A stretch of DNA of 64,000 nucleotides from a virus: IMG/VR virus record IMGVR_UViG_3300027754_000039, positions 32,001 through 96,000 of that record. The stretch is one strand, 5' to 3'. Shown here one piece after another: positions 1 to 64,000 of the stretch (the first letter of the stretch is position 1; every line of letters starts with the position of its first letter). Below the pieces are notes generated by a model, which made no database searches, was not told where the DNA came from, and saw nothing but the letters and a program-made list of their open reading frames with translations. Made by a program: the position numbers and the translations under genes.

Positions 1-212
1 GATTTAATCAATGTATCATTTGCGAAACATTGATAAGCGGCCCATGACCCGAATACTGTAAAAGATAAATAGCCGTCTGGATCATCAAATTTATTTAAGA
101 CTACTGCTTCAAATTTTGAATCAGTGTCAGCTTCATTTAAGTTATGAATAATGTTCCATAAATGATTTTCGTCTTCTGGCAATATGCCTACGTAAAAATT
201 AATTTTTTTCAT
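1..212 (-). CDS. hypothetical protein, partial (runs off window start)
   Basis: ATG at 212 overlaps the upstream gene end; frame MKKINFYVGILPEDENHLWNII... stays open to position 1 (manual translation). Confidence 0.6.
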   Translation of the reverse strand, partial: MKKINFYVGILPEDENHLWNIIHNLNEADTDSKFEAVVLNKFDDPDGYLSFTVFGSWAAYQCFANDTLIK

Positions 213-657
213 TCTTTAATAATTTTGTAACCTCCTTATCAGTCTTACCATACTTTTTTATTATTTCCTTTACCGGATCTAAGCTGGTATCGCTATATAT
301 ATCTAAATACTCTATAGCTTCTTTTTCACTGACTAAGAAGTGCTTTGACAGTAATTCAACCAGGTCTGAGTTATATTTATCTGTCGTCTTTCCTTTGATA
401 TACTTATTATATTGCTTTTGTTTAGGGAGAATATCAGAGTATAGTTTATATACTTCTCTGGCATCTAACCCACCTATAGTATACTTTTGAAATTCATTAA
501 TTAACTCAACAAAGTCCATATTCATAGATAGAAATCTATTTATCATGTATGGACTAAATGACTTACGATCTAATTCACTAAGTGAATCCCACTTAACCTT
601 TTTATCTGTAATACCGGATAAATGATCAAATAGTGTTTTTGCCTTAAGCTCCGACAT
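199..657 (-). CDS. gp62: clamp loader small subunit (T4 gp62-like)
   Basis: FSPYMINRFLSM..D...INE...Y.LY..ILPKQKQYNKYIK pattern typical of gp62-like proteins; next to gp44 and gp45. Confidence 0.7.
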   Translation of the reverse strand: MSELKAKTLFDHLSGITDKKVKWDSLSELDRKSFSPYMINRFLSMNMDFVELINEFQKYTIGGLDAREVYKLYSDILPKQKQYNKYIKGKTTDKYNSDLVELLSKHFLVSEKEAIEYLDIYSDTSLDPVKEIIKKYGKTDKEVTKLLKNEKN

Positions 658-886
658 TTAAATCAAACTCTTTGTTTACATTACCACAAGCCGTACACAT
701 AAATACTTGCACAGGAACTATTTGATCGTCTGCAGTACCTGCTAATAACTTAGGAACTTTCCTAAACTTCATAGCTTGCATAAACATATCATTTTCACAT
801 TCTGCATTGTCACAGATAATTGGAACTGTTTTTGTGATGTCAATCTTCGGACCTTGCTGTCCTTGTTTACCTAAACTCTTTTGCAT
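644..886 (-). CDS. small zinc-ribbon-like hypothetical protein
   Basis: Two Cys pairs, CDNAEC and CTAC; overlaps neighbouring gene. Confidence 0.6.
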   Translation of the reverse strand: MQKSLGKQGQQGPKIDITKTVPIICDNAECENDMFMQAMKFRKVPKLLAGTADDQIVPVQVFMCTACGNVNKEFDLNVGA

Positions 887-889
887 AAT

Positions 890-1177
890 TTAATTTATTT
901 GTTTAGCAATATCTTGCTTTGCTATTTTAATTATTTGATTTTTAGTTTCAATTGAAACTCTACTCCAATTTATCATATCCCATTTATCTTGCATTTCCTG
1001 CTTAGGAGTAGGTTCAGCTTCATCAATCCAAACTTTAGTTTTAAGGTCTTCTAATCGTTTCTCTAAATGAGGTACTTTTGATTTATAAAAAGCTAAATGA
1101 TTTAAATGTTCCATGTTTAACCCTGATTCTTTTTTACGGCTAAACAAATTTTTAATAAAATTTACAATTTGTTTCAT
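890..1177 (-). CDS. hypothetical protein
   Basis: Tightly packed ORF in the operon. Confidence 0.6.
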   Translation of the reverse strand: MKQIVNFIKNLFSRKKESGLNMEHLNHLAFYKSKVPHLEKRLEDLKTKVWIDEAEPTPKQEMQDKWDMINWSRVSIETKNQIIKIAKQDIAKQIN

Positions 1178-2106
1178 TAGTATAATTCGTTTATAATTTT
1201 AATAAACATTGCCATTACATTGATCTCTTTATCAACGGCAAATGAATCTTGATATTGAGCTTCTGCTATGATAAGAATTACTCCAGCTATATGACCAACA
1301 GCAAATGTATCTACATTGTCATACAGATGCCTGTATAATGCAGTGTAGTCTTTTACTTGAGAATCAGCTAGCAACTGGCGAATTGAAGTAAACAACTGTT
1401 TCTTGTCTGGTTTAGAGACTAGCAATTCGATAATCTTGTCTGCATAATTAGCTTCAATTAAAGATTGTTTATCTATTTGTAATTCACCTTTTACTACTTG
1501 CCTCTGACAGGAATTAAGTATCCGTCTTATGTCTGGATATCCTGCATTAATTATTGAAACCAGGTCTTCAGGTTTCGCCGTAACCCCTTCTGTTTGAAGT
1601 ATTGAATTTACTCGAATAGCCACATCTTTCTTTGACGGTGGAGTGATACCAAATACTTGACATCGTGACTGAATAGGATCAATTATCTTTTCAACATAGT
1701 TGCAAGTTAAAATAAACCTAGTAGTCTTTGAAAACGTTTCCATCAAATTTCGAAGAGCTGCTTGAGCGTTTGGGGTCAAGTAGTCGGCTTCATCTAGGAT
1801 GATTAATTTCCATTGACGAAATCCGATTGTGCTAGCAAAGCTTTTAATTTTCTCTCTAACTGTATCTACATTGTTTTCGTCTGATGCATTAATATACATC
1901 AAATCACAATCTATATTTTTTGCTATTAGTTTAGCTAGAGTAGTCTTACCAGTTCCTGCAGTACCATAAAATAACAAATGCGGAACATCACCACTCTCTA
2001 TATAGATTTTTACTTTTTCTATGATAGAAGTATTTCCTACATATCCATCTAATTGCTCCGGTCGATATTTTTCAGTCCAAAGAGTATGTTCGTTATTTCC
2101 GTACAT
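1177..2106 (-). CDS. gp44: clamp loader large subunit (gp44/RFC-like AAA+ ATPase)
   Basis: WTEKYRP N-terminus, Walker A GTAGTGKT, Walker B ILDEAD, SRC motif. Confidence 0.95.
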   Translation of the reverse strand: MYGNNEHTLWTEKYRPEQLDGYVGNTSIIEKVKIYIESGDVPHLLFYGTAGTGKTTLAKLIAKNIDCDLMYINASDENNVDTVREKIKSFASTIGFRQWKLIILDEADYLTPNAQAALRNLMETFSKTTRFILTCNYVEKIIDPIQSRCQVFGITPPSKKDVAIRVNSILQTEGVTAKPEDLVSIINAGYPDIRRILNSCQRQVVKGELQIDKQSLIEANYADKIIELLVSKPDKKQLFTSIRQLLADSQVKDYTALYRHLYDNVDTFAVGHIAGVILIIAEAQYQDSFAVDKEINVMAMFIKIINELY

Positions 2107-2108
2107 TG

Positions 2109-2279
2109 CTATTTAATATTTTGTTTATTTAATGATCTAATTAATTCTTCTACTGTAATAATATTAGAGTATATACTTGACTCCGATTTCACAGCATACA
2201 ATTCATGTAACATAGAATGAAGACTGCGTGCTATTAACACACAATCTTCAACCGTTATTTCTTTTTTCTTTTTTGCCAT
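2109..2279 (-). CDS. small hypothetical protein (56 aa, MAKKKKEITVEDC...)
   Basis: Manual translation; fills the gap between clamp and clamp loader exactly. Confidence 0.55.
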   Translation of the reverse strand: MAKKKKEITVEDCVLIARSLHSMLHELYAVKSESSIYSNIITVEELIRSLNKQNIK

Positions 2280-2281
2280 AA

Positions 2282-2995
2282 TTAAGCAATAGTCAATTTA
2301 ACTAAATAATATGATGAAGAGTATTCAGCATTTTCAAAAGTTACTTTTGCTAATCCTTTAGAAGACACTTCTAACATTCCTGTCGCGTCTGCATTTGCAT
2401 TTAAAATTTCTTTAAACAATTTAGCAGAGAAACATACAGTATCCATTTGCTTAGACTCTTTAGGAGTTGCCTTAAATACAATACGATTGGTATTCACACT
2501 TGAGTGATTGATAATAATTTTAGTTTCTTCCCCATCACATTGAACACCAAAGTTATCAGACTCAGGTAACGCATTAGCTGCTTTCTTAAAGTTATTTGCA
2601 AAGTCTTTATTCAATTCAATCTTAACATCAAAGTCAGGAAGTGATTTTAAATTAGGAACTTGACGAATAACAGATAAGTCTGCTAACATGTAAGTTACAT
2701 TAGTACTTGAATCTTTGAAATTGATAGAATACATTTTCTTTTCTACCTCTCCAAAAGTTACATCTATTTTCTCATCAACTGCTGATAACATCTTAACCAA
2801 TTGAGAAGTTGCATAAACTCCTAACTCAGCATCTGGTGCATCAAAGTTATTAAGAACTACTTCACCAATTACATTCTGATCAGTGCTAATGAATTTAGTA
2901 GTCAGCTTTTTGTCTTCTACTACCAACTTTGCCGAGTCTGTATTACCTGCTAAGAAGTAACGATTCACAAAGCCTATAAATTTTGATTTTTCCAT
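2282..2995 (-). CDS. gp45: DNA sliding clamp (gp45-like)
   Basis: 237 aa two-domain beta-rich protein next to the clamp loader; ends YSSSYYLV as in clamps. Confidence 0.75.
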   Translation of the reverse strand: MEKSKFIGFVNRYFLAGNTDSAKLVVEDKKLTTKFISTDQNVIGEVVLNNFDAPDAELGVYATSQLVKMLSAVDEKIDVTFGEVEKKMYSINFKDSSTNVTYMLADLSVIRQVPNLKSLPDFDVKIELNKDFANNFKKAANALPESDNFGVQCDGEETKIIINHSSVNTNRIVFKATPKESKQMDTVCFSAKLFKEILNANADATGMLEVSSKGLAKVTFENAEYSSSYYLVKLTIA

Positions 2996-3011
2996 TTTAT
3001 TTTATTTTTAT

Positions 3012-3043
3012 TTAATATAAGATATTCTTTTCAAGATGCCAAA

Positions 3044-3044
<1 letters not shown>
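3012..3044 (-). promoter_or_regulatory. Bacteroidota-type early/middle promoter
   Basis: Minus strand ATTTG-N20-TATATTAA upstream of the clamp gene. Confidence 0.65.
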
Positions 3045-4672
<1,628 letters not shown>

Positions 4673-6022
4673 TTATATATTTTCTAATTCACCCCACCCA
4701 CCTAACGCATCTTCAATACGCTGTTGCGGAACTTCTTCTGTTTCTTTTGTTTCATCCACTACTTCTTTCTTTTCTCTTTTCTTAACTACTTTTGGTTCCA
4801 CAAATGAATTAAAGTCGGCAAAGTTAAAAAATTCTTCATGAACTTCTTTTGCAATATTCATTACATTCTCTCCGCCAAATTTAACATAGAATTGTCTATA
4901 TCTTTCATACACTGCAATTGGATCAGAGGATACAAACATTTCTTCCATTGACTTTAAAATTTGTATTAAGTCATTTGGAATTAATTCTGCTAGAACTTCT
5001 AATGGACAAGTATTAACTAACTTCTCTACCTGATCTGCAGTGTATACATACATATACAAATTATGATAAGTTAATCGAGTAACTGCTTCTGTCGAATAAT
5101 TTTTTACTGTATCCCATTTCAAATACTCAACACCTGGATGATTAATTAATGACGGAACGTGTCCTGTAGTTGGATATACAATATTACTTGAATCTTTAGG
5201 AAAGTATAACATATTAAATACTTGATCTTTCCAATTAGGACTCCATACCATTTGCCCAAAGATAGGATACTGACCTGGAGATGAACTATCTGTTGATACA
5301 GTAATTCTATTATTAGTATGTATATTTAATAATTTCTGTAATTGAGATAAAATGAAAAAGTCAGATACTTTTGAAATGCCTAATAAGTGAACCCAAGTAT
5401 TATATTCTTTATCAAACTCTTTTTCTTTAATCATTAAAGCTAGAATATACATAAAGTCTACAAGACGTCTAGATGAACCTATACACCATCCACCAAACTC
5501 CATATCTCTAACAGTCTTATACCAATGAGAAAACTCTACAGGATTAGAACCTTGAACTACATTTAAAAATTTAGTCTTACCAGTTTGTTTCTTTTCAAAA
5601 TATTTAAAATTATCTAAACTGATATCTAAAGACTCTTGGAACCTTCCTTCATAAGTCACGCGTGGCGGAATATCTATATTACAAGCAATGTCTGAATTGT
5701 TTTCTAACCATTCAAAAATTCTATCACGTAATGCCATATCCCATTTCAATGCACCAGTTGCAATTTGGAATCCACCAGAGTCGCCAAATACTAAAGTATC
5801 TTGCAATCCCCAAGTTTGTCTAATGTTATCTTTCTTATAAAGATGACCTGCTGTCATCAAGAAGTATTTATATCTCCACTCCTCAGGAGTACGGTCATCC
5901 CAAAATCTATAAGGGACACCGGGTGCTACTTCCATATCTTTAGTTAGTGGAGAAGCATAAGCTCCACTCGACAAACTAGGGAAATAGCAGAGTTTTTTTG
6001 GACTATTTGATTTTAATATCAT
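4673..6022 (-). CDS. dpdA: tRNA-guanine-transglycosylase-like DNA 7-deazaguanine insertion enzyme (DpdA family)
   Basis: TGT-type motifs GDSGGFQ, NIDIPP, NVVQG, VHLLG, STDSSSP, YHNL; in a phage with folE/queD/queE. Confidence 0.85.
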   Translation of the reverse strand: MILKSNSPKKLCYFPSLSSGAYASPLTKDMEVAPGVPYRFWDDRTPEEWRYKYFLMTAGHLYKKDNIRQTWGLQDTLVFGDSGGFQIATGALKWDMALRDRIFEWLENNSDIACNIDIPPRVTYEGRFQESLDISLDNFKYFEKKQTGKTKFLNVVQGSNPVEFSHWYKTVRDMEFGGWCIGSSRRLVDFMYILALMIKEKEFDKEYNTWVHLLGISKVSDFFILSQLQKLLNIHTNNRITVSTDSSSPGQYPIFGQMVWSPNWKDQVFNMLYFPKDSSNIVYPTTGHVPSLINHPGVEYLKWDTVKNYSTEAVTRLTYHNLYMYVYTADQVEKLVNTCPLEVLAELIPNDLIQILKSMEEMFVSSDPIAVYERYRQFYVKFGGENVMNIAKEVHEEFFNFADFNSFVEPKVVKKREKKEVVDETKETEEVPQQRIEDALGGWGELENI

Positions 6023-6041
6023 AACTTTATTTATTTATACT

Positions 6042-6074
6042 TAAATATAGGAAATTCTTATGTGTCTACCAAAT
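6042..6074 (-). promoter_or_regulatory. Bacteroidota-type promoter for dpdA
   Basis: Minus strand ATTTG-N20-TATATTTA. Confidence 0.65.
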
Positions 6075-6805
6075 TAATTTGAAAACTTTTTACCTTTATT
6101 CCAAGGAATTCTAGGCACATAAGTTCCATTTTTAATTTTTTCTTCTTTATTTCGTTTTCTAGAAGCCATACATTTTTTAACAATTTCAAGGTCTTTCATA
6201 GAATTTATCTTTTTAGATAAAGAATTTTTAATTTTATTTACAGTTTCCAAACTTGGCGAAATGCCTTTATTCCATGCAGTTCTTCCGGTGGGTCGACCCT
6301 TCATATTTTCATAATGTACTAATCGAGCGGGTGTCATAACTTTTTTCTTTCCTTTAGTAGCTTTAGATAGTTTAGCTTTATATTCATCACTTCTCGGATG
6401 CTTTAATCCTAAATTAATATCTCGTAATTTTTGTTTTGTATCTTCCGACATAATTCGGCCAGTCATTTGTTTAGTTAAATAAGGAATCCATTTATCTTTT
6501 GCTTCTTGATACATTCTACTCGACGGAGTGTAATTACTTAGTTTATATCTTAACGCATTTTTTAAATTACACATACGAAAAAATGCATGAGCTAATTTAT
6601 TAGAATCAATATATACTCGTATTAATAGCCAATGGCATATAAAATGCTCACGAGCTGTTAATAAAACTAAATTTTCTTTTTTATTACTGCCTCCTAAACA
6701 TTTAGGTACAATATGGTGCTTTTCATAATACACACTAGTTCCTTTAATTCGATTTTCAGTTCGAGCTTTTTCTATTATTTGATTGTATATTTTTTCGTAA
6801 TTCAT
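6074..6805 (-). CDS. free-standing HNH homing endonuclease (Mob-like) with NUMOD3-type repeats
   Basis: EKHHIVPKCLGGSN..ENLVLLTAREHFICHWLL; MSEDTKQKL, AWNKG and PWNKG motifs. Confidence 0.9.
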   Translation of the reverse strand: MNYEKIYNQIIEKARTENRIKGTSVYYEKHHIVPKCLGGSNKKENLVLLTAREHFICHWLLIRVYIDSNKLAHAFFRMCNLKNALRYKLSNYTPSSRMYQEAKDKWIPYLTKQMTGRIMSEDTKQKLRDINLGLKHPRSDEYKAKLSKATKGKKKVMTPARLVHYENMKGRPTGRTAWNKGISPSLETVNKIKNSLSKKINSMKDLEIVKKCMASRKRNKEEKIKNGTYVPRIPWNKGKKFSN

Positions 6806-6914
6806 AATACCTAGTCATTATTGAATCTTTATTTTTTTGATAGTATTCATCATTCCATCGTTTTCTAGCAGTCTTTTGCTCCTCAACGGTTTGATATTTT
6901 TTCTTTCTACCCAT
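6756..6914 (-). CDS. small basic protein (52 aa, MGRKKKYQTVEEQKTARKRWNDEYY...) overlapping the HNH gene start
   Basis: Manual translation; ATG at 6914, TGA at 6756-6758. Confidence 0.6.
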   Translation of the reverse strand: MGRKKKYQTVEEQKTARKRWNDEYYQKNKDSIMTRYYELRKNIQSNNRKSSN

Positions 6915-6945
6915 TCAATAATAATTATATACTTATGAAAAAAAC

Positions 6946-7950
6946 TTATGAAATAGTACCAAATATTTCTTTAATAATTGGCTCTGAATCGTAAAAGGTT
7001 TCAAATAAATGTGTCTGCTGTTCTTTAATTAAAGGAATATAAAAATCATAATTTTCAATTAGATGTTTTATCTTACCTGTTAAGTCTGGAGCGAATTTAC
7101 TGTAATTGAAAATATTTGCCGTCCATTCAGCTGGATATCTAAAATCTAAAGGAACTAAATCTTTTAACCCTTCAATATCAGGTACCAAAGGTATAGTGCC
7201 TAGCAAAAAACATTCATAAATTTCTTTTCCAATATTTGGAGAGTCGTAAGGAAGAAATGCAACTTTAGCTTTAGCAATTTGATTTAATAATTGATCTCGA
7301 GTTAATGGAAGACGTTCTTGAGCAAATATAACTTTTATATCTTTGTACACTCGTATAAAGTCGTATACAATCTGTTCCTGTAGCGTTGAATACTTATTCC
7401 ATGGAAAGATAACCATGCTTTGTTTAAAGTAACTATCCTTATATAAAGACATATCCAATATTAAATACTCTAATGGAAAAGGCATTACATTTAATCTTTC
7501 AGGAAATACAAATTTAGAAACGTATATACGAAACTGCTCTTTATGAAATTCAGATATAAAAAATGATTTATCTAAACAACGAAAAGATGCCCTTTCATGT
7601 ACCTTTCTCCAATTACGATCATTTAATGGACGATACTCTGAATCTAAATTTAAGTAACACCCACGTGACCAAAAGCCAATCATCTTAACCGGCACTTGAT
7701 AATTTTCTGACCAGTGTCTAACATACACAGTCATTGACGACCAAGCATTAGGAAACACAAATAAATCGTCAGGAGTAATTACTCCATTCTGAAAATGTTG
7801 CTTAATTAATGAAGGGTCCATAATTTCTACAACTTCAAACTCATTAGGCTTTGTAGACTCTACATACCCATGAAGAATAGAAGCTAAATGACTTTCCCAA
7901 GAATTCTCGTCAGTAATAAGTGGGTCTATTACTACATAAACTCTTTTCAT
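6946..7950 (-). CDS. GT-B glycosyltransferase-like protein (GT1), paralogue of 11597-12619, catalytic motif degenerate
   Basis: Aligns by eye with 11597-12619; AKAKVAFLP then PNIGKEIYE in place of E-x7-E. Confidence 0.7.
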   Translation of the reverse strand: MKRVYVVIDPLITDENSWESHLASILHGYVESTKPNEFEVVEIMDPSLIKQHFQNGVITPDDLFVFPNAWSSMTVYVRHWSENYQVPVKMIGFWSRGCYLNLDSEYRPLNDRNWRKVHERASFRCLDKSFFISEFHKEQFRIYVSKFVFPERLNVMPFPLEYLILDMSLYKDSYFKQSMVIFPWNKYSTLQEQIVYDFIRVYKDIKVIFAQERLPLTRDQLLNQIAKAKVAFLPYDSPNIGKEIYECFLLGTIPLVPDIEGLKDLVPLDFRYPAEWTANIFNYSKFAPDLTGKIKHLIENYDFYIPLIKEQQTHLFETFYDSEPIIKEIFGTIS

Positions 7951-8303
7951 AGCTTTTCTACTCTAGCTCCATTTTCCATATCTTCCCAACATTCAACCCA
8001 ATCACATTCAAATCTTTCTAGCAATTCTCTAGATAACATTTCACAAGACTTAGGCCCAAACTCTAAAGTTCTAGATTGATTATCTGAATATTGATTATGT
8101 AAATAATTTAATACATCCCGTTTAAACATAATAAACTCTACATCTCGATCATCGTGATTAACCATTTTAGCTAAAGTAAAATGAAACATATGTCTATGTC
8201 TATCTGCTAAAAATGCAACTTCTGGAAACAACTCTGCTGCTTTTGGGAAGTTGTGCATTCCGTCTACTGCTAGCTTAACTAATACTACCGTCTTTGTTAT
8301 CAT
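7947..8303 (-). CDS. dpdL: T-fold QueD-like protein, putative 7-carboxy-7-deazaguanine decarboxylase (DpdL)
   Basis: LADRHRHMF matches the LxxxHRHxF signature recalled for DpdL; also DRDVEFI, SCEM and EDMENGA. Confidence 0.8.
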   Translation of the reverse strand: MITKTVVLVKLAVDGMHNFPKAAELFPEVAFLADRHRHMFHFTLAKMVNHDDRDVEFIMFKRDVLNYLHNQYSDNQSRTLEFGPKSCEMLSRELLERFECDWVECWEDMENGARVEKL

Positions 8304-8436
8304 GTTTTTCTTTTATTATTTTTAAATTTTCTTCTGCTATCTTAGCAATAATTTCTTTAATTTCAGACATTGAATGCTCATAATCTTTTTCCAACTCAAA
8401 ATTAATTTCGTCTGTTTTAACTTTTAATTTTATCAT
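8275..8436 (-). CDS. small hypothetical protein (53 aa, MIKLKVKTDEINFEL...)
   Basis: Manual translation; ATGA overlap with the ClpP-like gene stop. Confidence 0.5.
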   Translation of the reverse strand: MIKLKVKTDEINFELEKDYEHSMSEIKEIIAKIAEENLKIIKEKHDNKDGSIS

Positions 8437-9017
8437 ACTATTTCATCTATTAGTTTATACTGCAAAGCTTCTTCTGGAGACATATACCAATCAAATTTAA
8501 CTTTTTTACTATCGTCTAATTGCTTTCGCTTCAATGAAGTTTTGCTAATTAAATAATCGTCATACACTTTCATTATTCGTTTAGTCTCTTGAAGATTTTC
8601 ATTCAAGGTAGAAAGCTTTTCATATGGCAATTGATCTAGGCATTCGTGATACATAAAAGTCGATAACTTATGACCAAATCGTTGATGACCTGAAACTAAA
8701 ATTAATAAAGCCATTGACATTGCCGATCCATAACAATATGTATGCACAGGAGTTTTAGATTTTTCTATAACACCAATTAAAGCAAATCCATCATATACCG
8801 AACCTCCCATGCTATTAACAATTAATTTGATAGGAGTTCTTGTATACTCAACTACATTATCTTCATTCTCGTCGTCAATTTCATTAATGTCACAAATGTC
8901 TTGCATTATTTCACTAACCGTTAACTCATCAACCTCTCCACTTAATATAAGTGTTCGTGATAAATTTTCTTTATCTAATCTAGATGTCTTACTTTTTTTC
9001 TGTGCTATTTTATTCAT
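8433..9017 (-). CDS. clpP: ClpP-like serine protease
   Basis: RTLILSGEV, INS-like VNSMGGSV, catalytic Ser in AMSMA, His in FMYHE, W.MSPEEAL.Y.LIDEI. Confidence 0.85.
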   Translation of the reverse strand: MNKIAQKKSKTSRLDKENLSRTLILSGEVDELTVSEIMQDICDINEIDDENEDNVVEYTRTPIKLIVNSMGGSVYDGFALIGVIEKSKTPVHTYCYGSAMSMALLILVSGHQRFGHKLSTFMYHECLDQLPYEKLSTLNENLQETKRIMKVYDDYLISKTSLKRKQLDDSKKVKFDWYMSPEEALQYKLIDEIV

Positions 9018-9027
9018 AACTTAAATT

Positions 9028-11595
9028 TTAACTAAATGAAAAGAAATCTGCCATATTATCATTCTTAGGTATGCCTCCCCAATTCAAAGCTTGATAAAAA
9101 TCACCTAACTTATTTTCCAAAGAAGCAATAAATATCCTTTCATAATCAATATATTGAGTTATAAATTTAATAATTTCTTTTGGATCTTCAAAGCCCTTTA
9201 CAGCTAAAGTATCTAATCCTAATGGATTTTGTTTAAGATAAGTCCATTTAATTTTTTCTCCATCCAATATAGGTTGTGAAGCCGTAATATTATAATATAT
9301 CATTAAGTCATTATAATTCAATGCCGACTTAGCGTGTATTGGAGTTCCTTTAACTCTGTTACCAAATACTTGACCTTTAATCTTTTTAGTTTTGTATTTG
9401 GATAATTCTTTAATACCTGTCGGAAACATAATGTCAAACATAGGTTTAGTTTTCATATCTTCTCGAAATGCTAACACCTTATCATCAATTTTTTTCTTTT
9501 CAGAAATATTTAAAATGTCAATTAAGATACCTGACATAAACTCTCTAAATGCTTTTGGAAAATTACTTCTTACAACATCCATACCTTTAACATCTAACTT
9601 CCACTCTTTAGCTCCGTTAGTCATTTGTGATATTAATACTCCTTTCTCAGAAATAATTTTTTGTGCATAACGTTTTTTTGCAATCCACAAACCAGATTCA
9701 GATACATACTCTTGTTTAATATTTAAAAAGTGTTTATCTGAATTTAAAAAGTGCTTACAAAATTCATCCCAAGATGCATTAATATAATTTTCAACTACTT
9801 GAGAAGTTTTATAAGTAACGTCAATCTTCTCTTGCTTGGTCATCTCTTTACCCATCTTAGTTTCCATTAAGTCAATAATTGGCTTAGCTGAAAAGTAATT
9901 GGAATCTGTATCTACATAAATTACATACTCTTTATCAACTCCTGTCTGTTTAGTAAACCATTCATTGCCTTTCATCATGGCGTGACGAATAACTTGCTGA
10001 CCTGTTAATGTAATTGACTCTGCATTATCTAAATCATGAAATCTAAATCCAGGAGCTCCTAAAGCTCCATATAAAGAGTTATTTACAATCTTCATAGTGT
10101 GCTGTCTGGAGTCAAAGAATTTAGACATATCAGCATTACCCTCCTTACCATACTTCTTTGCTAAGCCACGATATTCTTCACGCTCGCCCATCCAAGTTTC
10201 TAATATAGAAGGAATCAATCCACTTTTGGAATAATCATATACAACACCAATAGAAGATACTGTAAATTTATTATCTACTAACCATTGTCTAAATTCTACA
10301 ATTGGAATCATTACGTGCTTAGCACCTGATTTAATTTTAGCATTGGCATTGGAAAAAGAGTCAGTCCAAAAATCATTTTTAACTGCATCCCAATTTTCTA
10401 CTCTACCTACTTTGGTCTCTGGAGATATATTTAACGTTCTAATAATAGAAGGATATAGTGAAGCCATATCCTCATCAAACACCCATTCATATAAACCTGG
10501 TATTGGATCTTTTACATAAGCTCCAGCAAAATCATTAGAATGTGGATCTGTCGATTCTGCAGAGTGATCTCTTAACTTTCTATTAGGAGCAATAATGCCT
10601 AAACGTTTCATATACGTTACACAGGCTCCATCTAAATATCTAGTTGTAAAATAAACATCTTCATAAGGCACATGACCTTTATGACAGATACCTCGAGCCA
10701 AAGATAGGAATTTAAGTTTTTCATCTAACTCTAAAACTAATATAACGTCATTGATATTATATGCAATAAACTTTTCAGGATCTGTTTTATATAAATGATC
10801 CAAAGTTCCTTCATATTCAATTTTACCTTTACCTAATTCTTTTTTAGAAATAGAATCTAACGAATAAGACACCTCTTCAGAGTATGTAAATAATTTATAC
10901 AATGCCATGTAATCTAAACAACTAACACCCATAATTCTATAACGATTACGATGTTGAAGATAAATTACTTCATTGATTGGAGATAGCGAATCGGCATATT
11001 CCTTACCTACTACCTTTGTCATACGATTATATAAATAAGGAATATCAAAGAAATCAATATTCCATCCTGTTATAATGGTCGGTCTTATTTCTTGATAGTG
11101 AGCTAGAAATCTAGAAATCAATTCGTGTTCAGTTTGAACTACTTCTAAAATTAAATTAGCATCTGTATATGGCTTTAAAGTTCTTTTAGCATCGACAATA
11201 ATAGCTACTGACTGATTGCCTACTCTATCATGAAAGGCAATTGAAGTCATTGGTTGCCAAGCATCTTCTGCTGACGAAAAGCCTCCTTCGGTATTTACTT
11301 CAATATCTATAAATAATTCTCTATGTCCTATTGAAGGCTCATCTGTTTGAAAATATAAATCAATTAAAGTTCTAGTCTCTGGATTAATATCTGATTCATA
11401 TATATGACCTTTTTGAACATCCATTTCATCCCAATCAGTTACTCTATCAACTTTCGATCCATCTAAAGCTGCATGACGACCATGAGAATTTTTCTTATAA
11501 GCATATTTTTTATATGGGAATTTAAGATGACCATTTTTGTCATCCCAGACGTGCATAATATTTTTATGCTTTTGATATGCTATATTTTGGTACAT
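9028..11595 (-). CDS. gp43: family B DNA polymerase (gp43-like), uninterrupted
   Basis: Exo motifs DIE, GWNIDFFD, YNINDV; pol motifs DMASLYPS, K..NNSLYG, YVDTDS. Confidence 0.97.
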   Translation of the reverse strand: MYQNIAYQKHKNIMHVWDDKNGHLKFPYKKYAYKKNSHGRHAALDGSKVDRVTDWDEMDVQKGHIYESDINPETRTLIDLYFQTDEPSIGHRELFIDIEVNTEGGFSSAEDAWQPMTSIAFHDRVGNQSVAIIVDAKRTLKPYTDANLILEVVQTEHELISRFLAHYQEIRPTIITGWNIDFFDIPYLYNRMTKVVGKEYADSLSPINEVIYLQHRNRYRIMGVSCLDYMALYKLFTYSEEVSYSLDSISKKELGKGKIEYEGTLDHLYKTDPEKFIAYNINDVILVLELDEKLKFLSLARGICHKGHVPYEDVYFTTRYLDGACVTYMKRLGIIAPNRKLRDHSAESTDPHSNDFAGAYVKDPIPGLYEWVFDEDMASLYPSIIRTLNISPETKVGRVENWDAVKNDFWTDSFSNANAKIKSGAKHVMIPIVEFRQWLVDNKFTVSSIGVVYDYSKSGLIPSILETWMGEREEYRGLAKKYGKEGNADMSKFFDSRQHTMKIVNNSLYGALGAPGFRFHDLDNAESITLTGQQVIRHAMMKGNEWFTKQTGVDKEYVIYVDTDSNYFSAKPIIDLMETKMGKEMTKQEKIDVTYKTSQVVENYINASWDEFCKHFLNSDKHFLNIKQEYVSESGLWIAKKRYAQKIISEKGVLISQMTNGAKEWKLDVKGMDVVRSNFPKAFREFMSGILIDILNISEKKKIDDKVLAFREDMKTKPMFDIMFPTGIKELSKYKTKKIKGQVFGNRVKGTPIHAKSALNYNDLMIYYNITASQPILDGEKIKWTYLKQNPLGLDTLAVKGFEDPKEIIKFITQYIDYERIFIASLENKLGDFYQALNWGGIPKNDNMADFFSFS

Positions 11596-11596
11596 C

Positions 11597-12619
11597 TTAT
11601 TTTTCTGATTTAATTATATCAATCATTGTTTGTGCATTGTTATTCCACTTTGCTGTCCACTCAAAAGGAACAGTTAAGTCACAACTGTCAAATAGAAAAT
11701 CAATATCTTTAACTCTGTCATATACATTGACAGACGGTACCATTTCAGGGCAACATGCTCTATTTGGAACTAATATATTACAATTAAAGAAAATAGCTTC
11801 TTGTATTGTATATCCAAAAGTTTCTTGATAACAGGTTGATAAATACCAACGAGCCTTTGCCATTAAAGTAAAATATTCTTTTTTAGTTAAGTTAAATTTA
11901 AACTCGATATTTCTAGGCAGATTAGTTCCACAATCTTTTACAGGACCTGAAGACGTAACTATTATTTTTTTATTTGTGCTATTGGCATATTGAATTAACT
12001 CGCCTAAGCCTTTTTCATTACACCACCTATGAGGCCAAATAACAAAATCTTCTTTTACAACATATCCAATCTCTTCATGAAACTCTTGCATATAATTCAA
12101 GTCCCAAATTAAACCTGTCGTATGCACTGTAGCTGTATTCAATCCAAAATATTCACATACATTATATTTGTGATCGTCGCTACCTACAAAAATGCCATCA
12201 CAAATTTGATGATATCCTAATTCAGAAGCGTCTGCCCAATGACCTAATTTTTGTACAAAGTCTGTGCTATCAGCTCTACCAGCATAATTAATTCCATATA
12301 CCTTAACATCAATATCTTGAAGCTCTGCCATGTATTTAATCATTTCAATACCTGGGAAGAATATATCTCCTATTAGAAATGCATCTCCATTATTAACTTT
12401 GCCTTCATTGAAAAGGTCTGCAATCATTTGCAACTGTGCTGCTTTGAATTTGCAAGTATTAACAATATCTAAAAATTGACCACGCTTGATTTCTTTGTCA
12501 ATTTCTACCTTCGGATACAATGAAATGTCTACTTTAGGGTAAATAGCTGCATTCATCATTTGGGTATAGCGAGCTGGTAACTCTTCTATAGGAATGTAAA
12601 TTATTTTATTTTTTGTCAT
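11597..12619 (-). CDS. GT-B (GT4-like) glycosyltransferase (GT2)
   Basis: WPHRWCNEKG and ETFGYTIQE (E-x7-E); directly upstream of the polymerase. Confidence 0.85.
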   Translation of the reverse strand: MTKNKIIYIPIEELPARYTQMMNAAIYPKVDISLYPKVEIDKEIKRGQFLDIVNTCKFKAAQLQMIADLFNEGKVNNGDAFLIGDIFFPGIEMIKYMAELQDIDVKVYGINYAGRADSTDFVQKLGHWADASELGYHQICDGIFVGSDDHKYNVCEYFGLNTATVHTTGLIWDLNYMQEFHEEIGYVVKEDFVIWPHRWCNEKGLGELIQYANSTNKKIIVTSSGPVKDCGTNLPRNIEFKFNLTKKEYFTLMAKARWYLSTCYQETFGYTIQEAIFFNCNILVPNRACCPEMVPSVNVYDRVKDIDFLFDSCDLTVPFEWTAKWNNNAQTMIDIIKSEK

Positions 12620-12650
12620 AACTTTTTATTTTAATAAAATATATGATTTT

Positions 12651-14051
12651 CTATTCAAAAAAGCTAGAGATAGTTTTGTTTTCTTTTGGTAATTCTTTTT
12701 TAATTAAATTACCATTATCATCTGGAACTCCTAAGTAAGTAAATTGCTTTTCATGAAGTATTTGATACCAAGATTGATTGGTGTATATAGCTTCTATATC
12801 TGAAGTAAGATATATTGTTCCTTTTGTATTTTCCGTTCTAAAATAATCTTCTAAAGACATCCAAAACCCTTTATGCTCTTTTAAATAAGTATAAAGACGA
12901 TTGCGTGGTTCTTGTTTTGCTTGCACTCCACCAAAAGCATCTTCAACTAAATTTAACAAAGCTGTTTCATAATCTACTTTATATTGAGTAAATTCCAACT
13001 CTACTTTAGTCTCATCTACTTTCCAGGTATTATAAGCTGACCATATTATATCCGATACTTCTTTGGAATCTGCAACTATTAAATTGCTCATGCCTTGAAA
13101 ATTATAATGCCAATCATAATTGCGTAAAACAACTGTCGGCATAAATCGAAGAGCCTCTAAAACTGCAATACCAAAGGATTCATTTTTATAAGGCATAAAT
13201 GCTACTTTGGCAGATTGAATTATTTTTGCTTTCTCTTCTCCTACAACATCACATTTGATTTCATAATTGGTATGACCTATAGCAGCAAAGTCAGCTTCAA
13301 ACTTTTTAACGTGTGCAGAACGAGTTAGCACTTTTGCTTTTAACTCAACTCCATGCTTTGCTTTTATATCGGCCAGTACCTTAATATACATACCCGGATT
13401 CTTTCTATCCTCGTGTCTTCCTATATAGAGTACCCCTTCCTTCTCAAGATTGTATACGACGTTAGAATCGGTTAATGGATAAGGCTGAATATATAAATTA
13501 GGATTGGAGTAAGGCAATTTAGATAGTAGCTTTGCTTTATTTTGTTTAGTTTGTATCAATGTTGTAATTGGAAAATACATCATTTGCTCAATTAAATTAT
13601 AATAACAATCTTTAAATACTCCAGCTCCTAATTCTGGATTTATAGATTGACATTCATGAGCGTATGAACTAACTCTCATATGTTTATAAAGCTCTAATTG
13701 ATAACATACAAAAGCAGACTCTGTGTCATTGCAAATAACTAAATCATACTTATGATTAGCTAACGCTTTTACTATTGCAGTTCGAAAATTAATTGACTTT
13801 TCAAAATTAAAGCTGTCTGCAAATTGAAATAAATTGGAATGCTTACCATAAGACAATCGCTCTTGCTTGTCTGGATAGTAAACACTAATTCCAGATTCTT
13901 TTAGAAAATTTTCTTCAGGTTCTCCGTCACATATAACATCTATAAAATGCCCATGCTCTAATAAAGTTTCTACTACCCCCTTCATGAAAATTCCGTGTCC
14001 TGAACTAGGCCTAAAATTCATTCTGTTAATGATGAATGCTACTCTTTTCAT
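12651..14051 (-). CDS. GT-B (GT4-like) glycosyltransferase (GT3) with C-terminal extension and clamp-binding-like motif
   Basis: SGHG N-terminal loop, YIGRHEDRKNP, ESFGIAVLE (E-x7-E); ends PKENKTISSFFE. Confidence 0.85.
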   Translation of the reverse strand: MKRVAFIINRMNFRPSSGHGIFMKGVVETLLEHGHFIDVICDGEPEENFLKESGISVYYPDKQERLSYGKHSNLFQFADSFNFEKSINFRTAIVKALANHKYDLVICNDTESAFVCYQLELYKHMRVSSYAHECQSINPELGAGVFKDCYYNLIEQMMYFPITTLIQTKQNKAKLLSKLPYSNPNLYIQPYPLTDSNVVYNLEKEGVLYIGRHEDRKNPGMYIKVLADIKAKHGVELKAKVLTRSAHVKKFEADFAAIGHTNYEIKCDVVGEEKAKIIQSAKVAFMPYKNESFGIAVLEALRFMPTVVLRNYDWHYNFQGMSNLIVADSKEVSDIIWSAYNTWKVDETKVELEFTQYKVDYETALLNLVEDAFGGVQAKQEPRNRLYTYLKEHKGFWMSLEDYFRTENTKGTIYLTSDIEAIYTNQSWYQILHEKQFTYLGVPDDNGNLIKKELPKENKTISSFFE

Positions 14052-14068
14052 AATATATTTTTTAAAAA

Positions 14069-14084
14069 TAATATCCGTGCCGGC
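14069..14084. repeat. left arm of a GC-rich inverted repeat pair
   Basis: TAATATCCGTGCCGGC; 14/16 identical to the reverse complement of 14401-14416, with a 10-bp perfect core. Confidence 0.85.
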
Positions 14085-14090
14085 GGGTTA

Positions 14091-14378
14091 TTATCCTTTA
14101 ATTAATTGTTTAGTTGCTGTTAATTTATCGATACGAGAATCGATATACGAGTGATTCTCATCTACTCGTCTATGTACATTTTCTAATTCCTTTTCTATCC
14201 TTTGATAAATTTCAGAATTGCCATTATTTATGAATTGGTGAATTTGATTTACTTCATCTTGTAAACCTCTTAATTGTTTTTGCTGTTTTAATACCTTCAC
14301 AATACTCAAAACAATAACTGACGCAAAAACGACAGCTATTACAGAAAGCACTCCAAAAGTAAATGATACTATTTCCAT
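14091..14378 (-). CDS. small membrane protein (N-terminal TM helix plus coiled coil), 95 aa
   Basis: MEIVSFTFGVLSVIAVVFASVIVLSIV hydrophobic segment; start at 14378 preferred to 14417. Confidence 0.75.
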   Translation of the reverse strand: MEIVSFTFGVLSVIAVVFASVIVLSIVKVLKQQKQLRGLQDEVNQIHQFINNGNSEIYQRIEKELENVHRRVDENHSYIDSRIDKLTATKQLIKG

Positions 14379-14394
14379 ATTGCTTATTTTGTTT

Positions 14395-14766
14395 TTATTT
14401 GCCGGCACGGCTATCATTTACGCTACCAGAGGTTGCAAGTACTTTTAAAGCTACAATGTCAGGGACTTGAAATCCTAACAATCGCAAATCAGCTAAATCC
14501 ATACGAGTTAATCCTTTGGCCGTAATTTTTTTTCTTCTATTTGATTCGTGTTTAAATTTTAATAACTCAGCACACTTTTCATATTCTTCTAAATTGCTAT
14601 AATATATTATCAAGCAATCATAGATAAATTGTCTATCTGTATGTTTAGGTACATCATACTTACATACTAACCTAAATACATTATCAATCGTTTGCTTCGC
14701 TGACGGAAGTTCTTCTGCCATCACTAAAAACAAATTTAATCGATCTTGACGTTCGTCCGGAGTCAT
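14395..14766 (-). CDS. hypothetical protein with UVR-like EEYEKCAEL motif
   Basis: ORF coupled to folE stop. Confidence 0.6.
   Translation of the reverse strand: MTPDERQDRLNLFLVMAEELPSAKQTIDNVFRLVCKYDVPKHTDRQFIYDCLIIYYSNLEEYEKCAELLKFKHESNRRKKITAKGLTRMDLADLRLLGFQVPDIVALKVLATSGSVNDSRAGK
14401..14416. repeat. right arm of the GC-rich inverted repeat pair
   Basis: GCCGGCACGGCTATCA. Confidence 0.85.
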
Positions 14767-15398
14767 TAATCTAACTTATCTACGAAACGATAAAACTCAT
14801 TTCTAGCTGCTGGGTCAATTAAAAATGCTCCTGACATCTTTGAAGTCATCATTGTCGAGTCGTGACGTACACCTCTCACACAAGCACACATATGATTCGC
14901 TGCTACCATTACTGCTACACCTTTATTACCTTCACACACTGTATTGATATACTCGTGAATTTGCATAGTTAAATTTTCTTGAACCTGAGGTCTGCGAGCA
15001 AAATACTCTACAATACGATTTAGTTTAGACAATCCAATAACCTTACCATCTTCAGACGGAATATAAGCTACGTGTGCATATCCAATAAAAGGTAAATGAT
15101 GATGAGAGCAAAAAGACTTTACATCAATATTGCCTTGAAATACAATTCCATCATACTTATCTAAATTGTCAAATGCTGTAATTTTCGGAGCATCTTCATA
15201 ACAACCTTGAGCTAAATCATTAACAAAGGCTTTTGCAACTCGCATTGGAGTGTCTGAAGAGTTAGGATCGTTTTCCCAATCAATACCTAACGCAGTCATG
15301 TAAGCTCCATAATGTGAAGCTGCAGCTATAATCATAGCCTGCTTCTCTTCTTTAGTTCTAGGAATAGAAGAGTTAGCATATTTTAATAATTCTTTCAT
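14766..15398 (-). CDS. folE: GTP cyclohydrolase I
   Basis: [38 protein letters not shown]. Confidence 0.96.
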
Positions 15399-15402
15399 AT
15401 TG

Positions 15403-15435
15403 TAAATATAAGGAGTTCTAATGAATAAACCAAAT
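15403..15435 (-). promoter_or_regulatory. Bacteroidota-type promoter for folE
   Basis: Minus strand ATTTG-N20-TATATTTA. Confidence 0.65.
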
Positions 15436-15767
15436 TATAATGGTAATTCAATTTGAGTATTTTCTTTAAATACTGCTAGCAAATCAGACTCTCTGAAAAG
15501 AATATATTTTTCTTTGTTAAGTTTAATTTCTTGACCACCATATGCTGGTATCATTACTTCATCACCTTCTTTAACTGACATTGGAATTGAAACTCCATTC
15601 TGAGTATACAATCCAGCTCCTACTGAAATTACTTTTCCCATTTTAACGTCATCTGCAGTTGCAGTTTCTGGAATAATAATTCCTGATGCTGTTTTCTTTT
15701 CTTCTTTAGTTTTATGTTCTTTAACTAAAACTCTGTCGCCTAAAGGCTTAATTACTTTATTTTCCAT
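15435..15767 (-). CDS. groES: co-chaperonin GroES
   Basis: IKPLGDRVLV, mobile loop KTASGIIIPET, VKEGDEV, RESDLLA. Confidence 0.96.
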   Translation of the reverse strand: MENKVIKPLGDRVLVKEHKTKEEKKTASGIIIPETATADDVKMGKVISVGAGLYTQNGVSIPMSVKEGDEVMIPAYGGQEIKLNKEKYILFRESDLLAVFKENTQIELPL

Positions 15768-15768
15768 A

Positions 15769-15957
15769 TTAATCGATTGTATATTTGTCAGCTCCGTCTT
15801 CTGATTTAGCTACTATGCTTCCGTTAGCTAACACTGTTAATGTTAAATTGTATTCTTGTTTTAAAAAATCTTTAATTGCAACTATATCCATATGGTTTGT
15901 TTTCCATAATAAATGTAAAACGTTCATTGCGTCAAATGCTGTTGGTGTCTGTATCAT
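15769..15957 (-). CDS. hypothetical protein
   Basis: Tightly packed between queE and groES. Confidence 0.55.
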   Translation of the reverse strand: MIQTPTAFDAMNVLHLLWKTNHMDIVAIKDFLKQEYNLTLTVLANGSIVAKSEDGADKYTID

Positions 15958-15958
15958 A

Positions 15959-16723
15959 TTATACTCCTCGTTTATCGTTATAAGCTACTATGTGAGCTCT
16001 TCCTGTGAAATTATAGCCTCTTTTAATACACTCTTCCATTACATAAGGATAGTTAGGTTGTAATTTATCTAGCGTATCTCCTGCTGGCATAACCCATACT
16101 TTATTTTTAGGTATGTCATGAGTTGCAATAAACTCTTCTATTTCATTCCACACTTCAGGATCGTTTCTATCTACAACTGGTTTGAAATGATAATCTAAAT
16201 GATACTCCATCATCTTTTTCATAACATCATGATTCATTCTAAATTTGTTATGTTGTGTGATAAGCTTTTCATTTACATCTACTCCTAATGGAGTTTCAGT
16301 TCCTAATTTTGGAATTGAGTTTTTAAACTTAGGTGATAGTGATATTAAATCTATTTTATAATTAGTTTCAATAAAATGGCTTCCTTCAGTTTCAATAGTA
16401 ACATACATTCCTCTCATACGTTTAGCTATATTAACTAATTCATCAACTAACTCAGGATGCATAGTTGGAGAACCACCTGATATCATTAAATGATTGATCT
16501 GAGGATTGGTTTCAAATAGTTCTTGAATAGCATTAAGAGTCCAAGTACCTTTCTCTGGATGAATACTTGTATACCAAGAATCACACCATCCTCCTTCTCC
16601 AAAGTAACATCTGTGAGTACAGCCTGTTGTTCTTACTAGAAAATGAGGACGACCTGCTCGTGAACCTTCAGTTTGAACGCAAGTATATGCTTCAATGATA
16701 GGTTGTATTTTATTATAGTCCAT
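15959..16723 (-). CDS. queE: 7-carboxy-7-deazaguanine synthase (radical SAM)
   Basis: VQTEGSRAG.P..LVRTTGC, CTHRC-x7-CDS, ISGGSP, TIETEG, LSPK. Confidence 0.92.
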   Translation of the reverse strand: MDYNKIQPIIEAYTCVQTEGSRAGRPHFLVRTTGCTHRCYFGEGGWCDSWYTSIHPEKGTWTLNAIQELFETNPQINHLMISGGSPTMHPELVDELVNIAKRMRGMYVTIETEGSHFIETNYKIDLISLSPKFKNSIPKLGTETPLGVDVNEKLITQHNKFRMNHDVMKKMMEYHLDYHFKPVVDRNDPEVWNEIEEFIATHDIPKNKVWVMPAGDTLDKLQPNYPYVMEECIKRGYNFTGRAHIVAYNDKRGV

Positions 16724-16725
16724 AT

Positions 16726-17064
16726 TTATAACTTATTTTTAATAATATTAATTTTAACATCTCCATTAATAATTTGATCTTGCACCTTAGATGCTTCTTT
16801 AAAGTTTTTACAGTCCGTTACATCCACATTGATTGTTATTCCTAACTCTTTTAATTGCTCAGGCGTTAATGGTTTAATTGGTTCAGGTTTTACAAACTTT
16901 GGATAAGTTCTTTTAAGTGGTTCTTTTTTAAAGAAGTAACCAGCTATGTCGACATAAGGTAATAATTCTTTATCACCTTCAATAGTTGTAGTTCCATTTT
17001 CGGCTTTTAACATTACTATTTTATATCCCATTTTATGAGACAACCATTTAATTATTTTTATCAT
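16726..17064 (-). CDS. hypothetical protein
   Basis: ORF in the que cluster. Confidence 0.6.
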   Translation of the reverse strand: MIKIIKWLSHKMGYKIVMLKAENGTTTIEGDKELLPYVDIAGYFFKKEPLKRTYPKFVKPEPIKPLTPEQLKELGITINVDVTDCKNFKEASKVQDQIINGDVKINIIKNKL

Positions 17065-17114
17065 ATATGTAATTTATTTTAATGTCTCCGAATGTGGTTG
17101 TTACAACCCAATAA

Positions 17115-17591
17115 TTATTCTTCATAGATGCTAGAGTTTTTATCATTTTCAAAACATTCTACTTTAATCACTTTACATCTACCAGCGTCTGTCTTAGATA
17201 ACACTTCATTAAAGTGATCATAAACTAATTTAGCATTGCTTTCAGCTCCCATTTTATCTAGTAAATGAACTTTAGCTAAACCCATTTGCCCTAATTGTTC
17301 AAATACATCAGCATAAGGATCGTCTTTTTGAATTAGTAAAGTATGATCCCACATATGATCCATCCATGACTTAAGACCATTGCCTACTGGTTTGTCTTTA
17401 AACCCTGAATAGTCTACAATCCAATTCATATCGTCTAACTGTTTATTAACGTCAGGTTCATTGGAGGCGAACCATACTTTAAATTTTAACGCATATCCAT
17501 GTAATAATTGACAGTGTGAATGTTGAGCTTTCCACTGTCTAATTGCCACGCTATAGTTATCAAAAGTTTTAGTACTTAAATACTGTGCCAT
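17115..17591 (-). CDS. queD: 6-carboxy-5,6,7,8-tetrahydropterin synthase
   Basis: HCQLLHGY, WIVDY, WDHTLL, AESNAK, ECFEN..NSSIY. Confidence 0.92.
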   Translation of the reverse strand: MAQYLSTKTFDNYSVAIRQWKAQHSHCQLLHGYALKFKVWFASNEPDVNKQLDDMNWIVDYSGFKDKPVGNGLKSWMDHMWDHTLLIQKDDPYADVFEQLGQMGLAKVHLLDKMGAESNAKLVYDHFNEVLSKTDAGRCKVIKVECFENDKNSSIYEE

Positions 17592-17608
17592 TTTATTATT
17601 TTTAGTTA

Positions 17609-18349
17609 TTAATTATTTTTTAATATAGACAATTCTTTGTAAAATACCAAATCTTTTTTAATTAAATTTTCAATTGAAATAAAATCAAATCCAGCATCTT
17701 TAAAAGTCTTTCCTATATATTGTCGAATATGTTGATAATATAAAGTATCATTTATCATTGCCTGAAAATGTGCTTTTCTTATTACCTTATGATTATGTTT
17801 ACATTTAGTTACTAAACTAGTATAGTCTATACCTATATAGTCGCCCATTATGTCAGAAGCAGAAAAATTACCAAATGGGGTTAAATATATTCCTTTACAT
17901 GCTATTCCAACATGATAGTTACTCCTAGCAAAATCAATTTGACTTAAAATTTCGCATTGGTTAGTATATAAATTTTTACATGCTATCATATTTTTATATG
18001 AAGACTTATCAGATTTTTTTCTTTTCTTTAATTTATCAATTAATTGAAGCCTATCAGATCCTACTATCCCTGCAAAGGTATTGCCCCCTTCCCCGCCTTC
18101 GGCTATATTATAAAACTCAGCCGAGTTTACTGCGTCGTATAATTTAATATATCGTTTTTCTGCTGAGCGAACTTCATCTTTACTATTAAAGTATTCAAGT
18201 ACTACTCTTGTGAAATTTTCACATCCATGTTTTTTAATAGCTCGCCGTAAAAGTTTACCTGAACCTAAATACTTATCCGTGTCTTTACCTTCATACTTAC
18301 CAATATACTTTTTATTATTAATAAGACAGGTTGTTATATATACAAACAT
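17609..18349 (-). CDS. free-standing GIY-YIG (Seg-like) homing endonuclease
   Basis: FVYITTCLINNKKYIGK..YLGSG.LL..AIKKHG.ENF, FYNIAEGG. Confidence 0.9.
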   Translation of the reverse strand: MFVYITTCLINNKKYIGKYEGKDTDKYLGSGKLLRRAIKKHGCENFTRVVLEYFNSKDEVRSAEKRYIKLYDAVNSAEFYNIAEGGEGGNTFAGIVGSDRLQLIDKLKKRKKSDKSSYKNMIACKNLYTNQCEILSQIDFARSNYHVGIACKGIYLTPFGNFSASDIMGDYIGIDYTSLVTKCKHNHKVIRKAHFQAMINDTLYYQHIRQYIGKTFKDAGFDFISIENLIKKDLVFYKELSILKNN

Positions 18350-18408
18350 CTTTTAAAATAAATATATAAAACCTCCATAATCTATTAAATATAATAAATT
18401 CTTTTCAA

Positions 18409-18669
18409 TTAAACAAGAATATTTAACTTACGAAGAGAATTAATTGCAATCTTTTCTCCTAGAGAAAGAAAGTCTTCTTGCTTGGTTGTTGAAAGAGCAA
18501 TCTCAATCATATTATTAACCAGTGTCTTTTTATCGTCTGAAGCTGTTAATAAGAATGTGCTTAGCACATCTATGTTAAGATAATTCTCTGTAACTACAAC
18601 GGGTTCCGGAGTTACTTGATCGACGAATGAGCCTAAATTGCCATTTCTCGATTTATTTTCTTTTGCCAT
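18409..18669 (-). CDS. hypothetical protein
   Basis: ORF preceded by a promoter motif. Confidence 0.6.
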   Translation of the reverse strand: MAKENKSRNGNLGSFVDQVTPEPVVVTENYLNIDVLSTFLLTASDDKKTLVNNMIEIALSTTKQEDFLSLGEKIAINSLRKLNILV

Positions 18670-18681
18670 AACTAATTTTTA

Positions 18682-18714
18682 ATAATATATAAAATTTATT
18701 TTACGAAACCAAAT
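18682..18714 (-). promoter_or_regulatory. Bacteroidota-type promoter
   Basis: Minus strand ATTTG-N20-TATATTAT. Confidence 0.55.
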
Positions 18715-18961
18715 CAATTTTGCTTCTGTGAAACTCAATAATACATTGTTTATGATTTGCTCCATCCATTGTATATATTGGGCTTTTACTTATACGCTTT
18801 CCATTTCTAGATGCTGTCCAAATAAATGTCTGATCAGGCATACGATATCCTGTGCATTCAGCTATATGGTAATATTCTTTATTGATTTCGAATACCCAAG
18901 CTTTCAGTCTGGTCGTAGTTGGTACTGGTTTGATAGTTGTTAATACTTCTGTTATATCCAT
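18701..18961 (-). CDS. hypothetical protein
   Basis: ORF preceded by a promoter motif. Confidence 0.6.
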   Translation of the reverse strand: MDITEVLTTIKPVPTTTRLKAWVFEINKEYYHIAECTGYRMPDQTFIWTASRNGKRISKSPIYTMDGANHKQCIIEFHRSKIDLVS

Positions 18962-18977
18962 TGGTTTTAATTTATAT

Positions 18978-19010
18978 TTAATATAAGGTATTCTTTTAAT
19001 CGAAACAAAT
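18978..19010 (-). promoter_or_regulatory. Bacteroidota-type promoter
   Basis: Minus strand ATTTG-N20-TATATTAA, just downstream of a terminator. Confidence 0.65.
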
Positions 19011-19028
19011 AAACTTTGTTTAAACAGT

Positions 19029-19055
19029 AGAAAACCAACAATGATGTTGGCTTCT
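19029..19055 (-). terminator. intrinsic terminator
   Basis: Minus strand AGAAGCCAACA-TCAT-TGTTGGTTTTCT. Confidence 0.65.
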
Positions 19056-19067
19056 TTTCATTTATTT

Positions 19068-19493
19068 TTAAAAATCCATATCCATATTATCTGCTTCAAT
19101 CTTCTTTACTTTCTTTTTAGCTTCTTCCATGCTATTTGGAGAAATTGCAAAAGATCCTTCTTCAGTCATGTCACCAAAAACTTTTCCTGCAGCAAGAGCT
19201 TTAGTTATTTGTTTCCAAAATTCATCAAAGAATTCGGCTTCAAAATAGAATTTTTTGTTTTTACTAGCCGTAGCAAGCATTTTGTCAAAAGCAGCATCTT
19301 CGCCGGCATCGTAAAGCTTTTTCAAGCTCATTAGTGTTTTTCCTGTTATAGCTACTTCTGCTTTAAGTGTTCCACTCTGGTGTGGGTAATATTCAAACCA
19401 ATAGTATTTTTTAGCTGGATCTAATGTATTTGCTTCTTTTAAAACTTTACGAATTTCTTCGCGAATTAATTGTTTAAATTCTTGTTTGTTCAT
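19068..19493 (-). CDS. hypothetical protein, putative head-internal protein
   Basis: Leader MNKQEFKQLIREEIRKVLKE-A shared with other virion-region ORFs. Confidence 0.65.
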   Translation of the reverse strand: MNKQEFKQLIREEIRKVLKEANTLDPAKKYYWFEYYPHQSGTLKAEVAITGKTLMSLKKLYDAGEDAAFDKMLATASKNKKFYFEAEFFDEFWKQITKALAAGKVFGDMTEEGSFAISPNSMEEAKKKVKKIEADNMDMDF

Positions 19494-19517
19494 TTTTGTT
19501 TCCTTAATTATTTTAAA

Positions 19518-19826
19518 TTATTTAATAATCCAAGTAATTATACCGTCTTCATCTTGCGCAACGATTCCAGATACTTGCCAATTTAATTTATTACTCTTTA
19601 AAAACTTGTTAGCCATTGTTATAAATCTCTTTCTAGAAGATGAGTTAACGTCTCCCTCATCAGAAAATAATTCAAACCACATTTGCTGAATATCATCATC
19701 TCCTAAATATCCTTTATCCGATAACTCGTCATCGCTTAATTTTTGACCTGATTTAGGAGTTGCTCCTTCGCTAATTACTTTTCTAACCTCTTCGCGTATT
19801 AGTTTTCTGAATTCTGATATTTTCAT
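19518..19826 (-). CDS. hypothetical protein, putative head-internal protein
   Basis: Leader MKISEFRKLIREEVRKVISE-G. Confidence 0.65.
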   Translation of the reverse strand: MKISEFRKLIREEVRKVISEGATPKSGQKLSDDELSDKGYLGDDDIQQMWFELFSDEGDVNSSSRKRFITMANKFLKSNKLNWQVSGIVAQDEDGIITWIIK

Positions 19827-19854
19827 TTTATTGTGTTGGTTTAAAATTATATTA

Positions 19855-19862
19855 ATAAATAT
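19855..19862 (-). promoter_or_regulatory. candidate late promoter motif ATATTTAT
   Basis: Recurs shortly upstream of many virion gene starts. Confidence 0.5.
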
Positions 19863-21298
19863 TAGCTAGCTGCTAATTGAGCGTTAATAAAAGTAGATTT
19901 AGTTCCAGCGTATCGTTTATGTTCAATCTTTCCTTGAGATTGAGATATACCATAAATGATAAATTCTTTAGCTAATCCAATTGCTGGCTGAGGTTCTCCT
20001 TCAAGATAATATACAAATCCTTTAATATGTGAAAAATAATCTCTTTTTCGATCGATAAAATCTTGAACAATTTCTTCAGGATTTTTTACAAACGTATGTT
20101 TTACAATTAAAAGCATTGCGTGTAAAAAAGTTTTAAAGTCTTTTTCTACAGGAGCAGTTACTTTAATTCTAGCTTCCTTACCTTTTGAACCAGCATCTTG
20201 AATTTCCGCTGCATCCTTTGCACTAATATAATATTGTACATCCGAATCTGCTCCTGCTGTTTGAAGTACTAATTTAGCATTATTAACTAACTCTTTTTGA
20301 CTTATAATAGTTCCACGTAAATCTTTTAATTTTTTAAATCCGTCATAATGTAAATCAATAACTCCGGTTGGATATTCTGCGGCTGCTATCATTCTATCAA
20401 AAAAGTTTTCTTTAGTAATTGTAGAAGTATTATCTTCAGCAGCTGCTTTTTTATCTTTTGCAGATACTCCATATCCATCTCCACGAAAATTTGTAGTTAA
20501 TATAGAATACATTGAATTTGCAGTATCTGCATTTCCAAATACTTTAGTTAAATTAGCTTTTAATTCTGAATCTTTAGAAGAATCGTTTAATTCAATAGCA
20601 TTTAACAATTCATAAAATTTACGAAGCTCATTAATATATTTAAATCGTCCGGCAAATCCTGACTGTGCCATTCTAATACCCGTTGGATCTTCTTTAACTT
20701 CCCAAACTCCGTCTGGTAGTTTTAAATCTTTTTCTGCCGTACCTCCTGACTTAGCTCCTTTAATAGCCATTACTGCCATCATTTCCCCTCGGCCCATTCC
20801 TTTAGGAGCTATGTCAAAAAACTCTTTCCAAAGATCCCAATCTGATTTGATAAAAGATTTTAAAGTGCTTTTTTGAAATGAGTCTATCCAAGATTTTTGT
20901 TTTTTCGGAAATTTTGAAAATATATCAAAAATAAACTTTTTAGCTTGATCAGGAACATCTGGCTCAATACCTTTAACTTCTCCATTAACCAATGCTTTAA
21001 ATTTATCTAAATTTGTAGCTTCTGTTAATAATCGTTTAAAAGGAGCTTTAACGCCCATTTCATCTAGAATTTCTTGCAGTCTAATCATATCTGATTTATT
21101 GCTCATATCCGGATATCCTTTATCACAACGATAGCTCCATTCAGTTACAATAGCATCAAAATCTAGTTTTGGCTCTTTTGAAGTTGAAGTTGTTTTAGTT
21201 TCGATAATAATTTCTTTAGGTGTGTCATTAACTGACTCGTTATTTGACTTTGCAAATAAAGCGTCTAAGTCAATTGATCTAGAAGTATCTTTCTTCAT
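19862..21298 (-). CDS. hypothetical protein with putative PD-(D/E)xK nuclease-like domain
   Basis: GRGEM...GGTAEKDLKLPDGVWEVK pattern; N-terminal EWSYR..GYPD motif. Confidence 0.55.
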   Translation of the reverse strand: MKKDTSRSIDLDALFAKSNNESVNDTPKEIIIETKTTSTSKEPKLDFDAIVTEWSYRCDKGYPDMSNKSDMIRLQEILDEMGVKAPFKRLLTEATNLDKFKALVNGEVKGIEPDVPDQAKKFIFDIFSKFPKKQKSWIDSFQKSTLKSFIKSDWDLWKEFFDIAPKGMGRGEMMAVMAIKGAKSGGTAEKDLKLPDGVWEVKEDPTGIRMAQSGFAGRFKYINELRKFYELLNAIELNDSSKDSELKANLTKVFGNADTANSMYSILTTNFRGDGYGVSAKDKKAAAEDNTSTITKENFFDRMIAAAEYPTGVIDLHYDGFKKLKDLRGTIISQKELVNNAKLVLQTAGADSDVQYYISAKDAAEIQDAGSKGKEARIKVTAPVEKDFKTFLHAMLLIVKHTFVKNPEEIVQDFIDRKRDYFSHIKGFVYYLEGEPQPAIGLAKEFIIYGISQSQGKIEHKRYAGTKSTFINAQLAAS

Positions 21299-21821
21299 AA
21301 TGTAATAAATCTAATTTAGATGATACGTCAATTAATTGTGCAGCGTTTAGCAAATCAGAATATTCAGCTATTGCTTGATTTTGAATTTTTCTAAACTTTT
21401 TCAAAAAGTCAAAGGTAGGTAAATGTTCTGAAAATATATCTGCTGATATTTTATTATAGTCTTCTCCTAACTTAAACTCAATGGCATATGATTTATTTAC
21501 AATATCAATTAAACTGTCAAATTCTCCATTGAATTTAACTGAAGGAAGAATTGGCATTGCATTCCAATCTATCATATATTTTTGAAGCATTACAGAGTGT
21601 TCCAATTCAGATACAGACTCAGCTTCGAAGAAAGCTGCTGCTTTTTTATAATTTACATTGATACACCAATTAGCTGCACTTCTGTAAAAATAGTGCGCTG
21701 CATATTCATCAGCCAACCTATCATTAAATGCAGATATAATAGTCTCAGGAAGTGTTTTAGGTTTTAAAACTGATGACTGAGAAGCTACTACATTTTGCAC
21801 TGTTGTGTTTGGATATTCCAT
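21279..21821 (-). CDS. ftn: ferritin-like protein
   Basis: DEYAAHYFY, FF..ES.SELEH, AIEF, FL..F...Q ferroxidase-type pattern. Confidence 0.85.
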   Translation of the reverse strand: MEYPNTTVQNVVASQSSVLKPKTLPETIISAFNDRLADEYAAHYFYRSAANWCINVNYKKAAAFFEAESVSELEHSVMLQKYMIDWNAMPILPSVKFNGEFDSLIDIVNKSYAIEFKLGEDYNKISADIFSEHLPTFDFLKKFRKIQNQAIAEYSDLLNAAQLIDVSSKLDLLHYEERYF

Positions 21822-21838
21822 ATTATTATTACTTTAAA

Positions 21839-21846
21839 ATAAATAT
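21839..21846 (-). promoter_or_regulatory. candidate late promoter motif ATATTTAT (ferritin)
   Basis: About 18 nt upstream of the ferritin ATG. Confidence 0.45.
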
Positions 21847-21855
21847 CGAAAAGTA

Positions 21856-22356
21856 TTAATTTCCGGTTGATCCATAGCCACCTTCTCCTCTTTCTGTTGA
21901 AGAAAGCTCTTCAACTTCTTCTAATTCAATTTGTGGGTATGGTATAATTAACAACTGTCCTATACGATCTCCTGGTTGATAGCAATTGCCATTGATTTTT
22001 GTTGGTCTGAATTTGAACATCAACTCTCCACGATATCCAGAGTCAATTACTCCTACATGATTTGTTAAATATAAATCTGTTTTAGCATTGCTAGATCTAG
22101 GAAATATCAATCCTACATACCCTTCAGGTATTTCTATTGCCAATCCAACGCCATACACGACATTTCCGTGTTCATCAAATGTTCTTGACGTAGCTGTTAA
22201 ATCCATTCCAGCATCTCCGAGTTTTGCGTAAGATGGTATTACTGCATCTGCATGCAGCTTTTTAATTTTAACTTTCATAGGTGTGTTTTTATTTTTGGAT
22301 TGAGCCTGTATGTGTTGTACATACAGACTATAAATCCAATCTTCTTTTCTATTCAT
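21856..22356 (-). CDS. dut: trimeric dUTPase (true start may be 22278, MKVKIKK)
   Basis: AGMDL, PRSS, GVIDSGYRGE, RIGQL, RGEGGYGSTG. Confidence 0.95.
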   Translation of the reverse strand: MNRKEDWIYSLYVQHIQAQSKNKNTPMKVKIKKLHADAVIPSYAKLGDAGMDLTATSRTFDEHGNVVYGVGLAIEIPEGYVGLIFPRSSNAKTDLYLTNHVGVIDSGYRGELMFKFRPTKINGNCYQPGDRIGQLLIIPYPQIELEEVEELSSTERGEGGYGSTGN

Positions 22357-22357
22357 T

Positions 22358-24214
22358 TTATTTTATCTCACATCCGTTTGATCCACAGGCTATCTCGCCT
22401 TTTAAATTTGTATCATCTGTTATTTCAATTACTCCTGATAAATCAATATTAGATAATGACTTCATCATCTCTTCATATTTTTCTTTAGTGCAATCTTCAA
22501 ATGGAGCTTGCATATATGTATGATCTGAATAAGGTAGAACTGATAAGCCATTATAAAATGCTTTATTCTCCCACATCCATTCTCCTACCATATCCCATTC
22601 GTCAGCTTTAATTGAAACCGTTGCTGAAATGTTATGAGTATTTTGTCCTGTCCTGTGACCTGTCTTAATCCAATTAGTATAAAACCATTTTACACGCTCT
22701 AACAATTCAATAGCCGATTCTGTTCTATAAATTGCTCCATCAGGTGCATTTTGTGGAACTGAAATAACTGCCGTATCGTGAGGACGGAAATATTCATCTT
22801 CAACTAACTCAGGATGATTGATTAGCAAGTAAGTGTAAATTGCTTCATTCTTACCAACTCGAATTCTACGCATATAATAATCATTATGCCAAGCGTGAAT
22901 GCCTGATGATGTACCTAACACCAAAGATGAAGTCCCTGAAGGTTTAATAGTGGTTGATCTTGCTGAAGCGTTAATACCAATTTGCTTGGCTATAATAGCA
23001 TTTGTTTCTTTTACTAAATTAGCTGCTTCTTTTAAATTAAATTTCTGAGCTGCGCCTGAACCTACACCTGTCATACCTACACCAATTAAAGCGTCTTTCT
23101 CTGTTGTGCGTTGCCATATTGGACGTAAATAGTGAAAGTTAGTATATCCTGCTTGAAGTGTTCCAATAAATGAAGCTGCCTTAACTCGCGCATTTAAATC
23201 TTCTTGAGAAGTAACGTCTGATACATTTACTTCACATAGGTTACAGAATTGAAATGGACGAAGTGCAATTTCACAACATGGATTAGTTCCCCAGTCTTTA
23301 TCATTTGATAAATAAATTCCTGGCTCTCCTGCTCCTGAAGCTTCTATCTTTTTCCATAAAGAAAAGAAAAACTCTTTGGTTACTTTATTTCTTAATAACA
23401 CAGCTGAGTTATTTGCTCTGCCTCTTTGCGGATTGAGTTCCCACCATGGACCTGACTTGCAAGAAATCATTTCTTCATCGTCTGCACTGAATAAAGATAT
23501 CAAAGCTGCTCTACGAATACCACCTGCTAATACTGCATCTGCAATATGACAAACGATATCATGCACTTCAATGCAAGTTAATTTATCATTGTCTTTTTTA
23601 GTGTCTAGTATACCTTGAATTTTAATTAAACATTCTTTTAAAGGTTGAGGCCCTGGAGCTTTACCTCCTGACGTAACTAACATAGCTCCTTTTTGACGAA
23701 TGTCTGAAAAGTCAAAATTCAATGTCGAACCTCCTTCAAAGTAAGACTTCATTAACATTTTAACTGCATCTGCCCATCCTTCAATAGAATCGCCAATTAA
23801 ATATCTTCTATTTCTTTTAGCATCTGGTTTTCTAATTTCAGGTAAAGATTCTACATGATGCTTTTGTACTGAGTACCCTACGCCAGTACCTCCTAGTAAT
23901 AAAAACATTACTTCACCAAAAGCTCTCCAATCGTCGATAGGTAAATAAGCACAATTATAAATTCTGTTAGGAGATATTTCAATTGGCTTACCACCAAATT
24001 GTAAACTACGCATTGACGGTAAAATCTTTTTATCGTAAACGAATTTATACGTCTCTTCAATCTCTGCTTCTAACTGTGGATACTTTTTAATGTGCATTTC
24101 TTTATTTCGAGTTACTAGCTCTTCCCATGTTTCCCTTCGTTGTTTATTTGCTAAATAACGTGCATACTTCATGTAGACTGTTACGTTTGATAAAATTTCG
24201 TTTGATAATTCCAT
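22358..24214 (-). CDS. nrdJ: class II (adenosylcobalamin-dependent) ribonucleotide reductase
   Basis: PSMRSLQFGG, YNCAY, GGIRRAALI, GTNPCCEI, FCNLCEVN, TTIKPSGT; no beta subunit in the window. Confidence 0.9.
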   Translation of the reverse strand: MELSNEILSNVTVYMKYARYLANKQRRETWEELVTRNKEMHIKKYPQLEAEIEETYKFVYDKKILPSMRSLQFGGKPIEISPNRIYNCAYLPIDDWRAFGEVMFLLLGGTGVGYSVQKHHVESLPEIRKPDAKRNRRYLIGDSIEGWADAVKMLMKSYFEGGSTLNFDFSDIRQKGAMLVTSGGKAPGPQPLKECLIKIQGILDTKKDNDKLTCIEVHDIVCHIADAVLAGGIRRAALISLFSADDEEMISCKSGPWWELNPQRGRANNSAVLLRNKVTKEFFFSLWKKIEASGAGEPGIYLSNDKDWGTNPCCEIALRPFQFCNLCEVNVSDVTSQEDLNARVKAASFIGTLQAGYTNFHYLRPIWQRTTEKDALIGVGMTGVGSGAAQKFNLKEAANLVKETNAIIAKQIGINASARSTTIKPSGTSSLVLGTSSGIHAWHNDYYMRRIRVGKNEAIYTYLLINHPELVEDEYFRPHDTAVISVPQNAPDGAIYRTESAIELLERVKWFYTNWIKTGHRTGQNTHNISATVSIKADEWDMVGEWMWENKAFYNGLSVLPYSDHTYMQAPFEDCTKEKYEEMMKSLSNIDLSGVIEITDDTNLKGEIACGSNGCEIK

Positions 24215-24264
24215 ATTGATTTTTAATTAAGTTTGAGTTCCCTGGCTGGGCTTATAACTATTAG

Positions 24265-25626
24265 TTAGCCCAAAGAATCTCCGGAGATTTCTTTATATTT
24301 TTGTGATAAACTTTTACGCAATAACGACTCGCCGTTCTCCATGTCTTTCTTAGTGTCTTTGCCTTGTGCAGAAGTCTCTTCGTATATATGAATCTGCCCA
24401 TTAGACATATTCATTTTTGAAGGAAGTGTAATACCATCAGGACCGAAACGATTCTTAATGATATGCCATCTGCCTGTACCTGCTATTTTATCAGTTACCT
24501 TTCTTGATAAAGATAATACAAAATCAGCAATCATTACTTTTGCATAGGACTCTGAAATTTTACCTGCTTCGATAATGTCATCTTCTAATGCGGACCTATT
24601 TGCTTGCGAAGCTGTGTATAAAGGAACTTCATACTCGCCTGCTATACCACGCAAGTCTTCATATATGGATTCTAATTCATGACGCATTTCTTTTCTAGCT
24701 ACAGCACCTCTTAATAAATCAGCATAATCGACAATTATTAAATCTGGCTTCTTACCTACTAAAATCATTTTTTCAATATGAGCTCTAAGAGTTGAACATG
24801 AAGCTGTCTTAGTTGGATAGTATTTAATAACTAAATGACCTTTAAGTTTATCTACAGTGGATTGAACTTCGTCAATATTATATTTTAAACTTTGATTTGC
24901 AATGCCAGTTAACACAGCATCATATCGCTGACCTACATAACCTGCATTTAATTCCAAAGTATAATGAACAACATTTAATCCTTGTTTAATTGCATGGGCA
25001 CCTACATTGATCAAGCCCCATGACTTACCAATACCTGCGGGAGCTACAAACACAACTAATTCTCCTTTACCAAATCCTCCGTCTGACACGTCATTGATAA
25101 TTGGCCATGGAGTAGGTATAGTCGATCTAATATTATCTTGATATCGCTCTACAACTGATTCATTATACTCATGTCCTATCTCTTTATCAGCTCCTGCTTT
25201 CATCGCTAAGTCAATTGACGCTTTAATTGCGTCATACTCTCCTCTGCGAAGCAATTCAACTGAATCTAATATAGCTCTTTTAATACATTGATTTTTGCAA
25301 AATCCTAAAACTTCTTCCTGCACAAACTCTAAGTCATTTGACTCTAAATATTTATAAGAATCTTTTAAAGACTCTACTATCGATGATTTAACGACCTCTC
25401 TATCAACTTCTTGAACTTTTATTTTAAATACATCTAGTGTCGGCGCTGATTTATATTCGTGAAAATATTTAACAATAGTCTCTACTATCCACTGATTTGC
25501 TTCGGACTCAAAGAACTCAGGTAATAATATATCTGACACTTGTTGCAAAAATGCTTTATTGCTTAATAGCGAAGATATAGTTTTAACCTGAAACCCGTGA
25601 CCGTAATTGCTTAATTTATCTGACAT
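24265..25626 (-). CDS. gp41: replicative DnaB-like helicase (gp41-like)
   Basis: APAGIGKS Walker A, HYTLEL, IIVDYADL, TASQANR, IIKNRFG. Confidence 0.93.
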   Translation of the reverse strand: MSDKLSNYGHGFQVKTISSLLSNKAFLQQVSDILLPEFFESEANQWIVETIVKYFHEYKSAPTLDVFKIKVQEVDREVVKSSIVESLKDSYKYLESNDLEFVQEEVLGFCKNQCIKRAILDSVELLRRGEYDAIKASIDLAMKAGADKEIGHEYNESVVERYQDNIRSTIPTPWPIINDVSDGGFGKGELVVFVAPAGIGKSWGLINVGAHAIKQGLNVVHYTLELNAGYVGQRYDAVLTGIANQSLKYNIDEVQSTVDKLKGHLVIKYYPTKTASCSTLRAHIEKMILVGKKPDLIIVDYADLLRGAVARKEMRHELESIYEDLRGIAGEYEVPLYTASQANRSALEDDIIEAGKISESYAKVMIADFVLSLSRKVTDKIAGTGRWHIIKNRFGPDGITLPSKMNMSNGQIHIYEETSAQGKDTKKDMENGESLLRKSLSQKYKEISGDSLG

Positions 25627-25630
25627 ATGT

Positions 25631-25661
25631 TAAATATAGGTTATTCTTTTCGTATTTCAAA
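25631..25661 (-). promoter_or_regulatory. Bacteroidota-type promoter for the helicase
   Basis: Minus strand TTTG-N19-TATATTTA. Confidence 0.6.
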
Positions 25662-25662
25662 A

Positions 25663-26718
25663 TTATCTTTGACTGAATGCTGCTAGTGTATTAAAACTAC
25701 TTCCTAACCAACTATCTACATTTGGAATAGCAGTGTATGCTTTATCTAACATAAACATCTTTTTAAAATTGAAAGTATCCAATTTAGGTATTGGCTGATT
25801 AGCCATATCCACTATCATCAATTTGAAATTTCCTGAAATGTCTAAATCTTCCAATGACATTAATTGCCAATTAAGACGCATAACAGCTTCATTGTCTACT
25901 ACTGTTTTATATACTTTATGTTCATCTTTCCTAGCTTTACAATAGTCTAATACTTCTTCGAGACTGACTGTTGCGTCTCCTAACAAAAGCGGAAACTTGC
26001 TCTGTAATGTCTTTATACCAATACCGTTTATACCTTTGATATTGTCAGATCCATCTCCCATAAATACTTTATAATGTATAAAGTTATGTGACGGAATGCC
26101 AAATTTTTCTGAAACTTCTTTAGGCGTGAAGTATTTTTTCTGTACAGGTCTCCATACTGATACTTTCTCATCTATTAATTGAATAAAATCTTTATCGTCT
26201 GACATTATAATTACTTCACTATTTTTAGGACGAAAGACGTCTGTAGTTAAATAAGCTATGGTGTCATCAGCTTCAATATTATCAATGGATATGAGCGTCA
26301 TTGGAAGGCACTGTAAATATTCAGACAGTCTACCCATTTGTCTGCGCATTGAAGCAATTTCAGCTTCTACTGTCTGCTCTCCAACATCCTCTCGTCTATT
26401 AAATCTAGTAGACATTGATCTACCTTCTTTATAACCAGAGTGCATTTTCTTTCTTCTAGCAGAACCTCCTTTGCCGTCAAACACAATTATACATCGTGTA
26501 GGTTTGAATTGTCTTACTACTGCAGCTATGGATCGCATAAACCCAACATAACCGCCTATATGCTCTCCATCGTCATTAACGAGTGGGACCGCACTGAAGA
26601 CGCGAATAAACGAATTCAGGCCATCGACAATTAAGACTTTATCGTCTTTGCCTAGGCCTGAACTTTGTTTATCGTGCTCTTCGCGGATTTGTTTAAGTAA
26701 ATCTGCGTAACCTTTCAT
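25663..26718 (-). CDS. 5'-3' exonuclease / RNase H (FEN family)
   Basis: LIVDG.N, VFDG.GG..R, YK.GR, EADD, SDDKD..QL, GD.SDNI.GI.GIG.KT. Confidence 0.93.
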   Translation of the reverse strand: MKGYADLLKQIREEHDKQSSGLGKDDKVLIVDGLNSFIRVFSAVPLVNDDGEHIGGYVGFMRSIAAVVRQFKPTRCIIVFDGKGGSARRKKMHSGYKEGRSMSTRFNRREDVGEQTVEAEIASMRRQMGRLSEYLQCLPMTLISIDNIEADDTIAYLTTDVFRPKNSEVIIMSDDKDFIQLIDEKVSVWRPVQKKYFTPKEVSEKFGIPSHNFIHYKVFMGDGSDNIKGINGIGIKTLQSKFPLLLGDATVSLEEVLDYCKARKDEHKVYKTVVDNEAVMRLNWQLMSLEDLDISGNFKLMIVDMANQPIPKLDTFNFKKMFMLDKAYTAIPNVDSWLGSSFNTLAAFSQR

Positions 26719-26721
26719 TTT

Positions 26722-27882
26722 TTATGATTCTTCTCCGTCAAACTCTGACTCAACTGTTATGTCGTCAATACCAAAGTCTTCACCGGCTTTATAATTAAGA
26801 ATATACTTTTCACAAATTGTTTTATAAACTTGCGCTTTCATTTCTGGATCGTCCATTAACTTTGATTTGAAATCCTTAGATTGAAATTTAATTATTTCGC
26901 CAGTATCGATATTGGTATATGTATACCAAGCTCCTGCCTGAGTTACTAAATTAAAGTTCTTCATCATTGTTAACCAACTACCAAAGTCATCAATACCAGA
27001 GTCATAATAAATGTCATAGTCTACAGTTCGTAAAGGCGGGCCCATACGATTCTTAACTACTTGAGCTCGAGTTGTCGCTCCAATTACTGCTTCTGGCAGA
27101 TCTGCCGACTTAGCTATTTTAATTTGACCTACCGATTTAAGACGTAAACGAACTGAAGCGTGAAAAGCAATTGCCTTACCACCTGATGTCGTCCATTGGT
27201 CTCCAAACGTAACTCCTAATCGAGTACGTAACTGATTTGTAAATATTAAGCATATACGCTCTCTACCAATAAAATTAGTAATTTTACGCATAGCTTTAGA
27301 TAAAATAATGGCTTTTGAAGTTGCCCAACCATCTTTATCATAGTCAGCTGCCATTTCCTGTTTAGTGGAAGCACCTGCTACTGAATCTACTACTATAGTT
27401 ACAATACGTGACTTTGAATTTTTTCTAACAGACTCTACAATACTGTCCATAGCATCAAAGATGTCTTCTATTGTCTCTAAAGGAACGTATAACATATCCT
27501 TTAAATTCACGCCAATAGCTTCTAGAAATTCTCTTGACACTGCATTTTCAGTATCGATATAAACTGCTAACCCACCTTTCTTCTGCGTATCCGCCAAGGC
27601 GTGGGCTGCTAATAATGATTTGCCTGAAGCCTCTAATCCTGTAATCTCAATAATTCTTCCAACAGGAAGTCCACCATTAGGTCGATTTGAAATTGCCAAA
27701 TCTAACATAGTGGAACCCGTTGAAATCCATTCATTAACATCACTCGGAGCATCTGTGTCTCCTTCTAAGAAATAAGCTACTTTATAATTAGAGCTTTTAA
27801 ATTTCTTATTTAGATTATCGGCTAATACAGAAGCTAAATCATCTTGCATTTGACTTTCGTCTACTACTGTTTTCTTTGCCAT
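26722..27882 (-). CDS. uvsX: RecA/UvsX recombinase
   Basis: ISTGS..LD, GRIIEITGLEASGKS, VVDSVA, FTNQLR, SGGKAI.FHASVRL, VVKNRMGPP. Confidence 0.95.
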   Translation of the reverse strand: MAKKTVVDESQMQDDLASVLADNLNKKFKSSNYKVAYFLEGDTDAPSDVNEWISTGSTMLDLAISNRPNGGLPVGRIIEITGLEASGKSLLAAHALADTQKKGGLAVYIDTENAVSREFLEAIGVNLKDMLYVPLETIEDIFDAMDSIVESVRKNSKSRIVTIVVDSVAGASTKQEMAADYDKDGWATSKAIILSKAMRKITNFIGRERICLIFTNQLRTRLGVTFGDQWTTSGGKAIAFHASVRLRLKSVGQIKIAKSADLPEAVIGATTRAQVVKNRMGPPLRTVDYDIYYDSGIDDFGSWLTMMKNFNLVTQAGAWYTYTNIDTGEIIKFQSKDFKSKLMDDPEMKAQVYKTICEKYILNYKAGEDFGIDDITVESEFDGEES

Positions 27883-27894
27883 GATTATCCTGTC

Positions 27895-27910
27895 GTAACC
27901 TCTCGGTTAC
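27895..27910 (-). other. GNRA-tetraloop hairpin between gp32 and uvsX
   Basis: Minus strand GTAACC-GAGA-GGTTAC with no U-tract. Confidence 0.55.
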
Positions 27911-27916
27911 TTGTTT

Positions 27917-28705
27917 TTACTTACTATTAAATAAATTATCGAATGCCGATGCTACGTCATCAACTTTAGCTACTGGTGCTTCCTCTTCAATAGAAGATTT
28001 ATTAGCATTTGAAGCTTTAGCTGGAGCAGCTGCCTTTTCTTCAGACTCTGCATTTTCAGGATTCAACCAGTTATGCAACATCTTGGTCATTTCCTCATAT
28101 GAGTACTCTTTAAAGATGTCAGTTACTTTAGGTTGATTACCAAGCTTTTCTAAAATAGCTTTGTTGTCAGTTACTGGAGTTTGATTTGGTTTAACACGAA
28201 TTGACGTCTCTGGATAAGATTTACCGGTTTGATCAGCTGCTTTGAATTCAACTGCGATGTCACGTCCTGCTACTGGATCTGAAATATCACCATAATCAGG
28301 GTCTGCAATAAATCCTAATAGTTCTTGATATACTGATTTACCAAAGCCCCAAAATTTAACGCCTTCTGCTTCCTTACCACGAACGATAACGGGTACATAA
28401 CAACGCATTGTTGGTTCTAATTTTTTACCTGCTTTCCAATCATCAGAGTTACCTGTTGATTTTAATTTTTCTGCAAATTCCACGATAGGGTCGGGACGAC
28501 CAAATGACATTGGAGATAAAACAGATTTACCACCGAAGTTATAATGGAAATAAAGTTCTAAGAATGGATTTTCTCTGTTGTGTTGATAAGGTACTATCCT
28601 TACTACTTGAGTGCCTGGTTCAGGCTTCCATAAATTGTTTTGTTTTTGTGTTACATTTTGTAACGAGTTAAGCTTCTGCTTAATTGCATCGAGATTGATT
28701 GCCAT
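27917..28705 (-). CDS. gp32: single-stranded DNA-binding protein (gp32-like)
   Basis: LWKP..G..VVRIVP, PF.E.YFHY, VIVRG.E.EGVK.W.FG, DP..GRD, acidic FDNLF tail. Confidence 0.85.
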   Translation of the reverse strand: MAINLDAIKQKLNSLQNVTQKQNNLWKPEPGTQVVRIVPYQHNRENPFLELYFHYNFGGKSVLSPMSFGRPDPIVEFAEKLKSTGNSDDWKAGKKLEPTMRCYVPVIVRGKEAEGVKFWGFGKSVYQELLGFIADPDYGDISDPVAGRDIAVEFKAADQTGKSYPETSIRVKPNQTPVTDNKAILEKLGNQPKVTDIFKEYSYEEMTKMLHNWLNPENAESEEKAAAPAKASNANKSSIEEEAPVAKVDDVASAFDNLFNSK

Positions 28706-28813
28706 GATTTTTTTGTTTTTTATTTGTTATTAATTAATTTGTATTTAGTAATTGTCTACGCAAATTCAATTTGTCTAGAATAGTCAAATTTACATTTTCA
28801 ACACTAACATAAC

Positions 28814-28846
28814 TAAATATAAGTTACTTTATTCAAAGTACCAAAT
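28814..28846 (-). promoter_or_regulatory. Bacteroidota-type promoter for gp32
   Basis: Minus strand ATTTG-N20-TATATTTA. Confidence 0.65.
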
Positions 28847-28862
28847 ATTTCATTTAAAAATA

Positions 28863-29246
28863 TTACAGATTAATAATCTGATATACTTTTGTCTTTAAAA
28901 CTTTCAATTCGCTATTAGACGTTACTAACAATGCGTTGGAAAATTTACTCCAATTAACGGAAAACTTAGGGTCCAATACCCCATTGTTCTCTGATCGGAT
29001 TAATGCGTTTAGTGAGTTTATAGTATATAACGTATTGGTGTCCTTCTTACGATGTACTAACATAGCTCCTGGTAATTGCTTTCTTTGATTTTCTTTATCT
29101 ACATTAAAGCTGCAAACTAACTCTTCCGAGTCTTGTATTGATAAAACAAATATTCGTTTATATACAACTTCATAAGTTTTTACAATCATATTTGAAGTAT
29201 GATCCAATGACTCTTCGGTCGTAAATAAACAAATTAGAGATACCAA
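28863..29246 (-). CDS. conserved-looking hypothetical protein
   Basis: TTG start; HRKK.TNTLYTINSLN motif; ATATTTAT motif at 29271-29278. Confidence 0.65.
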   Translation of the reverse strand: MVSLICLFTTEESLDHTSNMIVKTYEVVYKRIFVLSIQDSEELVCSFNVDKENQRKQLPGAMLVHRKKDTNTLYTINSLNALIRSENNGVLDPKFSVNWSKFSNALLVTSNSELKVLKTKVYQIINL

Positions 29247-29279
29247 TATATATAGTTCCTTTTACCATTTATAAATATC

Positions 29280-30632
29280 CTAAAACTTTTTTTCTGTTGT
29301 AATCATGTTATGATAATCTGGTCCTATTTCTATTTTTGTTGGATACTTCCCTTGTTGCTCTAATTCCTCTCTTACTATACGAAGCAATTCCACACCGTCT
29401 CGCTTGTCAAAGTCCCAAAGAAAACTGTCATAGGTATAAAGTATCAGCTTCGAAGAGAAAGACTTTGTACGTAGAAGTATATTATGTATAACCGCCATAT
29501 TTCTTTCCGTCTCAAAACTCTGAAGCATGTAATTTAAAAGCTTAGCTGCATTCATTTCAGTGAAGAATGATTTAAATAATTTTCTTCCAAACATAGGAGT
29601 TTCAATATATCCTTGCTCTCTGTATTGAGACCATACTAACTGAGTATATTCATGTATCTTTGCAAAAAATGGAATTACCAAATACTCAGTACCTATACCT
29701 CCATATAATTGTTTAAAGGATATTGATTTAGCTTCTGAATACTCTGCTGGAGTTAAAACATCTTTATCAAAATAAAACTGACCTAGATATTGATGTACTG
29801 ATATATTATCCGGAAACTTATAATCTACTAACTCAGCTAAAAGTCTTAAGTGATAAGCATCGTAGTCAAAGGATAGCATAAAACCATTTTCTCCAAATCT
29901 AGATACAAATGGAGCTCGTTGTCCAGTTTCTTTATTTAAAGCAGCGAAGTTAATACCGCCATAGCGATTACTAGGCCTTCCGGTGGTAGTGTATATATTA
30001 TATTCAGAAAATACAAAGTTATCATATATACTTTGCTCTGTGAATTTCTTTTTGAATTGTTCATAATTTGCATAAAGTCCATTTTGTTCTATTTGTTGAA
30101 GTGAGTCTAACACCAATCCATTGTACTTTTCAAAAGCAGCATCGTTTTGATAAAAGTCAAATACATCTAAAAATCTTTGAGAGATAGCTTGCGCCTTTTC
30201 AATGTGCTTGGAAATAGGAATGATAGTATTTAGATTATTGAAGTTTCCAAAATTTCTAGTAAAGAACTCGTGTGCTGGAGTTTCAAAGTCGTCTTCAATT
30301 GGTTGATTGTTATAAAAATATTCAACCATACTCATATCAATTAAGTTATCAGTATTTAAAAACTTCTTGAATCGCTTTTTGTTGTAAACGAATAAATTTT
30401 TATCTTTAGGAAATTGCTTTAGAAACTCTATTGGAAGTGATAACCCTTCAGTGTGATTGAATACTACAAGTACTTCTTTATCCAAGTTAAGTACATACAC
30501 GTATATAATAGATATCGAGTCTGTGTATACTGGTCTGCTTCCGTTGCAATAGGTTGGAACTATTAACCAATCATAATCCTTACTTTGCTCTAGGAATGAA
30601 TCAAACTCTTTTATGGTTTCTATTATCTTCAT
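29280..30632 (-). CDS. family A DNA polymerase-like protein (polymerase domain, degenerate exonuclease region)
   Basis: TTTGRPS, motif A DYDAYHLR, motif B KSISFKQLYG, NY.LQS, motif C YTYDS. Confidence 0.85.
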   Translation of the reverse strand: MKIIETIKEFDSFLEQSKDYDWLIVPTYCNGSRPVYTDSISIIYVYVLNLDKEVLVVFNHTEGLSLPIEFLKQFPKDKNLFVYNKKRFKKFLNTDNLIDMSMVEYFYNNQPIEDDFETPAHEFFTRNFGNFNNLNTIIPISKHIEKAQAISQRFLDVFDFYQNDAAFEKYNGLVLDSLQQIEQNGLYANYEQFKKKFTEQSIYDNFVFSEYNIYTTTGRPSNRYGGINFAALNKETGQRAPFVSRFGENGFMLSFDYDAYHLRLLAELVDYKFPDNISVHQYLGQFYFDKDVLTPAEYSEAKSISFKQLYGGIGTEYLVIPFFAKIHEYTQLVWSQYREQGYIETPMFGRKLFKSFFTEMNAAKLLNYMLQSFETERNMAVIHNILLRTKSFSSKLILYTYDSFLWDFDKRDGVELLRIVREELEQQGKYPTKIEIGPDYHNMITTEKKF

Positions 30633-30639
30633 AACCTAG

Positions 30640-30672
30640 TAAATATAAGTTATTTATTTAACATAACCAAAT
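30640..30672 (-). promoter_or_regulatory. Bacteroidota-type promoter for the PolA-like gene
   Basis: Minus strand ATTTG-N20-TATATTTA; marks the late-to-early module boundary. Confidence 0.65.
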
Positions 30673-31301
30673 ATATTTTTTATATCGTCTTTAACTACAG
30701 GAGAATATATAGAAAATTCAATATAGTCTGTTAAATAATCTTTTAATCCTGGCATATCAAAATCTTTTAAAAGAACCAATCTTTCATTGGTATCATAAAC
30801 TCCATACTCAATATTAGTTCCTGAATTGTTATCATTTACTGGGCCTGTTAATTTCCATTCTAATATTAATGCTTGATATAAGGTCTCATCAATGCCGGCT
30901 TGGTTCTTTCTCCAAAGTTTATATTGGGGTTGGTTAATCTCAATAATATCTTGATATGTAGTATAATTTCTTCTTCTTAAAAAATATCTAATAAAAGATC
31001 CATTTCGATAATCGTCTATTACTGGAATTGGCAAAGAATGTTTAGGAGATATAAATTGTTTTTTAGTCTTTAAAGAATTGTAAATTATATTTTCCGGCTG
31101 AAGTATCTGATTAATATATGGTATTAGCGTTTTAGACTCTGTACGATTAAACACAGCTCCTGAAAGAACTTTACCGTCTATATACTTATGATAATATCCG
31201 ATATACTCTTTACCGTCTATAAACATCCACTCCTTTCCAAAAGTATGTAAGTTATTAACAATGTGAGTTTTAGGATAATATATTTTATTTCTTAATGCCA
31301 T
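30654..31301 (-). CDS. baseplate-region hypothetical protein
   Basis: Coupled to the baseplate hub gene. Confidence 0.6.
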   Translation of the reverse strand: MALRNKIYYPKTHIVNNLHTFGKEWMFIDGKEYIGYYHKYIDGKVLSGAVFNRTESKTLIPYINQILQPENIIYNSLKTKKQFISPKHSLPIPVIDDYRNGSFIRYFLRRRNYTTYQDIIEINQPQYKLWRKNQAGIDETLYQALILEWKLTGPVNDNNSGTNIEYGVYDTNERLVLLKDFDMPGLKDYLTDYIEFSIYSPVVKDDIKNIFGYVK

Positions 31302-33169
31302 TATACAAATCTACAAACTGTGTTTAATGTTGTTGTCCAATCTCCGCTAGCAATAGTATGTTCTACTGTAGTAACTGTAAATGCAATATCGTCTCTTTTA
31401 TATTGAGCTGGTAAATAATTAGTTGTAATTGCATTTCCAAAAGTAAATCCTTCTATTCCGTCCAGAGTACAAGAAAAATCTAATGGAAATAATGGCTTAG
31501 CAGTTAGGCCTAATTTACCAATTAATTCTGCTTTGATAGCAGCTTCTAAATCTGTAACGTTTTCAGGAGTAAGCCCGTCACTCGCTACTTTCTTTTTAAC
31601 AGCTACTAAAGCTTCGGGTATAGGTTCCTGTGCTTTATCTTCTTTACCCGTCAATAACCCTTGGCCCGGGCTTAATGTACTTTGAGCTTTAATAAATGCT
31701 TGCGCTGCCATTTCTTGAGGTATCTTTGCTGTCAATGACATAGTGCGAACTATACCATCTTGATCAACTGCTGATATAACATACGGTTTAATTTTTTCGT
31801 CTGAATATTCAGAATCGACTATTACCAATTCAGTTTCTTTTTCGGGATTGATAACTAACGTTAGTTTAAATAACTGAGCGCTATTTTTATAAATCATCGT
31901 AAATATATCATTTAAAAACTTAGCTATTGACATATCTGGAGACCGTTCTCCCTTCTCATTAACAGTTCCTAAATTTCTAAATACATCATTAATATATCGA
32001 ACATTAATCATAATTTTACTAGCATCTCCTGTTCCGTTTTCACCTTTAAATGCAGCATCAGTATCTCCAAATGTAAATACTTTACTTCCTGGAAAATTGC
32101 CGGCGCCGTCGCCATAGTCAGCGAACCCCGGAAATATACATTCTCCCGGATTTGCTGATACAAAAGCAACTAATGTAGGTATCGAAACTTTAGTCCAATC
32201 TTTATTACATTGTATTACAATTTCTTTAAATTTATAATCTTTTGCTATCTTTGCTTTAGCTCCTGATGCATTTTTATATAATTTATTAATAATAAATACT
32301 AACTTTTCCAATGTAATGTAATATTGAGCGGTTGCTTCTTGTGCTGGCTTATCCGCAGAAGCTTCTTGATTTTCTTCTTCTTGCACTGCTGGCATATGAG
32401 CCCAATCGGTTGGAAATTTAATTGCGCCAATTCCATACGTCTCATTAACTGAATCTACTACTGGTTCTGGGGTTGATGCTAATTGCACAAACCCATTAAC
32501 ATTTTGACATATAGTTAATGCTGGAAATATTTCTTCGTCTGCTCCCTTAATTGTAATATCGCCTGCACTGTCGGCCGCTTTAGCACTACCGCCTAACGGA
32601 TTTAATCCTTTTCCCATAGCTTGGCAACTGCAATCAAATCCTCCATTTTCATTAACGGTATAATTAAAATTATATATAGTTCCTGTAAAATTGCCTGGAG
32701 GGCCAGACGCTGCTGACGGTATTGACCATCCATAATATAACGTTACTTCATTTCCTAGAGTTAAAAATGGTATGTATGTATTTAATTGTGCTATGGAATA
32801 TACCGTAAATGTTAAATCTGCTTTTTTAATAGTACCAAAATCTCCATCGCTTGAAATATGTACTGTATTGATGTGTGGCTTAGGTATATATCTGCCGCTG
32901 TCTACTGAAGTAACTGTTCCTGTTCCTTGATATAAACCACTTGATCCTTTTTGTATATGACCAGCTTTATTTTTTTTAGAAAATGATAATCCACCACCTT
33001 GAGGCGGAGATAATGATATTCCTTCACATTTAGCAGTAGCTACTGCCATTTTTTTCAGCAACCAATTATGTGCCGATTGATCACGAACTTCGGCATTGTA
33101 ATATGCTTTACGTGCATTTAAGGCACTTTGAACGTTACCCGGTGTTGGTGTGAAAAATACTGTTGCCAT
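31301..33169 (-). CDS. probable baseplate hub protein
   Basis: L.YGWS, G...NFNY....GGFDC pattern; C-terminal FPLDFS.TLDGIEG..FGN; position after the LysM gene. Confidence 0.55.
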   Translation of the reverse strand: MATVFFTPTPGNVQSALNARKAYYNAEVRDQSAHNWLLKKMAVATAKCEGISLSPPQGGGLSFSKKNKAGHIQKGSSGLYQGTGTVTSVDSGRYIPKPHINTVHISSDGDFGTIKKADLTFTVYSIAQLNTYIPFLTLGNEVTLYYGWSIPSAASGPPGNFTGTIYNFNYTVNENGGFDCSCQAMGKGLNPLGGSAKAADSAGDITIKGADEEIFPALTICQNVNGFVQLASTPEPVVDSVNETYGIGAIKFPTDWAHMPAVQEEENQEASADKPAQEATAQYYITLEKLVFIINKLYKNASGAKAKIAKDYKFKEIVIQCNKDWTKVSIPTLVAFVSANPGECIFPGFADYGDGAGNFPGSKVFTFGDTDAAFKGENGTGDASKIMINVRYINDVFRNLGTVNEKGERSPDMSIAKFLNDIFTMIYKNSAQLFKLTLVINPEKETELVIVDSEYSDEKIKPYVISAVDQDGIVRTMSLTAKIPQEMAAQAFIKAQSTLSPGQGLLTGKEDKAQEPIPEALVAVKKKVASDGLTPENVTDLEAAIKAELIGKLGLTAKPLFPLDFSCTLDGIEGFTFGNAITTNYLPAQYKRDDIAFTVTTVEHTIASGDWTTTLNTVCRFV

Positions 33170-33489
33170 TATCGAGAATTATTTGCATCTTGAAATTGAA
33201 CTAAAGCATCTTGATAATCTCTAGGAACTCTTACTTGAATGCCTGGCTCTAAATAAACCGAATCTCTTCGTAAGCTAGGATTTGCAGCTGCTATTATCCA
33301 CCATAAATTAGCATCTTGATAATATTTAGAAGCTAGCAAATCTAATCGCTCTCCAATACTCGTAACGACATATACATCATCTGTTGATCTTTCAATTGTA
33401 GGATCAATTAAGGTTGCATAGTATCTTTTTTTATTATCAACATCTAAACTAGTGTTTTGGTTGAATAAGTAGTTTTCGTATCTTGACAT
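33169..33489 (-). CDS. LysM-like baseplate wedge/tail protein (gp53-like)
   Basis: GERLDLLASKYYQDANLWWIIAAAN. Confidence 0.8.
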   Translation of the reverse strand: MSRYENYLFNQNTSLDVDNKKRYYATLIDPTIERSTDDVYVVTSIGERLDLLASKYYQDANLWWIIAAANPSLRRDSVYLEPGIQVRVPRDYQDALVQFQDANNSR

Positions 33490-33557
33490 TTATAATATAT
33501 ATTAAATTCTATTGGTTATCTTAAAAGTATTTTGCAGTTGCAAATCCTCCATTTGTA

Positions 33558-35954
33558 CTATTTAGCGAGGAAAAAATAACCAGTGGTGGACATTTTTAAT
33601 ACAGGAGCTGCAGCTCTTGTTTTTGGTTTATCTGCTTCCGTTTTAGCTTGTTTTGCTTTCTTTTCTTTACTAACTTGAGTAGGCTCTGCATCTGAAAGCC
33701 AATTTCCTGGCTTCGTACTTCCACCAAAAGGAGATAAACTATATACACGGCCTTTAAGCTGAGGACGATAATCGCCAATTACTTTAAACGTCATTGATAC
33801 ATCCATAGACAATGGCAATTGCTTTGCATTTGCATTTGTACCAGAATCTTCTGCTATATCCCAAGTAGTTTCGTCAGGTATAGTGTATGTAAGTGATTCA
33901 ATAAATCCTGGAGTTTGTTGAAATAAACTACCTATAGTAATACGCATAAATGGACCTCCTGGTTTGGTTCCTGAAGAAGTAAAGTCGGGCATTGTATATG
34001 AAGCTAAATAATTTAATTTACGCCACATAGGTACCATTTCTGCTCTTGATAAAGCATTTACTGTAAAATTAAATGATACAGACCGTTCAAATGAAGTATA
34101 TAAATAAGCTCCGTCAGGTCTACCCATTATATCAATACGATTCCATCCTGGAGAAAATGAATCTGAAAATCCGTTCATAGTACATCTAAATACCATTACA
34201 TTAGATCCAATATCACCATCTTCAAAATAAAATTTTATAAAATCTTCAGCTCCTGTTTTATAAACATTTTCCTTTGCTACATCTCCTATATCATAAGCAT
34301 TAACTTTATCTCCACGAAATCCTTTTTCATCAATTAAAATAGTTCTATTTTTTCCTAGATATTTATCTCCCGGAATTATATAATTGCTTGGATCGGTTCT
34401 GTCAGCTCCTATAGCTCCAGGAGTTCCAAATCCATATTTAGCTTCTAAATTATTTTTTGTATAATAATCTTTATTAGTGCCAGTACCTAAAATACTTTTT
34501 TCTTGAGTAGTCTTAGCATCAATATCATTACGAAAATCTCTAAATGACTTTTCGCCTTTATTTTTAGGTATTTTATTATACGCTAACGTTAGATAACTAT
34601 TAATATCCGTAGAAGGAGCATCTTTATATGCCTTTTCTCTAGAAGTAGACGTTGATAAATCTACTTTAGTAGAATTTAATTGGGCACCTGGTGTATAATT
34701 TGCTGTTTCTAATTTAGTTGCTAAGGTTTTAAGTTTAGACTGCGGTTTTATTCCTAAATCTATAGAGCTTTTAGTTCCTCTTAATGTACCAGCATAATTA
34801 TTTAAGTTACTTGAAGGATTAATTTTAGAAGCTTCTTGTACATTTTCAATTGAATTAGGTGTTGATACTGTATGCCTCTTAATATTTGTAATGCCAATTC
34901 CATACACAGATTGTGGGCCGGACAAACCTGATAGTGATAATATCGGCATTCCTAGCTGTACTAATGAAATCGCTGATATTGGTATTAAATTATCTGTTGC
35001 TCGGTTGTCTAATCCTAATTGTCTGCGTAATCCAATTAATCTATTCCCTGGCTGAGTTATCCCCGTTGGGTCGGCTACTGAATATGTTAATAACCCATTT
35101 TTAATTTTAGACACATTTTCATAGCTAGCTAATTCATTTGCAAACGGAATTCCATGACGAGTAAAGTGTAATCCTAAAGCTGTACCTGGAACTGATAATA
35201 GCGAAGCTACTCCGGTATGTATTCTTGTTTGTCGAGTTAATGGCCCTCCAATAGTTTCTACTTTAGGATTGGTTAAGCCTAAACCTATTTGTTTAACTAT
35301 CCATAAAAGACCTTTAGGCGAAGCCATAAATTTAGCAATACGTGCTGTATCTGCTACAATTCTATCTGCAACAGTTACTGCACCGCCTCTAATCAATCCA
35401 TCGTCAAATCCTGACTTAGATCCAAACCCCCAATATTGAGGTTTTTCATTTCCTTTACGCTGAATACCTCTTAAGATGTAAGGCTGTTGCATATACGTGG
35501 TATTATGCGACTCATCTCTTAAATTGTATTTTTTATATTCCTCGTCAATAGCTGATGGCGAATTTTGTTCCGTAGACTTAGCATATAAAAGACTTTTATT
35601 TGATTGACCAGATATACTAGCAACCACGCTATTGTATGTGTTAGAAGTACTATATCCTTGTACAGAGAATATTTTGCTGGTTAAAGCATTATTTTTTAAA
35701 TATCTAAACGGAGACCCATTACCTAATTGATTAATTAATGTAGCAGTACCAATAGCAAATTTGCTATTACCCATAGATATTTCTTTTTTATAATCAAAGG
35801 TATCTAACTTAGAAGGTCTAGCTCCATTAGCACTGAACTCTGCAGGTACTTCGTCGATATTATATTTCGAAGCATTAACCTTGTTTTCTAAAGACGGAGT
35901 TTTGAAATCCGAACGAAATTTTGATAAATCAGATTTTATATCTATTAATGCCAT
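33558..35954 (-). CDS. probable baseplate/tail tube initiator protein
   Basis: FRC....FSDSF.P.W......GRPD..Y.Y..FERSVSF.F pattern; downstream of the tape measure. Confidence 0.6.
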   Translation of the reverse strand: MALIDIKSDLSKFRSDFKTPSLENKVNASKYNIDEVPAEFSANGARPSKLDTFDYKKEISMGNSKFAIGTATLINQLGNGSPFRYLKNNALTSKIFSVQGYSTSNTYNSVVASISGQSNKSLLYAKSTEQNSPSAIDEEYKKYNLRDESHNTTYMQQPYILRGIQRKGNEKPQYWGFGSKSGFDDGLIRGGAVTVADRIVADTARIAKFMASPKGLLWIVKQIGLGLTNPKVETIGGPLTRQTRIHTGVASLLSVPGTALGLHFTRHGIPFANELASYENVSKIKNGLLTYSVADPTGITQPGNRLIGLRRQLGLDNRATDNLIPISAISLVQLGMPILSLSGLSGPQSVYGIGITNIKRHTVSTPNSIENVQEASKINPSSNLNNYAGTLRGTKSSIDLGIKPQSKLKTLATKLETANYTPGAQLNSTKVDLSTSTSREKAYKDAPSTDINSYLTLAYNKIPKNKGEKSFRDFRNDIDAKTTQEKSILGTGTNKDYYTKNNLEAKYGFGTPGAIGADRTDPSNYIIPGDKYLGKNRTILIDEKGFRGDKVNAYDIGDVAKENVYKTGAEDFIKFYFEDGDIGSNVMVFRCTMNGFSDSFSPGWNRIDIMGRPDGAYLYTSFERSVSFNFTVNALSRAEMVPMWRKLNYLASYTMPDFTSSGTKPGGPFMRITIGSLFQQTPGFIESLTYTIPDETTWDIAEDSGTNANAKQLPLSMDVSMTFKVIGDYRPQLKGRVYSLSPFGGSTKPGNWLSDAEPTQVSKEKKAKQAKTEADKPKTRAAAPVLKMSTTGYFFLAK

Positions 35955-35970
35955 AATATTATATTAATAA

Positions 35971-38900
35971 TTATCCAAAGGCGCTATAACCTCTATCTGT
36001 TTTTGTAGTGTACGTTTTCTTCAATGAAGTTTGTTTTTCTATTTCATCCATTACACGGCCGCCAATATTAAAGTGAACTGGTTGATCGACTTTAGCTATT
36101 AATTGTTTCAATAGCGAAGCTATTTCAGAGCTTCCTCCACCACCGCCGGCGCCTTTGGCTCCGCCTTCTAAATTGGTACCTGCCATTATTAAATCGCCTT
36201 TATCAAAAGTTACTGGAGGTTGGCCTGGACGAATTAAAGCGTCTTTAACTGCTAATGCTTTAGGTGCTGCTGCCTTTGCCGGAGACTTTGCACTTCCTCC
36301 TAAAGCCATGTTTCCTAATCCTGACAATGCGTCATTAGGTATTAATTCAAGTAAATGATCTGTTACCCATTTTATTGGAGACCACCCAAACATACCTAAA
36401 ATTCCGTCAGCAATACTAATAGCAGTACCAAATCCTGGTATAAAATTTATTGCGCCGTTAACTATCGGATAAGCAGCTTCTTTTAAAATATCTTTACCTA
36501 ATTTACCAGAATCGACTTTTTTACCTGAAGCTTGCGATTCTCTTGCTGAAGAAATTAAATTAGCTACTCCGCCAATGGATTGTGCTATAGCTAAAATAGG
36601 TCCTAGAAATTTACCAATTACTTTTAGTGGGGCGCCTAATTTACCTAATAGTCCAGATTTTCCAGCACCGCCTGCTGCTGCTCCAGCTCCTTTAGCTGCA
36701 ACTTTACTACCTCCACTTACCGTTGCCTTTACTCCTTCAGCTACACCTTTAATTCCTCCAGATACGCCTTTAACTCCGCCTTTAATTTTATCTATCATTC
36801 CACCGGAGCCTATTCCCATTGCAGATTTAGCTATTCCTTTAATTCCGCCAGATTGTTTAAACATTCTGCCGGCGGATTTCATCAATCCTTTAATTCCACC
36901 TTTCTTAAAAGCTTTAAATAAACGTTTAGCTCCTTTAAGACCTTTTTTAGCTTTACCGCCTATATCATCTTCATCTCCGCCTTCTCCTCCTCCTTCACCC
37001 ATTCCTCCTCCTCCTTTTAAATTTTCAACAATCGTATGTGTTGGATTTCCTTTTTCTCCTAATTTTGCACCAAAAAATTCTTTAACTTTCTTAAAAGCGG
37101 CTTTTACTGCAATTGCTCCAACTCCAATACCTACAGCAGCTTTCATTATTCCTCCCGATCCTTCGGGCATAAAGGTTTTAACAAATTTTTTGATTCCGCC
37201 TACCATTTTACCCATAAACTCAAATGCTTTGCCCAATCCACTAACTAGCATTTCTATAGGGCCTGAAGCTATTTGATCGAATAATGTATACATTTTATCA
37301 ATCATTGTATTCATTTTCTCTTGCGCGGAAGCAGCTTGTTCATCTCTAATTCCTTTGTCAATTTCTTCTTGAGACATGATTTTTTGAGTAACTAAGCGCT
37401 GCTGTTCTGCTTTAGATAAATTTTTTAAACTCTTAACACCGAACATTGAATTCATTTTTTCAAGCTGGCCTGCTTTCATTATTTGCTCAACTGTCATACC
37501 AGCTGCGTCTGCTACTGCTTTTTTCTGCAGTACATCCATTTTCTGAAATTTATCAAATGAACCTGCTTGCTTAAGAGCTTCAGCAGCAGCGCCGGCTGTA
37601 TCTCCCATCAATGCTAATTCTCTGGCTTTATTCATATTAATATGCTGACCAGTCATAACACTTGCTTTCATTTCAGCTTCAATGCTAGATTCAAAGTCTA
37701 ATAGGCTATTAGACACTGCTTCTGTCTCTGCCATTGTCATACCTAATTTTTTAGCTTGAATTACTGCTCTTGTTAATGCAGTGACATCTCCTTTATAGTT
37801 AGCTAATGTAGATTTTGAAGATTTAGCAATGTCTTGTTGAATTTCTCTTACTGATAAAGAGTCTCCTGAGAGTTTATTATATTCTTCTACAGATCCTTTA
37901 ATATGCATTAAATTTTCTTCCGCGGACTTACCAGTGCCAATAGATGTCATTTGAAACTCTTTAGCTTCGTCATTTGACATACCAAATTGCTTTGTTAAAA
38001 GTACTTGAGAATCTAATATTTTTTGTTGATTTGCTACATTAGTACCCATTGTTCCTTCCAATGCACTAAATGCTTCATTATAATCTTTTTGATTAGCTCC
38101 TAAAACTTTACTTGCCATTGAAGCGTCTTGCAATGATGTATGTATGTCATGAGCTTTGTCAGATGTAACTCCTAAACTACGTTGCATATCAACAAGCTCT
38201 TGATTAAGATGCATCGCTCTTTTAATACCTAATCCAATACCAGCAACAATACCTAACTTAATACCTGAAGTTGCTATTTCCATTATACTCTTTTTAGGAG
38301 CGGCTAATGAAGCATTAAATCGTTTTCCAATAGATTCCTCCATGGACGATCCTAATTTTTCAAAAGCTTTTAAAGGATTTTTTATAGCATCTGTAATACT
38401 TTTAAATGTTTTTAATCGTTCTGCAGCTACTTTATTAAGTTTTTGTGATTCTTTAGTTTGATCTTGTAATCCTTTATATTGATTTTTTTGATTTCTTAAT
38501 TGATCTAATTGTACTTTAAGCGTTTCTTCATCTTTTGCATTGCCACTTTTTCTAGCTTTTGTAATATTTTGTGCTGTATCTAAAATTTCACTGTCAATAT
38601 CACTTATTTGACCTTTAACGTCAAGTTCTTTATAAAGTTCTGTTCCGTAAGATTTTTCATTTTTTAATCTAACTTCCGAAGCTTTAATAAATTCTTTGTT
38701 TCGTTTAGCTATATTTTCATTAATAGCTTCTTGGTCTTCTTTTGCTTTTGAAATTTCTTCTTCAATTTCAAATGATCTTTGCTGTTTGTCTAAAGCGTCT
38801 TCAGCAGCTTTATCTCGCTTTGCGTCAGCTTCTTCCCATAATTTTGAAACTGTTTTAATGTACTCAGCATCGTTTTTTGATTTAGACGAGTCTTTTGCTG

Positions 38901-39000
38901 CAGCTGGTTTACCGGGTTGTTTACCGGTTCCCATTGATTTTATTAAATTATGAATAGATTTAGTTAAATCTTGAATATCTTTTGAACTTGCAGCTGCCAT
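35971..39000 (-). CDS. tail tape measure protein
   Basis: 1009 aa helical Ala/Gly/Lys-rich protein, SIEAEMKASVMTG..INMNKAR; position after the chaperone. Confidence 0.85.
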   Translation of the reverse strand: MAAASSKDIQDLTKSIHNLIKSMGTGKQPGKPAAAKDSSKSKNDAEYIKTVSKLWEEADAKRDKAAEDALDKQQRSFEIEEEISKAKEDQEAINENIAKRNKEFIKASEVRLKNEKSYGTELYKELDVKGQISDIDSEILDTAQNITKARKSGNAKDEETLKVQLDQLRNQKNQYKGLQDQTKESQKLNKVAAERLKTFKSITDAIKNPLKAFEKLGSSMEESIGKRFNASLAAPKKSIMEIATSGIKLGIVAGIGLGIKRAMHLNQELVDMQRSLGVTSDKAHDIHTSLQDASMASKVLGANQKDYNEAFSALEGTMGTNVANQQKILDSQVLLTKQFGMSNDEAKEFQMTSIGTGKSAEENLMHIKGSVEEYNKLSGDSLSVREIQQDIAKSSKSTLANYKGDVTALTRAVIQAKKLGMTMAETEAVSNSLLDFESSIEAEMKASVMTGQHINMNKARELALMGDTAGAAAEALKQAGSFDKFQKMDVLQKKAVADAAGMTVEQIMKAGQLEKMNSMFGVKSLKNLSKAEQQRLVTQKIMSQEEIDKGIRDEQAASAQEKMNTMIDKMYTLFDQIASGPIEMLVSGLGKAFEFMGKMVGGIKKFVKTFMPEGSGGIMKAAVGIGVGAIAVKAAFKKVKEFFGAKLGEKGNPTHTIVENLKGGGGMGEGGGEGGDEDDIGGKAKKGLKGAKRLFKAFKKGGIKGLMKSAGRMFKQSGGIKGIAKSAMGIGSGGMIDKIKGGVKGVSGGIKGVAEGVKATVSGGSKVAAKGAGAAAGGAGKSGLLGKLGAPLKVIGKFLGPILAIAQSIGGVANLISSARESQASGKKVDSGKLGKDILKEAAYPIVNGAINFIPGFGTAISIADGILGMFGWSPIKWVTDHLLELIPNDALSGLGNMALGGSAKSPAKAAAPKALAVKDALIRPGQPPVTFDKGDLIMAGTNLEGGAKGAGGGGGSSEIASLLKQLIAKVDQPVHFNIGGRVMDEIEKQTSLKKTYTTKTDRGYSAFG

Positions 39001-39011
39001 TTAAAATTATT

Positions 39012-39359
39012 TTAGTATTTCAATGGTTTTGTTGATTTTAATGTACGCGTATTTTTTGAATCTTTATCTCCACGAGTTAATTTATCATATTGATCTTGCA
39101 ATTTTTTAGCTTTTATTGCTAATTTTTTTTGTAATGAATCTATTTCTTTAATTTTAGCTATAGATGCTTTGTACTCTGGAGTATTGCGCATATTAACAGC
39201 TGACATATGTAAAAATGGACCTAAAATAGCATCTACTAACATATCAATTAATCCTTCAGAAAGTAGTGAAGCTTTTAAAGCAGATTTTTGTTCTTCAAAT
39301 CGGTCGATTTGTTTTGTCGTGATTGTTAACTCACGCAATATTGATTTAGTAGAATTCAT
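39012..39359 (-). CDS. hypothetical protein
   Basis: Preceded by ATATTTAT at 39373-39380; contains LLSE-G. Confidence 0.6.
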   Translation of the reverse strand: MNSTKSILRELTITTKQIDRFEEQKSALKASLLSEGLIDMLVDAILGPFLHMSAVNMRNTPEYKASIAKIKEIDSLQKKLAIKAKKLQDQYDKLTRGDKDSKNTRTLKSTKPLKY

Positions 39360-39389
39360 ATAAATCTTTTATATAAATATCATAAACAG

Positions 39390-39630
39390 TTATTTCTTAT
39401 TAACTATTGGAGGAGAAGCCAGTCTCTTACTAGACTGTTCTTTAGAATTAGGATTTGCAGCTTTCTTTTCTGCTTCACGAGTTTCAACTAGTTTTTTAAT
39501 GTAAAACTTCCTTAGCCATATAGGCATAGAATATACATCATTCCAGTTAAATCCGCCGTGTGAATGATAAATTAAAGTAAAGATTTCTTCGTGAAGAACG
39601 GGCTTATAGCTAGGCTCCAGGCCAAAAAAA
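39390..39630 (-). CDS. frameshift extension of the tail assembly chaperone (GT-like C-terminal domain)
   Basis: GLEPSYKPVLHEEIF.LIY...GGF.W.DVY.MPIWLRKFY; no credible own start; entered at a U7 run. Confidence 0.7.
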
Positions 39631-40476
39631 CTGGGTCGTAATGGGAAACTCCTCTTCTGCTTCGTGGCCGCAGTGAGGACATTCAAAACTATAATTCAAT
39701 GGCATATCAGGTGCTACTTCTTTAATTTGTCCACGAAGTATTCTAGAGTCAGTAGCAAACAATTCATTATCAACAAAGTTATTAATATAGTCTTGAGTGG
39801 TGTTCTCATCAACTGATACTATTAATCGTTTCAATCTGGTAGTTAATTCTGTATCGACAGTGTCTTTCTTAGCTGTCTTTTTCATAGCTGTTAATTGTTT
39901 GTCAATTTCATTATCAATACCTTGAGTTAAAAGTTGAAATATAACTTTTCTTTTAGTAGCTGGCAATTCAATTTCAAAACGATTAGGCGCTATCATTTTA
40001 GCTAGTCCATCTACAGTAACTTCTTTAGGAGTTAATGTCGTTAAATCAATAACATGATCTGACGAACGTTCACAACTTGGGCAAGACATACTAAATTCAT
40101 AGTCTTTACCATATCCTAAAACTCTAGCTGCAACCATAATAGCATTTTTGTCTCCTACTACAATATCATTGTAATTAATAGGTGATATTATCATTGATTG
40201 AAATAACTTATCCAAAACAATTCCTTGACGAATTAAATTTTGAGAAGTTAAAATATCTTCTTCACGAGCAGTCATGTATTTCATTTCTATCTTACCCGAT
40301 GCTAATGGATGACCTTCAGGATATAATACTCCTTTAGAAGGCAAATCTATAACCTCTGTTGGGAAGTTAGTTTTTTTGATTTCTTGCTGCTTGTAGTTTT
40401 GAAGAGCTAATTGTTTAATTTGCTCATCGGACATTTCCATGTCCTTTTTAGGGTAATTGTCGTTAACCGTTGCCAT
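39610..40476 (-). CDS. tail assembly chaperone / baseplate hub assembly protein (gp26-like)
   Basis: EVIDLPSKG.LY, YMTAREEDILT, CPSC, CPHC, ends FFWPGA; between tube and tape measure. Confidence 0.8.
   Translation of the reverse strand: MATVNDNYPKKDMEMSDEQIKQLALQNYKQQEIKKTNFPTEVIDLPSKGVLYPEGHPLASGKIEMKYMTAREEDILTSQNLIRQGIVLDKLFQSMIISPINYNDIVVGDKNAIMVAARVLGYGKDYEFSMSCPSCERSSDHVIDLTTLTPKEVTVDGLAKMIAPNRFEIELPATKRKVIFQLLTQGIDNEIDKQLTAMKKTAKKDTVDTELTTRLKRLIVSVDENTTQDYINNFVDNELFATDSRILRGQIKEVAPDMPLNYSFECPHCGHEAEEEFPITTQFFWPGA
39622..39633 (-). other. candidate programmed +1/-2 frameshift site CAG-UUU-UUU-UGG
   Basis: A7 at 39624-39630 on the plus strand; frame 0 stops 4 codons later, and the +1 frame continues for 77 codons. 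Confidence 0.7.
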
Positions 40477-40498
40477 AAACTATATTATTTAATTTATT

Positions 40499-40506
40499 AT
40501 AAATAT
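40499..40506 (-). promoter_or_regulatory. candidate late promoter motif ATATTTAT
   Basis: Between a terminator and the chaperone ATG. Confidence 0.55.
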
Positions 40507-40515
40507 GTAATCAGT

Positions 40516-40540
40516 AAAAAAACTCTTATTGCTAAGAGCT
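40516..40540 (-). terminator. intrinsic terminator with GNRA loop
   Basis: Minus strand AGCTCTTA-GCAA-TAAGAGTTTTTTT. Confidence 0.8.
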
Positions 40541-40547
40541 TACTTAA

Positions 40548-40772
40548 TTATTTTTTATCTAAAGTAGGTTTAAGTTCTCGTGTTAAAGTACTTAAAGCTT
40601 TTTTAGCATTTGAAGACATTGAGCTATATAATTTTGATTTTTGTATGCCGGTCCAATCAGCTATACCTTGCAAAATAGAATCTTCAATTCCTTCATAGGT
40701 ATGATCTAATTCTTCTTTAAGCGACTTTTTAATTTCTTGACGAATTAAATTTTGCAATTCTGATTGTTTCAT
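40548..40772 (-). CDS. small putative head-internal protein
   Basis: Leader MKQSELQNLIRQEIKKSLKE-E; ATATTTAT at 40786-40793. Confidence 0.65.
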   Translation of the reverse strand: MKQSELQNLIRQEIKKSLKEELDHTYEGIEDSILQGIADWTGIQKSKLYSSMSSNAKKALSTLTRELKPTLDKK

Positions 40773-40794
40773 TATATACTTTATTATAAATATC

Positions 40795-41655
40795 TTATTT
40801 AATAATTTCCATTAAATTTTTAACTACGTCAAATCGATTAGTTTTAATGTCATGTTCCCAAAAGCGTAAAAGCTGATATCCATTATCTAATGCAATTTTA
40901 TTTTTAGTTAGATCATGCTCAATAGTATGCTTTTGTGATTCATATACGGGTTGTATATTTAATGTTGGATTGCAGTGCCACCAATCTCCGTCAACTTCTA
41001 TTAATATGTTTTTATCTGGAATATAGAAATCATAATTATATCCATTAACTGTATACTGAAATATATACGAAACTCCTAAGCCATTTAGAATAGCTTGAAA
41101 TTCTTTTTCTAACTTAGTTTCATTTTTAATTAAATGAGTGCTCATATACTTAGACCTTCGAACTCTCTGAGCATCTCGATTTTCTTGATTACTCCAATAT
41201 TTTTGTCTATCAGTCTTAATCTTTGCAATATGCTCTGGCGATTTCTTTTTGCCTTTTAATCCGTCTGATATTTTCTTTCTGCGTTCTGAATTTTGTGCTG
41301 CTTCTACACAAGCTTTCATTTGCACATCCGTTTTAGATACTCCTTTATTCCATTGAATTCGTTCTCCAGAAGCAAATTGGTCTCTGCGAGTTTCTGCTGA
41401 TTTTTCTAGTCCTTTTTCGGAATAAAATCCTCCATTTATTCTTGCTGCATGTCCTCTAATATAATCTCCAAATCTACCTCCTTGAAAATTTAGTTTTTCC
41501 ATACAGCCACATTTACATAAAGGCCACTCTCCGTTTAAATTAAAATTTACATAGGTTTGAGCTCCAGATATTTTATGTATTCTAGAATTATGAGTTTGAA
41601 GACTTTTAAGACTATTAAAGTCTTTATTACATTGATTACAATTAAATTTTGTCAT
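40795..41655 (-). CDS. Vsr/DUF559-like (EDxHD-type) free-standing endonuclease with zinc finger and NUMOD3
   Basis: CNQC...H...H zinc finger, TKLEKE, YDFYIP, IEVDGDWWH, HD..K...GY.LLRFWE. Confidence 0.85.
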   Translation of the reverse strand: MTKFNCNQCNKDFNSLKSLQTHNSRIHKISGAQTYVNFNLNGEWPLCKCGCMEKLNFQGGRFGDYIRGHAARINGGFYSEKGLEKSAETRRDQFASGERIQWNKGVSKTDVQMKACVEAAQNSERRKKISDGLKGKKKSPEHIAKIKTDRQKYWSNQENRDAQRVRRSKYMSTHLIKNETKLEKEFQAILNGLGVSYIFQYTVNGYNYDFYIPDKNILIEVDGDWWHCNPTLNIQPVYESQKHTIEHDLTKNKIALDNGYQLLRFWEHDIKTNRFDVVKNLMEIIK

Positions 41656-41695
41656 AAAAAAATTCCTTATATAAATAAATATAAGGAATTCTTTT
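41656..41695 (-). terminator. 17-bp hairpin/terminator abutting the endonuclease ATG
   Basis: Minus strand AAAAGAATTCCTTATAT-TTATTT-ATATAAGGAATTTTTTT-ATG (one G-U pair). Confidence 0.75.
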
Positions 41696-41742
41696 GTAAC
41701 TATTAAATTTGATAAAGTATTTTTACAATTATTTGATAAAAA

Positions 41743-42231
41743 TCAAAATTGCAAAATTGCATAATCATATTTCAATGTCAATTGAATATTGATTGCATCT
41801 TCTGTTCCCCAATCAAAGTCACCAAAGTTAGCGTCTCCGATAAATGCACCTTTTAAAGTCCATTCTTCAACTTTATCACCTACAGGTCCTAAAGCATTGA
41901 AAGTAATGTCTTTCTTGTAAAAGTCAGAATAACCATCACGACCAGTTACAGACTCATGAGATAAACGAACCCATTCCATTACAGCTTGAGCTGCTGACGG
42001 AACTACTGGATCATATAAAGTAATAGATACATCGTTCCAACGACCTTTACCTTTTAATTTTCTTTCTACGTTGATATGCTCTATTACCACATCACCGAAA
42101 GCGATTCCAGGACGATTTGTCGCTTTGATTAAGTATGCAGGGATACCTTCAATATACATAATGAAACGGTTTGCTACTTTTGGTTCAAAAGCGGTAAACA
42201 TTATTTCGGTTGGGTCTAATAATTCAGCCAT
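41743..42231 (-). CDS. gp19: tail tube protein (gp19-like)
   Basis: FEPK..NRF, W.DV.ITLYDP, V.EW, YKKDI....LGP.G..VEEW.LKGAF. Confidence 0.92.
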   Translation of the reverse strand: MAELLDPTEIMFTAFEPKVANRFIMYIEGIPAYLIKATNRPGIAFGDVVIEHINVERKLKGKGRWNDVSITLYDPVVPSAAQAVMEWVRLSHESVTGRDGYSDFYKKDITFNALGPVGDKVEEWTLKGAFIGDANFGDFDWGTEDAINIQLTLKYDYAILQF

Positions 42232-42326
42232 TTTATTTTAAATTTAAAGATTAATATTTCTTTCAATAATAACTACCATTTGTATTTATTTTCTTTTAAA
42301 AGTATAATGGTTTGTAAAAGATTTAT

Positions 42327-42334
42327 ATATTTAT
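42327..42334 (+). promoter_or_regulatory. candidate late promoter motif ATATTTAT for the plus-strand endonuclease
   Basis: The motif switches strand together with the gene. Confidence 0.5.
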
Positions 42335-42362
42335 TATAGGAATTGAACCCTACGTAGAAAAT

Positions 42363-43805
42363 ATGCCTAGACCTAAACAACAAAGACAATTGAAAAAATG
42401 CAAAATGTGTGATGTGCATTTTGAGCATTTACCATCATGGAATAAACAATATTGCAGTAAAAAATGTGCAAATGCAGACCCCAAAGTTAAACAAAAACAA
42501 CGCGATGCTTTACAACTAATATGGGATGCAAAAGGACATCCTATGACTCACAAAGACATTCAGAAGAAACATAAATTAACAATGACTTTGAAATATGGAG
42601 TTGAGCATGCATTGTGTAGCAATGACATTTTATCTAAATCTAAACAAACTAAATTGAAAAAATATGGAAATGAAAATTTCAATAATTTAGATAAAGTACA
42701 TGCAACTAAATTGAAAAAATATGGAAGTGCTACTTACAACGGTCCGGTGAAACGAATGATAACTAAATACAATGACATATTAATAAAATGGAAACATGTC
42801 GTTCCTATGTTTACTGAATTAGAGTATAATGGAGTTGATAATACTCAATATTCATTTCAGTGCAATGAATGCTTTAATGTTTTTCATTCATCAATTGACA
42901 ATGGCATTATTCCAATATGCCGAGTATGTATTCCTACTCAAGCAGTAACTCAATCAAAAGGAGAAAAAGAATTAATAGAGTATATACGATCTCTAGCCCC
43001 TAACTGCGTAATTATTGAAAATGATCGTACAATATTATCAGGAAAAGAATTAGATATTGTGCTACCTGAATATAATATAGCTATTGAGTATAATGGATTG
43101 TATTGGCATTCAGAAAGTAAATTAAATAGCAAAAAATATCATTTAAACAAGACTAAACAGTCTATATCCGCAGGTTATTCATTGATACATATATTTGACT
43201 ATCAATGGCATCAAAAGCAAGACATTGTTAAATCAATTATATCTACCAAGCTTAAGTGTAATACTACTATCCCGGCAAGAAAATGTGTCGTTAAAGAAAT
43301 TAAATCAAAAGTTAAAAATGATTTTTTAAATAAAACTCATTTACAGGGTTCGTGTAATTCCAGAGTGAATTTAGGATTGTATTACAATGACAATTTAGTT
43401 GCTGTATGTACTTTAGGAAGAGCTCGTTATACTAAACAATATGAGTGGGAGCTTATAAGATTTGCTTCAGAATTGAATTGCACCATAGTTGGTGGCTTTT
43501 CTAAATTACTATCGTATTTTATTAAAACGTATAATCCAAAAAATATATTTACTTATTGCGATAGGGCAATAAGCAATGGAAATGCCTATTTTAAAAGTAA
43601 TTTTAAATTAATAGGCGTTACTTCATCTAATTATTTTTACTTTAAAGGAGCTAATGTATACTCACGGGAGCTATTTCAAAAACATAAATTACAAAGTAAA
43701 ATTGCAATATTTGATAATACAATAACTGAGTATGAAAATATGTTGATTAATGGATATGATCGGTATTGGGACTGTGGTAATTATAAATTTTTATATACTC
43801 CTTAA
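42363..43805 (+). CDS. Hef-type free-standing endonuclease: zinc finger, KKYG repeats, Vsr-like nuclease and GNAT/Mom-like C-terminal domain
   Basis: SKGEKEL, ELDI..PEYNIAIEYNGLYWHS, IPARKC, FL..THLQG, WELIRF, TYCDR..SNG..Y, YDR.WDCG. Confidence 0.8.
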   Translation: MPRPKQQRQLKKCKMCDVHFEHLPSWNKQYCSKKCANADPKVKQKQRDALQLIWDAKGHPMTHKDIQKKHKLTMTLKYGVEHALCSNDILSKSKQTKLKKYGNENFNNLDKVHATKLKKYGSATYNGPVKRMITKYNDILIKWKHVVPMFTELEYNGVDNTQYSFQCNECFNVFHSSIDNGIIPICRVCIPTQAVTQSKGEKELIEYIRSLAPNCVIIENDRTILSGKELDIVLPEYNIAIEYNGLYWHSESKLNSKKYHLNKTKQSISAGYSLIHIFDYQWHQKQDIVKSIISTKLKCNTTIPARKCVVKEIKSKVKNDFLNKTHLQGSCNSRVNLGLYYNDNLVAVCTLGRARYTKQYEWELIRFASELNCTIVGGFSKLLSYFIKTYNPKNIFTYCDRAISNGNAYFKSNFKLIGVTSSNYFYFKGANVYSRELFQKHKLQSKIAIFDNTITEYENMLINGYDRYWDCGNYKFLYTP

Positions 43806-43874
43806 AAGTTATCAATTATATTGGCAGTAACACCTACACACATCAACGTATTCAGTCAATCTATTTGTTTTAAT

Positions 43875-43882
43875 ATAAATAT
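43875..43882 (-). promoter_or_regulatory. candidate late promoter motif pointing antisense into the endonuclease gene
   Basis: ATATTTAT just downstream of the sheath terminator. Confidence 0.4.
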
Positions 43883-43900
43883 ATACTATCGTAAAACCAA

Positions 43901-43931
43901 AAGAAAAGCCCCAATTTCTTGAGGCTTTTTC
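43901..43931 (-). terminator. intrinsic terminator after the sheath gene (possibly bidirectional)
   Basis: Minus strand AAAAGCCTCAA-GAAA-TTGGGGCTTTT with GNRA loop and a G-U pair. Confidence 0.85.
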
Positions 43932-43946
43932 TATAAAAATAATTTA

Positions 43947-46391
43947 TTACGCTCCTGGGAATGCAGCGCCTGTCGGTAAAATGTTGAAGTCAATAATAAT
44001 GAATTCAGCGGTCTTGGCAGGTTGCAAAAAGATTTGACCATACATAATGTTACGATCAATTACATCTGGAGTGTTATTTGACTCATCCATTACAACACGG
44101 AAAGAATATAAACCTTGACGTTGTTGTACTGATTCTAAATATGGATTACAAATATTTAAGAAACGGTTACGAGTTGCAGCGGTATTTTGTTCAAATACTA
44201 AATACTTAGTTGCTGATGCAATGTATTTCTTAACTGCAATTAATAAACGTCTTACATTGATTCTATCCAAAGCAGACGGCTTAGCTTGAAGTGTTTTCTG
44301 ACCCCATACACAAACACCTTGACCAGGGAAAGTAGCAATAGGATTAACACGGCCTTCATATAATTCATCTCTTTCAGCGTGAGTTAAACGAGTATAAGCG
44401 TCTATTACAGAAGTTAAACCACCACGATTTAAACCTGCAGGTGCATACCATTCAGCAGCTACCCTATCATTAAATGCTAACACACCCGGAATAACAACAC
44501 TTGGTGGAACCCATACTGGCTTATTAATACCAGCGTCTAGGATTTTAACCCATGGATAGTAAGTAGCAGCATAATTGTTATCAAAAGTGTCTACCTCTCC
44601 TGTTACAGTTGCAATATTAGCAGTTAAACCTGCAGCGTCAAATACAAAGAAAGTATCTCCTCTGTCTAAACACATATTAGCAGCGTAGTCAATTACGGCT
44701 GAGTGATATTGCTGAATAACACCTGGAAGAATTAACATATTAATATCTAATTCGTCAGGATTGGAAACAGCATCAATAGCATTTTTATACACTGAATAAT
44801 CTTTGGCTGTATTAGAACGCAAATCATATCCTTGAGTATTTGCAGCTACGATATCAGCTCCTACTAAAATTCTACGATTAGGCTGAACACCATCTGCACC
44901 TCCTTGAAAAGGAACAATAAATTTACGAGAATCAATTACGGTATTAGTCGTTAAGTCAATTGAACCAGAATAAGGTGCAGCTGCTGTTGGGTAGCTTGCT
45001 CCAGCTTCTTGATTGAAATTGGTTAATAAGAAATTAGCATTGGATCCTGTAGTTGCGCTTGTCTTAGGAGTTGGTTTTAAATAATTAATATTATCTGTTC
45101 CAGCAAAATCATAATCAAATCCAAAGAATTTACGTTTATTGTAAGTACCATTTATAGTCTGAGCAGCTACGAAGCTAGCAGTTGGTACATTTGTAAATGC
45201 TGAAGGAGTTGGATTATATAAAGCAGCAAATCCGAAAGGAACTAACTCTACAGAATAAACACCTTTAGATACGTTGTCGTCGACTTCTACATACACGTAT
45301 TTAGATTTACTTGGATAATCGCCATTAGCTATAACCTTTCCAGATTCAAAAGTTAAATAACGGTCACCAATTACTCTAGAAATGAATCTAGTTGAATTAG
45401 GGTCTAAATTTACATTGTCAAAAGATTCTAATACATTAGCACGAACATCTGAATCTTGAGTGCTATATGGAGAGCCTACTGCTGTTAATTTAGTTTGATC
45501 AACTGCACGAATAGTTACGGTAAATGATCCATATTCTGAACCTGCTACTGTACCTGCTGCTTTGATGTTTGAAATTGCAACTTTAGTTTCATAATTAGCG
45601 TGAACTCCGTCAGCGTGTGTATGAAGTTTAAATAGATTTTGACTTACTCCATTTACTTTTTGTGAAATGATATATGGAGTTTGAGCTTCTAAATAAGCAT
45701 CAGAGAAATTAAATGAACCTGATTGCAATGTTATTGTACAAGCCGGGTCAGCTGCTAGCGAAGCAGATGCTGCTGTTCCAAAGAATGTATATAAATAAGC
45801 CGGAGTGGATGATACATTAGCTTGCTTACTAAATACCTTAGACATATAGTTTGCGCTTAAGCTAGACAATGAAGCGCTATAAATAGCACTTGAAGGTCCT
45901 TTTGCATTAGGGAATGCAGCGGTGTCTACTGTATAAGATCCTGAAATTTGAATTACAAACGATCCACTAGTATTAGCGGTTACTACTGATTGATGAAACA
46001 AGTTTGTCGTTGCATCATAAAATGCATCTGTTTCAGATAACACTTGAGAAGGGTGAAGTAAAGCAATTTGTCTACTTCCGAACGATCCTGTAGCTACTAC
46101 TGCAATTGGATTAGCTAAGCTATATCCGTCATCATGTAATGTTCGAACAACTGTTAATTGTCCTGAATTGTTTAAATACTCCTTAGCGGTGTAAGGTAAG
46201 TATAAGTTTGGATTTGTGTCTCCGAAAATTTGCACAAACTCTCCATAGGATGTTACTGAAATTGGCACCATTGCCGGTCCTTTAATTGTCGGACCAATAA
46301 ATGCTGCGCCAATATTGGCAATACCTTGAGGTAAGAAAGACAAATCTTTTTCTTCAGTAAACACACCGGGGCTAACGATTTTTTCTGCCAT
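43947..46391 (-). CDS. gp18: contractile tail sheath protein (gp18-like)
   Basis: SPGVF..E.D.S, FIGPT.KGP, AT.YYPWV, WYAPAG.NRG, VNPIATF, WGQKTL, DRINVRRLL, P.KTAEFI. Confidence 0.97.
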   Translation of the reverse strand: MAEKIVSPGVFTEEKDLSFLPQGIANIGAAFIGPTIKGPAMVPISVTSYGEFVQIFGDTNPNLYLPYTAKEYLNNSGQLTVVRTLHDDGYSLANPIAVVATGSFGSRQIALLHPSQVLSETDAFYDATTNLFHQSVVTANTSGSFVIQISGSYTVDTAAFPNAKGPSSAIYSASLSSLSANYMSKVFSKQANVSSTPAYLYTFFGTAASASLAADPACTITLQSGSFNFSDAYLEAQTPYIISQKVNGVSQNLFKLHTHADGVHANYETKVAISNIKAAGTVAGSEYGSFTVTIRAVDQTKLTAVGSPYSTQDSDVRANVLESFDNVNLDPNSTRFISRVIGDRYLTFESGKVIANGDYPSKSKYVYVEVDDNVSKGVYSVELVPFGFAALYNPTPSAFTNVPTASFVAAQTINGTYNKRKFFGFDYDFAGTDNINYLKPTPKTSATTGSNANFLLTNFNQEAGASYPTAAAPYSGSIDLTTNTVIDSRKFIVPFQGGADGVQPNRRILVGADIVAANTQGYDLRSNTAKDYSVYKNAIDAVSNPDELDINMLILPGVIQQYHSAVIDYAANMCLDRGDTFFVFDAAGLTANIATVTGEVDTFDNNYAATYYPWVKILDAGINKPVWVPPSVVIPGVLAFNDRVAAEWYAPAGLNRGGLTSVIDAYTRLTHAERDELYEGRVNPIATFPGQGVCVWGQKTLQAKPSALDRINVRRLLIAVKKYIASATKYLVFEQNTAATRNRFLNICNPYLESVQQRQGLYSFRVVMDESNNTPDVIDRNIMYGQIFLQPAKTAEFIIIDFNILPTGAAFPGA

Positions 46392-46434
46392 TGTAATTTA
46401 TGATTAATTGATTGTTAAAGATTTTTATCTACTT

Positions 46435-46442
46435 ATAAATAT
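46435..46442 (-). promoter_or_regulatory. candidate late promoter motif ATATTTAT (sheath)
   Basis: About 44 nt upstream of the sheath ATG. Confidence 0.5.
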
Positions 46443-46454
46443 GATTTAGTTGAC

Positions 46455-46730
46455 TCAAACAGATGGCGTAAACTCACCAGTTTCAATGTTAATTTCACCT
46501 TGGCCATATTTTTTAGTAACATCTTCTGCAAATTTAATTTCTTCTGTTTGAATAGTTAAATAATCATTTGAAAATGTTTGCTCTAACTGAGCTAAACGAT
46601 TAACTTGAGAATTTAATAGAATTTGTTCTATTTTTAACTGACCTAATTTAGCTGTGATATCAGCATATTTGGTTTGAAGACTATTGATAGCCTGAATCTC
46701 TTCTGGAGATATTTTGATTGGATTTGCCAT
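46455..46730 (-). CDS. small coiled-coil hypothetical protein
   Basis: LGQLKIE..L...KYG.G.INIETGEF. Confidence 0.7.
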   Translation of the reverse strand: MANPIKISPEEIQAINSLQTKYADITAKLGQLKIEQILLNSQVNRLAQLEQTFSNDYLTIQTEEIKFAEDVTKKYGQGEINIETGEFTPSV

Positions 46731-46733
46731 AAC

Positions 46734-46818
46734 TAATTTATATTATTATTATATATTATATATTATATATTATAATTAATATTATTTATTAATATATTAT
46801 ATATTTAATATAATTATA
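46734..46818. repeat. 85-bp tract containing only A and T
   Basis: No G or C from 46734 to 46818; repeated TATATTAT-like units. Confidence 0.95.
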
Positions 46819-46863
46819 GTATAACCATTTCAAACATTGACTATGACTGAAAAATTTATTGTT

Positions 46864-47022
46864 CTAAACCAATCTTCTCCTGACAGAATAGGTTGTACCT
46901 TCCCATTGAACATATGTTTTTTGTTCATCAACTAATTTTCTAACTGGTTGTATTAAAGTTTCTAGCACTTCTTTTAGATAATTCCTCGTTAATAAATTTA
47001 ATGTTAGCTTGGTTTTGTTCAA
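46864..47022 (-). pseudogene. possible degenerate small gene overlapping 46940-47131 in another frame
   Basis: TTG-started 52-codon frame ...RNYLKEVLETLIQPVRKLVDEQKTYVQWEG... Confidence 0.25.
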
Positions 47023-47131
47023 TGATTGCTAATGAATCATAAACTATAGCCTTTAATTCAATTATTGAATAGTCTTCAATTGTTTTTTCCGTTGCAACTT
47101 CATTAGCAACTTCTATGTTATCTGGTTTCAT
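46940..47131 (-). CDS. small coiled-coil hypothetical protein
   Basis: IIELKAIVYD.L..IE...ANIK.IN.EL. Confidence 0.65.
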   Translation of the reverse strand: MKPDNIEVANEVATEKTIEDYSIIELKAIVYDSLAIIEQNQANIKFINEELSKRSARNFNTTS

Positions 47132-47340
47132 TAGTTTTCAAAGTTTTCAGGAGTTTCAGTCATAACAGCATAGCCTTTTACGCCTTCTGCAATTTCAAAT
47201 TCAAGGATATTACCTACTATAATTGGGTTAATTAAAATGTCAGCTCTTTCAGCTAAGAAAGTTTGTACGTCATCTGTAAGTTGACTGATACCAATATTTG
47301 TTGGGCAGTCAGGTTTGTTAAAATAAATTAGTGTTTTCAT
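47131..47340 (-). CDS. small hypothetical protein (MKTLIYFNKPDC...)
   Basis: Start at 47340 preferred because 47412 overlaps the fibre gene. Confidence 0.55.
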   Translation of the reverse strand: MKTLIYFNKPDCPTNIGISQLTDDVQTFLAERADILINPIIVGNILEFEIAEGVKGYAVMTETPENFEN

Positions 47341-47362
47341 GTTTTTTTTTGTAAATATAATA

Positions 47363-50300
47363 TTAAAGAAGAGTGTATTCAAATTTGATAACAGTATTTG
47401 TAGATACCGCACTAGTATCCATTATAATTTCAGTGTTAGTAGCAGACGCAGTTATTGTAAAACCGATTGTCGAAGTATCTCCAATGTCTTGAGATTTTGT
47501 ATCTGTTATATTAAAAGAAGATCCAGCGTTATTTCTTACTGCCATAAGAGTACCCGCTCTCATATTTGCATAATTTTGCATTACCGGTGGGCCAATACTC
47601 CATAACACATATTTTACAAAAATTGCATGATGAGTATATGCGGAGAAGTCGGCTGTAATAACTGAATTAGTGCCTGGAGCAAACGTTCCTTCATTTGCAA
47701 ATGTCTTAGAAACATTTCCAATATTTGTATACGTCGAAGCTTCAACATAAGACCCAGATAAAGTTGTACTTACTACAGAGTTCAATCCAGTAACATTGCT
47801 AGATAAAGCTAAGCTGTCTGTGGACTCGACAACTAAATTAGTACCAGCTAAGTCTGTTAGTAAATCACCATAGGTAATGTATTTGCTAGCTCCGTCATTG
47901 ATATAAAATTGATCTGAAGATGTTAAATCTGATACACTTGTATTCGGGAAAGCAGCAGTAATTCCTGTTAAGCCAGTACCATCACCTTTGAAAGATCCGG
48001 TAATTCCTCCCGTGTCTGCATTGATAGTTCCTAGTATAGATAAAGATCCTGTAATATTTACATTTCCTGTTACACTTTGATTTCCTGCAAAGGTATTCGA
48101 ACCTGTTGTTGCAAATCCTGTCGTCGACGTCGATAACGCGTAGTTAGTTAATGAAGAAGTTAAAGCATAAGACCCAGCGTTTAATCCACCTAATCCATTT
48201 GAATCAGTTACAGCTCCAACTACATTAGCTCCAGCTACATACGAAGCCGTAGACGCTAAAGTTGCATTAGTAGCCCAACTAGAAGTTCCAAATAATGATC
48301 CTGTAAATGAAGAAGCATTTACACTTCCTGTTACAGTTAAATTTCCATTTAGTATTCGAACACTGCCACTAAATCCAGCAGCATAGTTATTAGTAATTGT
48401 TGCATTAGTTCCTGCTGTTGCTGCTTCTACGTATAAACCGTAAACATTTGTAGCAGTACTAGCACCAGTAAAAGCAAGTGTATTAGAACTAAAGTAATTG
48501 AAGTATTGAGTAGTTAAAGTCCCTGTTAAAAATGTTTTAGTAGACCCTGTAATTTTAAAATAAGGCGCATTTGTACTTGCTACTTGATTTAAGTCTGCAC
48601 CGCAAGTAAAAGTAAATGGAGTATTTGAACCTCCATTTTTTAATGTAGGTGCAAAAGTTACAGTATTAATATCAAACGTATGTAAAATATTACCATTAAT
48701 TAATAATTGTATTCCAGACTTGCCATTCAAATAAGTATTACCTACTGTTTGATGTGCTGATAAAGAATAATTAGTCGTGTCAGGAGTTGTTGTATTTAAA
48801 TAAATAGCTGCCCTAGCTGTACTTCCTGATTGTGAACCAATATCAATCCACGCTGTATCTTGACCTATCCTAACTAATCTTTGTGATGCAGTTACAGCAT
48901 TTCCAATGTTTACAAAATCACTTCCGGTAACTAATGCTCTTATTGAACCTGTTACGACTAAACTACCAGTTATAATAGCATTTCCGGTGTATGGAAATAC
49001 AGGAGCATATGTTGAAGCGTATGAAGCTGTTATTGAATAAGATGCAGAAATTGAATTTTGCGACTGCGAAGATGAAATAGCGTAAGAAGCGCTTATAACA
49101 CTACCACTATAATAAGATGCAGTCGTAGCGTATGATGCACTTACAGCTTGAAAAACATACGAAGCGGTTTGTGAGTTTGAAGCACTTAATGCTAGATTTC
49201 CATTAGTAAATATAGATCCTGTTATAAATGAAGCTGTACCAAGTAATGAACCTGTAATCCCACCGGTTACGTTTAATGAACCTGTTACATTTAAACCACC
49301 TGTTAGTATTTGAACACTACCACTAAACCCAGCAGCGTAATTGTTTGTTATTGTAGCATTAGTTCCAGCAGTAGGGGCTTCTACGTAGAGACCATAAACA
49401 TTGGTGAATGTGCTTGCTGCTGCCGCAGCCAAAGTTGTGGTCTTTAGCCACCAGTCACGATGATTTGTTACAGCTCCAGTTGCGTAAGTTTGAGTTGAGC
49501 TATCTTGTTGTAAAGTTGGTGTTTCTGTACTCGCAGTTATTCCAGTTTGATTTGCTGGGGTAAATAAAAATCTAGGAACTGCTCCACTTGATGTTGCTCC
49601 AGTTACTTTAAACCTTACTGCGCTATCAGTTATGAATGATATTTGCTTAGTTGCTTGACCTATACCAACGGTAGCATCTGCAGTTGATGATATTGATGCG
49701 TTCGCAATGCCGCCGCCGCCGTAAAACTTAGCAATTAAATTAGAATCATCAATGGTAAATGCGGTGTAACCTGCGCTATTTATTATTTTAAATAATGTTA
49801 TTCCTGTTGCTGAATTAGTTTGACCATTAATAACTAATCCAGTCTGGCTGGCTATTGGAGTTAGTATCAACCCACCATTAATGCCCATTCCATAATTATT
49901 AGTTATAGTTGCATTAGTCCCTGCTGTTGATGCTTCTACATATAGACCATAAACATTAGTCGCTGTACTCGCTCCAACAAAACTAACCGTGTTAGCACTA
50001 AAGTAATTGAAGTATTGAGTTGCTAAAGTTCCTGTTGCCCATTGCTTATTCGCTCCTGTTATTTTGAAGTTTGGTATGTTAGTTGATAAGGTTTGGTTGG
50101 TATTGGCTGCGTTTGTAAAAGTAAATTGCGTTATAGCCCCTGATGCAGTAACGGCTTGTTTAAAAGATGTTGCATTTATTGTGAATCTTGCTTTTTCGCT
50201 TCCTGAACCATATCCTCCTGCTGTTAATACCCATCCACCTGTTGCATTTTCATTTGTTAAAAATGACAAAGTTGGTGAGTTAGTTGCAACACCTGCTGTA

Positions 50301-51928
50301 TTATTATCATAAAAAGTTCCTACACCACCTGCCGTATTAAAAGCATTTAATGAAGAATAAGTTGTATTATTATCACCTAAAACTTCTATAAATGAATATC
50401 CTGTTGCATTTGTGTTTTGAATATTTGCGCCAACATAACTTGCAGGTACACTTTTTATTAAATCAAAATCAAAAGCAGGAGAAGTTGTGCCTAATCCTAG
50501 TCTATTATTCACTTCATCATAAGCAGAAGTTCCAAATAGTATTTTGCCCTTAGTTGCATTTGAAGTTGATGCTAAAGTTAAAGTTCCACTTGCTGTACTT
50601 GCTCCGTTAACTAATGGACTAAATATTGAACCTGTTACGACTAAACTACCACTTATAATTGCACTGCCTGTAAATGGAAATACAGGAGCATATGTTGAAG
50701 CGTATGAAGCTGTTAATGCTTGTAATGCATAGGAAGAAGTTGTTGAATATGAACTACTTACTGCTTGCAATACATATGACGCAGTAGCTACAGACATTGA
50801 ACTAGTTGCAATTGTAAGTACATAATTAGGTGCTAATGATGCTGTTAATGCATAACTACTACTTAATGATTGGTTAGTATAACTAGCTGTACCTTGTAGT
50901 GATCCAGTAAATGAAGTAGCTTCTATTCCTCTAGGAGCTACTAATCTACCATTATTTTTAAATTCCCATAAATTAAATAGTGAGCTTGAGTTTGTTGTTA
51001 TATACACACTAAAATCATCAACGTTAACAGAAGATGATTGATTATATGATAGTAATTCAACAAATCCACCCGGTGCTCCTGCTACAATATCAATATATCC
51101 AGGATAAGCATTGCCGTAATAAGTTGATGTTATTCGAGCTCCACTAGCAAATGTTATTGAACCGCTTATTATTTGATTACCTATCACAGTTAATCCTGAA
51201 CCTGATATTAACAATGATCCTGTAATTATTGCACTTCCTGAGTATGGAAAAGTAGGTGTTGAAGAGGCATTTACTGCATACGAAGCTGTTAAAGCGTATG
51301 ATGCACTTACTGCTTGTAAAACATAACTAGCTGTTTGAGCTGTTGTAACGTAAGATGCTGTATTAGCTGATGTAGCAAATGAACTACTTACTGCTTGTTG
51401 AACATAAGAAGCTGTAGTTGACGTTCCAAATAATGATCCTGTAAATCCTAATGTTGAGATAGTTGATCCTGTTATAATTAAACTTCCTGTTATAATTGCA
51501 TTTCCGGTGTATGGAAATGAAGAAGCGTTAGCAACATAAGATGCAGTCGTAGCGTATGATGCACTTACAGCTTGAAAAACATACGAAGCAGTTTGAGCAT
51601 TTTGAGCATAACTTGCAGTTTGAGTTAATACTACATAAGATGCGGTTGCTGCAAACGATGAACTTATAGCTTGTGTAGCGTATGATGATGTACCTTGTAA
51701 TGAACCAGTTATACTTGGTATATTTACACTTCCTGTTACTTGTAAACTTCCTGTTATAATTGTTCTACCATTTATTGTTTGATTACCATTAAATGTATTT
51801 GAACCAGTAATTGCAAATGAACCGGTGTCAATTGTTATTCCACTACTATTTAAAGCAAATGATGCAGTTTGTGCATAACTTGCACTTGCAACACTACCTG
51901 ATATTTGTCTTCCTGCTATTAATGACAT
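47363..51928 (-). CDS. large Ser/Thr/Ala/Gly-rich tail fibre / virion surface protein with internal repeats
   Basis: 1521 aa with TASY, ITGS and SASYA repeats; three NVYGLYVEA.TAGTNATITNNY modules. Confidence 0.75.
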   Translation of the reverse strand: MSLIAGRQISGSVASASYAQTASFALNSSGITIDTGSFAITGSNTFNGNQTINGRTIITGSLQVTGSVNIPSITGSLQGTSSYATQAISSSFAATASYVVLTQTASYAQNAQTASYVFQAVSASYATTASYVANASSFPYTGNAIITGSLIITGSTISTLGFTGSLFGTSTTASYVQQAVSSSFATSANTASYVTTAQTASYVLQAVSASYALTASYAVNASSTPTFPYSGSAIITGSLLISGSGLTVIGNQIISGSITFASGARITSTYYGNAYPGYIDIVAGAPGGFVELLSYNQSSSVNVDDFSVYITTNSSSLFNLWEFKNNGRLVAPRGIEATSFTGSLQGTASYTNQSLSSSYALTASLAPNYVLTIATSSMSVATASYVLQAVSSSYSTTSSYALQALTASYASTYAPVFPFTGSAIISGSLVVTGSIFSPLVNGASTASGTLTLASTSNATKGKILFGTSAYDEVNNRLGLGTTSPAFDFDLIKSVPASYVGANIQNTNATGYSFIEVLGDNNTTYSSLNAFNTAGGVGTFYDNNTAGVATNSPTLSFLTNENATGGWVLTAGGYGSGSEKARFTINATSFKQAVTASGAITQFTFTNAANTNQTLSTNIPNFKITGANKQWATGTLATQYFNYFSANTVSFVGASTATNVYGLYVEASTAGTNATITNNYGMGINGGLILTPIASQTGLVINGQTNSATGITLFKIINSAGYTAFTIDDSNLIAKFYGGGGIANASISSTADATVGIGQATKQISFITDSAVRFKVTGATSSGAVPRFLFTPANQTGITASTETPTLQQDSSTQTYATGAVTNHRDWWLKTTTLAAAAASTFTNVYGLYVEAPTAGTNATITNNYAAGFSGSVQILTGGLNVTGSLNVTGGITGSLLGTASFITGSIFTNGNLALSASNSQTASYVFQAVSASYATTASYYSGSVISASYAISSSQSQNSISASYSITASYASTYAPVFPYTGNAIITGSLVVTGSIRALVTGSDFVNIGNAVTASQRLVRIGQDTAWIDIGSQSGSTARAAIYLNTTTPDTTNYSLSAHQTVGNTYLNGKSGIQLLINGNILHTFDINTVTFAPTLKNGGSNTPFTFTCGADLNQVASTNAPYFKITGSTKTFLTGTLTTQYFNYFSSNTLAFTGASTATNVYGLYVEAATAGTNATITNNYAAGFSGSVRILNGNLTVTGSVNASSFTGSLFGTSSWATNATLASTASYVAGANVVGAVTDSNGLGGLNAGSYALTSSLTNYALSTSTTGFATTGSNTFAGNQSVTGNVNITGSLSILGTINADTGGITGSFKGDGTGLTGITAAFPNTSVSDLTSSDQFYINDGASKYITYGDLLTDLAGTNLVVESTDSLALSSNVTGLNSVVSTTLSGSYVEASTYTNIGNVSKTFANEGTFAPGTNSVITADFSAYTHHAIFVKYVLWSIGPPVMQNYANMRAGTLMAVRNNAGSSFNITDTKSQDIGDTSTIGFTITASATNTEIIMDTSAVSTNTVIKFEYTLL
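48991..49032. repeat. 42-bp perfect direct repeat, copy 1 (copy 2 at 50674-50715)
   Basis: ATGGAAATACAGGAGCATATGTTGAAGCGTATGAAGCTGTTA in both places, with further similarity upstream. Confidence 0.9.
49113..49165. repeat. 53-bp perfect direct repeat, copy 1 (copy 2 at 51537-51589)
   Basis: TAAGATGCAGTCGTAGCGTATGATGCACTTACAGCTTGAAAAACATACGAAGC. Confidence 0.9.
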
Positions 51929-51929
51929 T

Positions 51930-53093
51930 TTATATGAATTTTCCTATTGCGACTATTTCGTCTGTTAATGCTAATGTGAAACCTAATTGTGCTACATCAA
52001 TAATTAAAGTACTTACATTACTACTTTGAGTAAAAGATACTATTGCTGTTCTTTCTAATAAAACTCCATTGACATAAAATATAAAATTATCTATACTTGT
52101 ATTTGGTAATGATGACGGAGCTGCTAACCAACCAGAAGCAAATGTTGCTGAAGTAGTTGAAGTAACGGTTCCTGTTTTTTGTGTATTTGAATTAATATAT
52201 ACCAACGCAGCGTTAATATTTGCTGGATTTGCAGATTGACTTCCACCTGGTATACTCGGTCCCGACAAAACTGTCATAGGGCTTAATCCCGTACTCGATG
52301 TTGTCGTTTCAAATGTCATATCAACTTCAAACGCAGTTACAATTTTATTAACTGGATTAAGTTTATACATTGCAGGAGCATTAGGCCCATGAGTATTTAA
52401 TATATGAGCCTTTGTTCTCATTCCCATAGTAGCTCGCACAATTCTATCATCTCCATTGGCATTTACAGATTCAAATGAAGGAGGGTCAATGTGAGTTATA
52501 AATTTATGAGCATCACCAAATGCTTTACCATCAAACCAAATTAATTGCTCTACAACTTCATTTAATTGAATAGAGTTATTAGTCCAAATTAAAAGCTCAT
52601 ATTCTATTTGCACAAATTTTGGAACGTCTATGGAATAAAATTCTTTAATAGGCGAAGTTTGAGATAAAGAAAACCTATCATATCTATTTGCCTTAGTATA
52701 CTTTCTTTCAAAAGTAATTCGAGCGTCTGCAGTTTCTAAAACTTTTAAATCTTGAATGTCTTCTCTTTTAGATACTGAATTTCTTTTAATCATAATCATT
52801 GGAGTAAGTATTCTTCCTTGATTATCTCTTAAATATCCATGCTTTTGTACTGACGCCCATTTCTCTCCTGCTGCAAATAAAATAGGCACTGTAATAACAG
52901 AATTATCTTCTATACATGTTGGATTGATAATATTTTCCAAATGCCATTTAACTGCATAGTCGACGTCATATAAAGCAATAGACACATCTTTAACTGTACC
53001 ATCTCGCTTCCAATCTTCGCCTGTAGCATTACGTTTTACTTCTTTATTGGAAGAAAAAGTAGATTCTGTCTTATTTGGTTTAAGTGGCCTCAT
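51930..53093 (-). CDS. tail completion / sheath terminator (gp15-like)
   Basis: DVDYAV..H....I.P, VPI.FA.GEKW, P.FV.I.YEL.IWT....QLN.VVEQ; follows the neck genes. Confidence 0.65.
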   Translation of the reverse strand: MRPLKPNKTESTFSSNKEVKRNATGEDWKRDGTVKDVSIALYDVDYAVKWHLENIINPTCIEDNSVITVPILFAAGEKWASVQKHGYLRDNQGRILTPMIMIKRNSVSKREDIQDLKVLETADARITFERKYTKANRYDRFSLSQTSPIKEFYSIDVPKFVQIEYELLIWTNNSIQLNEVVEQLIWFDGKAFGDAHKFITHIDPPSFESVNANGDDRIVRATMGMRTKAHILNTHGPNAPAMYKLNPVNKIVTAFEVDMTFETTTSSTGLSPMTVLSGPSIPGGSQSANPANINAALVYINSNTQKTGTVTSTTSATFASGWLAAPSSLPNTSIDNFIFYVNGVLLERTAIVSFTQSSNVSTLIIDVAQLGFTLALTDEIVAIGKFI

Positions 53094-53623
53094 TATAGAT
53101 TTTTAGGTAATATTTTATTTTTAATTGTTTCTGAATTACCAAATCTAGTTTTAACAATATTAAGTTTAGATTGACGAGTCATATGTGCTTGACATATAAT
53201 AGACACGCTATAACCATGAGTTGACCCACCAAACCAATTGTCAGGATTTTTACCTGCAAAATTTTGGTTTTCTTCAATTCCATCAATTTCAAAAAATCTT
53301 GAACGATATTCTAAAGTATCTCCAATTTCTATTGAAATATCTAAATCAACTAAATCATCACGAAGAAAAGCAAATGTTGCTGTTTGAGTAACGTCGGATC
53401 CATAATCTTCAGAAGTCCATTGTTGAGCGTCTACATTAGCTAAACATGGAATTAATGTCGGAGCATCATAAACCTTATTATCAGACTCGTCATATAAATT
53501 AGTATCCGTAGCTACTAAGTTTATTTTGTAAACTAGCACCTCGGTATCTATGATACGATGAATTAGTTCTTTATTTATATTTCTAAATAAAGATATGTCT
53601 CTTTCTCCTCCAAATAATGCCAT
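53093..53623 (-). CDS. neck / head closure protein (gp14-like)
   Basis: LFG..RD..LF..INKEL, T.LY.ES..K.Y, GD...Y..RFFEI. Confidence 0.7.
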   Translation of the reverse strand: MALFGGERDISLFRNINKELIHRIIDTEVLVYKINLVATDTNLYDESDNKVYDAPTLIPCLANVDAQQWTSEDYGSDVTQTATFAFLRDDLVDLDISIEIGDTLEYRSRFFEIDGIEENQNFAGKNPDNWFGGSTHGYSVSIICQAHMTRQSKLNIVKTRFGNSETIKNKILPKNL

Positions 53624-54780
53624 TATCCTATATAAATTACCATTGGTACCTTATTTAATTGAGACTGCATATTGTCTGCTTCCTCTGTCATTTTAGCTAA
53701 TTGTGATTGACGAGATACTGCTTCTAGGTTTTCTCTTATTTGAGTAACCAACGCTTCTTTTTCCGTTTGCCCCTGTGCTATTAAATCAGCTCCATTTAAT
53801 GTAACTTCTGCTCCTGGTATAGGAACAGTGCTGTATTTATTGCGTATATTGCCTAACACTTCCTTAGCTAGTGCCAGGGTATACTTGAATATCCACTGCT
53901 TGCCCGCTGGATTAATGTTGGCGTATGTATGTAATTCGTAGGGTGCATTTGAAAAGTCTCCTACTACATTTGACCCGGATGCAAAGGCATAAGCTTCTGC
54001 CGCTCTGTCTTCTGTAGTGATATATTCAATATACATTGTATAATCATACGTCGGTACCGGAAATATTTTAACTCGAGTCCCAGCTACTTGAAAACTATAA
54101 GCTGACTTGCGAATCATATCATTAAACTCAATAGCCTGAAGTCTTAATAAATCGGCATATATGGGCATCATCATAAATGATACGCCTGGTGAATAGTTAC
54201 CCCAACCAAAATTTTCTAACATTGTTTGAGAGCCTAATCCAGTACCTATAAACGGGTCAAAGTATCTAGTAATAGCAGGAGGATTGTCATGAAAGATTTT
54301 TTTAATCTCTACAGTCTTTGTGCTGTCTCCGGCTCCTTCATATACAAAATTAGCTAGATCGTATACTTGCTGCCCAGTCGTAACTGCTACTGAAGCTGAC
54401 TTGTAAATTAAATATCCACCCGATCCTGCTTCTGTTCCATAGTTCTTAGATATATTAATTAATCTATCCAAAGTAGGATTAACAGGTTTTGCTGTTAAAT
54501 TAGTACCTGTCTTTGTTCCTTGTAAATTAAATAAATTATCTCTAATAGCATATTGATTTAATTGATTAGAATATTCTAACGTGGCTTCTTCAAAACAAGC
54601 ATAGAAATGTTTAGATTGAAGTTCAATATCACTTAAAGGCCATCCTAATCGAGTCCCACACCATGATGCAACTTTATCTGCGTGTATTGCAAATGTCGCA
54701 TCTGTATCAAAAAATTGAAACGGAGTTGATCCTGTAGTAAAACTACTAGAACCCGGCCATATTGGAATTTGTACTGCCAT
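53623..54780 (-). CDS. neck / head-tail adaptor (gp13-like)
   Basis: RLGWP..DIEL, W...YTLAL.KE.LG.IR.KY...P.PG..V.LNG..L. Confidence 0.85.
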   Translation of the reverse strand: MAVQIPIWPGSSSFTTGSTPFQFFDTDATFAIHADKVASWCGTRLGWPLSDIELQSKHFYACFEEATLEYSNQLNQYAIRDNLFNLQGTKTGTNLTAKPVNPTLDRLINISKNYGTEAGSGGYLIYKSASVAVTTGQQVYDLANFVYEGAGDSTKTVEIKKIFHDNPPAITRYFDPFIGTGLGSQTMLENFGWGNYSPGVSFMMMPIYADLLRLQAIEFNDMIRKSAYSFQVAGTRVKIFPVPTYDYTMYIEYITTEDRAAEAYAFASGSNVVGDFSNAPYELHTYANINPAGKQWIFKYTLALAKEVLGNIRNKYSTVPIPGAEVTLNGADLIAQGQTEKEALVTQIRENLEAVSRQSQLAKMTEEADNMQSQLNKVPMVIYIG

Positions 54781-54798
54781 GATAGTATATCTTTATTA

Positions 54799-54806
54799 AT
54801 AAATAT
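54799..54806 (-). promoter_or_regulatory. candidate late promoter motif ATATTTAT (neck operon)
   Basis: Between a terminator and the gp13 ATG. Confidence 0.55.
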
Positions 54807-54815
54807 CATTACAGT

Positions 54816-54843
54816 AAAAAAGGTCCAAAAACAATTGGACCTT
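54816..54843 (-). terminator. intrinsic terminator after the lysin gene
   Basis: Minus strand AAGGTCCAA-TTGTTT-TTGGACCTTTTTT. Confidence 0.8.
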
Positions 54844-54864
54844 CTCACTTAATATGTATTAATA

Positions 54865-55464
54865 TTATACTAGTAAAGAATAATATTCTTTGAAATGTTT
54901 AATACGATCAGGTAATCCAATTGTACCGCCATTAACTCTTTTAGTTACTGCAGTTACGGTAGCGTCGTCTGCTCCTTTATCACAAATTAACCAAAGATTA
55001 TTGTTGTTGAAAAAGAATGCTGCTGAAGCTAATGGATATTTAGTAGCTACTAAATCTGGGTTTGATAAAATATCATCTTCAACCGTTTTGTCAAATAATG
55101 AATAGTTAGATTTACCCGTTAATTGTATATATCCACGACCTCTGAATTTGAATCCTTCTCCTGAAGCTTCATCTCCATTACCCATTCTAGCTGAATAAAC
55201 TTTATTAGCTATTTTTTCTGGATTGCGAGCATATCCAGCTGCTGTAGTAGCATTGAAATATTTACCAAAGATTTTAACTAAACCATCTGCTGAATAATTT
55301 AGATTTTCAGATACCGCTTTAAAGCCACCACTTTCATGACCACATTGAGCTAAAAAATGAGCTAAACGTAAAGTGTTAGTGATATTAAACTTTGCTGCTG
55401 TGTCTGGAATTTGTGCAATAACTGCATCAGGAATATGTCCTTTAAGTTTGTCTGGTGTTATCAT
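54865..55464 (-). CDS. glycoside hydrolase family 19 endolysin
   Basis: RLAHFLAQCGHESGGF, ENLNYS, FRGRGYIQLTGKSNY, TKRVNGG..GL.DR. Confidence 0.93.
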   Translation of the reverse strand: MITPDKLKGHIPDAVIAQIPDTAAKFNITNTLRLAHFLAQCGHESGGFKAVSENLNYSADGLVKIFGKYFNATTAAGYARNPEKIANKVYSARMGNGDEASGEGFKFRGRGYIQLTGKSNYSLFDKTVEDDILSNPDLVATKYPLASAAFFFNNNNLWLICDKGADDATVTAVTKRVNGGTIGLPDRIKHFKEYYSLLV

Positions 55465-55469
55465 ATTAG

Positions 55470-56102
55470 TTAAAATTTAATGTGTTCTGCTTCTGTTGTG
55501 TGTATAACCTTTAAACTAATCTCGGGATATTGTGACTGAAGCGCTTCAACCGCTTTTATATTTTTATAAGAGTCGTCAATAAACACAATGTCATTGTATC
55601 CTTTCTTTATTTCTTTTTCTATGTAGTCTGCTTTTTTCTGTGGATTACCGTCCCCTAAAGGAACTACATACACGTCTAAATTATATAATTTCTTTAAATA
55701 TCTTTTTACTGGATATCCTAATAGTCTAGCAGTTAATATCGTTGTCTTAGTCGTTGAAGACTCAGCAGCTTGTTTAAGTAGCTTTATATTTGCTTGAATA
55801 GGTACTGCAGTTTTAATAACAGTATTGAATTCTTTAAAATTAAATACATCTCCTTTTTTAGGTTTATATACTGCAAATTCTGCAGGAGTTAAAGTAAATT
55901 CTTTTCCGTTATTTTTAACATATATATTTGATTTCACTTTTGCCAAAGTATCGTCAAAGTCAAATATACGAAGTTTCTTAACTGCTGGTCCTTCATTAAT
56001 TGATTTAAACGTGTCTTTAAACGTGTATACTTTACCTAATTCATATTTAGGTAGATACTGTTGCATTGCCGCTCCAAAGTGATTATCTAATATGTCTGCC
56101 AT
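55470..56102 (-). CDS. HAD-superfamily phosphatase-like protein
   Basis: IFDFDDTL (DxDxT), ILTAR, K, FIDDS..NI. Confidence 0.85.
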   Translation of the reverse strand: MADILDNHFGAAMQQYLPKYELGKVYTFKDTFKSINEGPAVKKLRIFDFDDTLAKVKSNIYVKNNGKEFTLTPAEFAVYKPKKGDVFNFKEFNTVIKTAVPIQANIKLLKQAAESSTTKTTILTARLLGYPVKRYLKKLYNLDVYVVPLGDGNPQKKADYIEKEIKKGYNDIVFIDDSYKNIKAVEALQSQYPEISLKVIHTTEAEHIKF

Positions 56103-56785
56103 TATGAATTATATTCTTTATATACATTTAATATTTCCGGAACAATTGGATGTCTGTGGTTTTTAAGTAAAGTAATTACCTTTACCCCTGGTACTCGTGC
56201 TTCTAGCGTTTTAAAGAAATCAATGCCAGATTCTTTTTTATTCCTTAAATCAATTTGCGAAGTATCTCCACAAAAAATCATTTTAGAATTTAAACCCAAA
56301 CGACCTACAATCATTTCTGTTTGATTGCCATTAACATTTTGTGCCTCGTCTACTATAACCACTGCGTTAACAAATGTCCTTCCCCGTACAAACGCGAACG
56401 GCAGAATCTCAATGTCTTGGCTTTCGACCATCTTATCGACTGTCTCTTTATTGTACAACATGTATAAGTTGGCATAAATTGGAGCTAACCATGGATCCAT
56501 TTTTTCTTTTAAACCTCCTGGTAAATACCCAATGTCATCGGCCGCTGCAACGACAGGACGAGTTATAATAATCTTTTCAACTTGACGAGTAAAAAACATA
56601 TCCAATGCTATTTGACACGCCAATAGTGTTTTTCCGGAACCTGCTTGACCTTTTAATAAAGTAACGGTATTATTTAATATGTCTGCCTTAGCAGTTTTTT
56701 GTTCTTCATTTAATGTTAAATGAAATTTAACTGGCCCTTTTGGTTTTCTCTTTTCTGAATTGTTTAATTTACTAGGTGATTCCAT
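56102..56785 (-). CDS. phoH: PhoH-like ATPase
   Basis: GQAGSGKT, ITRP, IGYLPG..KEK..PW, RGRTF, DEAQN, GD..QID. Confidence 0.95.
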   Translation of the reverse strand: MESPSKLNNSEKRKPKGPVKFHLTLNEEQKTAKADILNNTVTLLKGQAGSGKTLLACQIALDMFFTRQVEKIIITRPVVAAADDIGYLPGGLKEKMDPWLAPIYANLYMLYNKETVDKMVESQDIEILPFAFVRGRTFVNAVVIVDEAQNVNGNQTEMIVGRLGLNSKMIFCGDTSQIDLRNKKESGIDFFKTLEARVPGVKVITLLKNHRHPIVPEILNVYKEYNS

Positions 56786-56808
56786 AATATAACCTTTTAA
56801 TATAAAAT

Positions 56809-57063
56809 TTATTTACTTTGATCTTCTACCATGTATTCATGTACACTATTAATATAATCTGATGCCAATGTAATATATGCTGATACCCATCCTGATAATT
56901 CCTGCCCTTCTTGTATCATTTTATATAATGTGGCTCCGTTAGTTATCATAGCACGCAATTCTGCTTTGGCCATTGCAGCTTCATGATCATGTTCCTTCGC
57001 CGGTAACATATTGCTCATTTCTTCTTTTACCATTTTTTGAACGGCTTTTCTAAGTTTATCCAT
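56809..57063 (-). CDS. small putative head protein
   Basis: HEAAMAK.EL, L.GWV...IT.A.DYI..V motif; ATATTTAT at 57079-57086. Confidence 0.65.
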   Translation of the reverse strand: MDKLRKAVQKMVKEEMSNMLPAKEHDHEAAMAKAELRAMITNGATLYKMIQEGQELSGWVSAYITLASDYINSVHEYMVEDQSK

Positions 57064-57110
57064 AATAAGTTATTTCTAATAAATATCAGGATCGTTCCTT
57101 TTAATCAGTA

Positions 57111-57139
57111 GAAAAGGGGCTAATTACTAACCCCTTTTC
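57111..57139 (-). terminator. intrinsic terminator after the major capsid gene
   Basis: GAAAAGGGG...CCCCTTTTC inverted repeat. Confidence 0.85.
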
Positions 57140-57164
57140 AAACTTAACGATTAAGCCTCAGCGA

Positions 57165-58862
57165 TTACACTAAGTGTAAACCATGAACTTTAACAACGCC
57201 ATAAAATTCGGGTCTAACCATTTTCTTAGCATAACGAGTCATAACACCTTTACGTGGAGTAAAGTTAGTCGGATCGTACACTAATGGAGTCATAATTAAT
57301 GGAATGTATGGAGCATATACAGCGCCAGTCTCTAAGAATTGAGAACCACGGTAACCTAATAAAATAACGTTTTCAGTCATATATGGGTTTTTGTATACAG
57401 TGAAGCGGCTATTTAATAAACCTACTTTTTGTACACCCATTGCAAACTGCATTTTGTCGCCATTAGTATCAGCAGCATATCCTGGGATAGATTCTAATAT
57501 AGTAGCAACATCAGGAGAACAAACCATAAAGTTTGCACCACCACGCATTGTCTTTTGGTGAATTTTGTTTGATACCTTTTGTAACTTAGTACCTAAAGTT
57601 TGAAACCAAGTGTTTTGAGTATAAGCTTGAGCAGCAGCGTTGCTAGAAGCAGCAAAATTGTCTGTCGAAGAGTTATATTCAAATCCTAATTGTGCAGACC
57701 AAGATTCAGTAGTCACTGCATTTTGGATTAACATATCTAAAATTTCTAAGTCAATCTCTTGAGAGATATATTCAGATAACATAGAAGTCAATTCAGCTTC
57801 AGCATCAATTGAATGGTAAGCATTTAAATCTTGAGCAAATTCTGGAGACCAAACTGCTTTTAACTTACGAGTTTTAGCAACAATAGCTTCAGATTTCAAT
57901 TCAACATTAATTTCTGGAATATTGATGTCTGTTCCTGTTCCTGCAGTATCTTCAAAGTCACCACGAGCAGCTGCTGTTGGTTGTTTTTGATATTGTACAT
58001 TAACTGCGGCTAATGCAGCGGTAGCTACAATAGAACCAGATACAATAAATGTAAATGTAGTGTCATTTACGTTTTTAGTAAACTGTGGGAAATAAGCAGC
58101 AATATGACCAACACTAGAACCTGATAATGCGTAAGCACGAACACCTTCTAAATCTGGGTTAGTTAAAGCAGCAGCAGCAACAGTGATTTTCTTGAATGCA
58201 CCAGCAGCAATTGAAGCAGAATAAGCTGCAGTAAATTTGCTGTCATAGTTAAATTCATCAGAATCTAAATCAGCAGTCATGCTTAAAGCAGAGCTAATTT
58301 TGATTTTAGTAGCGTCTGGAGAATAAGATCCAGAAGCGTCAATAGTAGCAGTGGTTTTGTTAATTGAATAACCGAAACGACCAGCACCATATAAACCTTG
58401 GCTTGGATCTGAAGTTGTGTTAGTTACACCGAATACAGAGTTATTTTGGTAACCTGAATCAGGGCTAGATAATGAGTTACTATTACCAGAAGTTGAGTTA
58501 ATGAAACCAGGTTGAGCTGAACCATATTTGAAGTCCATGTAAAATACTAGACCTGATGGTAAATTCATTGGCTGAACAGATACGAAGTCTTTAGCTGCGA
58601 TTTCAGCAAATACTCTACGTACTAAAGGTAAAGCAACGCCTGACCATTGTTCTGAGTTAGTTGCTGTACCAGTTGAGTTAGCTTCTGTTACTAATTGTTT
58701 AGCTTGATTTTCAAGCATAATGGCCATACCGTGTCTATCGTACTCGGTAGTGATGCCTTCTAACAAACCGGTTTTTGCCCATTTGCCTACTAGGCCTTTG
58801 GTCTCGTCCATTTGTTTACGAACAGCTGATGTGCTTTCGTTTAAAATTGAATGTAATGACAT
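57165..58862 (-). CDS. gp23: major capsid protein (gp23-like)
   Basis: LENQA, LPLVRR, VQPM..PSGLVF, AKTRKLKA.W..E.AQDL.A.H..DAEAEL, YAPYIPL, F.PR.G..TRY. Confidence 0.98.
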   Translation of the reverse strand: MSLHSILNESTSAVRKQMDETKGLVGKWAKTGLLEGITTEYDRHGMAIMLENQAKQLVTEANSTGTATNSEQWSGVALPLVRRVFAEIAAKDFVSVQPMNLPSGLVFYMDFKYGSAQPGFINSTSGNSNSLSSPDSGYQNNSVFGVTNTTSDPSQGLYGAGRFGYSINKTTATIDASGSYSPDATKIKISSALSMTADLDSDEFNYDSKFTAAYSASIAAGAFKKITVAAAALTNPDLEGVRAYALSGSSVGHIAAYFPQFTKNVNDTTFTFIVSGSIVATAALAAVNVQYQKQPTAAARGDFEDTAGTGTDINIPEINVELKSEAIVAKTRKLKAVWSPEFAQDLNAYHSIDAEAELTSMLSEYISQEIDLEILDMLIQNAVTTESWSAQLGFEYNSSTDNFAASSNAAAQAYTQNTWFQTLGTKLQKVSNKIHQKTMRGGANFMVCSPDVATILESIPGYAADTNGDKMQFAMGVQKVGLLNSRFTVYKNPYMTENVILLGYRGSQFLETGAVYAPYIPLIMTPLVYDPTNFTPRKGVMTRYAKKMVRPEFYGVVKVHGLHLV

Positions 58863-58888
58863 TTTAAATTTTGTTTTAAGTTAATTAA

Positions 58889-59773
58889 TTATTTTAATCC
58901 TGCTAGTTTTTTGAAACGATTAGCTAATTCTGTACCTTCAGAAATTACTTGCTTTGCAGGTTTGGTAGATCCTACCGGTTTTGAAGCAAACGATTCTTTA
59001 ACTACTCTCTTAGTCGATGGCATTTTAAAGCCTTCAGCTAAAGTCGAATATACTAACTTAACTTCACGTAAAGTAAAAGCTCTATCGAAGTTTTCGATAA
59101 CTTTCATTTTCTGACCTTCGTTTAAAGTGAAATTACGGAATAATTTATTAGAATATAAAAGTTTAGCATTTAATAAATTTACTTCATTAATTTTACCTTT
59201 TAGGAAACGGATAACATTATACGCTTCTTCTAGATCTTCGCTTGACTCTTCTTCTTTTTCATCTTCTTCTTTCATTTCTTCTTTTTCTTCAGTCTCGTCT
59301 TCTTCACGTAAAGATTTGATAATTTCTTCAATATTGATATCTTCATCATCATCAGACATTTCTTCGCCTTCTTCCATAGAATCATCCTCTTTAGGTTCTT
59401 CCATTGCGGGCTCTTCATCGCCTTCTAATTCTCTGATAATAGATTCTAAATCTAAATCATCTTCTTCGCCTTCCATGTCCATGCCTTCTTCAGTCATTTC
59501 TTCTTCTGGCATTTCTTCTTCATCGTCTTCGCCTTCTTCAACTGGCTCTTCTGCAGGCATTCCTTCATCACCCATTTCTTCTCCTTCTGTTGGCATCTCT
59601 TCTTCAGCTGGTTCTTCTTCGTCTTCTTCAGACATTTCTTCAGCTAATTTAGCAGACAACATAGATTGAAGTCTTGGAGTGAAAGCTTCCTCAAGAGCAA
59701 GTTTAGCGTTGGCTAAGGCTGTTTCTCTTACGGCTTTTGCATCAGCAATTGCCTCTTTTAATAGGTCTTTCAT
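58889..59773 (-). CDS. gp22: prohead core scaffold protein (gp22-like)
   Basis: Highly acidic; MKDLLKEAIADAK, NEVNLLNAKLLY.NKLF, RF.KLAG; directly upstream of the capsid gene. Confidence 0.8.
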   Translation of the reverse strand: MKDLLKEAIADAKAVRETALANAKLALEEAFTPRLQSMLSAKLAEEMSEEDEEEPAEEEMPTEGEEMGDEGMPAEEPVEEGEDDEEEMPEEEMTEEGMDMEGEEDDLDLESIIRELEGDEEPAMEEPKEDDSMEEGEEMSDDDEDINIEEIIKSLREEDETEEKEEMKEEDEKEEESSEDLEEAYNVIRFLKGKINEVNLLNAKLLYSNKLFRNFTLNEGQKMKVIENFDRAFTLREVKLVYSTLAEGFKMPSTKRVVKESFASKPVGSTKPAKQVISEGTELANRFKKLAGLK

Positions 59774-59882
59774 TGTCCTTTTATTGTTTTTTAATTGGAA
59801 ATAAGATTATTGGAAATCTTAATAGAATAAATATTTTCTAGCACCTTATATAGAGATAAGGTATTGTGCGTTATATCAATAA

Positions 59883-59914
59883 ATATGGGCATGCTTAAGT
59901 AAACACGCCCATAT
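59883..59914 (-). terminator. 14-bp hairpin upstream of the scaffold/capsid operon
   Basis: Minus strand ATATGGGCGTGTTT-ACTT-AAGCATGCCCATAT; two G-U pairs work only on the minus-strand RNA; overlaps ATATTTAT at 59879-59886. Confidence 0.7.
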
Positions 59915-59937
59915 GAATGAAATATTTTTAATAAATT

Positions 59938-59997
59938 TTAAGCAGCTTTAATTTCTGCTTGATGTTCTTTAATATGTGCTATAGGTGCTAATTTCAT
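59938..59997 (-). CDS. 19-aa mini-ORF MKLAPIAHIKEHQAEIKAA
   Basis: ATG 1 nt after the upstream stop codon. Confidence 0.35.
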   Translation of the reverse strand: MKLAPIAHIKEHQAEIKAA

Positions 59998-59998
59998 A

Positions 59999-60733
59999 TT
60001 ATTTCTTAGCTACTGTCTTAACACCTTTGTCTTTGCTAGGTTCTTCCTTAGCTACGTAATTTTTATCTACCCAATTGAAAAATTTCTTTTTATCTCTAGG
60101 AGTTTCTAAATCTGAAGGTTCTTGAATTTTAAACTTCTTCATTGCTTTTGAAAAGAACTTTTGATAATCATCTCCCGAAGCCGCTTCAGTAACCATTCCA
60201 CCTACATCATAATACTTATTTAAAGTACCTCCGATATCTTCATAAGCAGACTCTAAACGTTGCTGAAGTACTGACATTTCTTGAGAAGTCTTTTCAAATA
60301 TCTTATATGCTTCACCTAAATGCTTCATATGACGATTAACTGTATTAGCGTCAAACCAATCTTCAGTTTCAGACAAAGTTAAATGATGAGCAGCTTCGAT
60401 AAGCTCTCCTAAATATTGAGAAGTTTCTTTTAAAGAATGAGGTCTATAAATAGAGTCTGAATGTTCAGCAAATTTATATACAGCTTCTAAAAAAGCTTTC
60501 TTTTGCTCAGTAGTCATACTTTGAGTTAAATCTTCACCCTCTTTTAGTAAGTCTGCTAATTTAATAGATTTGTTTGTTTTCATATTTTCTTTTAATTTCA
60601 TTTCATGCATATGTAACGCAGCTAAATACTTTTTCAAAGCTTCTTTAGTACCTTTAGTAGCACCTACTCGCTTTCCACCATCTTTTTTATAGACAACGTA
60701 TTTATCTCCTTCTTTCTTATAAGTATAAGGCAT
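59999..60733 (-). CDS. head-region hypothetical protein (putative core/internal protein)
   Basis: KLADLLKE-G motif; WFD..TV.RHMK.L. Confidence 0.7.
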   Translation of the reverse strand: MPYTYKKEGDKYVVYKKDGGKRVGATKGTKEALKKYLAALHMHEMKLKENMKTNKSIKLADLLKEGEDLTQSMTTEQKKAFLEAVYKFAEHSDSIYRPHSLKETSQYLGELIEAAHHLTLSETEDWFDANTVNRHMKHLGEAYKIFEKTSQEMSVLQQRLESAYEDIGGTLNKYYDVGGMVTEAASGDDYQKFFSKAMKKFKIQEPSDLETPRDKKKFFNWVDKNYVAKEEPSKDKGVKTVAKK

Positions 60734-60734
60734 A

Positions 60735-61142
60735 TTAAGAAGCTACGTTTACAGTGGTTGAAGTATTGAATCTTGATTTAAACTTACCGTCTTGATACCA
60801 GATAGTACCAATATCTCTTCCGTTAGATCCTGCTCCTGGATGAGTATAATTAATTGACACGTTGAATATATATCCACCTACTGAATTAGTTAAAGTAGAG
60901 CAAGATACATCTAACGTCATAGAGTTAAATAAAGACTGAAGTACTGGTGTACGTATCTCTTTAGATAAATCAGACATATAATATAATATCTCTGGTTTCT
61001 TTTTATCTAAACCCAATACAGCAATAATACCAGTTTTCATTTTAAGTTCTTTTTGAACTCCTTTGATAATTTGCTCTGACGGCTCAACTACTTCTTCGTT
61101 AAGTCTTCCTTTTTTGAATTCTAATAGATCTTTTAATTTCAT
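60735..61142 (-). CDS. head-region hypothetical protein
   Basis: Leader MKLKDLLEFKKGRLNE-E. Confidence 0.65.
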   Translation of the reverse strand: MKLKDLLEFKKGRLNEEVVEPSEQIIKGVQKELKMKTGIIAVLGLDKKKPEILYYMSDLSKEIRTPVLQSLFNSMTLDVSCSTLTNSVGGYIFNVSINYTHPGAGSNGRDIGTIWYQDGKFKSRFNTSTTVNVAS

Positions 61143-61273
61143 TATCCTTTGTATTTTTTAGGAGTTACGTCGACATTCAATTTTGAATTGTCTTTGGCCT
61201 GTTTAGTTTTTTGGCTATAAGCCTTTGGCTTTGTATTATTAGTACTAGCTTTGTATTTTTCTTCTAAATTCAT
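61142..61273 (-). CDS. small Lys-rich protein (43 aa, MNLEEKYKAS...)
   Basis: Manual translation; TAATG junction with the next gene. Confidence 0.55.
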   Translation of the reverse strand: MNLEEKYKASTNNTKPKAYSQKTKQAKDNSKLNVDVTPKKYKG

Positions 61274-61281
61274 GATTTGGT

Positions 61282-61896
61282 TTATTTAATGTCTGACAAT
61301 ATATCTGTAATTAAACGATTTACTTTTTCATATTTAGCTGGCTTAATTAAACCATGCTGTACTGACTCATGCATTGCAGTTGGTTTTAGGAAAGCTCCTT
61401 GAGTTGATGGATTAGACACAAAGTCAAATGCAATTAATTCAAAGTCGTCTTGCACTTCTACAGACCCTTCTCCTAATTGCTTAACAGATCCTAATCCACG
61501 AGAACTAATACCTAATTTAATACCACACTTAAATAACTCTTTTAATATGTTACCTGACGGTGTTGATAAAACTTCTACAGTTCCAACTAAATCATTTTCT
61601 TCCCAATGCATTTCTGTTATATTGTGAGAAACATTATTTAGATTTACTACTGAAGAATCTGGATGATCTAATTCTCCTAAAGCTCTTCTTTCTTTTATAT
61701 TAACGTCAGCATATTTTTTAGCTTCACGCATTAATATATTTCTAGGATAAACTCGTCCATTTTGGTTTTGAGCATCTGCTCTTTGCAATACTCCTTTAAC
61801 CATTAGACGGCCATTATTCTTTTCCATAGACTCACTAATCATTTCCGGAGAAATGTTAAATGTAATATAGTCTACTATTAATTTCTTATTTTCCAT
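61282..61896 (-). CDS. gp21: prohead core protease (gp21-like)
   Basis: GVLQRA...NQNGRVYP, ALGELDHP, SH.I, TP.G.I, GISSRG.GS, D.V..PS...AF. Confidence 0.95.
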   Translation of the reverse strand: MENKKLIVDYITFNISPEMISESMEKNNGRLMVKGVLQRADAQNQNGRVYPRNILMREAKKYADVNIKERRALGELDHPDSSVVNLNNVSHNITEMHWEENDLVGTVEVLSTPSGNILKELFKCGIKLGISSRGLGSVKQLGEGSVEVQDDFELIAFDFVSNPSTQGAFLKPTAMHESVQHGLIKPAKYEKVNRLITDILSDIK

Positions 61897-61897
61897 A

Positions 61898-62431
61898 TTA
61901 AGACGCTAATTCCTTTAATTGTTTTGATACTCTCAATAAACGCTCACTAATTTTAGAGAGATTTTCACGAGACGATTTCCAATAAACATTGTTGTCTACA
62001 CCCATTTCTTGCTTTAAACGAACATTATGGTTAACAACTTTTTCAATTTCTTTTAAACCTCTATTAATGTAATTAATTGAGTTATTTATTTTTGCCTTAG
62101 GCGATGCTATAGGATCTTTTCTATATTCATTATATGAAATTTCATTAAGATAAAGTTCTTTTGAAAGTCTCATAAACTCAGATTCTTTAACCGGTTTCTT
62201 AACTTCTTTTTTAACTTTCTTAACTTTTTTATATCCTAACATTTCAATAGTGTCATCACCTAACTCACCAAAAGCATTAGGAGTTTCATATCCACCTGCA
62301 CCTGCTGACGTCGACATTTCTTCCATGTCGTCTAATTGAAAGTCGTCTTCCTCATCATCTATTAAGCGAGAATTATCTTCGGGCTCTCCGGATTCTTTAA
62401 GGAATTTTTTAAATGTAGTTGTATATGACAT
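61898..62431 (-). CDS. head-region hypothetical protein
   Basis: Leader ending FLKE-S; STSAGAG.Y.TP.AF. Confidence 0.65.
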   Translation of the reverse strand: MSYTTTFKKFLKESGEPEDNSRLIDDEEDDFQLDDMEEMSTSAGAGGYETPNAFGELGDDTIEMLGYKKVKKVKKEVKKPVKESEFMRLSKELYLNEISYNEYRKDPIASPKAKINNSINYINRGLKEIEKVVNHNVRLKQEMGVDNNVYWKSSRENLSKISERLLRVSKQLKELAS

Positions 62432-62440
62432 AAATTAATT

Positions 62441-62764
62441 TTAATAATTGTATAATATAGTAATATCACCTGCATCAGATGCAGATACATATCTTAAGCT
62501 AATTGGAAATATTTGATGATTTTGACTTGGCTCGTGAAAATCAGCGCCAACATATCCTGTGCCATTTGATGCTGATATGAGTAAACTTCCGGTATTCATA
62601 ATAAGAAACCCTGCAGGGTTTAAAAATGACCCTGTTGCTATAAACGGATTATTAGTTGTAGCAGTTACGCGAACTGTACGAGAATACGTTGCATTAATTT
62701 TTGATGAATTATATGTCGCTGCGGGAGCTGAGTAAGGTCCGCATATTGGATTTTCGTTTGCCAT
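62441..62764 (-). CDS. hypothetical protein
   Basis: ORF in the head operon. Confidence 0.6.
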   Translation of the reverse strand: MANENPICGPYSAPAATYNSSKINATYSRTVRVTATTNNPFIATGSFLNPAGFLIMNTGSLLISASNGTGYVGADFHEPSQNHQIFPISLRYVSASDAGDITILYNY

Positions 62765-62766
62765 TA

Positions 62767-63612
62767 TTATACTTTCTTAAGTTCTTTTACTAATTCATGA
62801 TAACGTAACAAACTTAATATATGAGTATCTTTAACTGTTTTAGCAGATGCTATCTTACTTAATAAATTAGATACTTCAGTTAATTTAATTTTAACTACTT
62901 TATCATCAACCTTTAAAGTCAATGATTTAAGTGACTTTTGAAGTTTAAAAACTTCTTCTCCTATAAAAGATTTCAATTCAGTTCCTTCTGACACTGCATT
63001 AATATAATTTCTTAATATAGATTTCTGTCCTTCATTTAAATCAGAATATTTTTCATTGAATCTATCAACTAAAATTTTATATGATAATAAACGAACTTCT
63101 TTGTCTTGTTTAATAAAAGAAGACATTTCATTTAAAGGAGCAATCTTCTTAACGTCTTTACGAGTTATATGCTCAATTAATGTATATCTATTATTAACAG
63201 ACTCTACAGGGCTATCAGCTATTGTATATTCAAATAACTTATATATAGCAGCTAGAGTTTTATAATTACTAACTTTTGTTTTAAAGAAATCTTCTAATAC
63301 ATAAGTATTTTTAATTTCTTTAATTAAATTATATTTCTGTCTGTTTATAACGGTTTGGTTCAATTTCGCTTTGGCAGCCGATACAGCATCTATTAAATGA
63401 CCTGCTTTATCTTCTTTAGCAAATTTTTCTTTTACAAGAGTTTGGTACAGGTTTAATTCTTTTGCTAATTCCGTAGATTTAGCAAAATACTTTTTAATAA
63501 TTGGAATCGCCTTTGAATCATTATTGTTCAAAGTATCCGATGCAACTTGACGTACAAGAAGTTCGAATAGAACACCCGTGTTTTTAAACTTTGAATGCTT
63601 TAAATTTTTCAT
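62767..63612 (-). CDS. conserved head-region protein
   Basis: KHSKFKNTGVLFELLVRQ, FNEKY..L...QK.IL..YI; ATATTTAT at 63638-63645. Confidence 0.7.
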   Translation of the reverse strand: MKNLKHSKFKNTGVLFELLVRQVASDTLNNNDSKAIPIIKKYFAKSTELAKELNLYQTLVKEKFAKEDKAGHLIDAVSAAKAKLNQTVINRQKYNLIKEIKNTYVLEDFFKTKVSNYKTLAAIYKLFEYTIADSPVESVNNRYTLIEHITRKDVKKIAPLNEMSSFIKQDKEVRLLSYKILVDRFNEKYSDLNEGQKSILRNYINAVSEGTELKSFIGEEVFKLQKSLKSLTLKVDDKVVKIKLTEVSNLLSKIASAKTVKDTHILSLLRYHELVKELKKV

Positions 63613-63665
63613 TAATAGGCTTTTTGTTTTCTTAATAATAAATATGGTACTATTGTTCTTTTACT

Positions 63666-64000
63666 TTATTCTGGGATAATATTTGTTTCATCTAGCAATT
63701 TACCTTCAGACTCATTTAATACCTTTGGTTTCTTAGAAGTATACTTAGCTAATCCATACTTTTTAATAGTATCCATAGCTGATTCATTTCTAGAGTTCTT
63801 CCAAGCTACTTTTCCAATGGGATCATATCCTCTAGGATGCTCGTGAGTATTATATTTCATACCTTCTTTTGGGCGACCGGCTCCTGGCCAACCTCCTGCA
63901 GGTGTTTGTTTTTGTCTAGCTTTTGTATCGTATTTTTTCTGAAGAGATTTATCTACGCCTTCTTCTTTAGTAGGTTCTTTTTTCTCTTCCTTGCCGCCGG
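63666..64000 (-). CDS. 3' end of a gene running off the window, probably portal (gp20) C-terminus
   Basis: Frame open from the window edge: ...GGWPGAGRPKEGMKYNTHEHPRGYDPIGK...; position upstream of the head genes. Confidence 0.55.
   Translation of the reverse strand, partial: GGKEEKKEPTKEEGVDKSLQKKYDTKARQKQTPAGGWPGAGRPKEGMKYNTHEHPRGYDPIGKVAWKNSRNESAMDTIKKYGLAKYTSKKPKVLNESEGKLLDETNIIPE

Follow-up and report, generated by a model that had tools for sequence, protein, structure and literature searches.

A phage GT4-type glycosyltransferase carries a polymerase-like C-terminal tail, a proposed peptide for docking on a gp45-like sliding clamp

Sliding clamps are known to act as tool-belts for polymerases, for ligase, and for the late-transcription factors of phage T4. 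Eukaryotic and archaeal clients of the clamp PCNA use the PIP box, Q-x-x-hydrophobic-x-x-aromatic-aromatic, as in the pairing of DNMT1 with PCNA, while the pentapeptide that binds the bacterial beta clamp reads QL[SD]LF. Among the T4-related phages, the undecapeptide tail of RB69 gp43 has been crystallised on the gp45 clamp, and the tails of T4 gp43, gp55, and gp33 are interchangeable clamp-binding epitopes, that of T4 gp55 being carried on a divergent 17-residue linker (PMC2988020). The T4 gp43 tail reads ...KASLDFLFG, and gp55 ends ...SPSLDFLYEAND.

The only published proposal of a phage DNA glycosyltransferase that works on the clamp during replication also comes from T4, where the enzyme concerned is the alpha-glucosyltransferase (alpha-GT). 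An earlier sequence-only reading of the DNA described here took the contact between T4 alpha-GT and gp45 as established, but pull-downs with C-terminally His-tagged enzymes (PMC13216743) did not reproduce it, either in vitro or from infected cells (PMC13216743; bioRxiv 10.64898/2025.12.06.692756), and the precedent can no longer be leaned on. A tag at the C-terminus would cover an epitope placed there, which may bear on this negative outcome. T4 alpha-GT itself ends ...FKEQFDIITK, without a clamp-type motif. A second relevant comparison is with the phage DpdA/7-deazaguanine systems of DNA modification. Our literature search found no paper tying DpdA, or the glycosyltransferases discussed below, to clamps, nor one reporting clamp-type tails on them.

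The window that we analysed is a stretch of 64,000 nucleotides (positions 32,001 to 96,000 of IMG/VR virus record IMGVR_UViG_3300027754_000039), part of a complete virus record of 181,588 bp with 32% GC. Nearly all of its genes lie on the minus strand, including a glycosyltransferase gene, GT3, whose parts are as follows.

12651..14051, minus strand: GT3 coding sequence, 466 aa plus stop; PF00534 match at 36.4 bits against a cut-off of 26.4 bits
12942..14051, minus strand: GT-B catalytic part, GT4-type, residues 1 to ~370, with the EX7E glutamates E291 and E299
12705..12911, minus strand: winged-helix-like C-terminal domain, residues 381-449, starting with a conserved EPRNR
12672..12704, minus strand: variable, disordered linker, residues 450-460, pLDDT ~50
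12654..12671, minus strand: C-terminal peptide I-S-S-F-F-E, residues 461-466, the proposed clamp-docking epitope

GT3 belongs to the GT4-type GT-B glycosyltransferases, which are retaining enzymes with an EX7E motif. Its Pfam matches are PF00534 (Glycos_transf_1), PF13692, and PF13439, with no others, and the profiles for the T4 alpha- and beta-glucosyltransferases (PF11440 and PF09198) gave no match in that scan; T4 alpha-GT belongs to family PF11440, whereas GT3 falls in PF00534 (GT4). The AlphaFold2 (AF2) model of GT3, made from 65 homologues, has a pLDDT of 90.7, and its nearest Foldseek neighbours are the GT4 retaining enzymes MshA, BshA, PimA, WaaG, and TarM (E ~1e-13). E291 and E299, whose spacing we take to be the EX7E motif of GT4 enzymes, are invariant in both alignments of GT3 (A2 and A4).

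Translated from the window, GT3 ends ...LPKENKTISSFFE* (that is, ...TISSFFE), with FF, then one residue, then the stop codon; positions 12651-12690 span the stop codon and the final 12 codons. The sequence-only reading had made its proposal depend on conservation of this motif, and among 65 homologues F464 is present in 100%, F465 in 98%, S462 in 82%, and S463 in 71%. Exactly one residue follows the F-F or F-Y pair in 61 of the 65, and none does so in one. The fuller pattern it had drawn, N-x-x-hydrophobic-x-x-F-F, stands for the aromatic pair and for the hydrophobic position ([FLI] at position 461 in 54/65, or 83%) but not for the leading asparagine, since position -6 is Ser in 22 homologues, Asn in only 16, and Thr in 10 (n = 65), with no conserved Gln/Asn. 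The hydrophobic residue is missing from one subclade, P0006-P0013 (...TEKESSFFE). The conserved core of the tail is [FLI]-S-S-F-F-[EGQD], and nearly all of the full-length sequences among 92 GT3 relatives found in a search of 5.8 billion proteins, all of them metagenomic, end in this way. Ahead of the core, the linker (residues 450-460) is gapped and varies in length in the 65-homologue alignment, the commonest residue at each position reaching a frequency of 0.15-0.5, and AF2 pLDDT is ~50 over residues 451-466. The SSFF codons vary synonymously among loci (TTT/TTC; AGC/AGT/TCT/TCA), which points to selection on the protein rather than to an overlapping DNA element as the reason for the conservation.

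The DNA polymerase of this T4-like phage has a comparable ending.

9028..11595, minus strand: T4-type family B DNA polymerase (PolB), 855 aa; phrog_262 at E 5e-180, RB69/T4 gp43 structures at E 1e-70
9031..9054, minus strand: PolB tail M-A-D-F-F-S-F-S, residues 848-855, which aligns with the end of RB69 gp43
11597..12619, minus strand: GT2, a second GT-B gene, between GT3 and PolB, without the tail motif

PolB is encoded two genes downstream of GT3 and ends ...GIPKNDNMADFFSFS*. Translation thus bears out the earlier observation that the two proteins finish in similar clamp-type motifs: they have a hydrophobic-x-x-F-F core in common, although GT3, ending FFE, has no counterpart to the final aromatic residue of PolB (FFSF). 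The distant GT3 relatives P0093 and P0094, ending FFEFQ and FFEFE, have the FFxF form of PolB. HMMER aligned PolB with RB69 gp43 all the way to both C-termini (...ipkndnmadffsf against ...yekkaslfdmfdf, the RB69 end being residue 903), and the tail is kept as [MLT][AS][DNE]FF[SE]F in 10 related loci. This alignment makes the end of PolB homologous in position to the peptide with which RB69 gp43 binds its clamp, and PolB most likely uses it to hold a sliding clamp. The candidate partner lies in the same window.

2282..2995, minus strand: gp45-like sliding clamp, the proposed docking partner, 237 aa; phrog_223 (processivity factor) at E 4e-13
1177..2106, minus strand: clamp loader large subunit, gp44-like, adjoining the clamp gene; phrog_168 at E 1e-84

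An Atlas cluster in which one third of the members have gp45-slide_C scores 0.95 for the clamp candidate. Its profile found no match among PDB sequences, and hhalign against T4 gp45 gave a probability of 2.6%, which is not significant; what suggests a phage-encoded gp45-type clamp is the PHROG profile, the Atlas language-model neighbour, and synteny only. With gp55 as the query, no homologue of T4 gp55 was found in the genome. We considered a 141-aa protein at 19068-19493 (...DNMDMDF) as a further clamp client and rejected it, its tail being unconserved in relatives and its N-terminus capsid-leader-like. A 367-aa neighbour gene in another lineage, L037, was likewise considered as a beta clamp, an identity that searches did not support.

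Set against the T4 and RB69 epitopes, the tails described here are alike in being short hydrophobic-acidic aromatic peptides at the very end of the protein, carried by a linker that is flexible and divergent, and near-identical tails occur on several proteins within one phage, as in the gp45 tool-belt. Their flavour differs, [FLI]SSFF[EGQD] against SLDFL[FY] in T4/RB69, and so do the clients: the known clients of gp45 are the polymerase and transcription factors, whereas the putative clients here are a GT4 glycosyltransferase and a DpdA-like transglycosylase, for which clamp binding is predicted from the tails. The PIP box offers a looser likeness, with a hydrophobic residue three positions ahead of an aromatic pair and, in DNMT1-PCNA, a DNA-modifying enzyme on the clamp behind the fork. 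GT3 has no conserved Gln/Asn at position 1, however, and its expected partner would be a gp45-type clamp rather than PCNA. Judged by its residues, the GT3 tail is not a canonical PIP box, and any likeness is convergent.

The other putative client is encoded between the clamp and PolB.

4673..6022, minus strand: DpdA-like DNA transglycosylase candidate, 449 aa, with a DSGGFQ motif and a weak phrog_10773 match
4820..4843, minus strand: internal V-H-E-E-F-F-N-F of the DpdA-like protein, residues 394-401, followed by a 48-residue charged tail with a Lys-rich start

We call this protein DpdA-like because of the conserved DSGGFQ motif and its Atlas scores (TGT 0.95; DpdA PF23859 0.90); its homologue in lineage L027 matches phrog_10773 at E 7e-94. 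The internal motif, which has the FFxF core in common with the PolB tail, is kept as V-x-x-[EN]-F-F-[DN]-[FYT] in 10 members of the clade, usually followed by a charged tail. The L009 protein stops at the motif itself (...ASEFFDFS*).

Tails could be compared within single genomes in several lineages of the glycosyltransferase (GT) family, as listed here.

L009 (clade of the window): GT ITSFFE; DpdA-like ASEFFDFS, terminal; PolB LADFFSF
BUCT-ZZ01: GT SLEDFFND; DpdA-like SLDSFFD; PolB TLDDFFS
G001 (a 162-kb IMG/VR genome): GT SLEDLF; PolB TLEDLFS
L027: GT SLEGLFE; DpdA-like TLEGLFD (phrog_10773)
L026: GT SVLTLF; DpdA ELTLFDL (phrog_887, E 4e-27)
L042: GT SLEDWF; DpdA-like TLEHMF
L037: two tandem GT paralogues, QLRLF and QLKLF

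No PolB was found for L026, L027, L035, L037, or L042, and no DpdA in L037. Six of the seven lineages that allow the comparison have a GT tail that agrees with the PolB or DpdA tail of the same genome, while in L042 (EDWF against EHMF) the match is one of class only. Taken by itself, the match of the hydrophobic-F dipeptide has p ~0.02, the covariation coming from about six lineages. The motif flavour of the GT tail follows the genome.

The wider family extends this pattern. Searched with a profile, 1.84 billion cluster representatives yielded 516 relatives, 135 of them at E <=1e-30. No related loci were found for P0220, P0221, and P0237. Tails of the form [LIMFW][FW] with at most three residues after it end 64 of 89 full-length family representatives, as against 14 of 179 other ORFs (Fisher p = 2e-27), the background consisting of ORFs of 100 aa or more from the 181.6-kb genome. 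Only six columns are invariant across 37 representatives with 23-37% identity, namely G18, H132, K217, E291, E299, and F465. The tails fall into a T4-type class (SLEDLF, TLDDFF, SLEGLFE, NLESLFA, SLADLFG), an FF class, and a third class at the extreme C-terminus (QLSLF, QLRLF, QLKLF, xLTLF) that has exactly the form of the pentapeptide for the bacterial beta clamp. This last form belongs to one GT branch (QLRLF/QLKLF/QLSLF), and the GT3 of the window has the FF flavour instead.

Gene context was compared across the family. The genome of the window carries 7-deazaguanine genes near GT3.

14766..15398, minus strand: FolE (GTP cyclohydrolase I), phrog_2197 at E 2e-62
15959..16723, minus strand: QueE-like radical SAM enzyme, phrog_2076 at E 4e-51
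17115..17591, minus strand: QueD-like 6-carboxytetrahydropterin synthase, phrog_2389 at E 1e-32

As in the phage DpdA/7-deazaguanine systems, FolE, QueD, and QueE cluster with a TGT-like DpdA candidate; unlike in those systems, three GT-B genes are interleaved here, and the QueC and TGT Pfam models found no match in this genome. In every inspected lineage that has FolE, QueD, QueE, and DpdA(-like) genes, the GT lies among them. The GT homologues of the Xanthomonas phage X1 and the Erwinia phage SNUABM_1, which lie outside any 7-deazaguanine cluster, end ...ESKVRRV and ...KTKGKKK, with no tail; the PolB of X1 nonetheless ends SLESLFG. A distant GT branch with the tail ...QWSQAL likewise occurs in a siphovirus-like context without the genes of a 7-deazaguanine cluster.

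We think it quite probable that the GT3 tail is a clamp-docking peptide that tethers a DNA-modifying glycosyltransferase to the gp45-like clamp. The ISSFFE peptide would be the form that the T4-type clamp-binding epitope takes in this clade, and its docking site in the clamp (2282-2995) would most likely be the one used by the ...MADFFSF tail of PolB. Because that PolB tail is positionally homologous to a gp45-binding tail, the hub for PolB, the DpdA-like enzyme, and GT3 would be the clamp, and because the clamp would be a trimer, the polymerase and the modifying enzymes could share one ring in tool-belt fashion. Such a tether would hold GT3 on newly replicated DNA, where it may act with the DpdA-like transglycosylase and the FolE-QueD-QueE pathway. 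Its likely role there would be to add a sugar to a modified base, for which a 7-deazaguanine derivative is the probable candidate. We infer the clamp binding, the DNA substrate, and the chemistry alike; action of GT3 on DNA is plausible, and its placement with DpdA and the 7-deazaguanine genes fits.

Tails of this sort need not meet at a clamp. The C-terminal aromatic tails of T7 gp2.5 and gp4 dock on the polymerase, and the hub that the GT3 tail binds may instead be a replisome protein other than the clamp, for instance the helicase, the gp32-like SSB, or the polymerase. Tail-mediated contacts of other kinds do exist in these phages, to judge by the ...EDEDDF end of the L037 DnaB-like helicase, and the gp32-like SSB of the phage has a hydrophobic-acidic tail of its own, AFDNLFNSK. 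This alternative nonetheless strikes us as improbable: the PolB tail aligns with the tail by which RB69 gp43 is known to bind gp45, a polymerase is not expected to dock on itself, and the QLxLF of one GT branch is specifically a clamp motif.

The nature of the acceptor is a separate matter, and the domain between the catalytic part of GT3 and the linker bears on it. Residues 381-449 follow the topology H-E-H-H-E-E in the model, as does a winged helix (H-S-H-H-S-S). Modelled by themselves, they reach a pLDDT of 68, and their top matches by VIA and Foldseek are all winged-helix proteins, at Z 5-6.3 and E ~0.1, values not significant alone. A winged-helix-like fold is a reasonable reading of this model. 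The sequence-only reading had proposed that this segment of ~90 aa might bind DNA, a role that is not supported, given the middling fold matches and because the putative recognition helix, SDIEAIYTN, is acidic and has no basic residue; the basic residues are confined to the EPRNR start and a few positions in the wing.

This acidic helix would suit an enzyme that sits on the clamp but glycosylates something other than DNA, either a fork-associated protein or a free intermediate, pterin or 7-deazapurine, supplied by its FolE and QueD neighbours. GT4 substrates are mostly small molecules, lipids, and proteins, the FolE and PTPS/QueD homologue genes adjoin, and the structural neighbours of GT3 include a tetrahydrobiopterin glucosyltransferase (9v0l), but it ranks only 39th among generic GT4 folds. 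A clamp tether has no evident use for an enzyme acting on small molecules, and the same tail occurs on the DNA-acting DpdA in the same genomes. We give a non-DNA acceptor only a small chance. That the tail serves as a degron, a self-association element, or a membrane contact, with its likeness to PolB coincidental, is very unlikely: the motif is merely five or six residues long, FF dipeptides are frequent at 32% GC, and FF occurs near the end of two structural proteins as well, but coincidence sits badly with a family-wide enrichment (p = 2e-27), a terminal Phe that is invariant at 23-37% identity, the genome-by-genome match to PolB and DpdA tails, and the want of a tail in out-of-context homologues.

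If the clamp-docking reading of the GT3 tail is taken further, one may tentatively picture a large, uncultured-dominated GT family, tethered to the clamp, that works with a clamp-tethered DpdA at the fork and, as the DNA is replicated, furnishes it with a glycosylated base, 7-deazaguanine or a related one. This would be a hypermodification not yet described, and we regard it as a possibility on the doubtful side. We identified neither a hydroxymethylase in the genome nor any known route by which an acceptor base for the sugar could arise. The only gene of the thymidylate synthase family resembles ThyA with insertions; we considered it as a dCMP hydroxymethylase supplying the sugar acceptor and rejected it, because the Asn specific for dUMP is retained and the gene scores as ThyA. 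The genome also encodes a nucleotide-sugar epimerase.

If these enzymes do dock on the clamp, hypermodification of the DNA would be physically coupled to its replication, so that new DNA would at no time lie open to host restriction. The GT family and the adjoining DpdA enzymes bear polymerase-like tails, which would extend the logic of the gp45 tool-belt to hypermodification enzymes. A simple sequence rule for phage glycosyltransferases may follow, in which a C-terminus that copies the polymerase tail marks an enzyme as DNA-acting, as opposed to one acting at the cell surface.

Megablast of the region returned no cultured phage, while tblastn found BUCT-ZZ01, a Synechococcus phage (cyanophage) cultured on Synechococcus elongatus PCC 7942, as the sole full-length cultured relative. 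Its PolB and GT are each 33% identical to those of the window. It offers a cultured system in which to seek a possibly new sugar-bearing 7-deazapurine in DNA. A homologue of GT2 is also present in the BUCT-ZZ01 cluster.

The C-terminus of GT1 resembles SLDFLFG, the clamp-binding tail of the T4 DNA polymerase gp43. GT1 (window 6946-7950, minus strand) and nine homologues from related loci all end in [IF][IL]-x-x-[IL]-F-[GDA] followed by zero to five residues, as in ...IIKEIFGTIS and ...IIEQIFGNSN. GT1 could be a third client of the clamp. Alternatively, the conserved tail may be no more than the GT-B fold's own C-terminal helix.

We also identified a pair of GT3-family genes whose products end in QLRLF and QLKLF, the same form as the bacterial beta-clamp motif.

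L037:8629-11377, two tandem GT3-family paralogues on metagenome contig ERZ27257191 k141_729087

No clamp was identified for this phage. Besides QueD, QueE and FolE, the cluster in which the paralogues lie includes a second radical SAM gene and a QueC-like gene. A gene of interest also occurs in the 7-deazaguanine cluster of another phage, at locus L042.

L042:7816-9021, inositol-1-phosphate synthase gene

This gene lies between a DpdA-like gene and QueC and adjoins a glycosyltransferase gene. Its presence may point to an unusual donor, a sugar or cyclitol.

The C-termini of three other proteins also stand out.

Window 27917-28705, minus strand, gp32-like SSB (phrog_1192, E 1e-18)
G000:C1:132401-133141, minus strand, outside the window (L015), HD-type phosphohydrolase of 246 aa

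The SSB has a hydrophobic-acidic tail of its own (...DDVASAFDNLFNSK), and the phosphohydrolase ends in ...LKTAFDKIFG, near the gp43 form. A 119-aa phrog_17812 protein of another phage locus (L027:11356-11715) ends in ...VVNDLFG, a terminus present in the L027 lineage only; its homologue at window 7947-8303 ends in ...ARVEKL.

A short motif in the stretch between the GT3 stop and the GT2 start is conserved.

Window about 12633-12646, minus strand, A/T-rich motif just 3' of the GT3 stop codon

Found as [CTA][TA]TATATT in 11 of 12 related loci, and as [CT]TTATATATT in the majority, it sits 4-6 nt downstream of the stop and a little upstream of the GT2 start. The motif may serve as a GT2 promoter.

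Three further genes belong to the genome of the window.

G000:C1:145168-146397, minus strand, outside the window (L014), thymidylate-synthase-family protein of 416 aa
Window 6074-6805, minus strand, homing-endonuclease-like gene (phrog_655)
Window 17609-18349, minus strand, homing-endonuclease-like gene (phrog_314)

The thymidylate-synthase-family protein carries large insertions (E. coli ThyA is about 264 aa long) and keeps the dUMP-specific Asn in PFNIASY. The two homing-endonuclease-like genes are insertions inside the window's modification and replication gene cluster.
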